Notes: generated by a model not told the origin, from the sequence alone. Shown: positions 1 through 64,000, counted from the stretch's first letter. The stretch: DNA of 64,000 nt from a virus (IMGVR_UViG_3300049893_001613:32444-96443); one strand, 5' to 3'. Numbers and translations are program-made.

Positions 1-1
1 G

Positions 2-517
2 GTGTATTGGGAACGTTACAGAGATACTTACTATCCAAATAGCTTTATTTTCGTAAGTTCCTCAAATGCCGGTACAATCCGGATCCAGGGCACAGGGTTA
101 ACGACTTCATCTGTAGCTATGACTCAAACTACGTATACAACGTACAACAGAGCTTTAATCAGTGCAATGCCAAGTAAAGAAGTCAAGTTGGCTTCTGTAA
201 AAACTCAGGAAGAAGATACTCTGTATTCTTCACTGCAGCAAAACAGCTTCTACAATACTCGACAAGCTGAAGTCATAATGGACCAGACTTTCGATTATTT
301 CGTATTTTACAGAGACGAAAGCTTCATAATAACTAGAGCGTACATGGACTACATTAGGAAGCCTCGTACAATTAGTTTACTTTTGAAGCAAGATTGTGAG
401 TTGGCTCCAAGCGTACACCATAAAATAGTGGACCTGGCGGTAGAAATACTGAGACTTGATACAAAAGATCAGGCATACCCGCAAACAGTCCAAGATACTC
501 AATTAAGAACCTTTTAA
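2..517 (+). CDS. crAss-like head/tail ring (connector-region) structural protein, 5' partial
   Basis: ORF is open at the window edge. The C-terminal motif YIRKP..ISL....CEL...VHHKIVDLAVE resembles the conserved crAss-like gene that follows the major capsid gene. Confidence 0.6.
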   Translation: MYWERYRDTYYPNSFIFVSSSNAGTIRIQGTGLTTSSVAMTQTTYTTYNRALISAMPSKEVKLASVKTQEEDTLYSSLQQNSFYNTRQAEVIMDQTFDYFVFYRDESFIITRAYMDYIRKPRTISLLLKQDCELAPSVHHKIVDLAVEILRLDTKDQAYPQTVQDTQLRTF

Positions 518-533
518 CTCGTAATAAACCAAC

Positions 534-1745
534 ATGAGCCGTTATTCAAAAAACCTTTCAGGTGTAAGTACAAAAGTCATGGTAGGAACAGCAACCTACA
601 CAGATGACACAACCTTTGCTGCATTCGTTGCGAACGCACCAGATGGTGAAATGGGTGTCTTCTTAGACACCGGAGCAGTAAGAACTGCTGCATTAACCTC
701 AGCTGTAAACAAATTCTTCATTGCCCAGAAGCGTGACGGATTCGTAAACAAAACTCCTATCTTAGACTTCAACGACATCGTTCGTAAAGTTCAGGTAGAC
801 TACGTAGCACCTGTGAAGCAAATATCCTACATTGGATACATTGGCTCAGGATCATTAGATCTTGGATTCAACTTCGCTTCTGCTACATCAACAAACACAT
901 TAACTTACGGTATCACTTGCCGTGAGACAACTCCGGGTAACCAACCATTCCCGGTACAAGAAGGATACGCTACAGTAAACAGCTCAACAGCTGACGAATA
1001 TACTGTACTTGCGTCTATCGTATCTCAGCTGAATGGTGACTTTGATTATCAAAGAACAATGCCAGATCGTTTCGTAAAAGCAGAAATCGTTTCTAACGGT
1101 GCTCTTACTGAACTAACTGCAAACCCAACCTTAACCAACGGTTCAGTTACAGTAACATTTTCTGCTAACCAAACTATTGCAACAGGTACATTACTTTCCT
1201 TTCAAGGAATAATTTACAAAGTAGCAGTGGGAGTTACAGCAGGTACAAGTTTAACGCTTGACCGCCCTTACCAGGGAGCTACTGAAACTATTGACGTGTC
1301 AGCTACTGTTGACCTTGCAGCTTCTATGGCATACACTTCAGGAACCAACAAATTTGGTGTTAAGTTAACCGCACTTGAGTACGAAACTCACTTCAAAGTA
1401 ATTGGAGCTGCAGGTAACTCACTTGATACAGTAACTTTGTCAACAGCATGGAAACTTGGCTCAGGAGCTGGTACTCAAATTGCAGAACTTGAAGCAACAG
1501 AAGGCGCAATCTTCGATGGTGTTGGTGGAACATTAAACGCTCCATTCAAAGCAGACTACGGTCAGCCTGAATTGATTGCAAGTACTTCAGGTACATATCA
1601 TCAGATCTTCTTAGATCTTGCAGTGAAGAACGTTCCAAGCGCTGACCCTGTTCACGCAGAACAAAAACAAATGCAAAGAATTCTAATTGCTGCACCAAGC
1701 TCAGGTACACTTGAATCTACTTTAGGTACAGTATTCGGGGTATAA
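534..1745 (+). CDS. crAss-like abundant structural protein (auxiliary capsid/gene-74-like)
   Basis: 403 aa, Ala/Thr/Gly-rich, with codon usage typical of highly expressed genes. Followed by a strong terminator and located in the capsid block. Confidence 0.6.
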   Translation: MSRYSKNLSGVSTKVMVGTATYTDDTTFAAFVANAPDGEMGVFLDTGAVRTAALTSAVNKFFIAQKRDGFVNKTPILDFNDIVRKVQVDYVAPVKQISYIGYIGSGSLDLGFNFASATSTNTLTYGITCRETTPGNQPFPVQEGYATVNSSTADEYTVLASIVSQLNGDFDYQRTMPDRFVKAEIVSNGALTELTANPTLTNGSVTVTFSANQTIATGTLLSFQGIIYKVAVGVTAGTSLTLDRPYQGATETIDVSATVDLAASMAYTSGTNKFGVKLTALEYETHFKVIGAAGNSLDTVTLSTAWKLGSGAGTQIAELEATEGAIFDGVGGTLNAPFKADYGQPELIASTSGTYHQIFLDLAVKNVPSADPVHAEQKQMQRILIAAPSSGTLESTLGTVFGV

Positions 1746-1763
1746 TTTTATTCTGACATAATA

Positions 1764-1808
1764 AAACCCTTGTAGTAGAGCACAATGCTATTACAAGGGT
1801 TTATTTTT
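1764..1808 (+). terminator. Rho-independent terminator
   Basis: 15-bp stem AAACCCTTGTAGTAG/CTATTACAAGGGTTT (one G-U pair) followed by ATTTTT, directly after the 403-aa gene. Confidence 0.8.
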
Positions 1809-1821
1809 AAATGACACTGAA

Positions 1822-2532
1822 ATGGCACTTACTGCAGATTTAGTTAGACAAACAATTACCGCCCCGGGAACAACTAGTATCTGGGACGATGAAACAATAT
1901 ACAATACTGGAGGTAATCCTGCTCGTAACGAAGTAGCTCTTTACCTAACAGCTTATAAAGTTGATGAGGATCTAGTTGAGACTGCATTAGATGTCACAGC
2001 GTTTGATCCTGAAGTAGTTACAAGCTTCACAACAACCAATGACATTGACGGCTGGCACAAGTACTATTTTGTAATAGTAGACAACTGGGACGCCCTTGTT
2101 ACTTACAACAAATACGATGTAGTTTGGGATACAACTGAAAACGCGTTCTTCCAATACATCAATGATACTCCGGCCGATACTAACCCGGTTTCTGACGCTA
2201 ATTACTGGGAGTCTGTAGCAGATCCATGTGCTTTGATCGCGAACGTAGGCACCGCTACAGAATCCGGTAATCTTATTTACCAGGTGATTAACAAGATCGT
2301 ATCTTTTCAGACTTCTATCTGTTACATTAAAGCAGCTTCAAAACACGCTAAACAAAACTGTGCAGGAGCTGATTGCGGTTGTGGTTCTAAAATAGGGAGA
2401 ATCTTTCATAAACTGAGAGATCTCTTCAACAGCTTACCTCTTAATGAATCTCAGGGCCAGTTCCTGGAAGGGGAAAGAAACGCAAGGTTAGCCGAGAAAT
2501 GGTGTGACGATTGCGAACATTTACAAGAATAA
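1822..2532 (+). CDS. structural protein (crAss-like tail/ring-associated) with an internal CBM-like segment
   Basis: 236 aa. Contains a WDALVTYNKYDVVW...YWE carbohydrate-binding-like segment and a Cys-rich C-terminus (CAGADCGC, WCDDC). Confidence 0.5.
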   Translation: MALTADLVRQTITAPGTTSIWDDETIYNTGGNPARNEVALYLTAYKVDEDLVETALDVTAFDPEVVTSFTTTNDIDGWHKYYFVIVDNWDALVTYNKYDVVWDTTENAFFQYINDTPADTNPVSDANYWESVADPCALIANVGTATESGNLIYQVINKIVSFQTSICYIKAASKHAKQNCAGADCGCGSKIGRIFHKLRDLFNSLPLNESQGQFLEGERNARLAEKWCDDCEHLQE

Positions 2533-2545
2533 CCTTTAAGTAAAC

Positions 2546-4150
2546 ATGATTGATGTAAGAAAAGACAGTATCATCTACCAATCACAAGTTTACTACACGG
2601 ACCTGATTAACGAGCTCGTAGAAAAAAGGAAAGTTGGTAAAGCGAATGAGAAGAGTTGGGAGAAAGCAGATACCATTTCTGGTTATCTCGATGCTCTTAA
2701 CTACATAGATGTATTAGAAGATGACGATGACATCACGAATGTAAATTACATTCTTGAGTGTCTTATTATTCTTTGTGAGCTTAACCAATATCCGGTATCA
2801 GCTCCAATAGAATTCCAAGCTCCTCCAGCAGTATTAGTTGGTGTACAGGGAGAACCTGGTACAAGCGTTACTGGTCCTCAGGGCCCAGCAGGTCTCGCCA
2901 CAGACTTCCAGGTAAGTTTAGTAACAACACCTACTGTAGTTGATTCTTTTGACCTTGTAGATGCCAAAGGAGCTCGCTGGGATTACGTTATCCTTAGTGA
3001 TGATGGTTATCAGCGTGCAGGTAGTGTAATAGGTACCTGGCTTGATGACGGTTCAGACCTGGCTTGGTTTGACACCTCCACAGGTGACATTGCAGGAGAT
3101 ACAGACCCTCTGTCATTCTCCGTAGAATTCCTAATTGATGAAATAAGATTAGTAGCTACTCCAGCTTCAGGAACATGGACAGTAATAGGTACCCGATACT
3201 TCATACCAAATAACGGTAATGGTTCAGGTCCTATAGGAGATGTTCTTGCAAATGGTAAAGTATACATTGGTAATGCTTCCAACGTAGCAACTGCACAAAC
3301 AATCTCAGGTGATATTACAATCACTAATGTTGGAGTTGCTACCATTGCTAACAGTGCTGTCACAAATGTGAAAGTAGATGCAGCTGCAGGAATAGAATTA
3401 ACCAAGCTTGAAGCTCTCGTAGGAGGATATGTTACAGTAACAGACATCTCAGGATTTATCTCTGAAAGTATTGTTACTACAGCAGAATTAGAATCACTAT
3501 CTGGAATAGCCGGTAATGTACAAGACGAACTTGATTTAAAGATTACAGATCCTACTACAACAGTAGGTGATATCATTATCCGCGATGCTGGTAATAACCT
3601 TACCAGATTAGGAATAGGTACTGCGGGACAGGTTCTTACAGTTGCTGGAGGTGCCCCTTCATGGGCAGCAGTTCCAGGTGGTATAACCGGGTTGACAACT
3701 CACTACTTACCAAAAGCTACTTCCGCTACTACAATAGGAAACAGCTTACTTGTTGAAACAGGTTCAGCAATTTCTACTACTGGTACACTTGAAGCTCAGT
3801 CTGGTATGCGTACAGCATCTACCGGACCTTACTTAAGAACAAAAGTAATCGATATAGATGAGTGGGATATGGATAGTATCCTATATAACCCTCACTCAGT
3901 CTCTCATGGGTTGGATTATACTAAGATCCGCTCCATCTCAGTAATCGTAAGAGCTGATTCAAACGTACCAAACGTACCTCATTATGACCTAACCTATGCT
4001 GACACAAGCGGTGTGGCCCAAGGTAGATTTACGTATGGAAGTACTTCAGTATTCTTATACCGTACTACAGGAGGTACTTTTGATAGTACAGACTTTAATG
4101 ATAATACCTCTTACAACAGAGGTTGGATAACAATAGTTTACGAGGCATAA
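2546..4150 (+). CDS. tail fibre/spike protein with a short collagen-like segment
   Basis: G-x-y run GVQGEPGTSVTGPQGPAG. Fibre motifs YIGNASNVATAQTISGD and RLGIGTAGQVL. Confidence 0.7.
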   Translation: MIDVRKDSIIYQSQVYYTDLINELVEKRKVGKANEKSWEKADTISGYLDALNYIDVLEDDDDITNVNYILECLIILCELNQYPVSAPIEFQAPPAVLVGVQGEPGTSVTGPQGPAGLATDFQVSLVTTPTVVDSFDLVDAKGARWDYVILSDDGYQRAGSVIGTWLDDGSDLAWFDTSTGDIAGDTDPLSFSVEFLIDEIRLVATPASGTWTVIGTRYFIPNNGNGSGPIGDVLANGKVYIGNASNVATAQTISGDITITNVGVATIANSAVTNVKVDAAAGIELTKLEALVGGYVTVTDISGFISESIVTTAELESLSGIAGNVQDELDLKITDPTTTVGDIIIRDAGNNLTRLGIGTAGQVLTVAGGAPSWAAVPGGITGLTTHYLPKATSATTIGNSLLVETGSAISTTGTLEAQSGMRTASTGPYLRTKVIDIDEWDMDSILYNPHSVSHGLDYTKIRSISVIVRADSNVPNVPHYDLTYADTSGVAQGRFTYGSTSVFLYRTTGGTFDSTDFNDNTSYNRGWITIVYEA

Positions 4151-6543
4151 TGGCAAACGATATAGTAATTAGAGGTGGTATAAAAGTAGTCAGTAACCTT
4201 GCCTTAGGTACAGGAGATGATTTACTTACAAGAAACTCAACTACAAAAGAAGTTGGGTACGTACCTGCTATCGATGATAGTAACTTCTTAACCACTGCTT
4301 TACCAAGTACATATGTAATTGTAGGTAATGCTTCAAATATAGCTACAGCAGTCCAGATGACCGGTGATGTTACAATCACTGACTTAGGAGTAACTTCTAT
4401 TGCAGCTAATGTTATTACAAACAACAACATTAACTCAGCGGCTGCGATTCAATATTCAAAACTGAATCTCACAGCTGGTATTCTTAACAGTGATATATCA
4501 AACGCTGCAGCTATTACAAGAACAAAGCTTGCAGACGGTAACCCTGATGTGTTGTTAATCAACAACAGTTTAGGTGAGATATCAGAAGCTACTGCTATTA
4601 CACCTAATATGGTGTTAGTATCTGATCCAGACGGTATTCCAGTGGCAAGTGGGGTGTCTTCAACTGTAATAGAATTTCTTGATATTAGTTCGTCACTACA
4701 AACTACTTTGGATGACAAACTTCAATTTGATTCAGCAATAACTCCCGCAGAAGGAGATATTATAGTATACAGTTCAGGAGCATGGACCGCATTAAACGTT
4801 GGAGCAGAAGGTGAAGTTCTTGCTATTACATCCGGTGTACCAGCTTGGACTACAGGTACTTCAAATGGTCTTCCTTCTGGAGGAACTGCAGCCCAGATCT
4901 TAACTAAGATAGATGGAGTAGACTACAATACTCAATGGGTGGATTTAACTCTGTCTCTGATAACAGATGTAACAGCCAGCGCTGCAGAAGTAAATCTTCT
5001 TGATGGGGCTACTTTCACAGCAGCTGAATTAAATTTCATTACCGGAGCTTCATCAAATCTACAAGCTCAGTTAAATAACAAACTAGCAGCTACGTTGCCA
5101 CACAACGCTATGTTTGTTGGTAATACTTCAAATGTGCCAGCAGCATTATCTGGAGGTACAAACGGACAGGTACTACAGATTGTTGGTGGAACTCCTGTGT
5201 GGCAGACAATTACTGGTACTGGTACTGTAACATCTATCGATGTATCCGGTGGTACAACAGGTCTTTCCTTTACTGGTGGCCCTATATCTACTTCTGGTAC
5301 TATAACACTAAGCGGTACATTAGATGCTGATAATGGTGGTACAGGACAGTCATCTTACACAATTGGTGACATCTTATATGCAAGTACAACAACCGCATTA
5401 AGTAAACTTGGAATTGGAACCGCAGGTCAAGTACTACAAATGTCCGGTGGTCTTCCTACATGGCAGACAATCACTACAATTACTGACGGTGACAAAGGAG
5501 ATGTTACAATTTCTGGAACCGGTACCGTGTATACAGTAGATGTTGATATTGCTAAGGCATGGACCGGAGCACAATCATGGAGAGATAACAACTGGAGCTT
5601 ACTGGATAACTCAGATACTTCTAAGATCTTAAACTTCCAGTTATCTTCAATCACAACGGCTACAACCCGTACACTAACAATTCCAGACCAGAATGGTACT
5701 ATTGCAGTACTTACTGACCTGAGACAAAACATTGTCTACACTTCAAAAACAGCTCATGGATTTGTAGTAGAAGACGCAGTAAAAGTAGGAACTACAGCAA
5801 CAGATTGGAGTTTAGTTGATGGTACTGTAGATACTCAGGAAGACTTCCGTGGTATAGTTGTAGAAGTAATAGATGCTGACAACTTTGTAGTAGCCCTACC
5901 AGGATCCCGGGTAACTGGCTTATCCGGATTAACCCCTGGAGCTACTTACTACGCTCAGTCTGATGGTAGTTTAAACACTTCTGTAACACTTGTAAAAGTG
6001 TTATATGCAGATACTGCTACAACCGGTTACATGTTCGCTGGCGGGGGTTCGGGGGCTGGAGGCCACACAATCCAGTGGGACGATTATAGCTTCGCAGCAA
6101 GAACAAATTTAAACTTTGTAGGAAATTATGTAGAAGTTACGGATGATGCTGGTAATGATCAAACAGATGTAGAAATTATAGCCAGAGGTCAAGTAGGTGC
6201 TAACTTTGATGGTCAGGGTTCAGTAGTTCTTGTTAATAGCAGAACTTACTTTAGAACACCAAGAGCTGGTTCAATTTCAGCCTGGTCAATTGTCGCTGAA
6301 GGAACGTCTCCTACATGTACAATAGATATTTGGAAAGTAGCTACGGGTACAACGCTACCTACAGTAGCAAATACAATAATGGGTACTAAACCAGCCCTTG
6401 CAACAGGTAACGCACTTCGTTCAACAACCTTCACAGGTTGGAGCACAACAACATTTGCAGCTAATGATATCTGGTGTATAAACATCGATGCCTGTTCAGC
6501 AGCAACCAAAATAAGCTTTTATTTAGAAGTAACATTTGATTAA
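4150..6543 (+). CDS. tail fibre protein
   Basis: Likely start ATG at 4150 overlaps the upstream TAA. Repeated G(T/A)xGQVL..GG.P.W fibre units; Thr/Gly-rich. Confidence 0.7.
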   Translation: MANDIVIRGGIKVVSNLALGTGDDLLTRNSTTKEVGYVPAIDDSNFLTTALPSTYVIVGNASNIATAVQMTGDVTITDLGVTSIAANVITNNNINSAAAIQYSKLNLTAGILNSDISNAAAITRTKLADGNPDVLLINNSLGEISEATAITPNMVLVSDPDGIPVASGVSSTVIEFLDISSSLQTTLDDKLQFDSAITPAEGDIIVYSSGAWTALNVGAEGEVLAITSGVPAWTTGTSNGLPSGGTAAQILTKIDGVDYNTQWVDLTLSLITDVTASAAEVNLLDGATFTAAELNFITGASSNLQAQLNNKLAATLPHNAMFVGNTSNVPAALSGGTNGQVLQIVGGTPVWQTITGTGTVTSIDVSGGTTGLSFTGGPISTSGTITLSGTLDADNGGTGQSSYTIGDILYASTTTALSKLGIGTAGQVLQMSGGLPTWQTITTITDGDKGDVTISGTGTVYTVDVDIAKAWTGAQSWRDNNWSLLDNSDTSKILNFQLSSITTATTRTLTIPDQNGTIAVLTDLRQNIVYTSKTAHGFVVEDAVKVGTTATDWSLVDGTVDTQEDFRGIVVEVIDADNFVVALPGSRVTGLSGLTPGATYYAQSDGSLNTSVTLVKVLYADTATTGYMFAGGGSGAGGHTIQWDDYSFAARTNLNFVGNYVEVTDDAGNDQTDVEIIARGQVGANFDGQGSVVLVNSRTYFRTPRAGSISAWSIVAEGTSPTCTIDIWKVATGTTLPTVANTIMGTKPALATGNALRSTTFTGWSTTTFAANDIWCINIDACSAATKISFYLEVTFD

Positions 6544-6548
6544 CAACT

Positions 6549-6695
6549 ATGAAACCACTATTTTGCCCAGTTTGTCACAAACCGGTTGAAGTACCTGAGT
6601 TCGTGAAAGAAAACCAACATTCTATTAAAACAGAAAAAGGAGTTAAAGTAGAGTGTCCTCATTGTAAACGAGGAAAAGTAAAGTATGCACCATGA
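6549..6695 (+). CDS. 48-aa zinc-ribbon protein (not in ORF track)
   Basis: MKPLFCPVCHKPVEVPEFVKENQHSIKTEKGVKVECPHCKRGKVKYAP*. Two CxxC pairs; fills the intergenic gap and its stop overlaps the next ATG (ATGA). Confidence 0.75.
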   Translation: MKPLFCPVCHKPVEVPEFVKENQHSIKTEKGVKVECPHCKRGKVKYAP

Positions 6696-7276
6696 TAGTA
6701 CAATTCGAAATATTAGATACTGAAGCTAACAGAATACTGGCAGTATTACCTTCTATTGGGTTTGTTTATGATGCTGCTTCTGCAGTATCAGAAACTCAAC
6801 AGAAGTGGGATTTCTTCGTGCAAAAAACACTTGATGGTTGGGATAGCGAGGTATTCAATTACGAAAGGTCTTTAGCTATTGCTGATGAGCCTAATGACAC
6901 AGCAGCAGAACAAGCAACCAGATACGTGATGGTGAAAGATACTATTAGACACGATCATGAAAAAGACTGGGTTGCTAATGAAGAATTAAAGATAGGACAA
7001 GTAAGACTTTCAGCTGGTAAACGGTATATAGTAGTACAAGATCACACAACACAAGTTGGGTGGGAGCCTGCTAATGTACCAGCTTTGTTTGTTGAGAAAC
7101 CACTTCCAAATGATGGTGAATTATATCCTGACTGGATACAACCAACAGGAGCACACGATGCATATAAGATAGGGGACAAAGTACACTATGTACCAACAGA
7201 TAAGAACTACGAGAGTTTAATAAATGCAAACGTATGGAGTCCGGAGGTTTACCCTGCTGGATGGAAAGAAATTTAA
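6692..7276 (+). CDS. protein with tandem CBM5/12-like (chitin-binding type) carbohydrate-binding modules
   Basis: W...(Y/L)KIG..V....Y...Q.H....WEP..VPAL and WIQPTGAHDAYKIGDKVHY...YESLINANVWSP.VYPAGW motifs. Confidence 0.75.
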   Translation: MIVQFEILDTEANRILAVLPSIGFVYDAASAVSETQQKWDFFVQKTLDGWDSEVFNYERSLAIADEPNDTAAEQATRYVMVKDTIRHDHEKDWVANEELKIGQVRLSAGKRYIVVQDHTTQVGWEPANVPALFVEKPLPNDGELYPDWIQPTGAHDAYKIGDKVHYVPTDKNYESLINANVWSPEVYPAGWKEI

Positions 7277-7279
7277 ACT

Positions 7280-8458
7280 ATGGCAGCAAGATATTGGGTA
7301 GGTGGAGGATCATCAGCAAACTGGAATGCAACTGGTAATACAAACTGGTCTGCAACTTCAGGAGGTGCTGGAAATGCGTCTGTACCAGGCGCTAGTGATG
7401 ATGTTTACTTTGATGGGGCTGGTGCTAGTGGAAATACAGCTAGCACGGTGAGCGTTGGACTTACAATAAACACGCTAACATTTACAGCAGGTTATACAGT
7501 GAATGTCACTTGTAATGGGTCAATTCAAATTCAAGGAACCGTATTTACAGACAACTCAGCACACGGGTGGTCTGGCACTGGAAATATTCAATTTCTTGGT
7601 AGTATAACTGTAACTAGTAATGGAAAAATAATGCCATTACCGATTTTCTTGTCTACTCCAACTGGTACCCACACTATAACATTAGTTGGAGATTGGACAT
7701 TAACTGGAAATTTTGCCATTGGTTCATTAGGAACTAAAATACTAAATAAAACTACCACTGAAGTTTTGTACTTAGGTAACGGTCTAAACGGAACAGGGGG
7801 AGCAAGTGGTACGTTAGATATAGTACTAACGGGCGGGACTTGGAACGGAAGTGGTGCAATACTAGGGTGTAATTTAACATTACAAGGAAACATAACAGCA
7901 TCTTCAACAATAGGTTTTGGCGGAGGTAAAACATTACTTTATTCTTCTGGAACTATTACTACTACAGGTTCTACTATGACCCTGACTAGTTGTACTATAA
8001 ACACACCAGGAATTACCTGGAATACATTACAAGTAGCTTCTCCAAACCAAACCTTTACTCTATCCGCTTTATTACAAGCGACTAGATTTCAAAATAATGG
8101 AGATGGAGCCGCAGGTGTTATCTTTACTGGAACCTATGGGTTTACTGTTGCTACTTTTTCCTGGACTGTTCCTTCAGCAGCGACTATAAGTTTTAAAGAG
8201 AGTCTGACATACACAGTAACAACGTCTCTATCTTGTTTTTCAAGCAGAGTAGGAAGTATTATAGTTTTTACGTCTGCTCATGCTTCAACCAAAGCAATTA
8301 TAACTCTACAGAACGGAGCGTCATGTAATTGTCTTGCATCTTTTACAAGAATAGACGCGAGTGGAGGCAGGCCGATAAGAACATTTTTTGGAACAATAAC
8401 AGATTGTGTTAACATCGAAAGATGTGATGATTTATTCACAGTAGCATCAGCAGCGTAA
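7280..8458 (+). CDS. beta-helix adhesin / receptor-binding-like protein, paralog 1
   Basis: N-terminal RYWVGGG..NW..TxNWS..SGG...SVP...DDVYFD motif, G/T/S-rich beta repeats, and a C-terminus shared with the next gene. Confidence 0.65.
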   Translation: MAARYWVGGGSSANWNATGNTNWSATSGGAGNASVPGASDDVYFDGAGASGNTASTVSVGLTINTLTFTAGYTVNVTCNGSIQIQGTVFTDNSAHGWSGTGNIQFLGSITVTSNGKIMPLPIFLSTPTGTHTITLVGDWTLTGNFAIGSLGTKILNKTTTEVLYLGNGLNGTGGASGTLDIVLTGGTWNGSGAILGCNLTLQGNITASSTIGFGGGKTLLYSSGTITTTGSTMTLTSCTINTPGITWNTLQVASPNQTFTLSALLQATRFQNNGDGAAGVIFTGTYGFTVATFSWTVPSAATISFKESLTYTVTTSLSCFSSRVGSIIVFTSAHASTKAIITLQNGASCNCLASFTRIDASGGRPIRTFFGTITDCVNIERCDDLFTVASAA

Positions 8459-8461
8459 GAT

Positions 8462-9601
8462 ATGGCCATAAATAGATTTACAAACGCAGCAGGAGGTAAC
8501 ACTTGGGGAACAGCGGGTAACTGGTCACAAGGAACTGTACCTACAGCTAATGATGGTCATGTAACTACATTTGACGCCACATCCCCCAACTGTACTGTAA
8601 ACGCAAGCAACAGAGTTTGTAATAATATTGATTTCACTGGTTATACTAACACTATAACTATGACATTTATAATTACTGTATCTGGTAATATTACTTTCAG
8701 TTCAGGAATGATTGTAGCTGGTAGTGCTGTAATGCAAGTAAATGCTACATCAACAATGTCTGGTACTGGATGGACTAACGGTTTTACTGTTTCAGCAACT
8801 TGTACAATTACATTATCATCAAATGTTACGATAACGGGAACATTTACAGTTAATTTAAACGTAACAGCAACGGTAAACTGGACAACATCAGAGATACTAA
8901 GAATAGGTGGATTAACTCAATCTGGGTTAAATGCTGTACTTGGAGGCACAGCAGAAGTTAGATTAACAGGAGGAACATGGGTATGCTCTACATCTGGCGG
9001 TGTAATTGGTAGTAGAACTTTTGGTTTTGATGGCGCTGTTACAATTAACGGAACTTGTAATTTACCAAACGGATTTACTGGTACATTAAAATGGTATAGT
9101 GGCACATTACTTGTTTCAGGTTCAACAGTTCAAATTTCAGATTCTTGTACTATAGATTTTGCTGGCGGTATTCTCGGTGGAGTAACTTTTTCGGGAAGCT
9201 CTAAAACATTTACCATTAATTCATTACTTACTTGTGCCACAATAACTTTTGGAGGCACAACATCAAACATTATTGCAGGTACAGCAGGGTTTACTTGTGA
9301 TACATTAAATTGTACTCAAGTAACAACACATACTGTTACACTAAAAGAGGCTATAACCTATACCATAACAACTGCATTTAATTGCTATACATCAAGAGTT
9401 GGAGCAAGTGTTTTATTCACCTCTGCTCACGCATCAACAAAAGCAATTTTAACTTTAGTAAATCCATCATCATGCAATGTGCTGGCAAATTTTACCCGTA
9501 TAGACGCAAGTGGGGGTAGGACTATTAACACCTTCAACGGAACATTGACCGATTGTACGAACGTAAGGAGTTTTCATGACAGACAAACAGCCAACATATG
9601 A
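8462..9601 (+). CDS. beta-helix adhesin / receptor-binding-like protein, paralog 2
   Basis: W..AGNWS...VPT..D motif. C-terminal FTSAHASTKAI.TL....SCN.LA.FTRIDASGGR is shared with 7280..8458. Confidence 0.65.
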   Translation: MAINRFTNAAGGNTWGTAGNWSQGTVPTANDGHVTTFDATSPNCTVNASNRVCNNIDFTGYTNTITMTFIITVSGNITFSSGMIVAGSAVMQVNATSTMSGTGWTNGFTVSATCTITLSSNVTITGTFTVNLNVTATVNWTTSEILRIGGLTQSGLNAVLGGTAEVRLTGGTWVCSTSGGVIGSRTFGFDGAVTINGTCNLPNGFTGTLKWYSGTLLVSGSTVQISDSCTIDFAGGILGGVTFSGSSKTFTINSLLTCATITFGGTTSNIIAGTAGFTCDTLNCTQVTTHTVTLKEAITYTITTAFNCYTSRVGASVLFTSAHASTKAILTLVNPSSCNVLANFTRIDASGGRTINTFNGTLTDCTNVRSFHDRQTANI

Positions 9602-9963
9602 TACTTTGGTTAATTTACATACTACTTGACGCTGGGTTTAACTGGTGGTTAATTGAAAAGAAGAAGACGGAACCAGATTACCTCTGGTTAACAATTGGCC
9701 GGTGGTTCTTCATGATCCTTACCGGTATCAGTGTACCCATTGAGGATGAAGCAGGATTAGGTCTTTGGGTATTATATACTTCTACAAGCTTCTGGATTTT
9801 CTTTGACCTGTTAATTAACTGGTTCCGGAAAAAACCAGTCTTCTATCGCGGAGAAAACAGTAAGATTGACCAGTTTGGTAACAAGTTCCCAATTCCTTAC
9901 TTTATACTCAAACTGGCAGCTTTGGGAGGGATGGCTGTAGCAATAATAAATTTACTCAAATAA
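9598..9963 (+). CDS. small multi-pass membrane protein
   Basis: 121 aa with about 4 hydrophobic segments. Confidence 0.6.
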   Translation: MILWLIYILLDAGFNWWLIEKKKTEPDYLWLTIGRWFFMILTGISVPIEDEAGLGLWVLYTSTSFWIFFDLLINWFRKKPVFYRGENSKIDQFGNKFPIPYFILKLAALGGMAVAIINLLK

Positions 9964-9994
9964 TTGCAAGATTCGGTAATAAGCTCTATATTGC
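9964..9994 (+). promoter_or_regulatory. putative Bacteroidota sigma-70-type promoter
   Basis: TTG at 9964 and TATATTGC at 9987-9994 resemble the -33 TTG and -7 TAnnTTTG consensus; lies in an intergenic gap. Confidence 0.4.
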
Positions 9995-10013
9995 GGGCTA
10001 ATTTCAATAAACT

Positions 10014-10277
10014 ATGGAAAACACTATTAAATTAAGACCTCTACAGTTAGAACAACTAAGTAAGATCAGAGCTCAAAGAACACAACTGACAAAGACCCTC
10101 CAGGAAGCCGACCAGAGAGAAAAGGACTTATTGGCCTTATTCTTTGAAGAAGCTGGAATTAAAGGAAATATAGGTGGTGTAGCCTTAAACGGTGACACCC
10201 TGAGTTTTACAGTACAGGTTCCGGAAGCAAAGCCAGTAAAAAAGTTAAAAGAGAAGAAAATTAAAGAGGTTGTCTAA
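10014..10277 (+). CDS. hypothetical coiled-coil protein
   Basis: 87 aa, heptad pattern, Lys-rich tail. Confidence 0.6.
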   Translation: MENTIKLRPLQLEQLSKIRAQRTQLTKTLQEADQREKDLLALFFEEAGIKGNIGGVALNGDTLSFTVQVPEAKPVKKLKEKKIKEVV

Positions 10278-10819
10278 TGTTCACGTTTACAAGAACCAAC
10301 AATACTGTAAAAGTAGGAATAGACGTGGCGGGAAGTACAGATGATGTGATCTTCCTGTCACCAGCTTCCCTTGTTGGTACTCGTAACGGACAGATTTACA
10401 TTAACCAGGGGAAAGAAGAACCTTTTTATCCAGTAGCAGGAGCTTTCATTGTATCACCTTTGAGTGTGAATGGGAGACCGGCTGATGATGCGGTTACTGT
10501 AGCAGAATGGTTAATAGACACTTACTTCTACGGACCAGATTACCCAATTAGTGGGGGATCTAGTTGGCCAGTAGACTACGCGACAAGTGGGTTACAAACC
10601 TCTCAATTAAGTGAAATACAAAGTATTGACACCAGATTAGAGACTCTGAACGATAAGACAGCAAGTAATCTGGTAACTGAAGCCCACGACTCAAAAGAGT
10701 TCGTATACTATGGAAATGGTGATATTGATTATATCAGCTATAAACTAGGGGTAACAGAGGTAGCCCGAATAACATTTAATTATACAGGTGATGACCTGAC
10801 TTCAATGGTAAAAACATAA
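10277..10819 (+). CDS. hypothetical virion-associated protein
   Basis: 180 aa, coupled to the previous stop. The C-terminal ISYK.G..EVA..TF.Y.GD.L motif is of the kind seen in phage tail-associated proteins. Confidence 0.55.
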   Translation: MFTFTRTNNTVKVGIDVAGSTDDVIFLSPASLVGTRNGQIYINQGKEEPFYPVAGAFIVSPLSVNGRPADDAVTVAEWLIDTYFYGPDYPISGGSSWPVDYATSGLQTSQLSEIQSIDTRLETLNDKTASNLVTEAHDSKEFVYYGNGDIDYISYKLGVTEVARITFNYTGDDLTSMVKT

Positions 10820-10823
10820 TACT

Positions 10824-11084
10824 ATGTGGACAAGATTTAAAGCATGGATAAAAGACTTATTTGCGTCTAAAAAGACTGCCAGGTACGTAGTTGTAGCTTG
10901 TAAAAGTATGCCTAGTTTACTGGGTATGAGAACTATTGGTAAACCAGCTGTTAATAAACCATCAATCTTTATAGGATCTAAAAATCAATATAGAACAATA
11001 AAACCAATTCAGATAATCTCACAGAATGGAGATTTAGAAATCTATACTGAACATCTTTTTTTAACAGTACAAAAAATCAAATAA
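10824..11084 (+). CDS. hypothetical protein
   Basis: 86-aa ORF in a tightly packed operon. Confidence 0.55.
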   Translation: MWTRFKAWIKDLFASKKTARYVVVACKSMPSLLGMRTIGKPAVNKPSIFIGSKNQYRTIKPIQIISQNGDLEIYTEHLFLTVQKIK

Positions 11085-11088
11085 TACA

Positions 11089-11529
11089 ATGAGTAAAGGT
11101 AATACTTTCGAGAATGATCTTCTCCAACTAATTTTCAACAATGTTGACATCGCTGATATAGGTGATGCTGGTGGTCTGCAAAATTCAGCGACTGCAGGTA
11201 GTTTATACGTAGCGCTACATACAGGTGATCCTGGTGAAGCTGGTACAGCTGCAACTTCAGAAGCTGCTTATGGCTCCTATGCCAGGGTAGCTGTTGCCAG
11301 ATCTGGCGCAGGCTGGACCGTTGCAACAAACACAGCAACTAACTTTGCCTTGATTCAGTTTCCTGAATGTAGTTCAGGATCAGAAACTATCACACACGTT
11401 TCTATAACAACAGCTTCAAGTGGTGCCAGTAAGATCTTATACAGTGGAGCACTTACAGCTCCACGTGCTATCAGTGCTGGTATCCAACCACAGTTCGCTG
11501 CTTCAGCACTTACTGTAACAGAAGACTAA
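11089..11529 (+). CDS. phage tail-associated protein (LYVALHT.DP family)
   Basis: MSKGNTFENDLL.LIF and GSLYVALHTGDPGEAG....E..Y..YARVAV.R motifs, typical of a widespread phage tail protein. Confidence 0.65.
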   Translation: MSKGNTFENDLLQLIFNNVDIADIGDAGGLQNSATAGSLYVALHTGDPGEAGTAATSEAAYGSYARVAVARSGAGWTVATNTATNFALIQFPECSSGSETITHVSITTASSGASKILYSGALTAPRAISAGIQPQFAASALTVTED

Positions 11530-11545
11530 ACTAACTAAATAAACT

Positions 11546-11737
11546 ATGTATAAATGCTCAAAATGTCATTTAGCAGTTATTGTCTTACCCGGCCAGGAGC
11601 CGATAAGAGCATGTAACTGTACTAAAGAAGATGGGACAAAAGCGACAATAATTGTAGATATAAACTCTACTTTAGAAGGAACAAGCACAGCTGGAGTAGG
11701 AACTACCATCAGACAACCTAAAGTAACACTTGGATAA
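11546..11737 (+). CDS. small Cys-rich (CxxC...CxC) protein
   Basis: MYKCSKC...RACNC; coupled to the next ORF. Confidence 0.6.
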   Translation: MYKCSKCHLAVIVLPGQEPIRACNCTKEDGTKATIIVDINSTLEGTSTAGVGTTIRQPKVTLG

Positions 11738-12600
11738 TGGCTGGATTTAAAACCATAGGTGAAGTAGTAGATACGGAATTAAACGGGAGTGTAAGAGATT
11801 ACATCTGGCGTAAGACTCCGTCACAAGCTACTACTTCCGGTATCTGGTTTGACCTGTCAATGTCACCTGGGATGCCTGTACCTAAGTACTGGTTTGATGC
11901 AGCTCCTTTAACAGCCCGCGTAATAACACAAGCTGCTGATGGAGGTTTCTATCACGGCCCTAATGTCAGTCCTTCTGAGAAGTACTTACGTAAGATAACT
12001 ACTCAAGCTAGCGCTGCAACAGCTTTGCCAATGAATGCTATCCTGTGCGATTATCTGCTTTATTATCCTACCATAGATGATGGTACAACAGATGAACAGG
12101 TGATGGATAACACTACCACGTTATCTAGGTATACAGACGGACAAGGAGTTAGAATAATAGCTGTGACTACAGGAGCTAGAACAGGTGGACAAACTTTTAC
12201 TGTTAAATATACGAACTCAGCCGGAGTTTCTGGTAGGATTTCACAAGTTGTTACACAAAATACAGCAACTACTTTGGGTAGTATAACAACAAGTAACACA
12301 ACAGCCACTGGAGGAGCTGATCCGTTCATTCCTCTTCAGGATGGTGATAGTGGTGTAAGATACATCGAATCAGTAACAATGACAGGTGTAGACACCGGTA
12401 TCTTTAGTTTGATACTTGTTAAACCATTAGTACAGACTTGCTTCAGAGCATTAGATGTACAATACGAAAAAGACTTATTAATACCAACAACAGATTTGGT
12501 AAAAATACAAGACAACGCCTTTTTAAACTTTTTAGTACTACCTTTAGGAACATTGGCTGCTACTGTTTTAAGAGGAGATTTAAAAGTAATATGGAATTAA
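11737..12600 (+). CDS. tail cassette protein (paralog of the next gene)
   Basis: LSRYTDGQGV....V and YTNSAG.SGR...PLQDGDSGV motifs shared with 12613..13788. Confidence 0.6.
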   Translation: MAGFKTIGEVVDTELNGSVRDYIWRKTPSQATTSGIWFDLSMSPGMPVPKYWFDAAPLTARVITQAADGGFYHGPNVSPSEKYLRKITTQASAATALPMNAILCDYLLYYPTIDDGTTDEQVMDNTTTLSRYTDGQGVRIIAVTTGARTGGQTFTVKYTNSAGVSGRISQVVTQNTATTLGSITTSNTTATGGADPFIPLQDGDSGVRYIESVTMTGVDTGIFSLILVKPLVQTCFRALDVQYEKDLLIPTTDLVKIQDNAFLNFLVLPLGTLAATVLRGDLKVIWN

Positions 12601-12612
12601 AATAAAAACACA

Positions 12613-13788
12613 ATGCCAGGATTTGCAAGTAATGATCAGATAATAGAAGCCCTTAGTTTAGGGCAAAAGTTCGATGCCACATTTGGTAAGAACTTTAACC
12701 CGACAGCCGCAGCAGTAGCCAACGAATGGCATACTCTTTTTAGAGGCGCTGGTAACCCACCAGCAGATGCTATTTTCAATGCGGGCACTAACTTAACGTT
12801 TCAACCTGTAGAAGACGACACAGCTTCAGCTGGAGCACTTCAACATGGCGGAGACGTTCAACCAACATATTACAAGTACTTATTAAGTGGTCACGCTGTT
12901 ACAGCGGCAGCTACCGTAGTACCAGCCACACTAGCCTTGTTAGATGTTATTGGTTTTTACAGAGTAACATCTGTGACAACTACTACAGCGCAAGCCACAA
13001 CAAACACAATATCTACTAGAACGGCTACATTTACTGCTGATGCCAGTACAGATGTGATAACATACACATCAACAACAAGTATTCCCAGTAATTTATTAAC
13101 GGGGACAAGATGTAGAACGTCCACCACAACAACACTACCGGGAGGATTAGCTGCCGCTACAGATTATTATCTGATTCGGGTTAGCGATACTACTGCTAAA
13201 TTAGCAACCTCTTATGCCAACGCAATTGCAGGAACAGCTATTAACATCACAGATGCTGGTACAGGTACACACACCTTAAACTGGCTTTTGCCAAGATACA
13301 CTAATGGAGCAGGGGTTCAAGCTATTATTTTTAACTCGAACGCTACTGCTTTGGGTGGAGCAACTCCTAACATGAGTTTAGGTTATACTAACTCAGCTCA
13401 AGCAACATCAAGAGCAACACCAACGGTATTGCCTATTGGAAAAACAGCAGCATCAAATTCGCATATAATTTATACGGGGGCTACTGGTACAGGGAAGTAC
13501 AATTACATGATGCCTTTACAGGCCGGTGATTCTGGTATTGCTGAGATAAACACTATTCAAAATTCAGTATCTTATGTCTCTGGTGAATACACAGTGGCTC
13601 TTGTAAAAGAGTTAGCTAGATTCCCTCTTAGCACACTTGGCTTAGCTTCAGAAAGAAACTTTATCTTTGAGTATCCGTCTATGCCTAGAATCTATGATGG
13701 AGCGGCTTTGTACTTTGCATTAGGTTCTGGTGTTGCTACACCCGCATCATCAGCAATAAGTGGAATGCTAACAACAGTTTGGAGATAA
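12613..13788 (+). CDS. tail cassette protein with an inserted beta-barrel-like domain
   Basis: LPRYTNGAGV, YTNSAQ, PLQAGDSGI motifs. Carries an insert TLPGGLAAATDYYLIRVS..T.KLATSYANA.AGTAINITDAGTGTHT. Confidence 0.6.
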   Translation: MPGFASNDQIIEALSLGQKFDATFGKNFNPTAAAVANEWHTLFRGAGNPPADAIFNAGTNLTFQPVEDDTASAGALQHGGDVQPTYYKYLLSGHAVTAAATVVPATLALLDVIGFYRVTSVTTTTAQATTNTISTRTATFTADASTDVITYTSTTSIPSNLLTGTRCRTSTTTTLPGGLAAATDYYLIRVSDTTAKLATSYANAIAGTAINITDAGTGTHTLNWLLPRYTNGAGVQAIIFNSNATALGGATPNMSLGYTNSAQATSRATPTVLPIGKTAASNSHIIYTGATGTGKYNYMMPLQAGDSGIAEINTIQNSVSYVSGEYTVALVKELARFPLSTLGLASERNFIFEYPSMPRIYDGAALYFALGSGVATPASSAISGMLTTVWR

Positions 13789-14660
13789 TGCTACTCACTA
13801 ACTATCTTACGATTTATCAACTTTTAGGTCATCAACATAGTGGCCAGACAGCACCTATGGTGTATAGGAAACCAGAGGTGATGCGGAACTTCTTTTCAGG
13901 GGATAGTTATGATGCAACAGTAGTAGCTCAAAGAAAAAGAGATAGTTTCTCTACAGGCACAAATCCTCCTTACTCTTACGTGCTAGGGGCAAAAGGCGGG
14001 CTGCTAAGTTCAACAACTACTATAAATGGAGAGGGGGAACTCACACCAGGCTCTCTCGCTATGGGTAGAGCTATTGCTTCAAGCTTAACAGGAAGCGGAG
14101 AAATAACAACACCTAATTTATCGCTTGTTGTTTCTATGGCATCTGCTATAACAGCTCTGGGGATTATCTCCGGAGCTTCAATGGTAGGTTCTATTTCGAT
14201 GGCAGCTACTATAGCAGGGTCAGGAAGTATAACTTCTTCACTCAGCTTGATTTCAAGTATTGTAGCTGATCTGATTGGAAGTGGAACTGTGACCGGTAAC
14301 TTAAAAGGCACTGCAAGCATGGAAGCTGATATCTTTGTAAACCAGTCAGAAGCCACAACACAAGAACTGGCAGCTGCAGTATGGAATGCGTTAGCAGCTC
14401 AGTTTAATGCTCCAGGTACGATGGGAGAAGCTATGGGGGCCGCAGGATCTGCAGGAGATCCCTGGATTACTAACTTACCAGGTGGTTATGGGGCTGGTTC
14501 AGCAGGTTACATTTTAGGTAACTTATTAGCAAGTATTCCTGATTCTGTGTGGGATGAATTAAAAACAGCTCATACTACTACTGATAGCTATGGTAAAATA
14601 GTACAGGATACAGAAACACAAATAAAGAAATTGAAGACATTACTACTAGCTTTGTCATAA
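13788..14660 (+). CDS. tail cassette protein, Ser/Gly/Ala-rich beta repeats
   Basis: Likely start ATG at 13788 overlaps the upstream TAA. GSG.(I/V)T repeats and AAAVW / DSVWDE repeats. Confidence 0.6.
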   Translation: MLLTNYLTIYQLLGHQHSGQTAPMVYRKPEVMRNFFSGDSYDATVVAQRKRDSFSTGTNPPYSYVLGAKGGLLSSTTTINGEGELTPGSLAMGRAIASSLTGSGEITTPNLSLVVSMASAITALGIISGASMVGSISMAATIAGSGSITSSLSLISSIVADLIGSGTVTGNLKGTASMEADIFVNQSEATTQELAAAVWNALAAQFNAPGTMGEAMGAAGSAGDPWITNLPGGYGAGSAGYILGNLLASIPDSVWDELKTAHTTTDSYGKIVQDTETQIKKLKTLLLALS

Positions 14661-14661
14661 C

Positions 14662-15321
14662 ATGAACATCTCATTAAACCAAATAGCTGATCTTTTAGCT
14701 GACCGTGTCGGCCAGCCCTTTAACAACCCTCTCAAAGAGGAGTTAAAAGTAATCATTAATTACAAGCGTGCTGACTGGATACAAAAAGTAATCGACAAGC
14801 ATCCTGAACAAAGAAGATTTTTCCTGCGTGACTTTTCAGTGGAACTGGAACGGGTGGACAAAGCGGAATGTCCAGTAGAGGTGGACTGTACAGTACTGAG
14901 GACAGTAGATACAGTTCCACTCCCCGTCAGAACCAGTTATGGTTTGTTTGACTACGTGGGAGATCCGGATAAATCAGATGCTTACTCATATACTACTCCA
15001 GACCAGTTAACCTGGGTATTGAAGTATGGATCTAAGTACACCAAGGACAGACCTAAGTATTTCTATGTAAACGAATACGTATACGTCTACAATGAAGATA
15101 GCCTCGAGTTCCTGAACATACGTGGTATCTGGCCTGATCAGCGTCTGTTAAACAGATTCTTATGTGACGATAAACCATGTTACACTGATGATGACCAATA
15201 CGATATTCCTGAAGACATCTTAAATACCATGATGGCTGATATTCTGAGAAATGAGCTGAAACTACTCATAGCTCCGGAGACAGGTGAAGTAACTGTAGAT
15301 AAACCAGAAACTAAACAATAA
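14662..15321 (+). CDS. crAss-like tail ring / tubular-type structural protein
   Basis: C..LRT...VP, YFYVNEYVYVYN, IRGIWPD and YDIPED motifs typical of crAss ring proteins. Confidence 0.55.
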   Translation: MNISLNQIADLLADRVGQPFNNPLKEELKVIINYKRADWIQKVIDKHPEQRRFFLRDFSVELERVDKAECPVEVDCTVLRTVDTVPLPVRTSYGLFDYVGDPDKSDAYSYTTPDQLTWVLKYGSKYTKDRPKYFYVNEYVYVYNEDSLEFLNIRGIWPDQRLLNRFLCDDKPCYTDDDQYDIPEDILNTMMADILRNELKLLIAPETGEVTVDKPETKQ

Positions 15322-15896
15322 TGGAAGCCGAACTAACTAAACAAGGAAAGAAGATTGTGACTCCCAAAGCTCATTCTACCAGGGAGATGTACAACTACTA
15401 TAAGTTAAAGAATCCTCAGTCCAAGGAACCATACTGGATGTTCAAAGAAGTAATTGCACGCTTTAATAAGAAAGCATCAGACGCAGTCATCTTTGGTCAG
15501 GTACTAAACTTTGGAAACAGAATAGGAAACCTACTGATTAAAAAGATCAGAAGAAACTACGAGAAACCTGAGGTGGATTGGGGAGAGAGTAAAAGAATGA
15601 AAGCCGAGATTATTAAGGCTGGATTAGAACCAAGGAAAGCTGGGGAAACTACTGGGCACGCGTGGCTCGTATATTTTTCAGATCCTTGGTACCTGCGATG
15701 GGCTTGGAGCAAGAAGCGTATCTGTAAGGTGAAAAACCAAACAGTTTACAAGTTTGTTCCAACCGGTAACAGAAGTAAAACAGCTGGTGACAACTCACCA
15801 TCTAAATTAGGTAACCGTGGTAAACTGGTACTGGCTAACAAGCTAAATCCAAGCTTACACATGGTGTACGAAAATCACATGAGTAAACAAGATTAA
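15321..15896 (+). CDS. crAss-like IHF/HU-like DNA-binding protein
   Basis: Basic protein with G..L.IKK.R and VDWGES motifs; sits upstream of the tail tube gene as in crAss-like phages. Confidence 0.6.
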   Translation: MEAELTKQGKKIVTPKAHSTREMYNYYKLKNPQSKEPYWMFKEVIARFNKKASDAVIFGQVLNFGNRIGNLLIKKIRRNYEKPEVDWGESKRMKAEIIKAGLEPRKAGETTGHAWLVYFSDPWYLRWAWSKKRICKVKNQTVYKFVPTGNRSKTAGDNSPSKLGNRGKLVLANKLNPSLHMVYENHMSKQD

Positions 15897-15897
15897 T

Positions 15898-16446
15898 ATG
15901 TCAAGCGCAAACAACAAGTGGTTGATAGTAAAACCAGGAGTGGTACTCACACCAACAATTGAACCGGTGATTGTAGCACTCGATGCTTACTTTGAAAAGC
16001 ATAAACTAAAAGCATATGTAACCTCAGGATTAAGAGACGCTAATGCTCAGCTAGCAGTAGTACGTCAGTACCTTACAAAGAAAGGTCTTGACAAGACTTA
16101 TCCTGCAGCAATGAAATGTAAAGCTGAAGACAAATTACCAAATGGTGATTATGTATGGCAGATGGCCTGGTCTAACCTCCTCAATGTAGGAGTGATTATC
16201 AACCCTCCTTACCGTGCTATCTGTCTGATGAACTACATCAACAAAGCTGGAAAGAACCGGAAAGACTCTTACATTAATCAAACTCCACACGCTGCAGGTA
16301 AAGCATTCAACGTAGGAGGAGGATCTAATGGAATCATGGATGAACTGGCTGTTCTTACTGAAGCTTTAAAGGATAAGAAAATACCAGGATTGAAATCATT
16401 CCTGGCTGAAAGAGAAAACAACGCATTACACATAGACTGTCAATAA
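15898..16446 (+). CDS. M15-like (LAS) peptidase, probable endolysin
   Basis: VTSGLRD, PHAAGKAFN and LHID motifs (H-x6-D/N ... HxD). Confidence 0.6.
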   Translation: MSSANNKWLIVKPGVVLTPTIEPVIVALDAYFEKHKLKAYVTSGLRDANAQLAVVRQYLTKKGLDKTYPAAMKCKAEDKLPNGDYVWQMAWSNLLNVGVIINPPYRAICLMNYINKAGKNRKDSYINQTPHAAGKAFNVGGGSNGIMDELAVLTEALKDKKIPGLKSFLAERENNALHIDCQ

Positions 16447-16447
16447 C

Positions 16448-17305
16448 ATGCCAAACTTAGCACTAGTATCTGCAAAAGAAATTATGCCACGGGTAATCAG
16501 GGCCCTTGGTTATAAACTTCCATCAGTGTATCATGATGATATACTCGAGTGGATACCTGAAGCTATGGGTTATTTACAAGTAACCAGATCCCTGGAGAAA
16601 GTATCCACTGGTGACATTAACTGCCCTGATGAGTTGTACGTTACCAACCACTGTGTTAAACTACCATGTGGGTTCGTTGCTGCAGAAGCAATAGAAGACA
16701 TGAATGGAAGGAGACTTCCTGAAGGTGGAGACGTAACGGATATCAAAGCACAGAGCTCTATCCGCCATCTTGGAGTTGGCGCCAGCGGTGAACCGCGTGT
16801 TACGGCATTCCAGGTTAATCCTTACCAGCATCAGACAAGTGATGGTTTACCAGCAGATGAGCCGTCAGCTTCTTTCCCTTTCTTAGGTGAAGATGTTGAA
16901 CCATCGGCTAATGGAGGAGCTCGTACTTCTCACTACTACAAGATCGTGGGCAACTATATTCAGACAAGCTTTGAAGAAGGTTATATACGCCTCCACTACT
17001 GGTCTGTACCGGTGTGCCCAGATGGTTACCCGATGATCCCGGACAATGAAAACTACAAGCAAGCCATAGAATGGCATATCATCAGAAGACTTATTGGAAG
17101 TGGTTTCCAGCATCCTGTATTTGATTACAAGTTTGCAGACGCTCAGTTCGAACTATATGCTTCACGTGGTATGGCTGAGGTATCCTTCTGGAGTCCTGAT
17201 CAGGCGGCTAAGCTACAAAGATCATTTGTAAGACTTATTCCTCCTTATCACTTCCAGGAAGACTTCTTTGTTAACAGCGAACAATCAGAAAGACTATACA
17301 AGTAA
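16448..17305 (+). CDS. tail tubular protein (crAss Ttub-like)
   Basis: LEWIPEAM, YYKIVGNYIQTSFEEG.I.L.Y..VP.C.DGYPMIPDNENY..AIEW motifs; upstream of the stabilisation protein. Confidence 0.7.
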   Translation: MPNLALVSAKEIMPRVIRALGYKLPSVYHDDILEWIPEAMGYLQVTRSLEKVSTGDINCPDELYVTNHCVKLPCGFVAAEAIEDMNGRRLPEGGDVTDIKAQSSIRHLGVGASGEPRVTAFQVNPYQHQTSDGLPADEPSASFPFLGEDVEPSANGGARTSHYYKIVGNYIQTSFEEGYIRLHYWSVPVCPDGYPMIPDNENYKQAIEWHIIRRLIGSGFQHPVFDYKFADAQFELYASRGMAEVSFWSPDQAAKLQRSFVRLIPPYHFQEDFFVNSEQSERLYK

Positions 17306-17664
17306 TGCAAGAGTTTCTAACCACATATGCCCCAATCCTGGGATACGTACTTTGTATAGTATCACTGTTTCAGCTCGCTCTTATCTTCTTCTTTGAAAGG
17401 AAGAACATAATGACTGACCTGCGTGGTAAAGACAGGATCTGGCAGTTCCTTGAACTCTCCGGTATTGTCTGGTTAGTACTGTTTCCTTGTACTATTGTCA
17501 GCTCCTTGTTTGGACTGCATGTGCCAACAGAAGCCTGGGTAACCCTGGATGCTGTCTACTTCATGAACCTTGGAGGTAAGATGGGTCATAAGTGGATTGA
17601 TGCAAAAACTCCACAACAGAATAAGAACATCAAAAAAGAAGAAAGTACAGATGAAGGACTTTAA
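17305..17664 (+). CDS. putative holin
   Basis: 119 aa, 2-3 TM segments, charged C-terminus, adjacent to the spanin-like pair. Confidence 0.45.
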   Translation: MQEFLTTYAPILGYVLCIVSLFQLALIFFFERKNIMTDLRGKDRIWQFLELSGIVWLVLFPCTIVSSLFGLHVPTEAWVTLDAVYFMNLGGKMGHKWIDAKTPQQNKNIKKEESTDEGL

Positions 17665-17998
17665 ACAACAGATTGTGGCCCTCCTCCTGGTCCTTATTAT
17701 TGGGGGTGTCGCTGGTGCATATTACATGTCTATTAAAACAGATGATAAGCTCAAAGAACAGGAGGCCAAACATAAACAAGAATTAAAGAACAGGGTGGAA
17801 CTTGCTCTTAAGATAATTGAGGAGAGAGACAGTGTAATAACTGCTCTCAACTCAGTTACACACAAAGATTCTTTACGTATCATCAGCATGGAAAAGCGTA
17901 TTGAAGCTGATGGTGTGAGAATCAAAAAGTTAATAACAGATATCAATAAATTAAGTCCGGATGAAAAGGTTGATTGGCTTATTAATCGTTATAAGTAG
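17651..17998 (+). CDS. putative i-spanin-like protein (N-terminal TM + coiled coil)
   Basis: Likely start ATG at 17651 (MKDFKQQIVALLLVLIIGG...). Contains DSVI/DSL coiled-coil motifs. Confidence 0.5.
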   Translation: MKDFKQQIVALLLVLIIGGVAGAYYMSIKTDDKLKEQEAKHKQELKNRVELALKIIEERDSVITALNSVTHKDSLRIISMEKRIEADGVRIKKLITDINKLSPDEKVDWLINRYK

Positions 17999-18326
17999 TC
18001 TTACAGCAACAGCTCAGAGACCAGTACCTGATTCTATCCTTACTAAAATCATTGAGGATCTTATCAGGTACGATCATGCTAAGTATGCTCTAAATGTTAA
18101 AGATTCTATAATCACTGTCTACAAACACAAAGACAGTGTCAATCAGGTAAAGATTGAGCAATACAAACTGAATGCCGCCCAGTATGAACAGGTAGTAACA
18201 AATCTGAAACAAATCAGTGAGATTGACGAAAAGACAATCAATCGTCTCGAACGTCAATTAAAGATGGTAAGAATCAGAGAGAAAATAATCATTGTAATCG
18301 GCATAGCCGCAATAATTTTGATCTAA
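17961..18326 (+). CDS. exported coiled-coil protein with a C-terminal TM (spanin partner candidate)
   Basis: Signal peptide MKRLIGLLIVISSLTATA|Q, coiled coil, C-terminal hydrophobic IIIVIGIAAIILI; overlaps the upstream gene. Confidence 0.45.
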   Translation: MKRLIGLLIVISSLTATAQRPVPDSILTKIIEDLIRYDHAKYALNVKDSIITVYKHKDSVNQVKIEQYKLNAAQYEQVVTNLKQISEIDEKTINRLERQLKMVRIREKIIIVIGIAAIILI

Positions 18327-21300
18327 TGAAATTCGATAAAGGATTATACACAGACAGCCTGGAAGTCAACCAGCCTCAGGGAACTTACAGATTCGCTAAG
18401 AATATAGTGGACTCTAACTTACTTGGGATTATTGAAAACGAAGACGGATTCAGAGAATTAACTGATGTACTTCCTTATACCCTTATTGGTGTAATACCAA
18501 TTGAAGATGGTGCTGTAGTATTCACTACTGATGACACTGATTCAGAAATAGGTACTATTACCCGTTCTGGTGGTACTCTGACTTATCAAACCATATACAC
18601 AGATCAAGCTCTTAACTTCTCGACTTCTGCTCCTATTAAAGGGGAGTACAGAAAAGAACTTACCGGAGACAGAGTAGTAACCTGGATTGACGATAATAAC
18701 CCTCCACGTATTCTTAATATTGATGAAGCTGCTCAGGTTGACAACGTAAATGATTTAGAAGTATTTGGAGCTATTGCCAACCCGGAATTAACTACACCTG
18801 TAACTAATGATTCAGGAGGTGCTTTAAAAGTAGGTACGTACATCCCAATCACCCGTTACAAAACTGTAGACGGATCAGTTACAAACTGGTTTGTTCATGA
18901 CCACGTTTTTTCTATAAGTAATGACCCTAAAAGTGGTACATTCGCTAGCTACGCTGGTTCTATCCCGGACACTATTACAAACAAATCCATCTCTTTTATT
19001 CTTGAAGGTTGTGATACAACATTTGGGACAATTGAAGTGGGGTACGTCTATTCCAGTAACAATGTAGTTACGATCTATTCAGTGACAACTGCAACAGTTG
19101 ACACTAACGTTCCTATTACTCTAACTGGTAATGAGACAGCTACATCTGTAAGTTTAGATGCTTTCCTGACGCCAAGCGCTATTTACACAAATGCCAAAGC
19201 TATTACACAGATGGCTGGTAGATTATACTTAGGAAACTTGACCAGTTCATCGTTACCGGTAAGTGATTTGCAGGTAGCAGCAATGGATATAAAAATTGAT
19301 TATACACGTTCACTTGTAGACGTTATCCAGAACACAAACAACCACAGAGATAACCTACCACCAACTTTTACCCCTGGTGAAGTGTACGCATTTTACCTTG
19401 GAGTTGAATTACGTGAAGGTGGATGGTTATACTACCATATTCCCGGAAGACCCGCTGTTTCAAACGAAACTCAACAGATAACAGATGAGGGAATGACTTA
19501 TAAACGCTTCCAAATAGATGACACCACAGATGCAGTAGGCGCATACTCAACAATGGGGTTCTGGGAAAATTCGAATGAAACTTACCCAGATGAAGCTGCT
19601 TATGTTGGAGCTATTGCCGGGGATCTAAGAGGGCAGAATGTACGTCACCACAGATTTCCAACTACTGCAAAGTTAATGACTTTCTATACTGGTGATGCAA
19701 CAGTAGGTCTTTCTAAATTACCACAGCTTGGTATCAGTGTTTCTAATGTAGATATCCCGGATTCAGTAAAACCGTTTATCAGTCGCTGGAAGATCTTTTT
19801 TGCCAAGAAGAATCCTAACGATTCATTATTTATGGGCCCAGACCTATTACACTTAGCTGCTTACACTAACGAAGATTCAACTGTAAAGTGGTCAAGTGGT
19901 GGTAACTGGGAAGTTTGGAACGGTAATGGAAGTGGTTACACTAAACAGTACACACTACGTACTGATTCAATGAGAATTCATAGCCCAGATTTATTCATTA
20001 GTAATTCTGGTATATCGCCTACATACGCACGCTTTAATTACAGTCTAAGAAGAAGTAATGTTAACGAAATCTGGGATGGTTTTGGAACAAATGGTGGAAC
20101 GCTTACAGTAGATGCTTATGCCAGCTCCTCAAATGATTGGGGGACTGTGACAAGTGCTGTTATAGATTACACCAACACAACTTACACCAGTCGTATTTCT
20201 AGTACTAATTTTAAGAAACGCCTGGATAACTTCGCGTACTTGCCTGAGAATGCAAACAGTGGTAAATGGTACACAAGTTTTAATGAGAGATCTTTCATTG
20301 CTGATATAAACAATAGTAATGGATTTTCTACTTTAGATAAACTTAGAAGAGTCTACACTAACGTATTAACTGGAGTCACACCAAGTGGTGGATTCTTTAC
20401 TGGTACAGATGCCACACCAGCAAACAATGGTAATGGCAGAGAAGAAACAATGTACGTGGAGTACTACAGATACTTGACTGATGTACATTCTTCTTTTTTG
20501 AAACAAGATCTATGCCCTGTAGAAGGATACGCAGACAAAGATGAAACCACATTAACAGGATCAGGAGGAGATAGCTACATCTGCTTTATCAGTTACATGA
20601 CTGCAGCGTTACGTAACTCCCCGACAGGAGGCCCTTCAAGTGGAGCCGCGTCATTACACTTAAGTGAGTGTCTACGTATATGGAGAGGTTACATTGGGTA
20701 TTCTAAGTACAACTTAAACTATCGTTACCAGGACACTGGAGATATTTACACCTACTTCCACGCTAAAACAGATGTACGGGAATTATTTACCCCGACTATT
20801 ACAACTGATTTACGTCCTTCATCAACACAAAACTATATACCATTAATCAGTACTAATGCAAGCAATAACAAGATAAGCTACAGTACTGATTTTAACATCG
20901 ATAACATTTTTGCTGCGGGTGTAATTTATGCGTCTGACTTACCAGCATTTTCTACTGGAGGTGAAGTACAGCCAAATACTATTATTTACTCAGCGGCTCA
21001 GAATGAAGAATCGTTAGAATTCAGCTGGAGAACTTTCCGTTCTGAAGATAAGTACGTTCTTAACAAAAATAAAGGGGATATCAAAAATCTGCAAGGATTT
21101 AGAAATCGTGAGTTGCTGATACATACAACAGATGCTTTATTCAGGACCAGAACAGATGCCCAGGCAGCTACTGACAGTGAATCAATCTATCTGAAGTCAG
21201 CAAACATCTTTGATTTACCACCAGAAGAATTAATACCAACTCCAGAAGGGTATGCAGGAACTCAGCACAAGTTTGGTTGTATCCTTACAAAGATGGGGTA

Positions 21301-22177
21301 CTTCTTCCCTGATGACAAACGTGGTAAGGTGTTTCTGTATGATGGTCAGTTACAGGAAATCTCATCTAATGGAATGCGTATATTCTTCAGAGATTTCATG
21401 AATCTTAAAGAAGATCCGTTTGGGCCTGATGACAACCCGTTCACTAATATAGGTTACACAGCTGGGTATGATGAACGTAATAACAGAATCCTTTTAACTA
21501 AAAAGAGTTCAAATGACCAGTCCTGGACAATAAGTTACAACCCTATTAAAAAGGTTTGGGTATCTTATCATACGTACACACCATCATACTACTTCTCAAC
21601 TAATGAGAACAGCTTGTATGCATACACATCGAATAGGTTCTTCCTGGTTAACGGAGATCCTACAAATACACATAAAGGACAGTACTTTACAAACTTGTCT
21701 ACAGTGTCTTCATTTATCGATGTAGTATACACTACTGGAGATAAGGATGTAGTGTTTACCGGAACTAACTGGATAACTGAATCCTACCCATTAACTGTAG
21801 TATCCGGGCAACCAAGTTCTACTTTGAACTACGCTAATACTTTCACTCATCTGACAGCAAGATCTACAGACCACTGTTCAGGTAGAATACAGTTATTAGT
21901 TGCAGATGACTTTAATGACCTGTACTCTGATAAAATCAGGAACAAAAACAGGACATGGTACTACAACAATATCCGTGATGTTAAAATCACAGACGGTTTT
22001 GTAAAAGGGTTTTATGACGATTTCGAGATAGATACTACAAAGCTTAATACAAACATGGAGTGGTACGACCAGCGTAAATTCACTGATAAATTCGTAATTT
22101 GCCGCTACGAATACGATAATACCGTAAATAACAGGCTTCTATTTAGTTCAGCAGACATCGAAGCCAGACCAATATAA
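18326..22177 (+). CDS. tail stabilisation / muzzle protein (crAss Tstab-like)
   Basis: 1283 aa. N-terminal GL.TD....QP.GTY..A.N, W.DD.NPPR.LN, EVYAF, VRHHRFP, W.SYH.Y.P motifs. Confidence 0.8.
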   Translation: MKFDKGLYTDSLEVNQPQGTYRFAKNIVDSNLLGIIENEDGFRELTDVLPYTLIGVIPIEDGAVVFTTDDTDSEIGTITRSGGTLTYQTIYTDQALNFSTSAPIKGEYRKELTGDRVVTWIDDNNPPRILNIDEAAQVDNVNDLEVFGAIANPELTTPVTNDSGGALKVGTYIPITRYKTVDGSVTNWFVHDHVFSISNDPKSGTFASYAGSIPDTITNKSISFILEGCDTTFGTIEVGYVYSSNNVVTIYSVTTATVDTNVPITLTGNETATSVSLDAFLTPSAIYTNAKAITQMAGRLYLGNLTSSSLPVSDLQVAAMDIKIDYTRSLVDVIQNTNNHRDNLPPTFTPGEVYAFYLGVELREGGWLYYHIPGRPAVSNETQQITDEGMTYKRFQIDDTTDAVGAYSTMGFWENSNETYPDEAAYVGAIAGDLRGQNVRHHRFPTTAKLMTFYTGDATVGLSKLPQLGISVSNVDIPDSVKPFISRWKIFFAKKNPNDSLFMGPDLLHLAAYTNEDSTVKWSSGGNWEVWNGNGSGYTKQYTLRTDSMRIHSPDLFISNSGISPTYARFNYSLRRSNVNEIWDGFGTNGGTLTVDAYASSSNDWGTVTSAVIDYTNTTYTSRISSTNFKKRLDNFAYLPENANSGKWYTSFNERSFIADINNSNGFSTLDKLRRVYTNVLTGVTPSGGFFTGTDATPANNGNGREETMYVEYYRYLTDVHSSFLKQDLCPVEGYADKDETTLTGSGGDSYICFISYMTAALRNSPTGGPSSGAASLHLSECLRIWRGYIGYSKYNLNYRYQDTGDIYTYFHAKTDVRELFTPTITTDLRPSSTQNYIPLISTNASNNKISYSTDFNIDNIFAAGVIYASDLPAFSTGGEVQPNTIIYSAAQNEESLEFSWRTFRSEDKYVLNKNKGDIKNLQGFRNRELLIHTTDALFRTRTDAQAATDSESIYLKSANIFDLPPEELIPTPEGYAGTQHKFGCILTKMGYFFPDDKRGKVFLYDGQLQEISSNGMRIFFRDFMNLKEDPFGPDDNPFTNIGYTAGYDERNNRILLTKKSSNDQSWTISYNPIKKVWVSYHTYTPSYYFSTNENSLYAYTSNRFFLVNGDPTNTHKGQYFTNLSTVSSFIDVVYTTGDKDVVFTGTNWITESYPLTVVSGQPSSTLNYANTFTHLTARSTDHCSGRIQLLVADDFNDLYSDKIRNKNRTWYYNNIRDVKITDGFVKGFYDDFEIDTTKLNTNMEWYDQRKFTDKFVICRYEYDNTVNNRLLFSSADIEARPI

Positions 22178-22178
22178 C

Positions 22179-23885
22179 ATGAAGAAGAAAAAGAAAAAAT
22201 TAGTTGTAGGAGGAAACCTGGCACAATACGGGCAACCGGTAGCTCAGGGTATTGGTATGCTTGGTAGTATGTCTGGAAATCCAGTCTTTAGCAGTGCTTC
22301 AATGGGACTACTGGCGGGGGCTAAATTCGGTCCTATGGGTATGATCGCTGGCGCTGGTATAGGAGCCCTAAAAGGTTCTCAGGCTAAGCATGAAGCTGAA
22401 CTAGAAGCAAAAAGAATAAAAGAAGCTCAAGAAGAGATGTACAGGTTTGACAGTGCTAACCAGGCAATTATAAATTCTGGCGGTGGTTTAAAACACGGAG
22501 GTAAACTTCTGGCAAAATCCTTGAATCCTATAAAAGGTGGTGGGTTAGTTCCTATTTCTGAAGACGCAGTAGAAGTTAAAGGTAACAACCCGAATGTTAC
22601 TGATGGTGTGGAATTAGAATCAGCACATGTTGACCATGGTGAAGTAATCAGTTCACTACCCGACCTTGGCAAATTTGTATTCTCTAAAGAACTTGGTTAC
22701 GCTAAAAAAGCTAAAGCTCTGGAGAAAATGAAAGACGACCGTCCAAGATTTAAAGCAGTCAATCAGAAAGTGGACCAGGAACTACTGGCCCTGGCAAATG
22801 AACAAGAGAGTATGAAAACAGGTAAAAATAAAACATCACTGGCTGAAGGAGGTTACATCCTTAGAAAGAAACTGGATCCAGATCGCAAACAACCAGCAAA
22901 AGGAGCTAAGCCTATAGAAATTAAAGGCCCTACACCTCTTGGTGATGAATCAAAGTACTTCCTTAATAAACCTAAGAAGAAACTGGTGTGGGGTGGAGAG
23001 ACTGATCCTTTTGATTTTCAAAAGACAGCTGAACAAGCGTCAATGAACAGAATCCCGGGTGTTAACGCCCAAGCAGATCCATTTGCTATAGATAAAAATG
23101 AATTACTTGGTCTTACCGCTAAATGGGATCAGCAGGAAGCTGCTGACTACAAGGGTGAAACTATTACCCCTGAAATGCCGACTGAAAAAGCTCAAACCAT
23201 GCCAAAGAAATTTAATTGGGGGAAAGCGCTTCAAAACGGTGTAACCGGTTTAGCCACATTCGGTCCTAACTTGTTTACCAATAACGCTATTAAAAAGCTC
23301 AAAGGACCTCCGCAGAGCGCGATGGAGAGAGCTGTAACCCTTAAGAAGGTAAATCCTAATGCCCAGCTTGCAAGCGCTAGAAACGCCTTTAATGACGCCA
23401 ACGAGGTTGTACGAAAAGGTGTAGGTAACTTCAGTAACTTAGCATCAGGAACAGGATCTTTACTTGCAAAAAGACTGGAAGCTGAAAATCAGATCTTTGG
23501 GCGAGTTAATGACCAGAACATTGGTATTCAGAACCAGGAAGCCGGCTTGAATGTAGGTGTAAATCTGCGTAACACAGAGCGGTTAAACAGATTTAGTGAA
23601 AACAAGACAGAATTTGAAAACAAAAAGATCCAACTGAAATCTGAAAACGTAGCCAATGTAGCTAAAAAAAGCTTACAGATAGGTCAGGAGAAAGAACGAA
23701 TGGCGCTGGATAAATTAAAAGCCAAAATTATAGCCGGCCAGTATGGTGATTCAGGAGTTCTTGCTCGGTTAGGGGAGAAATTCAAAATGGAAGATCCGGA
23801 AGCTTACGAAGAACTGAAGTCACAAGGATTCTTTAGACTTGGTGGTCTTATGAGTAATAAGCTCTCTAAAAAGAAAAAGAAGTAA
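22179..23885 (+). CDS. virion cargo/internal protein with repeated basic-hydrophobic-x-x-GG motifs
   Basis: Gly-rich hydrophobic N-terminus, V...EVI....FVFS..LG module, five phi-x-x-GG motifs. Confidence 0.55.
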   Translation: MKKKKKKLVVGGNLAQYGQPVAQGIGMLGSMSGNPVFSSASMGLLAGAKFGPMGMIAGAGIGALKGSQAKHEAELEAKRIKEAQEEMYRFDSANQAIINSGGGLKHGGKLLAKSLNPIKGGGLVPISEDAVEVKGNNPNVTDGVELESAHVDHGEVISSLPDLGKFVFSKELGYAKKAKALEKMKDDRPRFKAVNQKVDQELLALANEQESMKTGKNKTSLAEGGYILRKKLDPDRKQPAKGAKPIEIKGPTPLGDESKYFLNKPKKKLVWGGETDPFDFQKTAEQASMNRIPGVNAQADPFAIDKNELLGLTAKWDQQEAADYKGETITPEMPTEKAQTMPKKFNWGKALQNGVTGLATFGPNLFTNNAIKKLKGPPQSAMERAVTLKKVNPNAQLASARNAFNDANEVVRKGVGNFSNLASGTGSLLAKRLEAENQIFGRVNDQNIGIQNQEAGLNVGVNLRNTERLNRFSENKTEFENKKIQLKSENVANVAKKSLQIGQEKERMALDKLKAKIIAGQYGDSGVLARLGEKFKMEDPEAYEELKSQGFFRLGGLMSNKLSKKKKK

Positions 23886-23889
23886 AAAC

Positions 23890-23951
23890 TTTGTTTTAAG
23901 AAGGAAACTTCTTACCTTTCGACCTAAAATGTGGTTAAACACGTTTTAGGT
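23890..23951 (+). promoter_or_regulatory. putative promoter plus leader hairpin for the GIY-YIG gene
   Basis: TTTG (23890) ... TACCTTTCG (23913), followed by a 12-bp hairpin ACCTAAAATGTG-GTTAAA-CACGTTTTAGGT ending 14 nt before the ATG. Confidence 0.45.
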
Positions 23952-23964
23952 TTAGAAGGTTAAA

Positions 23965-24330
23965 ATGGAGAATCCTCGCGTAGAAACAGAAAGTAACACC
24001 CAATACATTTATCTGTTATTGGACCCACGTAATAACCAACCTGTTTATGTTGGTAAAGCAAAGTGTGTTATTAGCAGATTAGGTTTACACCTTTGTGTAA
24101 AAGCAAAGCACAACCCGGCTTTTTATGCCTTTATTGAGGAATTAAAGCGATCCTTGCTTATTCCTAAAATTCAAATTTTAGAAACAACTGATGATGATCA
24201 CGCTACAGAAAGAGAAACTTTCTGGATTGGTCATTATTTTTCATTGTACCCAAATTTATACAACCGATCTCTCAGACCAAAAAGTATGCTTAAAACTAAG
24301 CAATACGTCAAAACTTTAAAAAGAAATTAA
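23965..24330 (+). CDS. free-standing GIY-YIG endonuclease
   Basis: YIYLLLDPR...YVGKA....R...H and E..WI....NL.N motifs. Confidence 0.8.
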   Translation: MENPRVETESNTQYIYLLLDPRNNQPVYVGKAKCVISRLGLHLCVKAKHNPAFYAFIEELKRSLLIPKIQILETTDDDHATERETFWIGHYFSLYPNLYNRSLRPKSMLKTKQYVKTLKRN

Positions 24331-24332
24331 CA

Positions 24333-26333
24333 ATGGGTTTATATTCAGATCTCTCCTTAAATTCAGGAGAATACATTCCACAGTACGCTGGGGCTCCTCT
24401 GGCCGAAATGCAGAAAACAGCTGATACTCTTGCCGGACGCCACTACCAAAACATTGCTCAAGCCAATCAGCTTGAGATCATGGCCAACCAGCTTAAGTCT
24501 AAACTCCTACCAGGAGCGAAAGGATACGTTGACCAACATATCAACTCTATCAATGAAGCATTAGCAGAAATGGCTAAAAGTGGTGGTGAAAACGCTACAG
24601 CTCGGGTACAAGCCCTGGCCAGAACTTTACAGGGAGACCAAGGTATTCTCAATGGTCTTCAGAGAGCTCAGGAATACGCTAAACAGACTGAGGCTATCGA
24701 TGCCTTAAAACTAAAAGGGGAGATACCTTTATTTGATGAAGCAAGGCGTAAACAGCTGGAAGCAGCCAGTGCAACCGATGAGCTGTACAACTCACCATAT
24801 TCTATGGAAGTTGAACCATACAAGAGCCCAACTCCAGAAATGGATGAAGTATGGAATGTAATTAAACCCGATTCATATGAAGGTGCTATTCATGCTGCAA
24901 TGAACACTACAGCTAAAAACCTTCTTGGTAAGAACATAGAAGGGATGGACCCTGACCTGCCTTTATTCTTTGAAAGTATCACAACTTCAGGAATCAGTGG
25001 CCAGAAAATTAAAGACATGCTCGACAACGCGTGGAGCACTTACCAGAATTCAGAATCCTTTAAACAACAAACCGGTAAACTGGTAGGCAAATCTCCAGCC
25101 CAGGTTAAACAGGAATTCTATAAGCGTGGTTTAATGGGTGTGTACAGTAACCTTCAAAGAACCTACAATGCAACTCCAGCAGCTGCTTTAAACGGAGGAA
25201 GTGGTAGCACCGCAGAACCCGCAGCTATCAATGTTCCAATGGATGCTACTGTAAGAACTAACTTCGATAAGAATACATCCGTAATTCCAGGAGTAGTTGA
25301 CAAAGCGCTACTAAATTCAGAACGTAAGGTAATTGAAGGTCAGCTGAACTCCATGGCTATGACGGATAAAATAGCACCACTAGACGCAAAAGCTTTAAAA
25401 GAAAAAGCTAAACTGGAAAAACGGTTAGGTGAGATTAATGCTGAAGAAAAAAGAACACAAGCTGACGTAGACGCAGAACAACTAGCTACGTTTAAAACAG
25501 CTGTAGAAGTATTAGGCACTCAACCAATAAGCTCTTCTATTTATCTTGGTAAACCCGGACCACAGAAAACAACTGAAAGCATGACTGATGCTGAATGGAA
25601 AGCATTTATGCAAACTCCTGAAGGGCAGACAGCTTTAAATCAATACAATCAACAGTACCAGTCATTACGTTACAATAATGCTTTTGCTACTGTACCACTT
25701 ACAAGTGATGCTTCTCAGACGAATGAACAGTTTCTGCAGAAGACAGCTCACTTCAGAAAGATTATGCCGGTTGACGGATCTGAAGAACCGACAACAATAA
25801 TGAATGAAAACAACGAACCAGCTAGTGACGAACTAGCCGTAGTAAATGAAGCTATCTCAACTGGACAGTTTGAATACATTGGTATGGCTACTCCAAGAAA
25901 CTTGTTCGCTAAGAAAGCTAATGACAAGTCATTTACCCGAGCTATCCGTGTTCGTATAAAAGATCCTAACAAAGCGGGAGCAACTAAAGATTACTTCTTA
26001 AGCCAGCCTGCTGGTATGACAACTCCAATCGACACAAACGAGAACGTGCTCTGGGAAAGAGCTACTTCTAAGCCTGGAGCTTTTGTTCCGGCTGGTGGAG
26101 GATATGAAATACAAACAATGCCTACTGTACAACAACGCGAGAAGTTGTATCCAAAGTACGGAACTTCAGTAGAAGTTGACGGACAGTACAAAACAATTGA
26201 TCAGGCAAAATTCGTAAACAACCCTGAAACAGTATTACTGAAAACCAAAGACGGTAAAGTAATACCTTTTGCTAATTACTCGATGGCTGCTAAATATCTT
26301 GCAGACCAAGGAGTAGAACTTAACATAGAATAA
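24333..26333 (+). CDS. virion cargo/ejection protein
   Basis: 666 aa, helical; N-terminal YIPQYAG.P motif; immediately upstream of the giant RNAP gene as in crAss-like phages. Confidence 0.55.
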   Translation: MGLYSDLSLNSGEYIPQYAGAPLAEMQKTADTLAGRHYQNIAQANQLEIMANQLKSKLLPGAKGYVDQHINSINEALAEMAKSGGENATARVQALARTLQGDQGILNGLQRAQEYAKQTEAIDALKLKGEIPLFDEARRKQLEAASATDELYNSPYSMEVEPYKSPTPEMDEVWNVIKPDSYEGAIHAAMNTTAKNLLGKNIEGMDPDLPLFFESITTSGISGQKIKDMLDNAWSTYQNSESFKQQTGKLVGKSPAQVKQEFYKRGLMGVYSNLQRTYNATPAAALNGGSGSTAEPAAINVPMDATVRTNFDKNTSVIPGVVDKALLNSERKVIEGQLNSMAMTDKIAPLDAKALKEKAKLEKRLGEINAEEKRTQADVDAEQLATFKTAVEVLGTQPISSSIYLGKPGPQKTTESMTDAEWKAFMQTPEGQTALNQYNQQYQSLRYNNAFATVPLTSDASQTNEQFLQKTAHFRKIMPVDGSEEPTTIMNENNEPASDELAVVNEAISTGQFEYIGMATPRNLFAKKANDKSFTRAIRVRIKDPNKAGATKDYFLSQPAGMTTPIDTNENVLWERATSKPGAFVPAGGGYEIQTMPTVQQREKLYPKYGTSVEVDGQYKTIDQAKFVNNPETVLLKTKDGKVIPFANYSMAAKYLADQGVELNIE

Positions 26334-26336
26334 TCA

Positions 26337-29300
26337 ATGGCTAAAAAAACACCATTAACAGACTTAGGATTTGATCAACTAGGTAAAGTAAAACCACTTG
26401 CTCCTCTGGGTACAACTCCAGACCCACTTGGTTTTGACACCCAGGTTAACTCACCTTCTCCTTATGAAGGTCCAACCCCTAGTGAACAATACACTCCAGG
26501 ATACATAGCTGAAACAAGCTTAAAAGATCATATTGCTGCTAATCAAGATGGTTGGGATCAGTTCGCTAACTTCTTTGAACAAACTGGTGTAGGTGCCTTA
26601 GCCGGTACTATAGAAACAGCTTCATACATGGCTGACTTCGAACAACACTGGAATTGGTTAAAAGGTGAAGAAACAGAGTACAAAAACTGGTTAGGTGAAG
26701 GGATGAAGAAAATTGTTGAAGAGAACAAAGAACTCTTCCCAATCTATCTTTCTGAAAAGAATGAAGGGTTTGAACCTTCATCAGCAGAGTGGTGGGCTCA
26801 TCATGGTGGTTCCGGATTAGGAACTGTACTGGGTCTGTTGGTTCCTGGTTTAGGAGTAGCAAAACTTGGTAAGCTTGCTGGTATGGGTAAAACAGGACAA
26901 GCTATCTCAGCTACTGTAGCATCACGTACAGCCGAGTCTACAATGGAGGCTAATCAAGTCTTCGAGGAAAGCTACAAAACATTACTTGACAGAGGAATAG
27001 ATACAGAGACAGCTAAGCAATTAGCTGGAAAAGCTGCTACAACCACTTGGAATACTAACTGGTTATTTGCTCTTCAGGATTTTGCTCAATTCAATACTAT
27101 CCTTAAAGGAGCAAAAGTTTCTGCTAAAGGAGCAAAAGGATTAGGTATTAAACAATTCCTTGGACAATCCGCCTGGGAAGGTGCTGAAGAAGCAGGACAA
27201 TACACTGTACAACAAGAAGCTAAACGTCTCGCTCTCGAGTCAGACGCGGACTACTTTGGAGCTGGTTTCAATAAGAGATTAGCAGATTATGTAGATGATG
27301 ATGAATTCTTAACATCAACATTACTTGGTGCTGCAGGTGGAGGTTTATTCCATGTAGCTGGTAAAGCAGCTGAAGCGGTTACAGAAGTGCAACAAGGTGA
27401 CTACATTCCAAGGATTAAAGAAAAGATATTTAATACTGTAAAGCGTGGACTACAAAAAGTACGCGCTAATACAGTTGATGACACAGGTACATCTCAGACC
27501 ATCTCTAACGTAGAGCTGGCCAACATGTACGTGGACCGGTTAAACAAAGGTAAGTTAAACAACTATACTGAAGAGTTAGAAGAACTGAAGAAAAAAACTG
27601 AAACAGACTCTGATGTAAAAAGAACAATAGATGAGCACATCGAGGACGTGGAGTTCTTGAAAACTGAAGAAGCTCGTTTGAAGAATTCTCCTATACCCGC
27701 AGAGTTTCACAAACATATTCTGACTACAACTCTTGAACAAAGACAGAAGTCAAGATTACAGAAGCAACTGTCTAACGAATTACAGGCTCTTGAACAAGAT
27801 CTGTTAAGAGAAGACCAGTTAACTCCTGAACTACAACAGCTTAAAAAGCTGCAGATAAGTGCTGCTGGTTACGCAAAGCTGGCCCAGACTAATCCTAAAT
27901 TTGTACCGGTTGCTGAGCAAATGACTAAAGCATTTGAACAGGCTAAGCAGGATTTCAAAGCAGGTAACGTACTTGGTGCTATTGCTGATCTTGATAAAGT
28001 ATTATTAACTAACCGCGATGCTGCACTCTTCGAAAAAGCATTCCAGTTAATTTCTACTCAAGAACAACAAAAGGATCTCAAGGATGAGCTTGCTAAAGTA
28101 ACAACTCCTGAGGGCCTTGCACAGATAGCTAAGGAACGTGCTGAAAAGAAAATCAATGCTGAATCTCAAGCTGTACTTAATAACCCAAAAGCAACTAAAG
28201 AAGAAATTCTTCAAGCTGCAGCAAACACTACTGATGAAGCATTAAAAGTTGAGTTAGCTAAGAAACATCAGGCTCTTGTAGATGCTGATAAGGCAGCTAA
28301 CGAAGCCAAGACTAAAGCTCTTGTAGATGAGGGAGCTCCTGAAGCACCTGAAGAGAGACTTCCTGATGAAATACCATTTGACTTCGATCCAAACTTCGAA
28401 GTAGTTCCTGAAGTAGAGGACGCTCCACTTCCGGATGAAATTCCTTTTGCTGGTGGATTAAGTCCTGAACAAGCCCAGAAATGGGGAGGACTAAGCCCAG
28501 AACAGGTGACTACAATGCTGAGTCAACTTAATACTGAACAACAGGAAGCAAAACCTGTACCTACTGATCAGCAGGGAGAGAAAGATATTAAAGCAAGTGA
28601 GGCTAGACGTGATCAGTCAACAGTTGGTACCATCTCTATGGACCATCTTGGAGATGAAGCCCAAACACCGCAGAAGTACCACCATGTTAATGGACAGGTT
28701 GGTACTGCAGAAGACGTGTTTGCAGTCGAACCAATGACTGGACAATTACTTGTTAACACTCCGGTTATTCAACCAGGAATGACTGTAACATTGAAAGTAG
28801 AAAACGAATTCCCATGGACACAACGTGCTGGGTTTGTTCCTAACAGTGTTGATAACTACACTATCAATGTGTACATGGAAGGTGTATCTCAGCCATTAAC
28901 ACAACTTCGTAACGTTGATAATAAGAAATTAAATGAACCAGCTAAAGTTGAAGAACAAGATAATAACAGAGCTCTACGTAACAGAATTATTGCTGCGGGA
29001 GGAACTCTGCAAACAACCATTACTGGTAAGAACCTTGGCTCTATTCGCGTCTCTGATCGTAAGAATTCAGTTGAAATATTTCAGTCTGATTTCGTAGAAA
29101 CTCCTGAAGGTTGGTCATTCCAGAACACCGGGCATAACCCAGCATTTGGATTTATAGACTTCAACGGTTTAATTGAAGTGCCTAACCTGCGTAGTATGGC
29201 TGGAATGTCGTCAGCTACGGCAGACCGTATTGAAGCAGCTGTACTCGAGCTGTCAAAGAACACAGCTCAATTGTCCAAGATGAGAGGTAAGATTATTACC

Positions 29301-32300
29301 TTCCGTACAGGACCAGATGGTACTATGAGAATCATAGGGCTCGAGCCAAACAAGCTTAATGAAAACGAAGTTAACTGGTTAATACAGAATCTACCAGGAT
29401 TGATCAGTTCTAAGAACTACACTGATCTTGACAGTGTTGTATACATGCCTAAGCACGCCCCTGGAGTGTACTCAGCTAATAAAGGACTTCCTGATGTGCT
29501 TACATTAGATCGTAGAAGAATACACCTGGTTAATACAACAAAAACTAAGGCTGATGTTCTATTACCACTAACTGGTGAAGCGGGTAAGAAGATCTGGGTT
29601 ATACTGGATTCCCCACAACTTAAACCAATGTTATCCGGACAACCTTTTGGATTCAGAATCATGACTCCTGATGGTAACAAAACTGCAGTGATGCTTAATC
29701 ACCCAGCAGGTCCAAAGATTGCTGAGCAGTTCAAGAAATTACTGAGCAATCAGTTCAAAAACATTAACAAGAAAAACTTAAACTCAGAGATAGTTTATAC
29801 GGACCCTACAGATCCAAATGCGACACCGTCTAATTCATACTACGAGTACCTGGTTAAGACGGGTTCTCTATATACTAATCTACCGGGCTCTAAAACACTT
29901 GGAAACGGTAAAGATTCTTCTTATTCATTTAACCAGGTAAGTCTATACTTAGATCCTAACCCGGCTGATGAAGTAGCAAAAGTAGACCACTCAGGTGAGA
30001 CTACTATTATACATGATGTTAAGCCAGCTCCAATACCTACTCCAACAGAAACTCCTACCCCTAAAAAAAGAGGAAGTGCTTTGGATGAAATTTATGGAGA
30101 AGGTAAATTACGTGCTGTAGTAGGTAATCATAAATTTGAAACAATCACTGAAAAAGAATTACAGTGGTTTAAAGAGACTTATGGTGAGGAATTCCTTACT
30201 ATTGCTAAAAACATTGACAAGATCGTTACTGAAGGTGGAGTAGAAGCATTTGGTATGTACTACAATGCCATGGTAACCCTTGCTGAGAAAGGTGAGACCG
30301 GTTCATTAGCTCACGAAGCTATGCACTTAGTACTTGATCCTATGACAGGTGTTGTAAGTGCAAAAGAAAGAGAAGACATTCTTAATGCTGCAGCTAAAGC
30401 TTACGGTATTGAAAGAAGTTATGACACTCTACAACCTAAGTTACGTGTTACAGATTCTTATGCTGGTCCTATTGCTCCGCTGGCAACAGAAGAAGCTGGT
30501 GAAACAAAAGCCCCTAAGGACTACATTGACTACTTTAAAAAGCGTTATAACTTAGCTAAAACTAAGTATGGTGGTCCAAGAACAGCTAAACAAAAAGAAA
30601 AGCACAAGGATAGACTTGACACATTCGCTTCAAGACTTAGAAGTGGTTATGTAAACAGAAAGTTTATTAACCAGCGAGCTGAAGCGCCAAAGTTTGCCGA
30701 GATTGATAAAGCTGGGGAAATTATTCCTATTACTCTTAGATTCCTTGAAAACATCAAGAAGAATAAGAACCACAGTACTTCTCTCGAAAGACCATTTAGC
30801 TTCAAAGACGCAACTCCAAAAGAAAATGAAGTTCTGAAAGAATTCTATGATGCTTTAAAAGCTGAAATTGAATTAAAATTCAAAAGCGAAAACAAACCTG
30901 TACCTAAGAATATCTCTAATGACAGGTTGGTTGATAAACTTGACGAGTGGTTACAAAAGAATTACAGTATACAAGCATATCCTGTACCAACTACACATCA
31001 ACCTTACGGTTTGTACTCAATAATTAGTGGGCATCCTAAAGTAGAAGGTGGAGAAGTATTCATTTCTGATGGATTACACTTCCCCCAACTTAATACTGGT
31101 CACGCTAAACAGCTAACCGACAAAACCTATTCTAACACATTAGGGTGGTACATTAATGCAAAGATCAATGATTCTACTTTCCTGTATGAATTCCAATCAG
31201 ATATTCTACCTGAAATAGCAGAAGGGAACTTTACATTTGTAAGAAGAGTGCAAACTCCAGAGGACCAGGAAACCGGTGAGATCGAATTCATATCATCTCT
31301 TCCAAGCAAATTATCTTACGACCATTTGAAGTTTACCAGAACAGCATCAGAAGCTGAAGTAAAAAACAAAATAGCTGATGTTGTAGAAGACTACGTAGAT
31401 ACTTGGATGGAAAGTACTGCTGATGATCTATTACATGCAGAAAAACACATGCGTGGTGATAGTAGTGCTTCACGCCAGCCTACACCCGATGCAGAAATAG
31501 ACAGATTAATTGAAAACGCTAACAAACCATCTCTTGCTTTAACAGCTGCTTACATTGGACATAAGAAGAAAACCGGTATAATCAAAAAGCTAGTTAATGA
31601 TTATGAAAAAAGTAATGAAGCTAATCCTCAAGAATTCTTCAACAAACTTGAAAAAGTTTTAGCACAATCTATTAAACCGATACTGGAACTTGCTGAATTT
31701 CAATCACCTAAATCTTTCTTTGTAAGTGAGGCGGATGATGTATCAGCTCACATTAAAGTAGAAACGGCTTCTGGTCGTAAATACTATCTAAACAGTATAA
31801 AGAGAGTGCTGGATGATATTGTTACTACAAATACTACTCGCAGATCAAGACCAGGACGTAGACCAGCTCAGCAAGAGCCAGTAAAAGTTCCTAAAACTCT
31901 GAAAGAACTATTCAAGATGCAGAAAGAAAATAAGGAACGTCTGCTAAAGATGGCTCATTCTGCTGTTCTTAGAAACAAAGCTACAGAAACTAAAGCTGCA
32001 CTACAATCTGAGATAGGGGAATATTATGAAGTAAGACGTGAAAAAATAAAGAATTACTTCAAAGAGTTGTTATTCGAAGAAGGAGCTCCTTACCAGGACT
32101 ACATTTCTGAAGTTGTAGAATACAACACTAAACAAGTAATGCGTGAGCTTACTGGTGATGATACTAAGTACAAAGTAGGTGAGGATTTAGCCAAACTACA
32201 GACTACTTACGAACATTGGTATAAAGTGATGTTCGACAAGTTCATTCGTGTGGCTCTTTACAGAGCTAAACAAGAGGGATTAAAAGAAGTTTATTTACCT

Positions 32301-35300
32301 ACATACGCTTCTATGACAGCTATTGAAGGAAGTAAACAAACTGGTCGTATTTATACGACACCATTTGAAGACAGAGATGTTGCTGCTCAACAAAAAATAG
32401 ACAAAACTGGGCAATTCGAAGTTGACGATATTAATTATGTAAGATTAAGACCTGAAGACAGAACATCACCTATAGATTTATCAGATGATGCCTGGCCCGG
32501 AGAGCTTGAAGCTGGTTTGGAAGAAGCTGAGCGTAGAAAAGCTGAAGGAACTAAATACTACAAAGGTTCTGAACAAATCAGTGAAGAAGAATACAAAGCT
32601 GCTGCAGAAAAATTTGTCAAAAGCAGAAGAGTAGGACCCTTCTACGCAGCACTTTCTAAAATCAAAGGAGTTAAAATCCAAGGATTAGAAACCCCAGACT
32701 GGTCAAAAGAACCATTACTGAAAGTAAATTTAGAAGAATACAATCCAGTTAATCTGGAGCGTTTCAGAACAGTAACTCCAGACTACAGTAACCTTACAAA
32801 TGATGCTAAAATAGAGGAAATGCTGGCAGAAGAATTCCGTAACTATTGGTTATCAGATGGTAAGATAAAACCTACTGAACCTAAAGTTAAAGGATTCTTT
32901 GCTCGACTAATGAACTTTATTAAGAAGCTTCTTGGTTTCAAAGGACCTATTGAGAAACTATTCTATCAAGTAGCAAACACTCCTCTGTCACAAGAACAAA
33001 GACTGGCAATCCAGAATAAAGCAAAAGGTATGGTTGATCCTCAGGACCCCAAATTCCGTAAGCTTCCTGGATTCAAGTATATAAAGCAACAACAGGAAAC
33101 AATCCAGGCATTCTCTTCTGAAGTTATTAAAGTTGCACATGAACTTTCAAGAAAAGAAGAAGTGTACCTTGGTGATTTCTTAACCAACAAAACTAATATT
33201 CAAAATGTATTCGAAGCAGTCAAGGCAAACTTCCAAGAAGATCTTGAGAGAATTAAGAAACTCACTGAATGGACAAGTGAGGAAGAAGCAAGATACTACA
33301 GCTACCTCGCAGCAGGTATTGGATCTCCACTCGAAGGAGACGATATGTACGTTGGTCAATATGAAGATACTACAACAGTTACTGGATTCCCTGAAGACGG
33401 ATTCAAAAGCAAAGTCCTGAAGGACCTGGCACGTTATGGATTTAAAGTAAAATTATCTGATGGTACTGATTACGAAAATAATCAGGAAGAGGATGAGCAG
33501 ACTGCTGAACTTGAGAACTCAATAGATGAATCAGGAGAAGGAGAATTTCTATATGCTGTAGATAAATCTCTCATTAATCCTTCTAAGTCGATGAGTCAGA
33601 GGATGAAAATGTTCTTAGCTTTAATCCCTGAACCATTAACAAATGAAAAGGGAGAATATGTTGGAGATAAAAAGACTGTATTTGGAACAACCAAATTCCT
33701 TGATTTCAGAAAAGTAGATGGTAACCTGACACTTAAACTACGTGACAGTATTAATCCTTTAACCAGATTAACTAATCTGGCTAAGAATGATCCTATTGCC
33801 CGGGTTGTATTGAATGCTTTAATGGAAGAGAAGAACAAAGGCAACAAGCAGTTGTTCAACGAATTCGTAGCTAAATACAATCGTGATGGTTACTATAAGA
33901 AGACCGTTCTCTACGGTACAAAACTCGTCAATCTTAAACCAAGCGAGATTGATCCTGCTATGCCGAATGTTCGCACTCGCCTGGAATTATTTGCAAAAAC
34001 AATTGATTCTGACCGTGCTTCTTCAGACCGGGTTCTTCACAATAGATGGAGAGAAGAAGGTATTCGTAAAAAAGTTACTGATACTGATGGTACTGTAAAT
34101 CAGACAAAAGCAGATGGCTTATTGAAGCGCTTCAATGACTTTAAAGCTAAGTATGTTGCAGCTCAGAATAAGAAGTCTCCACTGACTTTCGAAGAAACTA
34201 AAGCTGAGTTTGAAAGCTTGCTGGGAGAACTTGGTGTGACTCTTCACCCTAACTTATGGAAAGAGTTTGATGCTATTGTAAATCCTGGTTTAAAGAGAAA
34301 GAAACTAGCTGAGCTATTCTTTGGATTGAGAAGCCGTACTTTAGAGCAATTACTCGAGAATACAGCCAAAGGAAATGATCCTTACGAAGGTTCTACTGTA
34401 CTGACTACGTTATCACGTATGAGCTCAGTATACATGGAAGACTCAAGAGGAGGAGCTTACAGAAATGATTCTGGAAAGCAAGAGAATCCTATTAACTGGC
34501 CTTCAGCTCTCACTGAGTTAATCAATCAGGTTAAGAACAACAACCAGTCTGTATTCGAATACTTTACAGATGATGATTTCTACAAAGGAAATCAATTCTT
34601 AAATGTTGTTAAAGCTAATCCGGATAAGATAGATTTAACGTTTTCATCTGTATCCAAACGAAATAACGAGGATCCTAAAGACTTCGAGAACAGACGTAAG
34701 ATTGATTCTATCATCATGCGTTTGACTACCTTCTATAACAACGGAGGTAACGAAGCTCTAATCTTTACAGGTACTCCTGAAACAAGTACCAAGCAACCAA
34801 TCTTAAGCTTACCTAAGTACAAAGGTACCAAGGATGCAAGAGACTTCCTGTTTACAGTGTTGAAGAATACAATGAACAGTGAAATAACACGTATTCAAAA
34901 GATTAAGGCTTTTGCAGGAGAAGACCCCCTGTTGGCGAATATTAAAAACTATGGTAAAGCAACAAAGTTTGTTTATATACCTGGGCTTAACAGTATTCCT
35001 AACCTCGTAGAATCCCTGGCTAATGGTGAAGTCAGCCCGGAACAGAAAGCTGAAGCGCTAAACTCCGCAAATGCGGAGATTAACCGGTTCATCGATGACC
35101 ACTTCATGAGGTTTAAAAACTGGTTACTGGCTAATGACGTCATTGAGCAAAGTGTTAAAGGTGTAGTTACCAGCAACCGTATCCCTGAAGGATTACTTGA
35201 TAACAGAGAGGTTGAAACCTTCCTGCAGGAATTCTATTTCAATGATCTTGCATGGAGAATGAGTGTATCTCAGGTGTTAATGGGTGATAAAGCCCTCTAC

Positions 35301-38300
35301 TCTGATGATGATAACTACTTCAAGCGTGCTAAACACATTGTAACTCCGGGTATCAAAGGATACTCTGAAACCCCGGTTACCATCTCAATAGGTGTTTATC
35401 CTAAACAGATGAAGATCAATACTCCTGAATACCTCAGTGAATTAGCTAAGTGGGTTGAGGATAAGGGGTTAATTAAAGCTTACGAAGAGATCAACAAGAC
35501 TGATGCACAGTCACTGGCCGACATAGATACATATCGTATCATGGCTGACTCTATTGGACAATGGAGCCCTGACCACGAGCGTGTGTACAAGATTGCGTGG
35601 TCAAAAGGAATCACTATCCGTAAAGCTACAAAAGAACTTGTAAAATTAAATCTGATTACTGAAGAAGAAGGTCGAGACTTGATGAAGACTGCGTCTCGTA
35701 TTCTACTCCAACCGTTGAAACCTTCTCGTGCAAGATACAGAAAGCACAGATTACCAGACGGTAAAGTAATCATTATAAAAGAGTGGTTCAAAGACAGTAT
35801 CACACCTATTACTCCTGAATTAGCTGTAACCCATAAGGGATACGAAGACCTGTTAGCTTACATGAAGACTAATCAGGTTGGAATTATGTCAGCTGAAGAT
35901 ACAGTGAAAGTAGGTCTGTACGGTTCTATCACAGATCTATCTGTTCCTATGGAGCAGTGGCAGAAGAGAACCATATCTTTAGAAGACATTCGCTACCCTC
36001 AGATTCTTCCGGATAAGAAGAAGACTAAAATTAAAGGTACCCAGTTCCATAAACTGGCTTTAGGTAATATCCAAGACAAAGTGAAATATAAAGTAGGTAA
36101 TACTACAATGCTTGGTTCTACTGTCAAAGAGAAATGGAATGAATACTGGCTGGAGAAAATCCAAACTTCTGATAAGAAACTTTGGACCCAGCTTGGGGTA
36201 GGCGAAAACTTTGAGTTATCTGAAGATCCTGCAATCAGAAAAACACAGCTTTACAAATTAAAGCTTGTACTTGAACAGGAATTCTCTTCAAGAGACTTAA
36301 ACGAAAACTATCAGGATGTTCTTGAATTGATCCGGATCGCTAATGATCAGATTGACTTCAAGCTCCCTATATCAATACCAATGTTTGGACAGAAGTTCCA
36401 ATCTATCCTGTCTAACCTATGGAGAAAGAAAATCCTCGCTCAGGACAGCCCTGGATACGCTGCAGTTAACCTTGCAGATTGGGGAACAGGATATGATGAC
36501 GAATTGAAGTTCATCCAGAATGAGAATGGTGAAGTTATTGAAGCTGAGATCGGCCTGCCCCTCGAGAACCTTGGAAAACTAGGGTTAAAGTATGGTGATA
36601 ACGTGCTTCCTAACGGACGTATAGTTTGGGACCGTTTAACTGAAGCTCAGAAACAAGCACTGCAGTTTATTCTGTACCGTATTCCAACATCCAACAAATC
36701 ATCTATGATTCCGGTAAGAGTAGTTAAAATACTACCTTCTAACCTGAACAATGTAGTAATGATTCCTGGTGAACTTACTGTACAACAAAGCTTAGACTTT
36801 GACGTAGATAAGTCACAACTACTTGCAAGAGTACTTACCAAAGACGGCTCTGTAGATAAGGATAATGTCGATACAAAACTATTCGATCTGTACTGGGGTA
36901 TTCTAACAAACCCAGCCCATATTGAAGAGGTCCTTACTCCTCTTGATTCTAAGACTCTGACCATGAAGTTAAATGAGTACAGAAACAAAGGATTAATAGA
37001 CGAGAACAAAGGATCTTCATTTGCAAGCGCTGATGTCGATATCGAAGCTGAACTTAAGAACAAAGACGCAAAAGCTGAAATTGGTATTACTTCTCGTTTC
37101 AATACCGGACATACAATGCTGCAGATGATAAAAGACTTTGTGTCTGTGACGATGGGTATCAATATCAAAGTTGGTAACAAGTACGAGCACTCGAATCTTG
37201 GAGCTATGTATGATGCTAATGGTGAAGTGCTAATCTCACGTAACCTTGCTGAAACACAACAAGCAGCTCTGGATGCAGCTAATACACCGCTACTATCTTA
37301 CTTCAATGTAGTAACTGGTACAATGAGCTCATTCTGTACTATGATCCTTTATGGAATACCTCTTCCTGTAGTAACAGATTTCTTCATGCAACCTGTTATT
37401 GCTGAATGGACTAAATTCTACGAACAAGAGGGTCTTAATGCTGATAAAGCGACCCAAAGACTGTTTGCTGAATATCCTGCAATCAAGAATCAATACAATG
37501 CACTTGAAGAAGGTACCGTTAAAGTTGGTCTTACAGAAGAAGGGCTTTCAGCTTACCTGGGACAAAAAATAGGAACCTCAACCTCACACGATGCACGTGT
37601 GTTGCTGGAGTTCCGTAATATAATGACTATTGCTTCACAATTAAGTAAGGTTAATAACGTGTTATCAATCGATACGTTCAAAGACACTACTGGTATTGAA
37701 GCAATGGAAGGATTAGTACAACAGGTTAATGACGCTATTGACCCTGATAAGCCAGTAGCACTTGACATGCGTATGTTTGAACTTGATGAGACTCCTCCGG
37801 TTGGAAAGCGTTTAGCTGCTTTCTACCAGTATGGTGTAGTCAACTTCCTGAAGTATGCTGGTCAGTTCTTCCCTTCAGCAACAATGCCTTACAGAGCTGT
37901 AAGAACACATTTTGCTGTAAGTATGGGACAAGCTGGTATGACTAACAAAGATTCTATCAAGTCGATCAATCAGTTTACAGACTACTTTAACCTGGAACAC
38001 GATGGATTCCTGTCAAGATCTCTTGAGAATATCCATCCTCAGAAAGCTTCTTACCGTACAAGATGGTCGTTTACAGACCCTAAGAATACCTTATGGATGC
38101 ATATCGACAAGATGATCGATAAGTATCCGTCTCTGAAGAATAACGAGCTCATCCGTAACCTGGAAACCGGTAAGACATACGGTGAAGGTGTACAGATGCT
38201 TGGTATCCGTAATACAGACGGTAATACCAATAAGACTGAAGTGACAAACGGCTGGTACGAGTTATTAACAAGTACCAATGAAGAAATCCGCGGTTTAGGC

Positions 38301-41300
38301 CACGATTTGGTCCGTTTTGCTACGTTTACTACTGGTTTTGAATTCAATCCACGTTCAATGTTTGAACTGATTCCTGTATCTTTCTGGACTGAGTCCGGAG
38401 TAGAAGCAGGTTGGAGAAACATCGTTAAAGCCGGGGAAGCATTGCAGATTGACCGTGATGCAGTTATTCTGAACTACGTTCGTCACCAGTTCAGAACAAT
38501 GAAAAGATTCCCTGAAATCTATGGTAAGTTTACTAAAGAGAAAGGATTCATTTCTGATCTTGTTAAGGAAGCTACCCTTGAACCAGGTACTCAGCATATC
38601 ACTAAATTTGTACTAAGTGATGGTTACTTAACCCGTGGTATACCTCCTCGCTTCATAAGAGCTAAGAACGGAGCTACCGGTGAGTACCACCTATACGAGC
38701 AAAGCCCTGCTAATAACATGGTTTATGCTGAGCTACAGCCAGCTGGTGAACCATATGGATACATAGAAGTATCTGCAGATGGTCGTGCTGAATCACGTCT
38801 GCCTGCGAATAGAAGAACTAAAGCTTCTACTCATCCATGGAGCTCTGGACCAGTTGTGTCTAAAGCATTCCCATTATTTACTGGTACTACTTTAGGTGAG
38901 AATCCTATCATTACTCAGTATCTGCCTGAAGACAAGAACCACGCAGGTACTACCCTTGAGAAGTTAGCAGCTGAGGAGACTGATGTAGATACTAAGAAGA
39001 ACATAGAAGCTCTTTTACGCAACGTTGATAAGATTAACACACCTGTTATCCTTGCACCATTAGGTAACCAGCTAGGGGTGTTCGAAGTGGATACGAGAGG
39101 AATAAGTGTTATCAAGATTAAACCAAATGGTAACGTAGAATCTGAATCACAGATGCGCCATGTGCTTCTTCACGAATTGAACCACGCGTTCTCTGTTGAA
39201 GTATTACTCAACCCGGTTGGAAAAGAACAGGAGAATTTCAGAACAAATGTTGAACGTCTTGCAAAAGAGAACAACATGGATAAGTTTGAATTCCTTGCTG
39301 AACTTGCTTCAAATAAAGACTTCAGAGCTAAACTCAGAAAGAAAGGCTTCTGGGCCCGTGTACTCCGTGCTTTACGTAAATTGTTAGGATTTACTGACCA
39401 GTTCGATAAAGTACTTGATCAGTACTATGATATCCTTGACAATGCGGAAACTCTGCAGGCTATGACTCCTGGAGAATATGCTATGAAAGAGGAGAAACCA
39501 GTAGGAAGAAAGAGAATTGACATTCTTGCTCAAGCCTTAGCTTCTCTTAAATCAAGAGCTAAACTGCTTTCTGATAAAGGTAAACGTACTGAATCCAAGG
39601 AACTACACAACCGTATTAAAGTCTTCAAAGAATTAATGAAGACTAAGAGAAATGAAGCGGTTATTAACTACATCCTGCAGGTAGATGATGAGATCCAGAA
39701 ACTAAAAGGCGCTTTTGCTTTAATGGCTAAGAGCCCTGACAAGGTTGATCCGGATACACTATATTCTATGCGTCAGCAATTAACATCGTACAAGTTACTT
39801 GATGCTTTCGCTGACCAGATCCACCTTAGCCCTACAAGCTTCGTGCCTGAGGGAGGTAACAGTGATATTCTGTTAAAGAACCTTGATGACCTGCGTGCTG
39901 ATGTCCATAAACTGAACAACAACACAAGAAGATTAGCTATCATACGTTTTGCTTCAGTAGCAAAGAAGGCTCTTAATGACCCTACTTTAACCCTGGAGAG
40001 TTTAATAGACAACTTTGATCGTGCTGACCGTGACGTACACTTCATCAACAGATTTGTTGAAACTGGTATGGAAATCAATGACCCAGCTGTAAAGACTGCA
40101 GCTAAACTGTTGATCGACAACCAGGCTGAAGCTTACAGAAAAACCCAGGATGACCTGTACATTACAAGTCCTAAATCTCAGACAGCTACAATAGTTGTAA
40201 AAGAGAAAGGAAAGAACAATAAGTTCAAGTGGACAACCAGAAAGGTTAATTTCACTTCTGTAGGTATGATGAAAGCTTTGTCAGAATATGAAACATGGCT
40301 TAAGAGTAAAGGCAAGAACATCAATAACTTTGTGGATAAGTTTGGACCGGTTATAGACATCGACTCACTTGAACAGAATGCAGATGGTGTACACTTAATC
40401 TCGCCATGGTCTCCAGAAGGACAAAGAATAATGTCTATCCCTGAGAGCTCACCAGACTTCCCATTACGTCAGTTCTATGAAACCTTCGTAATGCAATATC
40501 TAAAGAGCCAGGAGAGTATCCCAGCGTACAGTCACCGTCCTGGACTACGTATCCCAAGCATCCAAAGATCTATGCTTGAAGGATTAAGCCGTGAAGAAGG
40601 AGCTGGTAAGTTTGTACTGCTGAAAGAAGCTGCTATCGACAAGGTACGCCAGCGCTACGATGAGACTGACTTTAAAGCAGTTGATCAGAATGGTAAACCT
40701 CAGGAGTACATTCCTGTAAGATTTATTTCTAAACAGGATGGACAAGAAGGCAGATTATCTACCCGTGAAGTAAGTTTAGACCTTGCTACTACACTACCAC
40801 TATTCATCAACGAGTCATACAAGAGACAAGGATTAGAAGCACTTAATGCTGACCTGGAACTTGGTAAACTTGTGCTTGCTGAAAGAAGAGTAGTTAAAAC
40901 CCGTAACGTAGCAGGCCCTGGATTAACACCATGGTTAAGTAACAAGAAAGAAGGTATTCCTCTAGCTTCAGGAGAATTTGATACTATCCCGGGTGAACAG
41001 TCGAACTCTTACCAGACCTATGATTCTCTTCTAAAGAGATTCATGTATGGTGAAGTTAAGAAGAACGAGCTTGATGTTGAATTAGGTGGTAATAAGTTCA
41101 GTGGTGCCAAGATGATCGACACCCTGCTACAAGCCACTGGTATCAAAATCATGTTTGCTAACGTAGCTATCCCACTCACCAACTTAATTATGGGTGAAGT
41201 ATCCATGATCAAGGAGATTGTTGGGGGAAATGTGATTAACAGAAAAGATTATTCTGCAGGTATGTCCTTCTTCAAGAAAATAGCATTACCTTCACTGGCT

Positions 41301-42419
41301 GATGTTGGAAGAAGAGAAAAGAAGACTAAAGCCGGTCGTATCTTGACATACTTCAACCCGGTTGATTCTAACCGTCCTGTATCTGACCTTGGTGTTGATA
41401 CTAACTGGATGAGAACTATCTGGAGTGGTGTAACACGTACTGGTGGTACAAGTATAGAATTCTACCTTGGCGCCAAGTCTATTGGGGCTGTGTTTAACAG
41501 GTTCAAAGCTATTAACCCTGAAGGTAAAGAAGTTGGATTGTATGATGCCCTGGAGATTACTCCTGAAGGTAAAGTATCACTTGCAAAAGGATACAAGTTC
41601 CGTGGTAAGGATTCAATAAGCTCAGCTGATATTAACGAGGTGCGTAACTACGTGCTCCGTACATACCAGATGATGAACGGTATCTACAACACAATTGACA
41701 AACCAGCAGCAAATGCTTATGCATTAGGTCGTCTGGTTGGGTTCATGCGTAACTGGTTAGTCCCTGGTATTCAAGCCAGATGGAAGACTAAACACTTTGA
41801 CGAGCGTTTAAACCAGGAGAATGAAGGTCATTACCTTTCAGCAGTAGTAGCATTCAATAACATCTTTGGTAAAAACGGGTTCTTAAAGGGGTCAATCGAT
41901 GCTCTTCGTATTCTGACATGGTTTGGAGTACATGATGAGAAGTTATTATTACTTCCTGAAGAGCTTGAACTTGATGAAGAGAAACAACAGGAGATTATCA
42001 ATTTACGTAAAGCTAACATCAGAAAAACATTGTTTGAACTGTGGGCCATTATAGGCATAACAATCCTTATGGGCACCGCGTGGGACGATGATGACGATAG
42101 CTACATAAAGTACATGCTAGCTCGTGTGAAGCGTGAATTAAGTACATTCTACTCACCACAAACTGGTTGGGAAGTACTACGTTCTCCTTCAGTAGCTCTT
42201 AACTTCCTTGACGGTATCGCTAAGATACAGAGAGACGTAGTTGAATCTACAGGATCGTTTATAACTGGTGATGAACAACCACGCTACCAACAAGGACCTC
42301 ATAAAGGTGAACTTAAGCTTGTAGCTGACCTCAAGAGTCAATTTGGTCTTAACTTCGATGCTCAGTTTGAAGCTTTGGGAACAAAGACAAGATTGATACA
42401 ACGAGGAGGATACAAATAA
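26337..42419 (+). CDS. giant virion polyprotein containing the crAss-type virion RNA polymerase and two zincin metallopeptidase motifs
   Basis: 5360 aa. YRIPT...S and DFDVDK catalytic loop (36795-36812, aa ~3487). FKR...TPG and TDAQ motifs. HEAMH (30312) and HELNH (39171). Hydrophobic membrane-like segments near both ends. Confidence 0.85.
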   Translation: MAKKTPLTDLGFDQLGKVKPLAPLGTTPDPLGFDTQVNSPSPYEGPTPSEQYTPGYIAETSLKDHIAANQDGWDQFANFFEQTGVGALAGTIETASYMADFEQHWNWLKGEETEYKNWLGEGMKKIVEENKELFPIYLSEKNEGFEPSSAEWWAHHGGSGLGTVLGLLVPGLGVAKLGKLAGMGKTGQAISATVASRTAESTMEANQVFEESYKTLLDRGIDTETAKQLAGKAATTTWNTNWLFALQDFAQFNTILKGAKVSAKGAKGLGIKQFLGQSAWEGAEEAGQYTVQQEAKRLALESDADYFGAGFNKRLADYVDDDEFLTSTLLGAAGGGLFHVAGKAAEAVTEVQQGDYIPRIKEKIFNTVKRGLQKVRANTVDDTGTSQTISNVELANMYVDRLNKGKLNNYTEELEELKKKTETDSDVKRTIDEHIEDVEFLKTEEARLKNSPIPAEFHKHILTTTLEQRQKSRLQKQLSNELQALEQDLLREDQLTPELQQLKKLQISAAGYAKLAQTNPKFVPVAEQMTKAFEQAKQDFKAGNVLGAIADLDKVLLTNRDAALFEKAFQLISTQEQQKDLKDELAKVTTPEGLAQIAKERAEKKINAESQAVLNNPKATKEEILQAAANTTDEALKVELAKKHQALVDADKAANEAKTKALVDEGAPEAPEERLPDEIPFDFDPNFEVVPEVEDAPLPDEIPFAGGLSPEQAQKWGGLSPEQVTTMLSQLNTEQQEAKPVPTDQQGEKDIKASEARRDQSTVGTISMDHLGDEAQTPQKYHHVNGQVGTAEDVFAVEPMTGQLLVNTPVIQPGMTVTLKVENEFPWTQRAGFVPNSVDNYTINVYMEGVSQPLTQLRNVDNKKLNEPAKVEEQDNNRALRNRIIAAGGTLQTTITGKNLGSIRVSDRKNSVEIFQSDFVETPEGWSFQNTGHNPAFGFIDFNGLIEVPNLRSMAGMSSATADRIEAAVLELSKNTAQLSKMRGKIITFRTGPDGTMRIIGLEPNKLNENEVNWLIQNLPGLISSKNYTDLDSVVYMPKHAPGVYSANKGLPDVLTLDRRRIHLVNTTKTKADVLLPLTGEAGKKIWVILDSPQLKPMLSGQPFGFRIMTPDGNKTAVMLNHPAGPKIAEQFKKLLSNQFKNINKKNLNSEIVYTDPTDPNATPSNSYYEYLVKTGSLYTNLPGSKTLGNGKDSSYSFNQVSLYLDPNPADEVAKVDHSGETTIIHDVKPAPIPTPTETPTPKKRGSALDEIYGEGKLRAVVGNHKFETITEKELQWFKETYGEEFLTIAKNIDKIVTEGGVEAFGMYYNAMVTLAEKGETGSLAHEAMHLVLDPMTGVVSAKEREDILNAAAKAYGIERSYDTLQPKLRVTDSYAGPIAPLATEEAGETKAPKDYIDYFKKRYNLAKTKYGGPRTAKQKEKHKDRLDTFASRLRSGYVNRKFINQRAEAPKFAEIDKAGEIIPITLRFLENIKKNKNHSTSLERPFSFKDATPKENEVLKEFYDALKAEIELKFKSENKPVPKNISNDRLVDKLDEWLQKNYSIQAYPVPTTHQPYGLYSIISGHPKVEGGEVFISDGLHFPQLNTGHAKQLTDKTYSNTLGWYINAKINDSTFLYEFQSDILPEIAEGNFTFVRRVQTPEDQETGEIEFISSLPSKLSYDHLKFTRTASEAEVKNKIADVVEDYVDTWMESTADDLLHAEKHMRGDSSASRQPTPDAEIDRLIENANKPSLALTAAYIGHKKKTGIIKKLVNDYEKSNEANPQEFFNKLEKVLAQSIKPILELAEFQSPKSFFVSEADDVSAHIKVETASGRKYYLNSIKRVLDDIVTTNTTRRSRPGRRPAQQEPVKVPKTLKELFKMQKENKERLLKMAHSAVLRNKATETKAALQSEIGEYYEVRREKIKNYFKELLFEEGAPYQDYISEVVEYNTKQVMRELTGDDTKYKVGEDLAKLQTTYEHWYKVMFDKFIRVALYRAKQEGLKEVYLPTYASMTAIEGSKQTGRIYTTPFEDRDVAAQQKIDKTGQFEVDDINYVRLRPEDRTSPIDLSDDAWPGELEAGLEEAERRKAEGTKYYKGSEQISEEEYKAAAEKFVKSRRVGPFYAALSKIKGVKIQGLETPDWSKEPLLKVNLEEYNPVNLERFRTVTPDYSNLTNDAKIEEMLAEEFRNYWLSDGKIKPTEPKVKGFFARLMNFIKKLLGFKGPIEKLFYQVANTPLSQEQRLAIQNKAKGMVDPQDPKFRKLPGFKYIKQQQETIQAFSSEVIKVAHELSRKEEVYLGDFLTNKTNIQNVFEAVKANFQEDLERIKKLTEWTSEEEARYYSYLAAGIGSPLEGDDMYVGQYEDTTTVTGFPEDGFKSKVLKDLARYGFKVKLSDGTDYENNQEEDEQTAELENSIDESGEGEFLYAVDKSLINPSKSMSQRMKMFLALIPEPLTNEKGEYVGDKKTVFGTTKFLDFRKVDGNLTLKLRDSINPLTRLTNLAKNDPIARVVLNALMEEKNKGNKQLFNEFVAKYNRDGYYKKTVLYGTKLVNLKPSEIDPAMPNVRTRLELFAKTIDSDRASSDRVLHNRWREEGIRKKVTDTDGTVNQTKADGLLKRFNDFKAKYVAAQNKKSPLTFEETKAEFESLLGELGVTLHPNLWKEFDAIVNPGLKRKKLAELFFGLRSRTLEQLLENTAKGNDPYEGSTVLTTLSRMSSVYMEDSRGGAYRNDSGKQENPINWPSALTELINQVKNNNQSVFEYFTDDDFYKGNQFLNVVKANPDKIDLTFSSVSKRNNEDPKDFENRRKIDSIIMRLTTFYNNGGNEALIFTGTPETSTKQPILSLPKYKGTKDARDFLFTVLKNTMNSEITRIQKIKAFAGEDPLLANIKNYGKATKFVYIPGLNSIPNLVESLANGEVSPEQKAEALNSANAEINRFIDDHFMRFKNWLLANDVIEQSVKGVVTSNRIPEGLLDNREVETFLQEFYFNDLAWRMSVSQVLMGDKALYSDDDNYFKRAKHIVTPGIKGYSETPVTISIGVYPKQMKINTPEYLSELAKWVEDKGLIKAYEEINKTDAQSLADIDTYRIMADSIGQWSPDHERVYKIAWSKGITIRKATKELVKLNLITEEEGRDLMKTASRILLQPLKPSRARYRKHRLPDGKVIIIKEWFKDSITPITPELAVTHKGYEDLLAYMKTNQVGIMSAEDTVKVGLYGSITDLSVPMEQWQKRTISLEDIRYPQILPDKKKTKIKGTQFHKLALGNIQDKVKYKVGNTTMLGSTVKEKWNEYWLEKIQTSDKKLWTQLGVGENFELSEDPAIRKTQLYKLKLVLEQEFSSRDLNENYQDVLELIRIANDQIDFKLPISIPMFGQKFQSILSNLWRKKILAQDSPGYAAVNLADWGTGYDDELKFIQNENGEVIEAEIGLPLENLGKLGLKYGDNVLPNGRIVWDRLTEAQKQALQFILYRIPTSNKSSMIPVRVVKILPSNLNNVVMIPGELTVQQSLDFDVDKSQLLARVLTKDGSVDKDNVDTKLFDLYWGILTNPAHIEEVLTPLDSKTLTMKLNEYRNKGLIDENKGSSFASADVDIEAELKNKDAKAEIGITSRFNTGHTMLQMIKDFVSVTMGINIKVGNKYEHSNLGAMYDANGEVLISRNLAETQQAALDAANTPLLSYFNVVTGTMSSFCTMILYGIPLPVVTDFFMQPVIAEWTKFYEQEGLNADKATQRLFAEYPAIKNQYNALEEGTVKVGLTEEGLSAYLGQKIGTSTSHDARVLLEFRNIMTIASQLSKVNNVLSIDTFKDTTGIEAMEGLVQQVNDAIDPDKPVALDMRMFELDETPPVGKRLAAFYQYGVVNFLKYAGQFFPSATMPYRAVRTHFAVSMGQAGMTNKDSIKSINQFTDYFNLEHDGFLSRSLENIHPQKASYRTRWSFTDPKNTLWMHIDKMIDKYPSLKNNELIRNLETGKTYGEGVQMLGIRNTDGNTNKTEVTNGWYELLTSTNEEIRGLGHDLVRFATFTTGFEFNPRSMFELIPVSFWTESGVEAGWRNIVKAGEALQIDRDAVILNYVRHQFRTMKRFPEIYGKFTKEKGFISDLVKEATLEPGTQHITKFVLSDGYLTRGIPPRFIRAKNGATGEYHLYEQSPANNMVYAELQPAGEPYGYIEVSADGRAESRLPANRRTKASTHPWSSGPVVSKAFPLFTGTTLGENPIITQYLPEDKNHAGTTLEKLAAEETDVDTKKNIEALLRNVDKINTPVILAPLGNQLGVFEVDTRGISVIKIKPNGNVESESQMRHVLLHELNHAFSVEVLLNPVGKEQENFRTNVERLAKENNMDKFEFLAELASNKDFRAKLRKKGFWARVLRALRKLLGFTDQFDKVLDQYYDILDNAETLQAMTPGEYAMKEEKPVGRKRIDILAQALASLKSRAKLLSDKGKRTESKELHNRIKVFKELMKTKRNEAVINYILQVDDEIQKLKGAFALMAKSPDKVDPDTLYSMRQQLTSYKLLDAFADQIHLSPTSFVPEGGNSDILLKNLDDLRADVHKLNNNTRRLAIIRFASVAKKALNDPTLTLESLIDNFDRADRDVHFINRFVETGMEINDPAVKTAAKLLIDNQAEAYRKTQDDLYITSPKSQTATIVVKEKGKNNKFKWTTRKVNFTSVGMMKALSEYETWLKSKGKNINNFVDKFGPVIDIDSLEQNADGVHLISPWSPEGQRIMSIPESSPDFPLRQFYETFVMQYLKSQESIPAYSHRPGLRIPSIQRSMLEGLSREEGAGKFVLLKEAAIDKVRQRYDETDFKAVDQNGKPQEYIPVRFISKQDGQEGRLSTREVSLDLATTLPLFINESYKRQGLEALNADLELGKLVLAERRVVKTRNVAGPGLTPWLSNKKEGIPLASGEFDTIPGEQSNSYQTYDSLLKRFMYGEVKKNELDVELGGNKFSGAKMIDTLLQATGIKIMFANVAIPLTNLIMGEVSMIKEIVGGNVINRKDYSAGMSFFKKIALPSLADVGRREKKTKAGRILTYFNPVDSNRPVSDLGVDTNWMRTIWSGVTRTGGTSIEFYLGAKSIGAVFNRFKAINPEGKEVGLYDALEITPEGKVSLAKGYKFRGKDSISSADINEVRNYVLRTYQMMNGIYNTIDKPAANAYALGRLVGFMRNWLVPGIQARWKTKHFDERLNQENEGHYLSAVVAFNNIFGKNGFLKGSIDALRILTWFGVHDEKLLLLPEELELDEEKQQEIINLRKANIRKTLFELWAIIGITILMGTAWDDDDDSYIKYMLARVKRELSTFYSPQTGWEVLRSPSVALNFLDGIAKIQRDVVESTGSFITGDEQPRYQQGPHKGELKLVADLKSQFGLNFDAQFEALGTKTRLIQRGGYK

Positions 42420-42461
42420 AAAAAAATACCTTAGAAGCCGTGAAGCCTCTAAGGTATTTTA
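42420..42461. terminator. bidirectional terminator at the convergence of the virion and replication blocks
   Basis: 13-bp stem AAAATACCTTAGA/TCTAAGGTATTTT, flanked by an A-run on the left and a T-run on the right, between two converging stop codons. Confidence 0.85.
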
Positions 42462-43145
42462 CTACAATTCAAAATAGGTACCATGTGACGTGAGTCCAAG
42501 ATCGAATTTCCGGTCTGTGACTGCTGTTGCATTAATGAAGAGTGTTTGTACACCTTCAATTTTACGCGTGCCGACATTGATACAGTCTTCAAAGTTGTGG
42601 ATGTGCCCAAAGATATGGACACGTGGTTGTTTTTCAAGTACATGATTTAAAAGGGCTTTATCACCACAATATTCCAGCTCATCTCCCCGGTTACGGGTTA
42701 AATCCAGAACACCTTTAGGAGGACCATGGGTTACCAGGATATCAAGCTCATCAGGGATCTCATCCCAATAAGGGTCAAGCTTGCTTCTACTGACATTATA
42801 AGCCCAGCCTACTCCAAAAGAAGGAGTATAAGGACTTCCAAAGATCTTTAAACCACCAACTTCCTGCGTTTCATGGTGCAAAAAGGTAATGGTTTCATAC
42901 TTCCTGGGGTCTACTAATCCTGCTTCAATTGATGTGTCGTGGTTTCCAGCAATCAGTACTTTGTACTTAACGGGTAACATGTTGTACCAAACAAGGAAGT
43001 TCAATGCTTCGATTGAGTTTCTCGCTGGATTAGAATAGTTACCAAAGTCACCCCCATGGATAATCATGTCAAGCTCTTTTGGTAGTTTGAGCATTCCATG
43101 AAATCCATGAGTGTCACTTATCGCGAGAATTCTTAGCTTTCCCAT
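42462..43145 (-). CDS. calcineurin-like metallophosphoesterase (MPPED/239FB-like)
   Basis: ISDTH, IHGGD, IAGNHD, LVTHGPP, FGHIH motifs. Confidence 0.9.
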   Translation of the reverse strand: MGKLRILAISDTHGFHGMLKLPKELDMIIHGGDFGNYSNPARNSIEALNFLVWYNMLPVKYKVLIAGNHDTSIEAGLVDPRKYETITFLHHETQEVGGLKIFGSPYTPSFGVGWAYNVSRSKLDPYWDEIPDELDILVTHGPPKGVLDLTRNRGDELEYCGDKALLNHVLEKQPRVHIFGHIHNFEDCINVGTRKIEGVQTLFINATAVTDRKFDLGLTSHGTYFEL

Positions 43146-43575
43146 TATATTTAATATTGTTTGAAGAATAATTTTCTTTTAAGTATGTTATGGCTTTTAA
43201 TAAAAGTAATTCATTGTCTTGAAAATAACCAAGCGCAAAATTACAAGTTGTACACAACAACCCACGGACTAACATAGTATCATGACAATGATCTACAGCA
43301 AGCTTTTTTCCATTTTCACTAGCTGTTTTTCCACAAATTGCACACTGACCATTCTGATAAGTGTGTACATTATCGTACTGTACAGGAGTTAGTCCCGTAT
43401 TATATTTAGTCATAATTGACTTGCGTCTCGATGGATTACGTTTAGCCCAAGCTGAACACTGAACTATATTACATTTTTTGCAATCAGGTCGATGTCTATC
43501 TGGTTTTTGTTTATCATTATAAAATTCAGTGATCGGTTTTTCTACCCCACATTTAGTACAAATCTTTGTTTCCAT
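43114..43575 (-). CDS. endonuclease VII-family HNH homing endonuclease
   Basis: Likely start METKICTKC at 43575. Contains QNGQCAIC, LAVDHCH and VRGLLC..CN. Confidence 0.85.
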   Translation of the reverse strand: METKICTKCGVEKPITEFYNDKQKPDRHRPDCKKCNIVQCSAWAKRNPSRRKSIMTKYNTGLTPVQYDNVHTYQNGQCAICGKTASENGKKLAVDHCHDTMLVRGLLCTTCNFALGYFQDNELLLLKAITYLKENYSSNNIKYNGKAKNSRDK

Positions 43576-43589
43576 GAAAATCATTTTAT

Positions 43590-43625
43590 CAAAGATACGC
43601 ATTAAAGTTGAAATAGAAAAACTTT
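43590..43625 (-). promoter_or_regulatory. Bacteroidota -7 promoter box upstream of the EndoVII gene
   Basis: TATCTTTG on the - strand at 43597-43590 is an exact TAnnTTTG match, 15 nt upstream of the ATG at 43575. Confidence 0.55.
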
Positions 43626-43641
43626 TTCACTAAATTATTTT

Positions 43642-45159
43642 TCAAGCTGTTTGTAATTCATATTTACTTAATCTTTCCCGTATCTCAGCAAGAGTAGTAG
43701 TCTTAATCATACGACCATCTTTGAATACAGTTTGTAGAGCTCCATGAGCTTCTTGATCAGGTGTACACTGGTCCAGTAAAGTGTAAGTATGTGAACCGTC
43801 TGCAACTGTAGTAGGCAGAACACATAGTAATCCTTTAGCTGACTTCTTGGTACCATCATCAGTAACGGGATCTTTCCAGATCTCTCTGGCTTCAGTATAA
43901 ACCATTGGGGGTTTAGCTGACATCTTGTTTTCAATCTTCACTTCACCATAAGTTGCTTTCATTGCAAAGCCAAAAGTATCACGAGTATTATATTGGTAAG
44001 TAAAACTACCAATGCCAAGCACCACATTAGTGCTGGCAAAGCCCTTTGCCTGTAATCTCTTACATATTTGTTCAGCACGGTCAAGAGTAATACTATCGCC
44101 ATAAATTGCTCCAATATGACTATCCAATAACTTATATTCTTTTCCATCATTTCCTGTTACATATGTTCCTCCAAATATTTCCCAAAGAAGTTCTATAACA
44201 CCATAATAATCTGGTGTATGTTTCATGCCTTCATAATGAGGGCCTAATTTACCACAAATAATATCAACAGGATTACCAGAATCCGGACGAATAACTAACT
44301 TACCCTCTCTAGCCATGATTTTAGATTTCAAAGCTGGTAGAATTACAGTTATTACTTTCCATAAATCCCAAGTGTCAGACACAACAGATAGAATTCCAGT
44401 CGGGTAGAGTGACAGTAGCCGCTTAAACGTCTCAATCTCGCTATCTTTAGTGCCCATACACATAACGGAATGCTCCGTGGCAGGTACCGAAGCACCAATG
44501 AGATCACTACCACTATATGAATGCTCAAGTTGATAGATGGCAGGGATAGTATCTGTGCCACTGAAAGATAACAGATGGCCCATGCCACTGAGAATAGCAG
44601 ACTCAACAGAAGACATACCTCGCATAGAAAAGTCATGGCCTTGCCATTGGACAAAGTCCGCAGACCCTGTTGTTTCCAGTGCATATTTCGTGAGTAGTTT
44701 CTTGTATTCATAAGCTATTGTTGCTGAAGTCATAGGTTGCCATAACATACAGCTTAAAAGGGTTTCAAGATAGTTTACTAACCAGGCAAAGTCTGGGTGA
44801 GTGTTTGTAATTGTAAATACCGGTACACCAATAGGACATAAAGTACCTTCAGGAAGTGCTTTAATCTCAATAGGTAAGTAACCTAAGTCATGTAACGCTT
44901 CAAGGCGTTTAGTACTAATTGGGACGTGTCTCGAGTACTCAGCCATCAGCGATTCTTTTTCCTTCCAGAAGAATTCTCTGTTAAAAGAATCAATCAGGTA
45001 AGTCAGACAGAAGTGCTGAATACCAAATACTACCACCTGCTTTATCTCAGGTATACGGCTCTTACGAGGCGTGAAATTCGAGTACAACTTCACCATACCA
45101 TCAGGATACATATCCTGATGATGTGGTTTATAGAAGTCTACGTATAATAGTGGATTCAT
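43642..45159 (-). CDS. nadV: nicotinamide phosphoribosyltransferase family enzyme (NadV-like; probable NARP1 Namat)
   Basis: DFYKPHH, HDFSMRG, GTDT, SVPATEHSVM, SVVSDTWD, IRPDSG, IYGDSI, TRDTFGFAMKAT, KDPVTDDGTKKSAKG motifs. Confidence 0.9.
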   Translation of the reverse strand: MNPLLYVDFYKPHHQDMYPDGMVKLYSNFTPRKSRIPEIKQVVVFGIQHFCLTYLIDSFNREFFWKEKESLMAEYSRHVPISTKRLEALHDLGYLPIEIKALPEGTLCPIGVPVFTITNTHPDFAWLVNYLETLLSCMLWQPMTSATIAYEYKKLLTKYALETTGSADFVQWQGHDFSMRGMSSVESAILSGMGHLLSFSGTDTIPAIYQLEHSYSGSDLIGASVPATEHSVMCMGTKDSEIETFKRLLSLYPTGILSVVSDTWDLWKVITVILPALKSKIMAREGKLVIRPDSGNPVDIICGKLGPHYEGMKHTPDYYGVIELLWEIFGGTYVTGNDGKEYKLLDSHIGAIYGDSITLDRAEQICKRLQAKGFASTNVVLGIGSFTYQYNTRDTFGFAMKATYGEVKIENKMSAKPPMVYTEAREIWKDPVTDDGTKKSAKGLLCVLPTTVADGSHTYTLLDQCTPDQEAHGALQTVFKDGRMIKTTTLAEIRERLSKYELQTA

Positions 45160-45161
45160 AG

Positions 45162-46253
45162 TTAAAATGCGTAATCGCGGAAGTTAGCGTGATAATTTAC
45201 TCTGTTCTCAAGACGGAACGTTCTTTCAATATCAGCACGTTTACCATCAAGTATACCATTATTCTTAACAGTAATTTCATTACCGTTGACAGCTGTGATT
45301 TCACCCTGATTCTTGTGGTCGAAGTACAGATTATGACCGATCTTATCAGCATCATCAGTATCCTCATCCAGTATCCACGGTGGTTGAATTTCTACAGAGA
45401 AGTCAAACACGTCACTAGGATTTTTACCATCAGTGCGGTTTAACCAGTATACATCGAATCTGCGTTCTTTCTTTGTAACGTTGAAGATGTCTTCAAACTC
45501 AGAAGGATTCTCATTATGGATATTAACTTCATTGATTACAGCTTTAACAATATCAACAGTAATGATGTTTAACTGTGCAATGAACTTAACTACTTCAGAT
45601 TTGAATTCTTTGTTTACAAGGAGGTCATCTACAATCTCAATGATGGCATTTAACGACAAGTCACCAAACTGTTTGATATAACGTAATCTACTGGGTCTTT
45701 CCAGCATGTTAGCGTTAACTCTTGGCTTGTTGGTTGTCAAGATAAACAATCTTCTGTGTTGTTTGTTAGATGTACCATCCATTAAACTAAGGATACTACC
45801 CCCGTTTGCAATACCATCTTGATCATCCTCTTCAGATACATTATCTCCATAAACTTTTTCAAATTCATCGAAGAATACGATGCAATCCTGTTGTACGTTT
45901 TCAAGAAATCCTCCCAAACCTTTAAAAGGTCTGTCAACAAGGATAATAGGTAACCCAACCTCACCACAGATTAATTCTGCAGTTACAGTTTTACCAGTAC
46001 CTTTGATACCATTAAGAAGAATACCAATATTACCGGTTGTATTTAACCAAGTAGTGGCTACTCTTTTAACAAAGTTGGTTTCGATATCATACAGCTTGTA
46101 CCCGAATGTAAATTCATCCTGTGTACGAGCTAAGTACGTTACTCCGGTTGGAGTCATTCTTATAGAATAAACTCCTTTTCCTAATCTTTCTACTTCCTGG
46201 GAAGTTTCACTTGGGTAATATTCATTACCGCTTGTTTGCCATTTGATATTCAT
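45162..46253 (-). CDS. AAA+ ATPase
   Basis: Walker A GIKGTGKT, Walker B VFFDEFEK, LTTN sensor, RPSR arginine finger; likely start MNIKWQ at 46253. Confidence 0.85.
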   Translation of the reverse strand: MNIKWQTSGNEYYPSETSQEVERLGKGVYSIRMTPTGVTYLARTQDEFTFGYKLYDIETNFVKRVATTWLNTTGNIGILLNGIKGTGKTVTAELICGEVGLPIILVDRPFKGLGGFLENVQQDCIVFFDEFEKVYGDNVSEEDDQDGIANGGSILSLMDGTSNKQHRRLFILTTNKPRVNANMLERPSRLRYIKQFGDLSLNAIIEIVDDLLVNKEFKSEVVKFIAQLNIITVDIVKAVINEVNIHNENPSEFEDIFNVTKKERRFDVYWLNRTDGKNPSDVFDFSVEIQPPWILDEDTDDADKIGHNLYFDHKNQGEITAVNGNEITVKNNGILDGKRADIERTFRLENRVNYHANFRDYAF

Positions 46254-46254
46254 A

Positions 46255-46731
46255 TTAATCTTTTTTGCATGGTTCAAATGTTACGTTGTACAATAATTTA
46301 GCAATCCAGCGATTGAAGGCGTTGTTTCTACCACAGTAGATGATTTTGTCTGACACGTAGTTGTCAAAATAGTCAGAATTTGAACTCTGATCATTTTCAC
46401 AACCGGTTACATACTCAGCTCCCTGAGGAATCACAAACAGATGTGAAGCGTTTTCAAACAGCAAACTCTTTCTTGGAATACGGGAATGAAATCCTTGATT
46501 GATTTCTACGTAATCCTTGTCGTAAGTGCTATTTCTAGTATACTCTACAGCATCAAGAGCTCTGCGTTTAAATGAAGGTTCATCTTCTATTTTGTACTTG
46601 CTGTATCTGTGTCCTGTGTGTTGAGATTGGGCTCTTTTAAAAAAGTTGTTGTCATCAAGTGCCTTATAACAAGGCGTGTTTTCCTTTGCAGTAGCGATTG
46701 CAAACTGCTTTTCTGGAATAAATAAGCACAT
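46255..46731 (-). CDS. hypothetical phage protein (MCL...GFHS...IP.G..Y family)
   Basis: MCL start, INQGFHS, FVIPQGAEY and YVSDKI motifs typical of small Bacteroidota-phage proteins. Confidence 0.6.
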   Translation of the reverse strand: MCLFIPEKQFAIATAKENTPCYKALDDNNFFKRAQSQHTGHRYSKYKIEDEPSFKRRALDAVEYTRNSTYDKDYVEINQGFHSRIPRKSLLFENASHLFVIPQGAEYVTGCENDQSSNSDYFDNYVSDKIIYCGRNNAFNRWIAKLLYNVTFEPCKKD

Positions 46732-46736
46732 AATTT

Positions 46737-47273
46737 TTATTTTGTTTTTGGTTCATAAATTACGACTGTAACTTTACAGTCAATTAGTTCACTTTGGATG
46801 ATATCCTTTACTCTGTCCCAATCACCTCCTGCAAGGCCACACCCTATCTGGGGTAACCCGATGTGTTTGCCTTTAAAGATGTGGTTCATTTTTCTCAGGC
46901 ATAGAGTAAGAGCCTGATAATCTAATGGAGTTCTGCTTCCGTTCTGGTGATTGACACCCATACCATACTGAGTGTAAGCGTTTACAATACTTACATGGAT
47001 TTGGTTGTCAAACAACTCTTGTAAGTTTGAAGGACGTAGGTCCCCACCATCCCAGGTTAAATGAACTACATCAATAGTTCCAAGTTTGTTTATGTCCCCA
47101 TTGAATCTTTCATCTTCGAGAGGAAACTGATCACAACCGAATGCTTTAGCCATCTGAGGAGCTATTCCAGCTCCCATCGTGCAAAAACAATTCACTCCGT
47201 GGCATATAACATCGAAGGTACCTTGTTTGGCTAATGCAATTAAGTCTCCTTTGACTTCATTGTATGTTCCCAT
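46737..47273 (-). CDS. macrodomain protein (ADP-ribose binding/hydrolase, Poa1p/phage-type)
   Basis: KGDL, HGVNCFCTMGAGIA, NAYTQ, PQIGCGLAGGDW motifs. Confidence 0.9.
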   Translation of the reverse strand: MGTYNEVKGDLIALAKQGTFDVICHGVNCFCTMGAGIAPQMAKAFGCDQFPLEDERFNGDINKLGTIDVVHLTWDGGDLRPSNLQELFDNQIHVSIVNAYTQYGMGVNHQNGSRTPLDYQALTLCLRKMNHIFKGKHIGLPQIGCGLAGGDWDRVKDIIQSELIDCKVTVVIYEPKTK

Positions 47274-47785
47274 ATTTCTTTTATTTTAGTTAAAAATTGT
47301 TCTTTTGAATAATCAAGTTTCATAGTGTTACATTGTGTACAACAAGGAACAATATTAGTAATTACATATCCTTTAGTAGAATCAATCCTATCAAGACCCA
47401 CTCCATCTATAGCTGTATTACAGTAATGGCAGTTAGTGTGATAAAATGATTGAAATTGTTCTTCAGTTAACTCCCAAGGAATATTACGTTTAGCGGCACT
47501 TCTAATGTACGACTGTAAGCGCCCTTTAAAAGACTGTCTCCAAGCCTTATGATTACTTAAAACTTGTTGTTTATTTTCTAAATAATATTGTTTTTTATTT
47601 AAACGAACTTCTTCTAGGTGAGCTTTTCTATAAGCTTTACGAGTCTCATTGTATTTAGATTCGCGCTTGGTGTTGTCTAATTTTTGGCAGCACTTACACC
47701 ATGAACGTAGTCCGTCTTGCTTACGACTATCTTTATAAAACTCATCTTCTGGTTTTTCCTGTCTACATTTGGTACAAATTTTCAT
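47240..47785 (-). CDS. HNH homing endonuclease
   Basis: KICTKC N-terminal Zn motif; CHYC....GLDRIDSTKGY...NIVPCC..CN.MK. Confidence 0.85.
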   Translation of the reverse strand: MKICTKCRQEKPEDEFYKDSRKQDGLRSWCKCCQKLDNTKRESKYNETRKAYRKAHLEEVRLNKKQYYLENKQQVLSNHKAWRQSFKGRLQSYIRSAAKRNIPWELTEEQFQSFYHTNCHYCNTAIDGVGLDRIDSTKGYVITNIVPCCTQCNTMKLDYSKEQFLTKIKEIWEHTMKSKET

Positions 47786-47802
47786 AAAACGTATATTTTA
47801 CA

Positions 47803-47835
47803 CAAATATACTATTTTTTGCGGGAATTACCACCA
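47803..47835 (-). promoter_or_regulatory. Bacteroidota -7 promoter box upstream of the HNH gene
   Basis: TATATTTG on the - strand at 47810-47803 is an exact TAnnTTTG match, 18 nt upstream of the ATG. Confidence 0.55.
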
Positions 47836-47852
47836 TGAGTAGAAGATTTATT

Positions 47853-48749
47853 TTACCAGAACATATTTAATTGTTTAACAAAAGTTGAATCTTTGATATC
47901 TTGTACAGAATTAGTACAGAAGATTCCATCATAGTATTCTTCCAGCTCCCCTAAACCTTTAGAGAATATACCGTGAGTTACAATAAGATAAAGTTTACCC
48001 TGCACATCGAATCTACCTGTATGGCGTTTCATTTGTCCGTTTAAGATTTTACCCAATTCTACAAAGGTGTAACCACCATCACAGATGTCATCTACTACAA
48101 TCATATCCTTTCCAGCTGAGTTACCATTATAAGGAACTTCTGTAGACAGGATCTTACCCGTAGCAACATCACGATGTTTACTTGCAAATACAATATCTCT
48201 TTTGTAGTTAATGTCAATAGCAAGCTTGTACATCTTCTTTATAGCTCCTGCATCAGGAGATACAAGCATAAAATCTTCCACTTCTTCAATATCCTTACCA
48301 TAGATTTGCTGTCCAGCGTAATCCAGTAACAATGTGTTGTCAAGGATATAAAGGTTATTAATACAAGCAGCTGTGACGTCAGAGTGTGGGTCCATCACTA
48401 CTACTCTGGATAGTTCCAGAGAGTTAATAACCGGAGCTACTACTTCAGCAAGATAATTTGTTCCACCTTTATGGAATCTTCTGTCTGACCTGGCTCCAAG
48501 TAGATAAGGAACAAACAACTGAATGTGTTCTATTCCCATTGCACGCAGTGCTTTTACAGCACATACAATGATTTCAAGATGAGCCCAGGAATTGAACCTG
48601 GCTTGTACATTTACATGATCTGTGATAGGATTAATAGGATCTGTAAATGGAGTTGTGTCTAGTACAATATCATGCTGCCCGTCAGGGAAGTGTGTGATTC
48701 TGTACTTAATGTCTGATTTGTCTAAATAAACGAGGTTAAGTGTTTTCAT
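47853..48749 (-). CDS. prs: ribose-phosphate pyrophosphokinase family enzyme (probable NARP1 ADPR-PP synthetase, Adps)
   Basis: FPDGQ, PYLLGARSDR, DPHS, VSPDAGA, KHRD, VVDDICDGGYTF, VTHGIFS motifs. Confidence 0.88.
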   Translation of the reverse strand: MKTLNLVYLDKSDIKYRITHFPDGQHDIVLDTTPFTDPINPITDHVNVQARFNSWAHLEIIVCAVKALRAMGIEHIQLFVPYLLGARSDRRFHKGGTNYLAEVVAPVINSLELSRVVVMDPHSDVTAACINNLYILDNTLLLDYAGQQIYGKDIEEVEDFMLVSPDAGAIKKMYKLAIDINYKRDIVFASKHRDVATGKILSTEVPYNGNSAGKDMIVVDDICDGGYTFVELGKILNGQMKRHTGRFDVQGKLYLIVTHGIFSKGLGELEEYYDGIFCTNSVQDIKDSTFVKQLNMFW

Positions 48750-49120
48750 AGTTTTTTAAAAAGGTTGATTATTCTTTCAGTTCCTACTGGATTCATTGAA
48801 TGCACAAACATAATTGGGAAAGGTATATTATTTTCAATGTAATAATCTTTCATCCATTTAGCACAATCGTAACCAGTCTTTTCCTGGTATACAAATCCTT
48901 CCGTCCAGGTAGTAGGGTCATAATGAATATCCGCTAAATCATGGTCAAAAGAGATATGAGTTATATCTTTGTGGAACACATGAATTATATCCTGAAAGTC
49001 CGGAAAGTTACGTACTACATGCCATTCTTCTAAGTAGATAGGATTTAAAGCACCTATTCGCTTATGCATGTAACTAACACATTCGCTAGGATTACGTACA
49101 TCATCTAAAAATATCTTCAT
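48746..49120 (-). CDS. cyclic-phosphate-processing receiver-like domain protein
   Basis: Likely start MKIFLDDVR at 49120. ISFDHDL, KTGYDCAKW and VHSMNPVG motifs. Confidence 0.8.
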   Translation of the reverse strand: MKIFLDDVRNPSECVSYMHKRIGALNPIYLEEWHVVRNFPDFQDIIHVFHKDITHISFDHDLADIHYDPTTWTEGFVYQEKTGYDCAKWMKDYYIENNIPFPIMFVHSMNPVGTERIINLFKKL

Positions 49121-49138
49121 AGTTTTTTTTTTAAAATA

Positions 49139-49240
49139 AAGCCGTTGCAGTTCGTCACGCTGCATTCCCCGAGGGGTTCTTTTATATCGACAGGAAAAAG
49201 TTATGAGGAAAAACCTGAAGGACTTTGAATTAGACGGCTT
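49139..49240 (-). ncRNA. candidate structured RNA leader (multi-branch)
   Basis: Closing helix AAGCCGT/ACGGCTT encloses hairpins CAGG/CCTG, CCC(CTCG)GGG and TGCAG/CTGCA. GC-richer than its surroundings and intergenic. Confidence 0.4.
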
Positions 49241-49244
49241 AATG

Positions 49245-49406
49245 TCATGCAATAAATATCTCCAGTTCAGCTCGTCTCAACTTCTCCTCAAGAAGTATAA
49301 GCCAGCCTTTTCTGGAATAAAGTAAGAAATAGTCTAACAGTTCATCCAACCGTTTGTTGGAAACCTGTCCTTTGTAATAATGAATGTATTTGATGCGATC
49401 TTCCAT
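49245..49406 (-). CDS. 53-aa hypothetical protein (not in ORF track)
   Basis: MEDRIKYIHYYKGQVSNKRLDELLDYFLLYSRKGWLILLEEKLRRAELEIFIA*, with an AT-rich leader. Confidence 0.55.
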   Translation of the reverse strand: MEDRIKYIHYYKGQVSNKRLDELLDYFLLYSRKGWLILLEEKLRRAELEIFIA

Positions 49407-49409
49407 ATT

Positions 49410-49436
49410 AAAAGCAAAAAGGGGCCGAAGCCCCTT
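49410..49436 (-). terminator. Rho-independent terminator
   Basis: AAGGGGC-TTCG-GCCCCTT followed by TTTGCTTTT on the - strand. Confidence 0.85.
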
Positions 49437-49619
49437 GTTAAGTTTAAGAAATTAGGGATTGAATAGCTATTATGACCGGCTTATACAGAGAGCGGTTTTA
49501 TCCTCTCCACTTTAACACTAGCATTAACAATCAACCACATGTACTGACCGGACCACAAGGGCGAGGTACTGACAACTGGTTTCAAAATTTCTATACAGCA
49601 AAACTTAAAAAACGCTGAG

Positions 49620-49707
49620 TGGTAAGAGTAGGATTTGAACCTACACGTATTTCTACATCCATGCCCGAGGTCTTATAGGACGAGGCTGCCAGTTTCTCCA
49701 TCTTACC
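49620..49707 (-). tRNA. tRNA-like element with a Leu-type body and a non-canonical 23-nt anticodon arm
   Basis: Acceptor GGTAAGA/TCTTACC+A, D arm GAG-AAACTGGCAGC-CTC, variable arm TGTA-GAAA-TACG, T arm GTAGG-TTCAAAT-CCTAC. The anticodon region does not form a 5 bp + 7 nt arm. Confidence 0.6.
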
Positions 49708-49712
49708 ATACC

Positions 49713-49789
49713 TTGAGGACCGGCAGACTCGAACTGCCTCGCAAGCTGATCAGTGCTTACTTTAGTCCGTGCCCTGCCGGGCTTCCTCA
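49713..49789 (-). ncRNA. second tRNA-like element (perfect T arm, abnormal D/anticodon region)
   Basis: TGAGGA/TCCTCA+A acceptor-like stem, GCCC-GGCA-GGGC hairpin, GTAAGC-ACTGATCA-GCTTGC hairpin, T arm GGCAG-TTCGAGT-CTGCC. Confidence 0.5.
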
Positions 49790-50301
49790 GTGTAATAAAC
49801 CCTTTCTTGTGTATGAGGGTTAAACCAATAGGTTTGTTTATCTTTAGGTGTGCTGCCAGCAATGTATTCCAACTGCTTGGTAACCCACCCTCTTGTTCTT
49901 TTTAACTCTTCCGCGATTTCACTGTTCTTAAAACCCTCTTTACGCATTTGAAGAATGAGTGCCGTTGAATCAGGACTTGATAGAATAAGCTTATTCATCT
50001 TTTCTTCAAGTTCTTTTCCAATGAACTCATCTTCAGGCGTAATAGGATAAGATTGCTCAATCTGTTCAACAAATGTACGGTATCCTTGTGATTCTTTATT
50101 ATAATACCACTCTTGCGAATGCAGCCAAGCCTTAAATTGAAATTTTATGACATTAGTGATTCGACCTTGTGGTTCATCAAACAAATCCTTACCGGTTTTA
50201 TCAAACCAGGTTATATAAGCATCGTGAACAAGATCAATCGGGTCAACAAATTTTAATTTGTAGGCAAAACGCTTCGCTTGAGCGTACTTTTTAATGTCCA
50301 T
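49762..50301 (-). CDS. ECF/sigma-70-like transcription factor
   Basis: Region-2-like DPIDLVHDAYITW; region-4 HTH LILQMRKEGFKNSEIAEELKRTRGWV. Confidence 0.65.
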   Translation of the reverse strand: MDIKKYAQAKRFAYKLKFVDPIDLVHDAYITWFDKTGKDLFDEPQGRITNVIKFQFKAWLHSQEWYYNKESQGYRTFVEQIEQSYPITPEDEFIGKELEEKMNKLILSSPDSTALILQMRKEGFKNSEIAEELKRTRGWVTKQLEYIAGSTPKDKQTYWFNPHTQERVYYTEEARQGTD

Positions 50302-50548
50302 CAGATAGTACTCTGCCGTGATTGATTTGTGTTTTCTTTTTGTAATTCAGATACGGCTTCTCGAGTTGTACAATGATATGCTTTCCTTCAATAATAAAAA
50401 ACTTTACAAATTCGTTATCATCTTCAAGGTTTCTTAGCAAAAATTCTAATTCGAAATAACCGCGTGTTCGGGCTTCTTTTTCAGTGATAACTTCATCCAC
50501 TGGCGCACCCGTGATTGGGTTACGCAATACTATTACTTCTTCACTCAT
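50291..50548 (-). CDS. hypothetical protein
   Basis: 85-aa ORF in the operon. Confidence 0.55.
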   Translation of the reverse strand: MSEEVIVLRNPITGAPVDEVITEKEARTRGYFELEFLLRNLEDDNEFVKFFIIEGKHIIVQLEKPYLNYKKKTQINHGRVLSDGH

Positions 50549-50551
50549 TAC

Positions 50552-51076
50552 TTAGTAGGTCAATTGTGTTGACAGGTTTAACTCGTAGAAATTGTCGTCT
50601 CCTGGAATACTTGCTAGTTCAGCATCATCACTGAGCTTTACTACCAATGTATCTTCCCAGTATTTCTTTAATTGTTTGTCTTTATCTAAAGCTAGCAACT
50701 CAAGTGCAGAACGATATCCTCCTCCAGGCACCGGAACTTTATAAGTCAACCCTGATTTCTTACGTATAAGATTCTTGGCTGAGTCTGTAAATTGAGAATA
50801 CTTTCCTTGTCTGAATTTTTCGACATCTTCTCTGTAATAAACAGGGATTTCGAATACAGCAAGAAAAGCACCTTCAGTTTCCATACTGAATTTAAAGTTT
50901 GCGTGATTTGTGATAATAGCACTAAAGGGATGAGTACACTCTACAACAATGTACTTGTTATCCTCATTAATGTAACTGTTCACAAATTTGTCCGGTGACC
51001 CAAAGCTCCACTTGTTTAAGCCGAGCAGGGGTAGCATATACGTACTACATAAGTTGACACTTCTCTTATCTTCCAT
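50552..51076 (-). CDS. conserved crAss-like hypothetical protein
   Basis: Likely start MEDKRSV at 51076. YMLPLLG, FVNSY, F..GKYS and L...AEL.SIP motifs. Confidence 0.6.
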   Translation of the reverse strand: MEDKRSVNLCSTYMLPLLGLNKWSFGSPDKFVNSYINEDNKYIVVECTHPFSAIITNHANFKFSMETEGAFLAVFEIPVYYREDVEKFRQGKYSQFTDSAKNLIRKKSGLTYKVPVPGGGYRSALELLALDKDKQLKKYWEDTLVVKLSDDAELASIPGDDNFYELNLSTQLTY

Positions 51077-51159
51077 AAATGTTGCATTTTGAGAAGTGGT
51101 AAAGATCGTCAATTTTAAGTATACGACAAAACGATTCTAAGTATTAAGTTTTGATGTGG

Positions 51160-51915
51160 TTAAAATTCCACTGATTTGGGGGTTTTTATGAATTCTGGAA
51201 CGCTATTAACGCTAAACTGAAAGTAAGGGTTCACCTTAAGTACAATTTTTATTACGTTTTCTGCAAAATCCAGGTACCCCATGTTGAAATTATTGTGAAA
51301 CTTGAGATAAGCGTCTAGAACCGCGTGTGGCTGTTCCTTCGTAGGGTCCTCCAGGATCGATTTAGCTTTAACTGGACCAACCCCTGGGATTCCTTTAATG
51401 TTATCTGTAGAGTCTCCTGTAAGCGTCTGAGTAAGTACAAAAGTACGGGCTTCTAGCGGACTTACAACCTTGGATTCCTTGGTTTTAGGGTTATAGTGGT
51501 GACCTGGTATTTGACCAAAGTCCTTGTCTCCTGAACAGATTACAGGAACTTCTCCCTTACCGGATAGAATATGAACAGCAGAAGCAATAGCGTCATCTGT
51601 TTCTATTCCATTAGCGTACTCGAACTTCCAGTTGTTTATCAGATGATACTCAAGGTCTTTCTGCCATCTGGTAAACCAGTCTGGTTTAGGTGGTCGGTTT
51701 CCTTTGTAATCTGCAAATAACCGGTGCCTGTGACTCTTCTGTGGACCTTCAATAAACCCGCAATAACCATCAGCTTTAGTATTTGCCAGAATCTCCGTTA
51801 TCATGTTATCTACATTCAGTAACATGTTATCTCCGGTGGCTTCATCCTTGTTATAGTATGAAGCAACCCAGAGTAACGGATCTCCATCAATTATCGCTAT
51901 CGTCTTCGAAGTCAT
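51160..51915 (-). CDS. 5'-3' exonuclease (FEN/T7 gp6-like)
   Basis: IIDGD, YKGNR, ETDD, SGDKD, and H3TH motif LTGDSTDNIKGIPGVGPVKA. Confidence 0.9.
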   Translation of the reverse strand: MTSKTIAIIDGDPLLWVASYYNKDEATGDNMLLNVDNMITEILANTKADGYCGFIEGPQKSHRHRLFADYKGNRPPKPDWFTRWQKDLEYHLINNWKFEYANGIETDDAIASAVHILSGKGEVPVICSGDKDFGQIPGHHYNPKTKESKVVSPLEARTFVLTQTLTGDSTDNIKGIPGVGPVKAKSILEDPTKEQPHAVLDAYLKFHNNFNMGYLDFAENVIKIVLKVNPYFQFSVNSVPEFIKTPKSVEF

Positions 51916-52075
51916 CTAGTGGGTCTTCTAAATTACCTGCATAGTTCACTTCTCTGACAAATACATCAGCAACCTTTAATGGTCCTAATGCTTTTTCGAG
52001 CTGTGATTGAACTTTGGTTGAATCCACATTATCGTCTGTGATAACCTGGATTTCTGCTTGATATAATCGTGCCAT
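51887..52075 (-). CDS. small hypothetical protein with an acidic tail
   Basis: 62-aa ORF filling the gap between MazG and the exonuclease. Confidence 0.5.
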   Translation of the reverse strand: MARLYQAEIQVITDDNVDSTKVQSQLEKALGPLKVADVFVREVNYAGNLEDPLDDFEDDSDN

Positions 52076-52076
52076 A

Positions 52077-52403
52077 TTAGCGGTTGTCTCCTGAGCCTTG
52101 GATTACTCCTCTTTCTCTTCTGGATGTTAGTTTATCAATATTTCGTTTTGCAATTTCATCGAGTGTAAATCCAAGATCATCAGCAAGTGCTGCACAATAC
52201 CAGAGAACGTCACCAATCTCGTCTGCTATGTTATTAACAGCTTCACCGGTAAACTCTCCTCCATTATCACGTAGTACTTTCTTTATCTTTCCCTGAACTT
52301 CTCCTGCTTCATTGCCTAAACCAAGTGCCGGGTATATGATTTTAGAACCATATCCGTACACTTTGTTTTTCATTGCTTCTTTCTGATAGTCGTTAAACTC
52401 CAT
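52077..52403 (-). CDS. mazG: MazG-like NTP pyrophosphohydrolase
   Basis: LGLGNEAGEV..K.KK, DEIGDVLWY, N..KL..R..RG...GSGDNR motifs. Confidence 0.9.
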   Translation of the reverse strand: MEFNDYQKEAMKNKVYGYGSKIIYPALGLGNEAGEVQGKIKKVLRDNGGEFTGEAVNNIADEIGDVLWYCAALADDLGFTLDEIAKRNIDKLTSRRERGVIQGSGDNR

Positions 52404-53115
52404 TTAATTTCCAATTTATTTCGGGTAACCCCTTTCTGTAAAAGTAGTAATTTATTTTCGAAAAATGATTACAACCACTGAATTTATCTTTTCCATGAGC
52501 TCCTGACGCTGGGTGTCCGGATAGGAATACAGGATGATCAAATCCAGGTTCGTCAACTTTTAGACAAGCAGTTTGAAATGCTGTTTCAGCAGCTTTTCCC
52601 CAAGCTGTAAACACAACTGGTGTGCTTTTCTTCAATATAAGCTGTAAAATCTTCCCTGTAAACTGATGCCATCCTATCCAGTCATGAGATCCGGGCTGAC
52701 CAGCCTGCACTGTAAGTGAAGGATTAAGGAGTAATACTCCCTGTTTGGCCCAAGAATCAAGCTTGTTAGTTGGAAAAGCTTGTTTATATTCTTCCTGGTT
52801 TGTTGTTTTAATCACATCTCTGTCAACTTCTCTGAGTATAAACCTAAGAGATGCAGGAGTATCCTCCTGGCTTGAACTGAATGCCAGCCCATCTGCATGG
52901 TATCCAAACGGGTAAGGGTCCTGACCTATCATAACTACTCGCGTATCTTCATAGCTTGTAAGCAGAAGAGCACGGAATATGTTACTTGGAGCCGGTCTCA
53001 CTGCGAACAGCTGGTACTCTCGTCTTAGATCGTCTTTTAGTTTCTGGAAGTACGGTTGTTCCATCTCCTCCTTCAGGAGGTTGTACCAACTGCTTCCCAT
53101 CATTTCTTGATTCAT
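52393..53115 (-). CDS. ung: uracil-DNA glycosylase, family 1
   Basis: GQDPY, GLAFS, WAKQGVLLLN..LTV, HP motifs. Confidence 0.93.
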   Translation of the reverse strand: MNQEMMGSSWYNLLKEEMEQPYFQKLKDDLRREYQLFAVRPAPSNIFRALLLTSYEDTRVVMIGQDPYPFGYHADGLAFSSSQEDTPASLRFILREVDRDVIKTTNQEEYKQAFPTNKLDSWAKQGVLLLNPSLTVQAGQPGSHDWIGWHQFTGKILQLILKKSTPVVFTAWGKAAETAFQTACLKVDEPGFDHPVFLSGHPASGAHGKDKFSGCNHFSKINYYFYRKGLPEINWKLNGV

Positions 53116-53491
53116 ATTCTTTCAGCTTTTTGATTATAGCGTAGAAATCTTCCAGATACATGATTGCGAAGTTATCAACCGTTACAAACCTGTTACCAGC
53201 TTTCTCAGTCTGTTTGTGAAATATCACATTTACAGAACCAGTTCCATCAGGTAGTTCAGCAAGTACTTTACCATACTTCAAATGACCAGTAGTACACTTG
53301 GCCTGAATGTTATAAGGCAGTCTTCCGTTAAGAAGTTCATTCTTGTTGATAATATCAATCTTCTGATCATCTCTCGACTTAGACTCACTCCTCGAGGTAC
53401 ATACATGTGTAAAACCAAGAGACTGAAGATCTTTTACAATCTCCCGTTCCCAGTTATGACCTGCAGTCCTGTTTCGTTTTCCATTGGTCAT
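52982..53491 (-). CDS. PD-(D/E)XK Holliday junction resolvase-like nuclease
   Basis: N...G..WER.I...L, SR.ES...DD.KID, NIQAK motifs. Confidence 0.75.
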   Translation of the reverse strand: MTNGKRNRTAGHNWEREIVKDLQSLGFTHVCTSRSESKSRDDQKIDIINKNELLNGRLPYNIQAKCTTGHLKYGKVLAELPDGTGSVNVIFHKQTEKAGNRFVTVDNFAIMYLEDFYAIIKKLKEYESRNDGKQLVQPPEGGDGTTVLPETKRRSKTRVPAVRSETGSK

Positions 53492-54294
53492 CCAGTACAG
53501 AATTCAGTTTGCAATTCCAGAGCCCTGTCAAGAATCTTTGACACGTTGACTCCTGTTAGTACAGGTTTTTCTCCTATAACATAAGACCTCATTTGAGACA
53601 TTTCCAGATATTCATGTACAAGTCCCTGTTGACTTATAAGAGGGTCAAGAAGATTTCGGGTTATTCTTGCAATCAACATAGAACCATGTTGACCGAACGT
53701 GAACACTTTAGCTCCATTAAGAGGTAACTTAAATGGCACTTTTAAATGTTGAGCTGCCCGTATCATAGGAATATGTTTGGCTTTGACAACTATAAGCAAG
53801 TTCGGGTTGAAACAATTTGCAAAGTTTGTCATATGAACCATGGTACCTGATTCAGGATACTCACTGGTTTTAAGCAATGCGTATGTATCCGGTACAGATC
53901 TGTGAGTGTTCATAATTAGTCCAGGTAATACAAAATAATTGTGTCCCTGATGAGATGCAATATTAACAGCAGAGCCAGTAAAAGCAGCTGTAGCCATTTC
54001 AGTATTATCCCCTCCTCCATTATTGAACATAACTTTACTCAGTGGTACAGGTATGGAATAATGATCAGGGTAACTTAAATTGAACATGGATAGCAGTTCT
54101 GCTTTAAACTCTGCTTTTGTTAAGCACCTGCTTGATCCATGATGCCAGTGTAGCTTGTATCTGGCAGTCCACGGTAGATAATCTTTAAAAGGACTATCAT
54201 ACGCAACAAACAAAGGTACAAACTGCTCAGGGCTCTCTATATGAACTGGAGGTAAGCGGACAAAGCCGCTCCTCTCATCATAGTTCGACAACAT
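53488..54294 (-). CDS. hypothetical protein, last gene of the ubiquitin-like cassette
   Basis: 268 aa; start overlaps the E1 stop by 17 nt; no recognisable motif. Confidence 0.6.
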   Translation of the reverse strand: MLSNYDERSGFVRLPPVHIESPEQFVPLFVAYDSPFKDYLPWTARYKLHWHHGSSRCLTKAEFKAELLSMFNLSYPDHYSIPVPLSKVMFNNGGGDNTEMATAAFTGSAVNIASHQGHNYFVLPGLIMNTHRSVPDTYALLKTSEYPESGTMVHMTNFANCFNPNLLIVVKAKHIPMIRAAQHLKVPFKLPLNGAKVFTFGQHGSMLIARITRNLLDPLISQQGLVHEYLEMSQMRSYVIGEKPVLTGVNVSKILDRALELQTEFCTG

Positions 54295-55039
54295 CTGGTT
54301 CAGGTTTTAATTTGTAAGCAGGCTGTTCAAGCAACATTAACTGTAAATGAAATTCAAAATTACCTGTTTCCCTCGGCATTGCGTCAGGAGTCTGGTCATT
54401 AAACCAGTTGGTAATCTGAGCTGTCATCATAGAACCAATGAAGGCTCCACAGTGTGTTGTTGCTTTCATTGAACAGGGTAAGTCAATCCTCTCATCATCA
54501 GAAAAGTAAGTCTGCTCGTAAGCTTTGAAGTCTTCTGCTGGACTGGTTTTCCACAATGTGAACACCTGCCCGCTTTCTGCAGTTAATCGTCCGTCAACAA
54601 AGAATGACTGTGCTTTTCCATTAGCTTTCCATTCTTCATAAACCATTCGTCTTGCTTTCAGATTATCAAATCCTACACACACAACATCACATGAACGGAC
54701 AATACTTTTCCATTGACTTGTTTCTTCACTTATAGTACTGTTCATAGGAGTAAGAGTATTTGCTTTAAGTCCGCATAACCTGGTTATAACATCACTTAAT
54801 GCATCTACTTTAGCTTTACCTACATCTTCGACACCATAACACTGACCTGCAAGGTTTAATTCTTCGACTGTATCAAAATCAAGAACGTATACATTTGCTC
54901 CGGTACGCACAAGGAACAGACTCAGCCATGAGCCTATTCCTCCTGCACCACCTACAAATATTCTTGATTGAGACATCTTATCGAACCATGTAAGACCCTT
55001 GAAGCGTCCGTAATTTGTAATATTCTGTTTTGAGTTCAT
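54278..55039 (-). CDS. E1-like/ThiF-family ubiquitin-activating (adenylating) enzyme
   Basis: VGGAGGIGSW, DFDTVEELNLAGQ, K.K, GFDN..AR and DGRL motifs; candidate thioester Cys189 in DLPCSMK. Confidence 0.88.
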   Translation of the reverse strand: MNSKQNITNYGRFKGLTWFDKMSQSRIFVGGAGGIGSWLSLFLVRTGANVYVLDFDTVEELNLAGQCYGVEDVGKAKVDALSDVITRLCGLKANTLTPMNSTISEETSQWKSIVRSCDVVCVGFDNLKARRMVYEEWKANGKAQSFFVDGRLTAESGQVFTLWKTSPAEDFKAYEQTYFSDDERIDLPCSMKATTHCGAFIGSMMTAQITNWFNDQTPDAMPRETGNFEFHLQLMLLEQPAYKLKPEPDVVEL

Positions 55040-56057
55040 TGAATGCTGTTTTTAGTTTTGAACCAAGCCAGTTGTTACCGGCCGCATCGAGATACTTAAG
55101 AATAGCATCTATTGCTTCACTTGCTGTACATGCGTTATACATGAATGCATCATCATACCAGTCTTCCACGAAATATGCTTTCACGGCTTTGGTATAATCA
55201 TCAATTTCAGTAACTTCAACAGCTACGTTTACATTGTGTAATGCAACTGCAGGAGCCTGATTAGGTGCCGTTCCAAGTGTTACCAAGTCAGCAAAGTTAT
55301 CAAGCATAGTCATGTAAAGTCTGTTGCTTGGATCACTTTTCTCTTCTTTCTTATCTTTACTGTAATCTGTTTTAGGATAATGAGTAATAGTCTTTACAGG
55401 CTTTTTCAGTGCTTCTGCCTGTTCTATCAACCATTCATCCTGTTCATAAACTACTTCACACTTAGCCAGCCATACTGGTTTATGTGTAGTGGTTTTCTTA
55501 GCTACAGTTCTGTTGTTATCCTTTGTTGCCCAATTCTTGAGTTTATAAACAGTTCTTGTAAGAATAGTTTCTTCAACTTCAATAGCTACAGCAAGTTCAC
55601 AATCCACTTCACATGCGTAATTCACGATGAGTGAAAGGAACATAGGAAGCTTAGGAGCATTCTCATAGATGTCAGCTTTATCAGTTGAACTATGGAATAC
55701 AGGCATTGTATTATGCGAGTGAATCTTACCAATATACCACCCTGGTTCAGGATTCATTGGATCAATCTGTGGAAATGTTTCAAAGCACTTAATCCAGTCT
55801 TCATTTCCTTCGAAGCTGGTAAATGTAGCAGTACCGTAATCCATAGGGAATACAGCTTCCGCTCTTAATTCTAAATAAGCTTTATCGTCTTTGGGATCGA
55901 GGAACTGCTTTACGTCTCCTTCTTCCACTTTATAAATCAGTAGTCCTGACCACTCATCTCCTTTAGGGCATTGGTTATGCAAAAATTGGATTTGAGCCGA
56001 CAGCTGTGGCGTTAGCACTACTGTTACTTTTTTCTTTAAGGGAAATTCTTGTTGCAT
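54978..56057 (-). CDS. JAB/MPN+ metalloprotease (deubiquitinase-like)
   Basis: Likely start MQQEF at 56057. EWSG glutamate plus IHSHNTMPVFHSSTD (HxH-x7-S-x2-D). Confidence 0.85.
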   Translation of the reverse strand: MQQEFPLKKKVTVVLTPQLSAQIQFLHNQCPKGDEWSGLLIYKVEEGDVKQFLDPKDDKAYLELRAEAVFPMDYGTATFTSFEGNEDWIKCFETFPQIDPMNPEPGWYIGKIHSHNTMPVFHSSTDKADIYENAPKLPMFLSLIVNYACEVDCELAVAIEVEETILTRTVYKLKNWATKDNNRTVAKKTTTHKPVWLAKCEVVYEQDEWLIEQAEALKKPVKTITHYPKTDYSKDKKEEKSDPSNRLYMTMLDNFADLVTLGTAPNQAPAVALHNVNVAVEVTEIDDYTKAVKAYFVEDWYDDAFMYNACTASEAIDAILKYLDAAGNNWLGSKLKTAFNELKTEYYKLRTLQGSYMVR

Positions 56058-57240
56058 GATATTTGTATGTGTAAGCTGATTGAAGAAGTTTCTCATTTAC
56101 GAGTCTTGTTATCTCCTTCATAAAATTGCGTGAAAATCTTGTTCTCACTGTTTCTCCCGGAGCTGGGTTTGCTCCTTCAACGATTCTTCTTTCAATATTA
56201 AACAGTCTTATTAGTTCACCATCAAAAGAATCAATAGATGGTAATTGCGCTCCATTGTTGGCAACTCCAGCTACGTAATTCTGGCGGTCTTCGCTCCAGT
56301 TAACCATGTGGTGACCAAGACAATCTTCGTACTTGGGTATTAAACTACATTCAAACTCAAGAAAGTTTTTACTGTCTAAAGAAGGATCGAATACCAGAAC
56401 ACCATTGATGTCTGTAACGGTAGTTGAATTTGTCTGAAGGTACTTAAGTACATCAATGACTACGTCAGGAATGCTTTCTTCGTCTAGTTCAGCTGTGTAA
56501 ATCTCATTATCAGGATCCTGATCTTCATAAACTTCAGGACTGTATCCGTTAAAGTTACGGTTCACCCCCATATCTGCAAGTAAGTGATATGGAGTGCCTT
56601 CTATACTTTCCCATTCAAGGAAAGATTTCATCTGCATGAGAAAGAATTCAAATTCTTCTTCAGTAAATGCTTCTTTATCACAGTCATTAAGGAATTTAGC
56701 AAAGCCTCTATCAGAAGCTCCAAGACAGAAGTAATCAAAATTAGTATAGCTTAAAAGATGTGAATGAGCATATCCTCCTCTTAGTTCTACTGATTGAAAA
56801 CTGTATCTCTTACCTTCAGGCTGACCTACAATAGCTCCTGTAGTTTCATTGATAGGTATGCGGACTACGAGATCATAAATATCGTGTTCAATACCAATTG
56901 TGTTTGTTATTAATAAATGCGGGTAGTAGAGATACAAATAGCCATGCTTGGTTAACCATCCATTAGGGTGGTAAATATCAAGAGTAGGTTTGAATGCATC
57001 AATAGCAACTGGAAGAATCACTTCCTGAATCATTTCATTTGGAACAATTACTTTAGAGGTACTTGAAGCTCTAATATGTTTATTCCTTACTGCAGTAAAC
57101 GGTCCAATATGTTGAACTGGTTCTACTTCATAATAATCAAGATTGATTGGTAATGAACGTCCATCAAGTGCTGTAACTTCTTTGCCATAAAGATTCTTCA
57201 GGTCTTTAGTAAAGACTATTTTAGCGTGTCTTGTTCTCAT
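55975..57240 (-). CDS. prokaryotic E2-like (ubiquitin-conjugating fold) protein
   Basis: YAHSHL-x7-FCLG resembles the E2 HPN..(I/F)CLG active-site region (Cys172); sits between a Ubl and a JAB gene. Confidence 0.6.
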   Translation of the reverse strand: MRTRHAKIVFTKDLKNLYGKEVTALDGRSLPINLDYYEVEPVQHIGPFTAVRNKHIRASSTSKVIVPNEMIQEVILPVAIDAFKPTLDIYHPNGWLTKHGYLYLYYPHLLITNTIGIEHDIYDLVVRIPINETTGAIVGQPEGKRYSFQSVELRGGYAHSHLLSYTNFDYFCLGASDRGFAKFLNDCDKEAFTEEEFEFFLMQMKSFLEWESIEGTPYHLLADMGVNRNFNGYSPEVYEDQDPDNEIYTAELDEESIPDVVIDVLKYLQTNSTTVTDINGVLVFDPSLDSKNFLEFECSLIPKYEDCLGHHMVNWSEDRQNYVAGVANNGAQLPSIDSFDGELIRLFNIERRIVEGANPAPGETVRTRFSRNFMKEITRLVNEKLLQSAYTYKYHATRISLKEKSNSSANATAVGSNPIFA

Positions 57241-57255
57241 AGAATTATGTAAGAA

Positions 57256-57296
57256 TAAAGTGAAAAGTGAGGTCCTGAGACCCCACTCTTACTTTA
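57256..57296 (-). terminator. terminator/attenuator hairpin inside the Ubl cassette
   Basis: AGTGGGGTC-TCAG-GACCTCACT followed by TTTCACTTT on the - strand; the stem can extend to TAAAGT/ACTTTA. Confidence 0.6.
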
Positions 57297-57301
57297 CAAT
57301 C

Positions 57302-57436
57302 CTAAAAAGGAAGGCTGTCGTCTTTGGAAGTATTTGGTAGGAATTCGTAATCGGGTATTGTTTTTATAAACTCATCGATTATTTCTTCTACTTCCGGCAG
57401 GACAACTTCTTCATTTGTTTTATCTTCCGGAGTCAT
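57302..57436 (-). CDS. 44-aa acidic peptide ending in DDSLPF (SSB C-terminal-like; not in ORF track)
   Basis: MTPEDKTNEEVVLPEVEEIIDEFIKTIPDYEFLPNTSKDDSLPF*; ATG overlaps the end of the Ubl gene. Confidence 0.6.
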   Translation of the reverse strand: MTPEDKTNEEVVLPEVEEIIDEFIKTIPDYEFLPNTSKDDSLPF

Positions 57437-57674
57437 TTTTGTCAACTAAGAAATAGATAACAATATCTCCTTCCGGTAATCGTTGTGTGTCGCTGGTGAT
57501 GGCTGTTCCTTTGTTAGGACCTTCACCTTTGAGCCATGCTTTCATCCCCATAGATTTAGCTTCGATGTCAGGAGATTCGTTTTTCAACTCTCCCCAGCTT
57601 TCAGCAGCAGAATAATGCGTGCTGGCACCTGACATGTTAGCGGTGGATGCATAGGTTACTTTACGTGTTGTCAT
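57420..57674 (-). CDS. ubiquitin-like (beta-grasp) protein
   Basis: 84 aa. RKVTY strand, SWGELK helix, LPEGD-IVIYFLV final strand, C-terminus KNDSG-R. First gene of the E2-JAB-E1 run. Confidence 0.65.
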   Translation of the reverse strand: MTTRKVTYASTANMSGASTHYSAAESWGELKNESPDIEAKSMGMKAWLKGEGPNKGTAITSDTQRLPEGDIVIYFLVDKNDSGR

Positions 57675-57676
57675 GA

Positions 57677-57943
57677 TTAGAATTCTTCTTTAAGAATTTT
57701 CTCAGCAAGCACTAAGTCTGCTTGGTTTTGTGCAACTTCTTTAGTCAATTGGAAGATACGATCAATTGAGAATGATGAACTTCCAAGAGCTTGTTCGTAA
57801 GCAGCACTTAATGTTGCAGCTTGTGCTTTAAGAGATGAGATTTTTTGTTCTACCTGAGCTTTGGCGTTTGCTTCAACCAGGTTGTTAGCTTTTGCAGCTT
57901 TTTCGTCTTTACCTTCATTCAGGCGTTCAAGAAATTTTGACAT
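57677..57943 (-). CDS. coiled-coil hypothetical protein
   Basis: 88 aa, helical heptads. Confidence 0.6.
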   Translation of the reverse strand: MSKFLERLNEGKDEKAAKANNLVEANAKAQVEQKISSLKAQAATLSAAYEQALGSSSFSIDRIFQLTKEVAQNQADLVLAEKILKEEF

Positions 57944-57958
57944 ATTTATTATTTGAGT

Positions 57959-58324
57959 TTACGTTTTTTTCCGTTTTTTACGAGTAACGGGCTCGGGTAC
58001 AAAACTATTGTTTCGGTCGTGATATGCATAGAACATAGAGTTACACATTATGTGTCCTATCAGATGTTCCATTGATTCATGATCAGTTTCTGCTTTTCCT
58101 TCATTCATAGCATCTACTAAATCACCACAATGACGAACAAGACTGTCGAGTATTTCACTCTTGACTAATCCTTTTCTCCAGTTATTTGGTGCATATTTTT
58201 CGCTTCCAAACATTAGAACCCGTACCATGGGTTCCAGTGATTTGAAGTCGATTAAAGAATACTTAGGCTTCCCGGTATTAAACCGCTGGGACTTCTGCCT
58301 TTTTCCTTTCTGAGAAAGGGACAT
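57959..58324 (-). CDS. dATP/dGTP diphosphohydrolase-like (DUF5664-type) protein
   Basis: RFNTGKP..SL, FG..KY...NWRKG, SL.RH, D.ES..HL.H...N motifs. Confidence 0.8.
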   Translation of the reverse strand: MSLSQKGKRQKSQRFNTGKPKYSLIDFKSLEPMVRVLMFGSEKYAPNNWRKGLVKSEILDSLVRHCGDLVDAMNEGKAETDHESMEHLIGHIMCNSMFYAYHDRNNSFVPEPVTRKKRKKT

Positions 58325-58619
58325 AATTCCTTACTTTAGAACCTACTTCTTCCATAAGCACAGCTGCCACTTTATCTACAAAACTACGGGAGATTGATTG
58401 CCCGGTAGTGAATAAACTAAATGTGGAATTCTTATGTGCTCTGCCTTTAGCAATCAACACACCAAGTTCTGGTTTGCTTTCCTGATCCGTTGGATTACGT
58501 AATGCAATTCCAAACGTTACAGCGTTGTAACCTTCACCTGGGTGAACTTCTGCAGCGAGAGTAAGTGTCCTTCCCTCACCAATGTCTTTCTGTGGATAGA
58601 CAATTAAGGCATTTTTCAT
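58278..58619 (-). CDS. hypothetical protein
   Basis: 113 aa; G.A..NP.DQ....G..IA.GRA motif common in phage proteins. Confidence 0.55.
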   Translation of the reverse strand: MKNALIVYPQKDIGEGRTLTLAAEVHPGEGYNAVTFGIALRNPTDQESKPELGVLIAKGRAHKNSTFSLFTTGQSISRSFVDKVAAVLMEEVGSKVRNYVPFSERKKAEVPAV

Positions 58620-58626
58620 TGATTTT

Positions 58627-59613
58627 TCATGTTAATAATTGAGTAATAATGGCTTCCGCCTCTTGAAATCCTACAGCATTGCAGAGATCTGTTTTATCTT
58701 TAGCACTATCAAGGAAACGTACTTTCATCCAAGGGTACTTGGCGATGTATTTTTCTGTTTGTAGTTTTCCTGCCGGATCCGGATCTAATGTAAGATAGAT
58801 TTCTTTGAACCGGTCCTTCAATTCAAGAATAAAAGGTTCGGGTATCATTGTAGTTTCACTCTTACCACAAACAGCATTATAACCAAGACGTCTGCAAAAA
58901 ATGACATCCTTACAGGATTTGTCTATTATTAGCTTGTCTCCTGTCGGGGGAAGTTGCATGTAACCAAAGAAGTAATTCTCTGGTAAATCATTCCTGAATT
59001 TATAACGTTTGTCTGCGTAAGGGCTGTACAATTGATAGAACTCGCCAATTCTGTATGCAAAGGTTGGCTCAGGTGCTGTAATAGGAGCCGGCTGCCCCTG
59101 ATATGTCCAGTAATACCTGACTTGAGAGGTGTTATAGAAATCCAGGAGAGGTTTATCAATCGATAACCTGCTCCAGAACTCTATACCTTTTGGGCTTAAC
59201 GCCTGCTCAACGATCCTGATTTTGATTTCCCCAAGAATAGGTTTCTCATACCAGATGATCTTTTCCTTCCTTACAGGATTAGCAGTATCGTATCCTAATG
59301 CAAAATCTGCATTGATGCGTGCTAAAACTTCCTGTGTATTGTTTAATTGTTCAACTTTCTGTATTAACTTAAAGATAGTACCGGATTCTCCTGTCGCATG
59401 GTCTTTCCACATGTATTCAACGTGTGGTGATGCAGATTCAAAAATAGAAAAACTTGGGTAGTTGTCTTTACGGTAATAAGGAGCATGATACGCTTTACCT
59501 GGAATTAAAGGATCCAGATTCGTATAATAACAATACAGGGTATACTCGTCTACTGCCTGCAGGACTGTTTCTTCAGTCAATATAATGGACTTGTATAATT
59601 CGTCAAAGTCCAT
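58627..59613 (-). CDS. DNA primase (crAss-like, TOPRIM)
   Basis: R.DN.PSF, WKDHATGESG, KS.KDV, SET, LDPDPAG and KDKTD motifs. Confidence 0.8.
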   Translation of the reverse strand: MDFDELYKSIILTEETVLQAVDEYTLYCYYTNLDPLIPGKAYHAPYYRKDNYPSFSIFESASPHVEYMWKDHATGESGTIFKLIQKVEQLNNTQEVLARINADFALGYDTANPVRKEKIIWYEKPILGEIKIRIVEQALSPKGIEFWSRLSIDKPLLDFYNTSQVRYYWTYQGQPAPITAPEPTFAYRIGEFYQLYSPYADKRYKFRNDLPENYFFGYMQLPPTGDKLIIDKSCKDVIFCRRLGYNAVCGKSETTMIPEPFILELKDRFKEIYLTLDPDPAGKLQTEKYIAKYPWMKVRFLDSAKDKTDLCNAVGFQEAEAIITQLLT

Positions 59614-59622
59614 AATAGACTA

Positions 59623-60303
59623 TTAGGTTGTTTTTGCAAATAGAGCAGCCGCGGTTGTAGCATCTTCCTTAGATACTACAGACTCACCGGTTACAGGATC
59701 AGGGATGTTAAGTCCATTATCCAGTTCGTATTTGCTGTATTTTAACTTAGATGTTGGCACAGTCATAGGTTCGATGAACGGATAACTGTCTAAGAAACGT
59801 GTACGAAGCTTAGGGAAGTGCTTAGCTTTCGACTGACGAATGAAGAGCATTCTCATTTTCTTACCTGTTTCTCCAACATAAGGAGTCATTTGTTTGATGA
59901 ACTGTTCAACAATATTAGCATAGATCTTGTCAATGACAGCCTGTGTCTTAATACGTGTTTCAAAGTTCTCGTTAGTCAGTCCGGTACCGGCAAGAATATC
60001 CCATTTGATGTTGCTTGTAGTGGTGTATTGTTGTAGAATACGATCCAGAGGATCTTTCACTTCGGCAATCTTCTTCAATAGGTTTTCTTTGGTGTCTGTC
60101 TGACCCTGATTATCTTCCAACCGAGGAGGGAAGATTAGGAAATCCTGTTCTTTTTGGTCTAATGTAATGGAACCACTGGCATTGAGTGCGGTCATTGGGT
60201 CTACATCACCCACTTGTTTTACACCGATTACCAGGCTTCCTTTGTCGTTCTTAGTTGTCTTAGTGATAACAATGTTATCATGGATTCCTACTGGTAGGCT
60301 CAT
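59623..60303 (-). CDS. crAss-like replication protein (possible ssDNA-binding protein)
   Basis: VGIHDNI start and FIEPM motif; positioned between the AAA ATPase and the primase. Confidence 0.45.
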   Translation of the reverse strand: MSLPVGIHDNIVITKTTKNDKGSLVIGVKQVGDVDPMTALNASGSITLDQKEQDFLIFPPRLEDNQGQTDTKENLLKKIAEVKDPLDRILQQYTTTSNIKWDILAGTGLTNENFETRIKTQAVIDKIYANIVEQFIKQMTPYVGETGKKMRMLFIRQSKAKHFPKLRTRFLDSYPFIEPMTVPTSKLKYSKYELDNGLNIPDPVTGESVVSKEDATTAAALFAKTT

Positions 60304-60318
60304 AGATTATAAAAATAG

Positions 60319-60963
60319 TTAATTAGTTACTGTGTCATTGGCTACAGTAGACGTTATCCCAGCAGTAGCTGGTGTCTGTGTAGCAGTTGCTTTTAGATTC
60401 TCTGGAGTATTAACCGGATAGAATGTGATGTTCTCACGTCTTTCGTAGGTCTTCTCTCCCTTGTTTGCTCCTCGTTCTACTACTTTAGGAACAGTAGCGA
60501 TACCATCCTTCATTGTAATAGGATATTCTGTTACTACTTGCAGGTCACAATACTTCTGGTCATCTGTAAGATAACCCATAGAGCGCACCAGCTCGAGTAA
60601 CATAGGTGAAGTGCTTCCCTGTACATACACACTGGATTTAGGAGTTCCATCTTCATTATACCGGCATGTACCGAACAGATCAATTTTAGCTTCAGTCTTG
60701 GGAACGAATCCAAATATAATCATTCTTGGAAATTGGGCAGTTGGTATCCACTCGCTTGAGTCGATTACGTCAATGCCATTTGTCTGTGCTTGTTCGTCTT
60801 TATTACCATATTCCAGATTGAACTTGTTTACAAGGTCTGCACTGGGATAGACCTCCCCGTTAGGGAAGATACGAAGGGTTAAACCTTCTGGTGTTTTTGT
60901 CTTTGGAGTTCTCTGGCGCCCTGTATCAACCAGGGTTAAGCCATTTAAAAATGAATAATCCAT
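60319..60963 (-). CDS. hypothetical protein
   Basis: 214-aa ORF coupled to the AAA ATPase stop. Confidence 0.6.
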   Translation of the reverse strand: MDYSFLNGLTLVDTGRQRTPKTKTPEGLTLRIFPNGEVYPSADLVNKFNLEYGNKDEQAQTNGIDVIDSSEWIPTAQFPRMIIFGFVPKTEAKIDLFGTCRYNEDGTPKSSVYVQGSTSPMLLELVRSMGYLTDDQKYCDLQVVTEYPITMKDGIATVPKVVERGANKGEKTYERRENITFYPVNTPENLKATATQTPATAGITSTVANDTVTN

Positions 60964-61640
60964 TAGTTACCGTTTTGGTAATTGTGAATAGTCTTAATCA
61001 CCTGATTCATGTCATTAGGAATAAGTAATTCCGTAAAGCATCCTTTAGGTGTTTTAGCATCGTGAGTTCCATTCTTGTTAGTCAGGAATCTGTATTCGAT
61101 GTTCTTATCTGAATTCACTACAAGTGAGTGGAGCACGTAAGTAAAGTAAGATGGTGGTTTGATGTCCTTATCCAGGAGTTTACCTGGACTGAGCATAGCA
61201 ATAATACCGGTATCATGCATTTCTGTATGACCGTTGTATACTATTGTTAAGTCATCGCGATACGTTTCACCCAGTGCAATTACACGGGCAATATCGCTTG
61301 CAAGTTCACCCCACTTTGCAAATGCATCGTTACCTAACTTCCTTGCCATAAATTCAGAGGAGGTTGTTCTGGCATTATAGAAGTGTGTTAAATCTTCTAC
61401 AAGCACTGCTTTAATGTGTTTGAGGTCGTTGTTCACAGTATTAAGAACTGTAGGAATATCAACCAGTTTATTGGTTTGAATTCTGTTCTTACCTACTATG
61501 TATTGCTTGGCAGACCCAGGCCATGGTAATGGTTTCGAATTTGGACTGATGATCAGTGTTGTTTCCGGATCCATTGATTCCCATGCTGTACTTTTTCCTG
61601 TACCCTGGTCACCGATTACGAGTATTTGTGTTGCTGGCAT
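60963..61640 (-). CDS. AAA_24/Sak4-like ATPase
   Basis: GDQGTGKST, VEDL, GH.E, GKLLD, AKTP.G.F motifs. Confidence 0.8.
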   Translation of the reverse strand: MPATQILVIGDQGTGKSTAWESMDPETTLIISPNSKPLPWPGSAKQYIVGKNRIQTNKLVDIPTVLNTVNNDLKHIKAVLVEDLTHFYNARTTSSEFMARKLGNDAFAKWGELASDIARVIALGETYRDDLTIVYNGHTEMHDTGIIAMLSPGKLLDKDIKPPSYFTYVLHSLVVNSDKNIEYRFLTNKNGTHDAKTPKGCFTELLIPNDMNQVIKTIHNYQNGN

Positions 61641-62123
61641 TTAAAAATTTATAAAACTTGTGTTATTCTTGTACCTATTAGAAAGCATATTCCATAAACT
61701 AAATCTGTTGTAACCATGAGCCCTAGCAGCTTCTGATATAGATTCGTAGAAAATACCTGTCTCTGTGTTTAAAACAGTAACAGCTTTTCCACCTTTAAAA
61801 ATACCCTTCTTACTCTCACTAATTTTAGCTTTAGACAATGAACTATGAGAAGCTGAAAAGCCTTCACCACCTGCTGTAAGATTAACTAAACTACCTGTAG
61901 GTTTTCTTCCATACAAAGCAATAAATTCAATTTCTTTCAAACAAGCTTCTTCCCACGTAATATCTTCAAATAGAATCTCAATTTCGTAAGAGGTTTTAGC
62001 TATTACTCTTTTCCAGAAATCAGATCTTCCTTCTTTAGAAAAAGCACGATCTGCGGTAAGACCAATACCTACGTAAAAGACTTCATTCTTATCTGTTCTA
62101 ATATGTCTATATAAACAAGCCAT
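61641..62123 (-). CDS. GIY-YIG homing endonuclease with NUMOD-type DNA-binding tail
   Basis: LYRHIR.D..EVFYVGIG...RA, E..FI..YGR, LVNLT.GGEG, HS..SK.KIS, YESISEAAR motifs. Confidence 0.85.
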   Translation of the reverse strand: MACLYRHIRTDKNEVFYVGIGLTADRAFSKEGRSDFWKRVIAKTSYEIEILFEDITWEEACLKEIEFIALYGRKPTGSLVNLTAGGEGFSASHSSLSKAKISESKKGIFKGGKAVTVLNTETGIFYESISEAARAHGYNRFSLWNMLSNRYKNNTSFINF

Positions 62124-63172
62124 CAGTGCCGAGTTGCTAATGTATATTGCTCCTGTGTCATGTCTTTGGCATCAGGCATCTGTGTAAAGACACCTACTGC
62201 ACCATCAAACTTTAATGGTATGAATTTGTTGTTCTGTCCATATCTGTTCTTCATAACGTGAGCACTTCTGAACCAGCTTCTCAGCTGAGAAATATCATAA
62301 CCCCTGAATACTGTTTCTTCTTCTTTCATATGGCGTGAAGGATCGTAAAGACCAACTACTACATCAGCATCTTTAACTGGTCGTTTAGAATCTTCAAAGT
62401 CACGTAACAATGGTGTTTTAATACCATATCTGCTACGATCGACTGCACTGATTTCAGCATTGAACTGCTGGATTATAATAGGAGTAAACTTGCATTTATT
62501 CCTGAACCATACGCTTAACCTGCTTATCCTGTCAATCGTGGATTTAACTGTATCATGGCCTGAATCAACTTCAGCTAGGTTAACAGTATCCACTACAACA
62601 ATCACATACAGGTTTGGGTTATTGGGTGTGTAATCACCACATTCGCTTATCCATCTGCCTTCTTTACTGAAGGTACCGTTAGCACGGGCAATGGTTAACA
62701 GAATATCGTGATACTTATTGGGTGTAATGTCTTCATCAAATACTAAGCTCTTCTTCTCAAATTCTTCAAGATATGGAGCAATAGTTTGCTGTAATATAAG
62801 ATTGTTTTCATCAGAGAGATTCTTGAATACTTCTTTAACCGGGATGATCTTACCATAATCAAAGAAAAACTTCCTTGTTATAGCAGAACCCATGTTAATA
62901 GTAGGACTCATCTCAAGACTGAAGTCCACAAACAGTACATCAAGTTTGGACGGATCATTGATACGTTTAAACTCTTCATATACGGTGTGAACATGTTTGT
63001 CTCTGACCCAGGCTGTTTTACCAACAGTGGTTTCAGCACCGTACAGGTACATGATTCCCTGTGTAGTACCGTCAATAAATTCATCGAATTTAGGAATACG
63101 TGTAGGAACAGACTGAATAATACCACTCCTGCCTCTTTCAACAAGATCAAGGGTTCGTTTAAGTATACTCAT
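62123..63172 (-). CDS. dnaB: DnaB-like (SF4) replicative helicase
   Basis: AETTVGKT, FSLEM, VVVD, IQQFN, DADVV.GL and KNRYG motifs. Confidence 0.8.
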   Translation of the reverse strand: MSILKRTLDLVERGRSGIIQSVPTRIPKFDEFIDGTTQGIMYLYGAETTVGKTAWVRDKHVHTVYEEFKRINDPSKLDVLFVDFSLEMSPTINMGSAITRKFFFDYGKIIPVKEVFKNLSDENNLILQQTIAPYLEEFEKKSLVFDEDITPNKYHDILLTIARANGTFSKEGRWISECGDYTPNNPNLYVIVVVDTVNLAEVDSGHDTVKSTIDRISRLSVWFRNKCKFTPIIIQQFNAEISAVDRSRYGIKTPLLRDFEDSKRPVKDADVVVGLYDPSRHMKEEETVFRGYDISQLRSWFRSAHVMKNRYGQNNKFIPLKFDGAVGVFTQMPDAKDMTQEQYTLATRH

Positions 63173-63661
63173 TTAGTCTTCCCACTTGTTTTCACCATCC
63201 ACCTTTATTTCTTTACCCCACTCATCGTATGCTGATTTCCAGATACCATCATTGAGGTAATTGCTGAGCAATTTCTTATATGTTACAGTTTGATAATAGT
63301 TCTTAGTTGACTGGGTAAGCCTCTGGTAATCTATATTAGGATCATTGACGATCTTCATAAGATTGTTTGCAGCAAGTACTGAATACTGCCGAACAGTATA
63401 GATACCACCATCAGGTGCTTTCACTCTCCATGGTACTTCAGCATCTTCTACAAACTTATTCCATACGGCTTTCTTATCTGTTTCTGTTGGTCGTGTTATT
63501 GTTGTTCTTGCTGTAGTAATAGGCATAGCTATAGGAGTCTCATCATTCAATGCAAATCCTCCCAGTTCATTGTTTACCTTTTGAGTAAGAACAAACTGTC
63601 TGCCTACCATAATCCCGTAATCGTTATCCAGTAACCACTGAACTGTCTCACGTAAATTCAT
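63173..63661 (-). CDS. hypothetical replication-associated protein
   Basis: 162 aa; Y.K.L.NYL....W motif; directly upstream of DnaB. Confidence 0.5.
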   Translation of the reverse strand: MNLRETVQWLLDNDYGIMVGRQFVLTQKVNNELGGFALNDETPIAMPITTARTTITRPTETDKKAVWNKFVEDAEVPWRVKAPDGGIYTVRQYSVLAANNLMKIVNDPNIDYQRLTQSTKNYYQTVTYKKLLSNYLNDGIWKSAYDEWGKEIKVDGENKWED

Positions 63662-64000
63662 TACCCTGAAATTTTAAATCGTTACCTAATGTTATAACCC
63701 GAGAGTTACTCATATCGAAAGAAGCCGACATCTTTGAAGCCCACTTACTTACCTGCGTTGGCATCAGCACACGTCTGAATGCTCCATTCTCAGTTCTAAC
63801 CAAGTCTTCAAAATAAGGTACTAGAATAATATAGTATCCGGTTTGCTCTGGTTTCAAACGCATCAGTCGTCCATGAGTCTGTTGAAAGTCTGTTTCACTA
63901 CCATCAAAAGATTCTTTGATAATAACGTTAACACCAATAAGGTTAGCCCCGCGGTTTAACTTCTTACAAACTGACATCGTATTTATCTCACCTGAGTTGA
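63648..64000 (-). CDS. SF2 helicase, C-terminal part (5' partial)
   Basis: Frame is open to the window edge (NSGEINTMSVCKKLNRGANL). Motif V LNRGANL and motif VI QTHGRLMR. Confidence 0.75.
   Translation of the reverse strand, partial: NSGEINTMSVCKKLNRGANLIGVNVIIKESFDGSETDFQQTHGRLMRLKPEQTGYYIILVPYFEDLVRTENGAFRRVLMPTQVSKWASKMSASFDMSNSRVITLGNDLKFQGNEFT

Follow-up and report, generated by a model that had tools for sequence, protein, structure and literature searches.

The genome of a crAss-like phage (a complete virus record of 96,443 bp, ~96 kb) carries within its replication module a cassette that, in our judgment, probably specifies a phage-encoded E1-to-E2 conjugation system for a ubiquitin-like protein (Ubl), assembled from the same four parts as the bacterial Bil operons, with families too diverged for sequence detection. 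The in silico support comprises the predicted folds of the Ubl and of the E2-like core, the catalytic motifs of the JAB and E1 proteins, invariant cysteines, a precursor architecture, and a strictly kept gene order. Table 1 gives the features of the cassette within the 64,000-nucleotide window of phage DNA; a literature search found no paper describing the cassette.

Table 1. Features of the cassette, with positions counted from the first nucleotide of the window
Feature	Position	Strand	Basis and details
Fifth gene, 268 aa	53488..54294	-	Family of ORFs downstream of E1
E1-like adenylating enzyme (ThiF/MoeB superfamily), 253 aa	54278..55039	-	Pfam ThiF; PDB profile
JAB/JAMM (MPN+) metallopeptidase, up to 372 aa	54978..56096	-	Motif; PHROG; orthology
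E2-like protein, 421 aa	55975..57240	-	AF2 model; VIA matches; invariant residues
Terminator-like hairpin	57290-57263	-	12 pairs, loop of 4, T-rich tail
Candidate small ORF, 44 aa, acidic, ends DDSLPF	57302..57436	-	+1 frame; starts inside the last Ubl codons
Ubl precursor, 84 aa, beta-grasp and flexible tail K81-N-D-S-G83-R84	57420..57674	-	ORF

A conserved cassette in the replication module of crAss-like phages

The preliminary description of this DNA had proposed five open reading frames on the minus strand, with a primase gene upstream and resolvase-like and UDG genes downstream, and this layout stands. The genes follow one another in the order Ubl, E2-like, JAB, E1, and fifth gene; the cassette adjoins the gene for a 328-aa protein that is the orthologue of crAss001 gp80, annotated as a DNA primase, and the genes for nucleotide and DNA metabolism nearby include those for UDG, MazG, and a dNTP diphosphohydrolase-like protein. 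The cassette also occurs in the cultured relatives crAss001 and FpV4 and in many uncultured crAss-like phages. The Ubl-E2-JAB-E1 order on one strand is present in 71 of 83 related sources, and in the remaining 12 a contig end cuts the cassette where the missing gene is expected. Throughout these sources the Ubl gene lies directly upstream of the E2-like gene, which always stands between the Ubl and JAB genes. Co-occurrence in related phages, which had been set beforehand as a test, is without exception. Several relatives carry LAGLIDADG homing-endonuclease inserts within their JAB and E1 genes.

The fifth gene had been regarded as an orphan; instead, it belongs to a very divergent family. Single-linkage clustering unites 46 such ORFs downstream of E1, and a profile of the family detects it directly downstream of E1 in most relatives, amounting to at least 53 related loci with FpV4 gp49 among them. 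The family is fast-evolving (11% mean column identity, no invariant residue past the start Met), and searches of Pfam, PDB, PHROG, and PADLOC gave no match; its product may be an adaptor or a target. As regards the four core parts, the earlier designation of a complete cassette is fair.

A terminator-like hairpin separates the Ubl gene and a small ORF from the E2-like and other enzyme genes; it is the longest stem in a consensus scan of 53000-60500 and is a pattern match only. The membership of the 44-aa ORF in the cassette is uncertain, and a family search with it gave no match. In two near relatives this gap likewise contains a small ORF, ending in FEDPF (L006) or DDEVPF (L012).

A Ubl precursor and a JAMM peptidase

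The AF2 model of the 84-aa protein is confident (pLDDT 84.7) and displays a b-b-a-b-b-b topology. Its Foldseek matches, with E-values down to 2e-4, are all ubiquitin-fold domains, as are all 50 matches listed by VIA, with Z up to 8.9. Its structural neighbors include SUMO, ISG15, FAT10, MoaD (chains with VIA Z of 7.4 and 6.3), and BubA (9eav_C, VIA Z 6.2). The beta-grasp fold suggested earlier from the sequence pattern is thus borne out, as is the KNDSG-R end, whose G83 is invariant in 64 sequences and whose K81 is at least 90% conserved. This Ser-Gly-Arg end has a single Gly in place of the usual Gly-Gly. The Gly is never terminal in the family, being followed by 1 to about 285 residues; an invariant Gly in this position is the signature of a precursor that needs trimming, and the 14 proteins that end 1-6 residues past it mark the Gly itself as the conserved boundary. 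In most relatives the C-terminal extension comprises tens to a few hundred residues, whereas only Arg84 is present here; the extension is itself conserved as a family, detected in at least 29 loci, and starts immediately past the Gly with an LSYKELR-like motif. We presume that G83 is the mature C-terminus of the Ubl, and the family pattern of a Gly always followed by at least one residue agrees with the earlier prediction that the JAB protein trims the precursor to expose it.

The catalytic domain of the JAB protein lies within its first ~170 residues, and the C-terminal region beyond it is long and helical. The figure of 372 aa takes the ORF at its longest, with a 122-nt overlap on the preceding gene, so the true start may be later. 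The full motif (E48-W-S-G, H126-S-H128-x7-S136-x2-D139), which the preliminary description had called intact, is conserved across 52 JAB proteins, with H126, H128, S136, and D139 invariant and E48 at least 90% conserved. Residues 104-152 weakly match Pfam Prok-JAB (E-value 0.0012, 19.2 bits, under the 25-bit cut-off), the protein matches PHROG 16107/21448, and its crAss001 orthologue, gp77, carries the annotation 'metalloprotease'.

An E1-like enzyme and an E2-like protein

The E1-like enzyme is recognized by Pfam ThiF (E-value 7.6e-24, 84.6 bits against a cut-off of 28.1), and its profile matches UBA5, MccB, NAE1/UBA3, ThiF, MoeB, and Cap2 in the PDB. NCBIfam matches to ThiF, MoeB, and PRTRC_ThiF all fall under their cut-offs (77.4 vs 159 bits for the ThiF equivalog). 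It is a minimal E1 without Zn CxxC pairs, a rhodanese domain, a UFD domain, or a recognizable E2-binding domain. As had been read from the sequence, it combines the absence of CxxC with the G31-A-G-G-I-G36 ATP loop, the D54-F-D56-T-V-E-E-L-N62-L motif, and C189; across 47 E1 proteins, G31, G33, D56, K77, D125, R130, and C189 do not vary. The Rossmann-type GxGxxG loop and the Mg-binding Asp that mark the superfamily are present. C189 is a candidate crossover-loop catalytic Cys, its position presumably corresponding to ThiF C184 and MoeB C187.

Three regions make up the E2-like protein: residues ~1-75 form an SH3-like barrel, residues ~78-225 a UBC-like core, and the C-terminal part is alpha/beta. 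In its confident AF2 model (pLDDT 89, pTM 0.80) the order of elements fits that of UBC enzymes: a helix (79-90), four strands, the HxH motif, a Cys ~11 residues on, and helices. The best VIA-wide matches of residues 78-225(-355) are E2, UBC, and RWD chains with Z of 5.0-5.6, a range that VIA itself calls 'middling', and rmsd of 3.4-4.8; BubB (9eav_D) aligns to the core with Z 5.2 and rmsd 3.4 over 103 residues. Among the best 50 VIA matches about 36 are E2/UEV/RWD chains, the others matching the SH3-like N-domain. The core motifs are H159-S-H161...F171-C172-L-G174 and W210-E-S-x-E-G-x-P217, with H159, H161, C172, and G174 invariant in 86 relatives of the protein (17-69% identity), which upholds the earlier emphasis on Cys172; the HSH and FCLG residues are as first described, the interval before F171 being nine residues and not eight. 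The spacing H159-S-H161-x10-C172 places the Cys at the about 8-11 residues after the HPN-like motif that characterize E2s. Conservation of the motif residues in the Ubl, E2-like, JAB, and E1 proteins indicates that these motifs did not arise by chance.

Sequence methods gave no link to known E2s: Pfam matched no E2 family in 86 members, a PDB profile search found none, and hhalign of the core against Cap2-type E2 domains returned a non-significant probability of 0.2%. The whole model was also without a Foldseek match in the PDB. The family comprises 1334 cluster representatives at E<=0.001. Of 401 genomes sampled from one phylum, a single one contained it, the MAG contig itself, and it was not found in the other 400 cellular genomes. 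The UBC fold claimed for the 421-aa protein is retained in part: structurally, residues 78-225 match E2/UBC folds best, with moderate Z-scores and with no link by sequence or profile. We regard a UBC-fold core as probable given the moderate structural Z together with the motif, and Cys172 as a candidate equivalent of the E2 catalytic Cys by motif order.

Relationship to known ubiquitin-like systems

Types I and II of the Bil (bacterial ISG15-like) systems have reportedly been described by Chambers et al. and Hor et al. Bil operons (BilA-BilB-BilC-BilD) contain the four parts Ubl, E2, JAB, and E1 (PMC11601603). The phage cassette resembles them in having separate genes in one operon for a Ubl, an E2 (in the phage an E2-like protein), a JAB/JAMM peptidase, and an E1, a Cys in both E1 and E2 or E2-like protein, and a C-terminal Gly in the Ubl. 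It differs in residing on a virulent-type crAss-like phage, whereas Bil is a host-encoded anti-phage defense; in having Ubl, E2-like, and JAB proteins without detectable sequence similarity to known families; in the SH3-like and C-terminal domains added to its 421-aa E2-like protein; in its single beta-grasp Ubl, usually with a long C-terminal extension; and in the conserved fifth gene that follows. In the PADLOC release searched, which may lack Bil models, the Ubl, E2-like, JAB, and fifth proteins had no match; for the E1, the 25 families listed, of 26 that matched, included no models other than CBASS 'E1-E2'.

The Bub (bacterial ubiquitination-like, formerly 6E/DUF6527) systems (Ye et al. 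2024, PMC11601596) are described as using oxyester intermediates with an E1 lacking a catalytic Cys. They share with the phage a Ubl precursor and a JAB peptidase as its cutter, cleavage being predicted for the phage, and BubB (9eav_D) and BubA (9eav_C) are structural neighbors of the E2-like core and the Ubl, respectively. Unlike Bub, the phage has an invariant Cys in both its E1 and its E2-like protein, and its genes are separate, as opposed to the Ubl-E2 (BubAB) and JAB-E1 (BubCD) fusions of Bub. Bub also includes the DUF6527 protease BubE; Pfam searches of the cassette proteins recovered only ThiF and weak sub-threshold matches, including Prok-JAB, and thus no DUF6527.

Like the phage cassette, PRTRC (ParB-related, ThiF-related cassette; NCBIfam TIGR03734-03742) combines on mobile elements a ThiF-like E1, a JAB, an E2-like protein, and a small Ubl; however, PRTRC_ThiF (TIGR03736) scores 43 bits on the phage E1 against a cut-off of 144.75, and NCBIfam gave no match to PRTRC proteins A-F or ParB in the cassette. 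Type II CBASS uses the same enzyme classes in Cap2 (an E2-E1 fusion) and Cap3 (a JAB), and both the PADLOC 'E1-E2' models and PDB Cap2 chains match the phage E1 domain; in contrast, the phage cassette lacks a CD-NTase and an E2-E1 fusion and has a dedicated beta-grasp Ubl as substrate. The lambda/T1 tail-assembly pair TAPI (Ubl) and TAPK (JAB-NlpC/P60) (Iyer et al. 2006, PMC1779556) is likewise a phage Ubl with a conserved C-terminal Gly and subsequent extension beside a JAB peptidase, but it lies in the tail module without E1 or E2, whereas the cassette has an E1 and a predicted E2 in the replication module.

Alternative readings

The cassette also resembles the sulfur-carrier systems (ThiF-ThiS, MoeB-MoaD, CysO/Mec, QbsCDE) in its minimal ~250-aa E1 with a Cys at the presumed crossover-loop position and its small beta-grasp substrate, which some of them (CysO/Mec, QbsCDE) trim with a JAB. 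On this model the Ubl would act like ThiS, MoaD, CysO, or QbsE, being JAB-trimmed, adenylated, and thiocarboxylated, the sulfur would go to a nucleotide, a DNA or tRNA base, or a cofactor made during replication, and the Cys172 protein would be a persulfide relay or sulfurtransferase. It would suit the best NCBIfam names of the E1 (ThiF and MoeB), the MoaD chains near the Ubl, the location amid nucleotide and DNA metabolism genes, and the fact that a JAB, an E1, and a C-terminally extended beta-grasp protein also make up known sulfur-transfer clusters (PMC1779556). We nevertheless consider it distinctly unlikely: the equivalog matches are far under their cut-offs (77 vs 159 bits), the tail is Ser-Gly and not Gly-Gly, the added Cys protein is predicted to be UBC-like and not sulfurtransferase-like, and the sulfur-donor genes for rhodanese (PF00581) and class-V aminotransferase/desulfurase (PF00266) were not found in the complete genome, although a donor could be the host's.

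Activation might also proceed without an E2 step, the trimmed and adenylated Ubl acting non-covalently or being ligated directly by the E1, and the 421-aa protein being a substrate, an adaptor, or an unrelated enzyme in which the His/His/Cys residues bind a metal or form a catalytic site; in a variant, the JAB-released extension would be the real product, as in TAPI/TAPK-type pairs. The moderate structural scores behind the E2 assignment, the conservation of the extension as a family in its own right, and the existence of tail-assembly Ubl-JAB pairs without E1/E2 (PMC1779556) speak for such an arrangement, which we still hold to be unlikely in view of the invariance of Cys172, H159, and H161 in a family of >1300 clusters, the modeled secondary-structure order and motif spacing that agree with UBC enzymes, the location of the gene between Ubl and JAB, as for the E2 named in Bil operons, and the retention of all the enzymes in phages with a nearly extension-free Ubl. 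Highly improbable, in our estimate, is a counter-defense reading in which the main target of the enzymes would be Ubl-type immunity of the host (Bil, Bub, type II CBASS) and their service would not be to phage replication itself, the JAB stripping host conjugates or the phage Ubl, E1, and E2 competing with or mis-tagging host defense proteins. The same enzyme classes serve host Bil in tagging the tail proteins of phages and, as Cap2/Cap3, the regulation of CBASS (PMC11601603, PMC11601596), and rapid evolution, like that of arms-race genes, marks both the fifth gene and the Ubl extension; yet the cassette is fixed at one replication-module site in every related phage examined and invaded by homing endonucleases, a pattern commoner for core than for accessory anti-defense genes, and the PADLOC matches listed show no likeness to models specific for Bil or CBASS other than in the generic E1 domain.

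Proposed mechanism and implications

Under the conjugation model that we favor, the cassette would be expressed together with the replication genes. The JAMM peptidase would cleave the Ubl precursor after Gly83, removing Arg84 here and the longer extension in most relatives; the E1 would then bind ATP, adenylate the Gly83 carboxylate, and load the Ubl on the invariant, presumed crossover-loop Cys189 as a thioester, from which it would be transferred to the invariant Cys172 in the UBC-like core of the 421-aa protein and finally joined to lysines of phage or host proteins. The peptidase may also reverse this attachment. Because no separate E3 was seen in the cassette, partner or substrate recognition probably falls to the domains of the E2-like protein that flank its UBC-like core, the SH3-like one at the N-terminus and the C-terminal one. 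Against the model speak the lack of a sequence or profile link from the 421-aa protein to any E2 family, the sub-threshold Pfam JAB match, the single Gly of the tail, and the minimal E1 with no recognizable E2-binding domain. The first interpretation of these genes is supported in part: its refuting conditions came out favorably wherever they could be run in silico, with the E2 assignment standing on moderate scores and a motif. The chemistry of each step is inferred, as are the targets and the biological role, for which modification of the replisome or counter-defense is speculation. Kits of a Ubl, a protease, an E1, and an E2 have until now been studied only in cells and as bacterial defenses against phages; here one would be encoded by a phage.

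A conserved gene order in the replication module of crAss-like phages

The source genome is that of a crAss-like phage with a complete record of 96,443 bp, of which the window is the final 64 kb. The order of the window's genes is kept among their orthologues in Bacteroides phage crAss001 (Crassvirales, Steigviridae) and Flavobacterium phage FpV4, and the five cassette ORFs named in the preliminary description are all present on the - strand at the positions it gave them (see table). Upstream of the cassette lie three small genes and an orthologue of crAss001 gp80, annotated as a DNA primase (phmmer 1.6e-22), and downstream a resolvase-like gene, UDG, MazG and a 5'-3' exonuclease. Nucleotide-pool enzymes, namely a PF18909-type protein and a MazG-like protein, occur on both flanks.

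We retrieved 80 loci from IMG/VR by scanning it for a degenerate pattern based on the E2-like alignment; with crAss001, FpV4 and the window added, the sources number 83 and their distinct E2-like sequences 75. A related-locus search with single proteins returned nothing, and blastn of phage records gave no match. The Ubl, E2-like, JAB and E1 genes, in crAss001 gp79, gp78, gp77 and gp76, occur in this order on one strand in 71 of the 83 sources, and in each of the other 12, without exception, a contig end falls within 213 nt of the expected start of the missing gene. The anticipated co-occurrence of the cassette genes in related phages is thus borne out. Several relatives have the JAB or the E1 gene interrupted by an insert of roughly 1 kb that codes for a LAGLIDADG homing endonuclease, the interruption in the JAB gene lying near the HxH site. 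The inserts probably represent introns, or mobile elements inserted at conserved sites, and such insertion is usual in genes that are conserved and needed. For one MAG that carries the E2-like family, another 400 genomes sampled from its phylum gave no further occurrence, and scanning 185,579 species genomes with the pattern yielded 14 stretches, with the cassette on two MAG contigs only; within the genomes searched, the family therefore looks phage-specific.

A distant ThiF-like gene was also seen in the 229-kb jumbo Xanthomonas phage PhiXhv-15 (locus L108; PV764602.1, 80006-90500), with genes for an 892-aa protein without assignment and a 141-aa protein ending in ...KASGG just upstream. The crAss cassette profiles matched nothing in this locus except the E1, and its genes may constitute an independent phage Ubl/E1 set.

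Features of the cassette region in the window and in related phage loci (L-numbers; coordinates within each locus)
Feature	Source	Position	Strand	Remark
dATP/dGTP diphosphohydrolase N-terminal domain match	window	57959-58324	-	121 aa; PF18909, 1.3e-18
Ubl precursor	window	57420-57674	-	84 aa
Small acidic ORF	window	57302-57436	-	44 aa
Terminator-like hairpin	window	57263-57290	-	12 pairs, T-rich tail
Probable E2-like protein	window	55975-57240	-	421 aa
Predicted JAB/JAMM peptidase	window	54978-56096	-	up to 372 aa
E1 enzyme	window	54278-55039	-	253 aa
Fifth gene	window	53488-54294	-	268 aa
MazG-like protein	window	52077-52403	-	108 aa
Tandem Ubl-precursor genes	L078	4622-5068, 5140-5613
Small ORF in Ubl/E2-like gap	L006	5520-5761
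Small ORF in Ubl/E2-like gap	L012	5425-5695
LAGLIDADG ORF in insert	L031	8234-9031
LAGLIDADG ORF in insert	L077	7533-8414
LAGLIDADG ORF in insert	L005	1401-2150
LAGLIDADG ORF in insert	L078	7339-7980
Tailed fifth-gene orthologue	L056	9372-10460
Tailed fifth-gene orthologue	L001	6669-7757
Tailed fifth-gene orthologue	L008	8997-10166

The Ubl and its precursor architecture

Sequence searches with the Ubl, tblastn included, were without any match, and its alignment used as a profile against the PDB gave nothing significant. An iterated profile over the related loci showed each of them to have a Ubl homologue immediately 5' of the 421-aa gene, and the AlphaFold model made with that iterated alignment (pLDDT 84.7) displays a β-β-α-β-β-β topology. 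Foldseek and VIA-align matched this model to ubiquitin-fold domains only, with Z up to 8.9, the structural neighbors being DIX, UBX, FAT10, SUMO, ISG15, MoaD, BubA and multi-ubiquitin proteins. A conserved K-x-K-S-G motif closes the domain, and its Gly is the sole invariant column across 64 distinct Ubl proteins; hence, the β-grasp fold and the Gly conservation proposed for this ORF both held. None of the 64 proteins stops at that Gly: 14 stop 1-6 residues beyond it (at Arg84 in the window) and the remainder continue for 20 to about 270 residues. One extension family, starting immediately after the Gly, is common to crAss001, FpV4 and further loci, at least 29 in all. An invariant Gly with a variable C-terminal extension is the architecture of ubiquitin-type precursors and, given the adjacent JAMM peptidase, it supports the earlier suggestion that this predicted peptidase trims the Ubl after the Gly.

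The extension family is found in the 3' parts of the Ubl genes of the related loci L022, L026, L058, L001, L002 and others, with a post-Gly motif like LSYKELR...GKNYT.KST.ELR.LL and a charged helix at the end; we take the motif to be reminiscent of SAP/HeH-type helix pairs. In one relative a tandem pair of Ubl-precursor genes precedes the E2-like gene. In phages with a short Ubl gene, ~200 nt often separates it from the E2-like gene. The window's terminator-like hairpin, which has the longest stem among such hairpins in the region, separates the Ubl gene from the enzyme genes, and an excess of Ubl transcript may be its effect. The small acidic ORF, in the +1 frame and overlapping the final Ubl codons, ends in DDSLPF, and two near relatives have small ORFs in the corresponding gap, with FEDPF and DDEVPF as their last residues; these acidic ends resemble the SSB C-terminal tip.

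The E1 and JAB enzymes

The E1 matches Pfam ThiF at 7.6e-24, and a profile of 47 orthologues recovered UBA5, MccB, NAE1/UBA3, UBA6, ThiF, MoeB and Cap2 from the PDB. Residues G31, G33, S37, D56, N62, K77, D125, R130, R151 and C189 are invariant in these orthologues, and the protein scores far under the cut-offs of every NCBIfam ThiF, MoeB and PRTRC_ThiF model; together, these sequence comparisons place it as an E1-superfamily enzyme of its own kind. As MccB was a top PDB match, we considered a microcin-type peptide adenylation, which we dropped since the substrate gene codes for a conserved β-grasp protein with a Gly tail. For the JAB, the Pfam Prok-JAB match is sub-threshold and the alignment as a profile against the PDB gave nothing significant; the JAMM motif, E48...H126-x-H128-x7-S136-x2-D139, is complete and is kept in 52 orthologues with about 20% identity.

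A probable E2-like protein with an invariant cysteine

A HMMER search of 1.84 billion representatives recovered 1334 relatives of the 421-aa protein at E<=0.001. H159, H161, F171, C172, G174, E211, S212, G215 and P217 are invariant among 86 relatives, in agreement with the predicted conservation of Cys172. Its confident AlphaFold model (pLDDT 89, pTM 0.80) comprises an SH3-like barrel (1-75), a helix (79-90), four strands (95-149), the HxH...Cys loop and two further helices (179-186 and 194-209), the modeled order of elements from helix 79-90 onward being that of the UBC fold. In an exhaustive VIA-align search E2 enzymes ranked first (UBE2J2, UbcH7, Ubc8, UBE2E1, Ubc13, BubB and others), with moderate Z of 5.0-5.6 and rmsd of 3.4-4.8 over 103-129 residues, and about 36 of the top 50 rows were E2, UEV or RWD chains.

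Other searches gave no such link: Foldseek against the PDB returned weak SH3-type rows for the N-domain only, BFVD only uncharacterised crAss-like proteins, the alignment as a profile against the PDB nothing significant, Pfam on 86 family members nothing, and tblastn one weak match. With hhalign, the core aligned to seven genome-derived Cap2-type (Prok-E2_B) E2 domains at a probability of 0.2%, the best path pairing HxH with PH and FCLG with LC. An ESM Atlas lead to DUF932/DUF3871 for the core (0.89) fell under the tool's trust level, lacked hmmscan backing and was rejected. A complex prediction for the E1 with the 421-aa protein gave no answer, with an uncontrolled score of 0.01 that counts neither for nor against binding. 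Given the moderate Z and the lack of any sequence or profile method behind the E2 link, we label the protein E2-like, probable: the UBC fold proposed for it has the best structural matches and the element order in its favor, and no sequence-level counterpart emerged.

The fifth gene

The 268-aa protein, earlier regarded as an orphan, has relatives: in at least 53 loci the ORF that immediately follows the E1 gene, gp49 in the case of FpV4, falls into one transitive family, which has no invariant residues. The protein had no match in any library or by tblastn; Pfam on 46 family members found nothing, and the alignment as a profile against the PDB nothing significant. An ESM Atlas lead to OB_NTP_bind (0.94, 160 shared features) was set aside, there being no hmmscan backing. 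Many orthologues carry an acidic tail with a terminal aromatic (DDIPF, EDLPF, EESGF, VEDISW, FQVLW), and the window copy ends in EFCTG without such a tail. A binding or adaptor role, or that of a conjugation target, is our guess.

A candidate conjugation cascade and its alternatives

The best-supported reading of the cassette is a thioester cascade, in which the JAB would trim the Ubl to Gly83, the E1 would adenylate it and then carry it on Cys189, and the UBC-like Cys172 would take it over prior to its attachment to targets. Three points weaken the main rival, a sulfur-carrier pathway: the complete genome has no rhodanese or desulfurase genes, the Ubl has a Ser-Gly tail, and the partner protein is UBC-like. 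A second alternative would keep Ubl activation and deny the 421-aa protein an E2 role. As for what the thioester cascade would serve, counter-defence is possible, but the fixed position of the cassette in the replication module favors a core function.

We give roughly even chances to the full proposal that many crAss-like phages, including the cultured crAss001, DAC15 and FpV4, run their own thioester E1-E2 Ubl cascade during replication, tagging phage or host proteins, and that the Ubl is made as a fusion from which the extension is released as a further product.

Implications

To our knowledge, what has been described of bacterial Ubl conjugation to date is host immunity (Bil, Bub, CBASS Cap2/Cap3), and the cassette places what is probably the same four-part machinery in a conserved phage replication module. 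Its parts list equals that of Bil operons; unlike these, it is viral and built from unrecognisably diverged families. GenBank labels its genes only as 'thiamine biosynthesis protein', 'metalloprotease' or 'hypothetical'. No publication on an E1/E2 Ubl system encoded by a phage came up in our literature searches, and the papers on Bil (PMC11601603) and Bub (PMC11601596) and Iyer 2006 (PMC1779556), searched by term for phage-encoded systems, mention none, the sole phage Ubl in the last being the tail-assembly TAPI/TAPK pair.

The question of phage conjugation is directly testable, since cultured phage-host pairs exist: crAss001 on B. intestinalis, DAC15 on B. thetaiotaomicron and FpV4 on F. psychrophilum. 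In the human gut and among aquatic Bacteroidota, crAss-like phages rank with the most abundant phage groups. Study of the cassette could contribute E2 and Ubl families, new and highly diverged, to the record of ubiquitin-system evolution and, if the proposal is true, protein 'ubiquitination' in bacteria would be a viral weapon or replication tool, beyond host defence.
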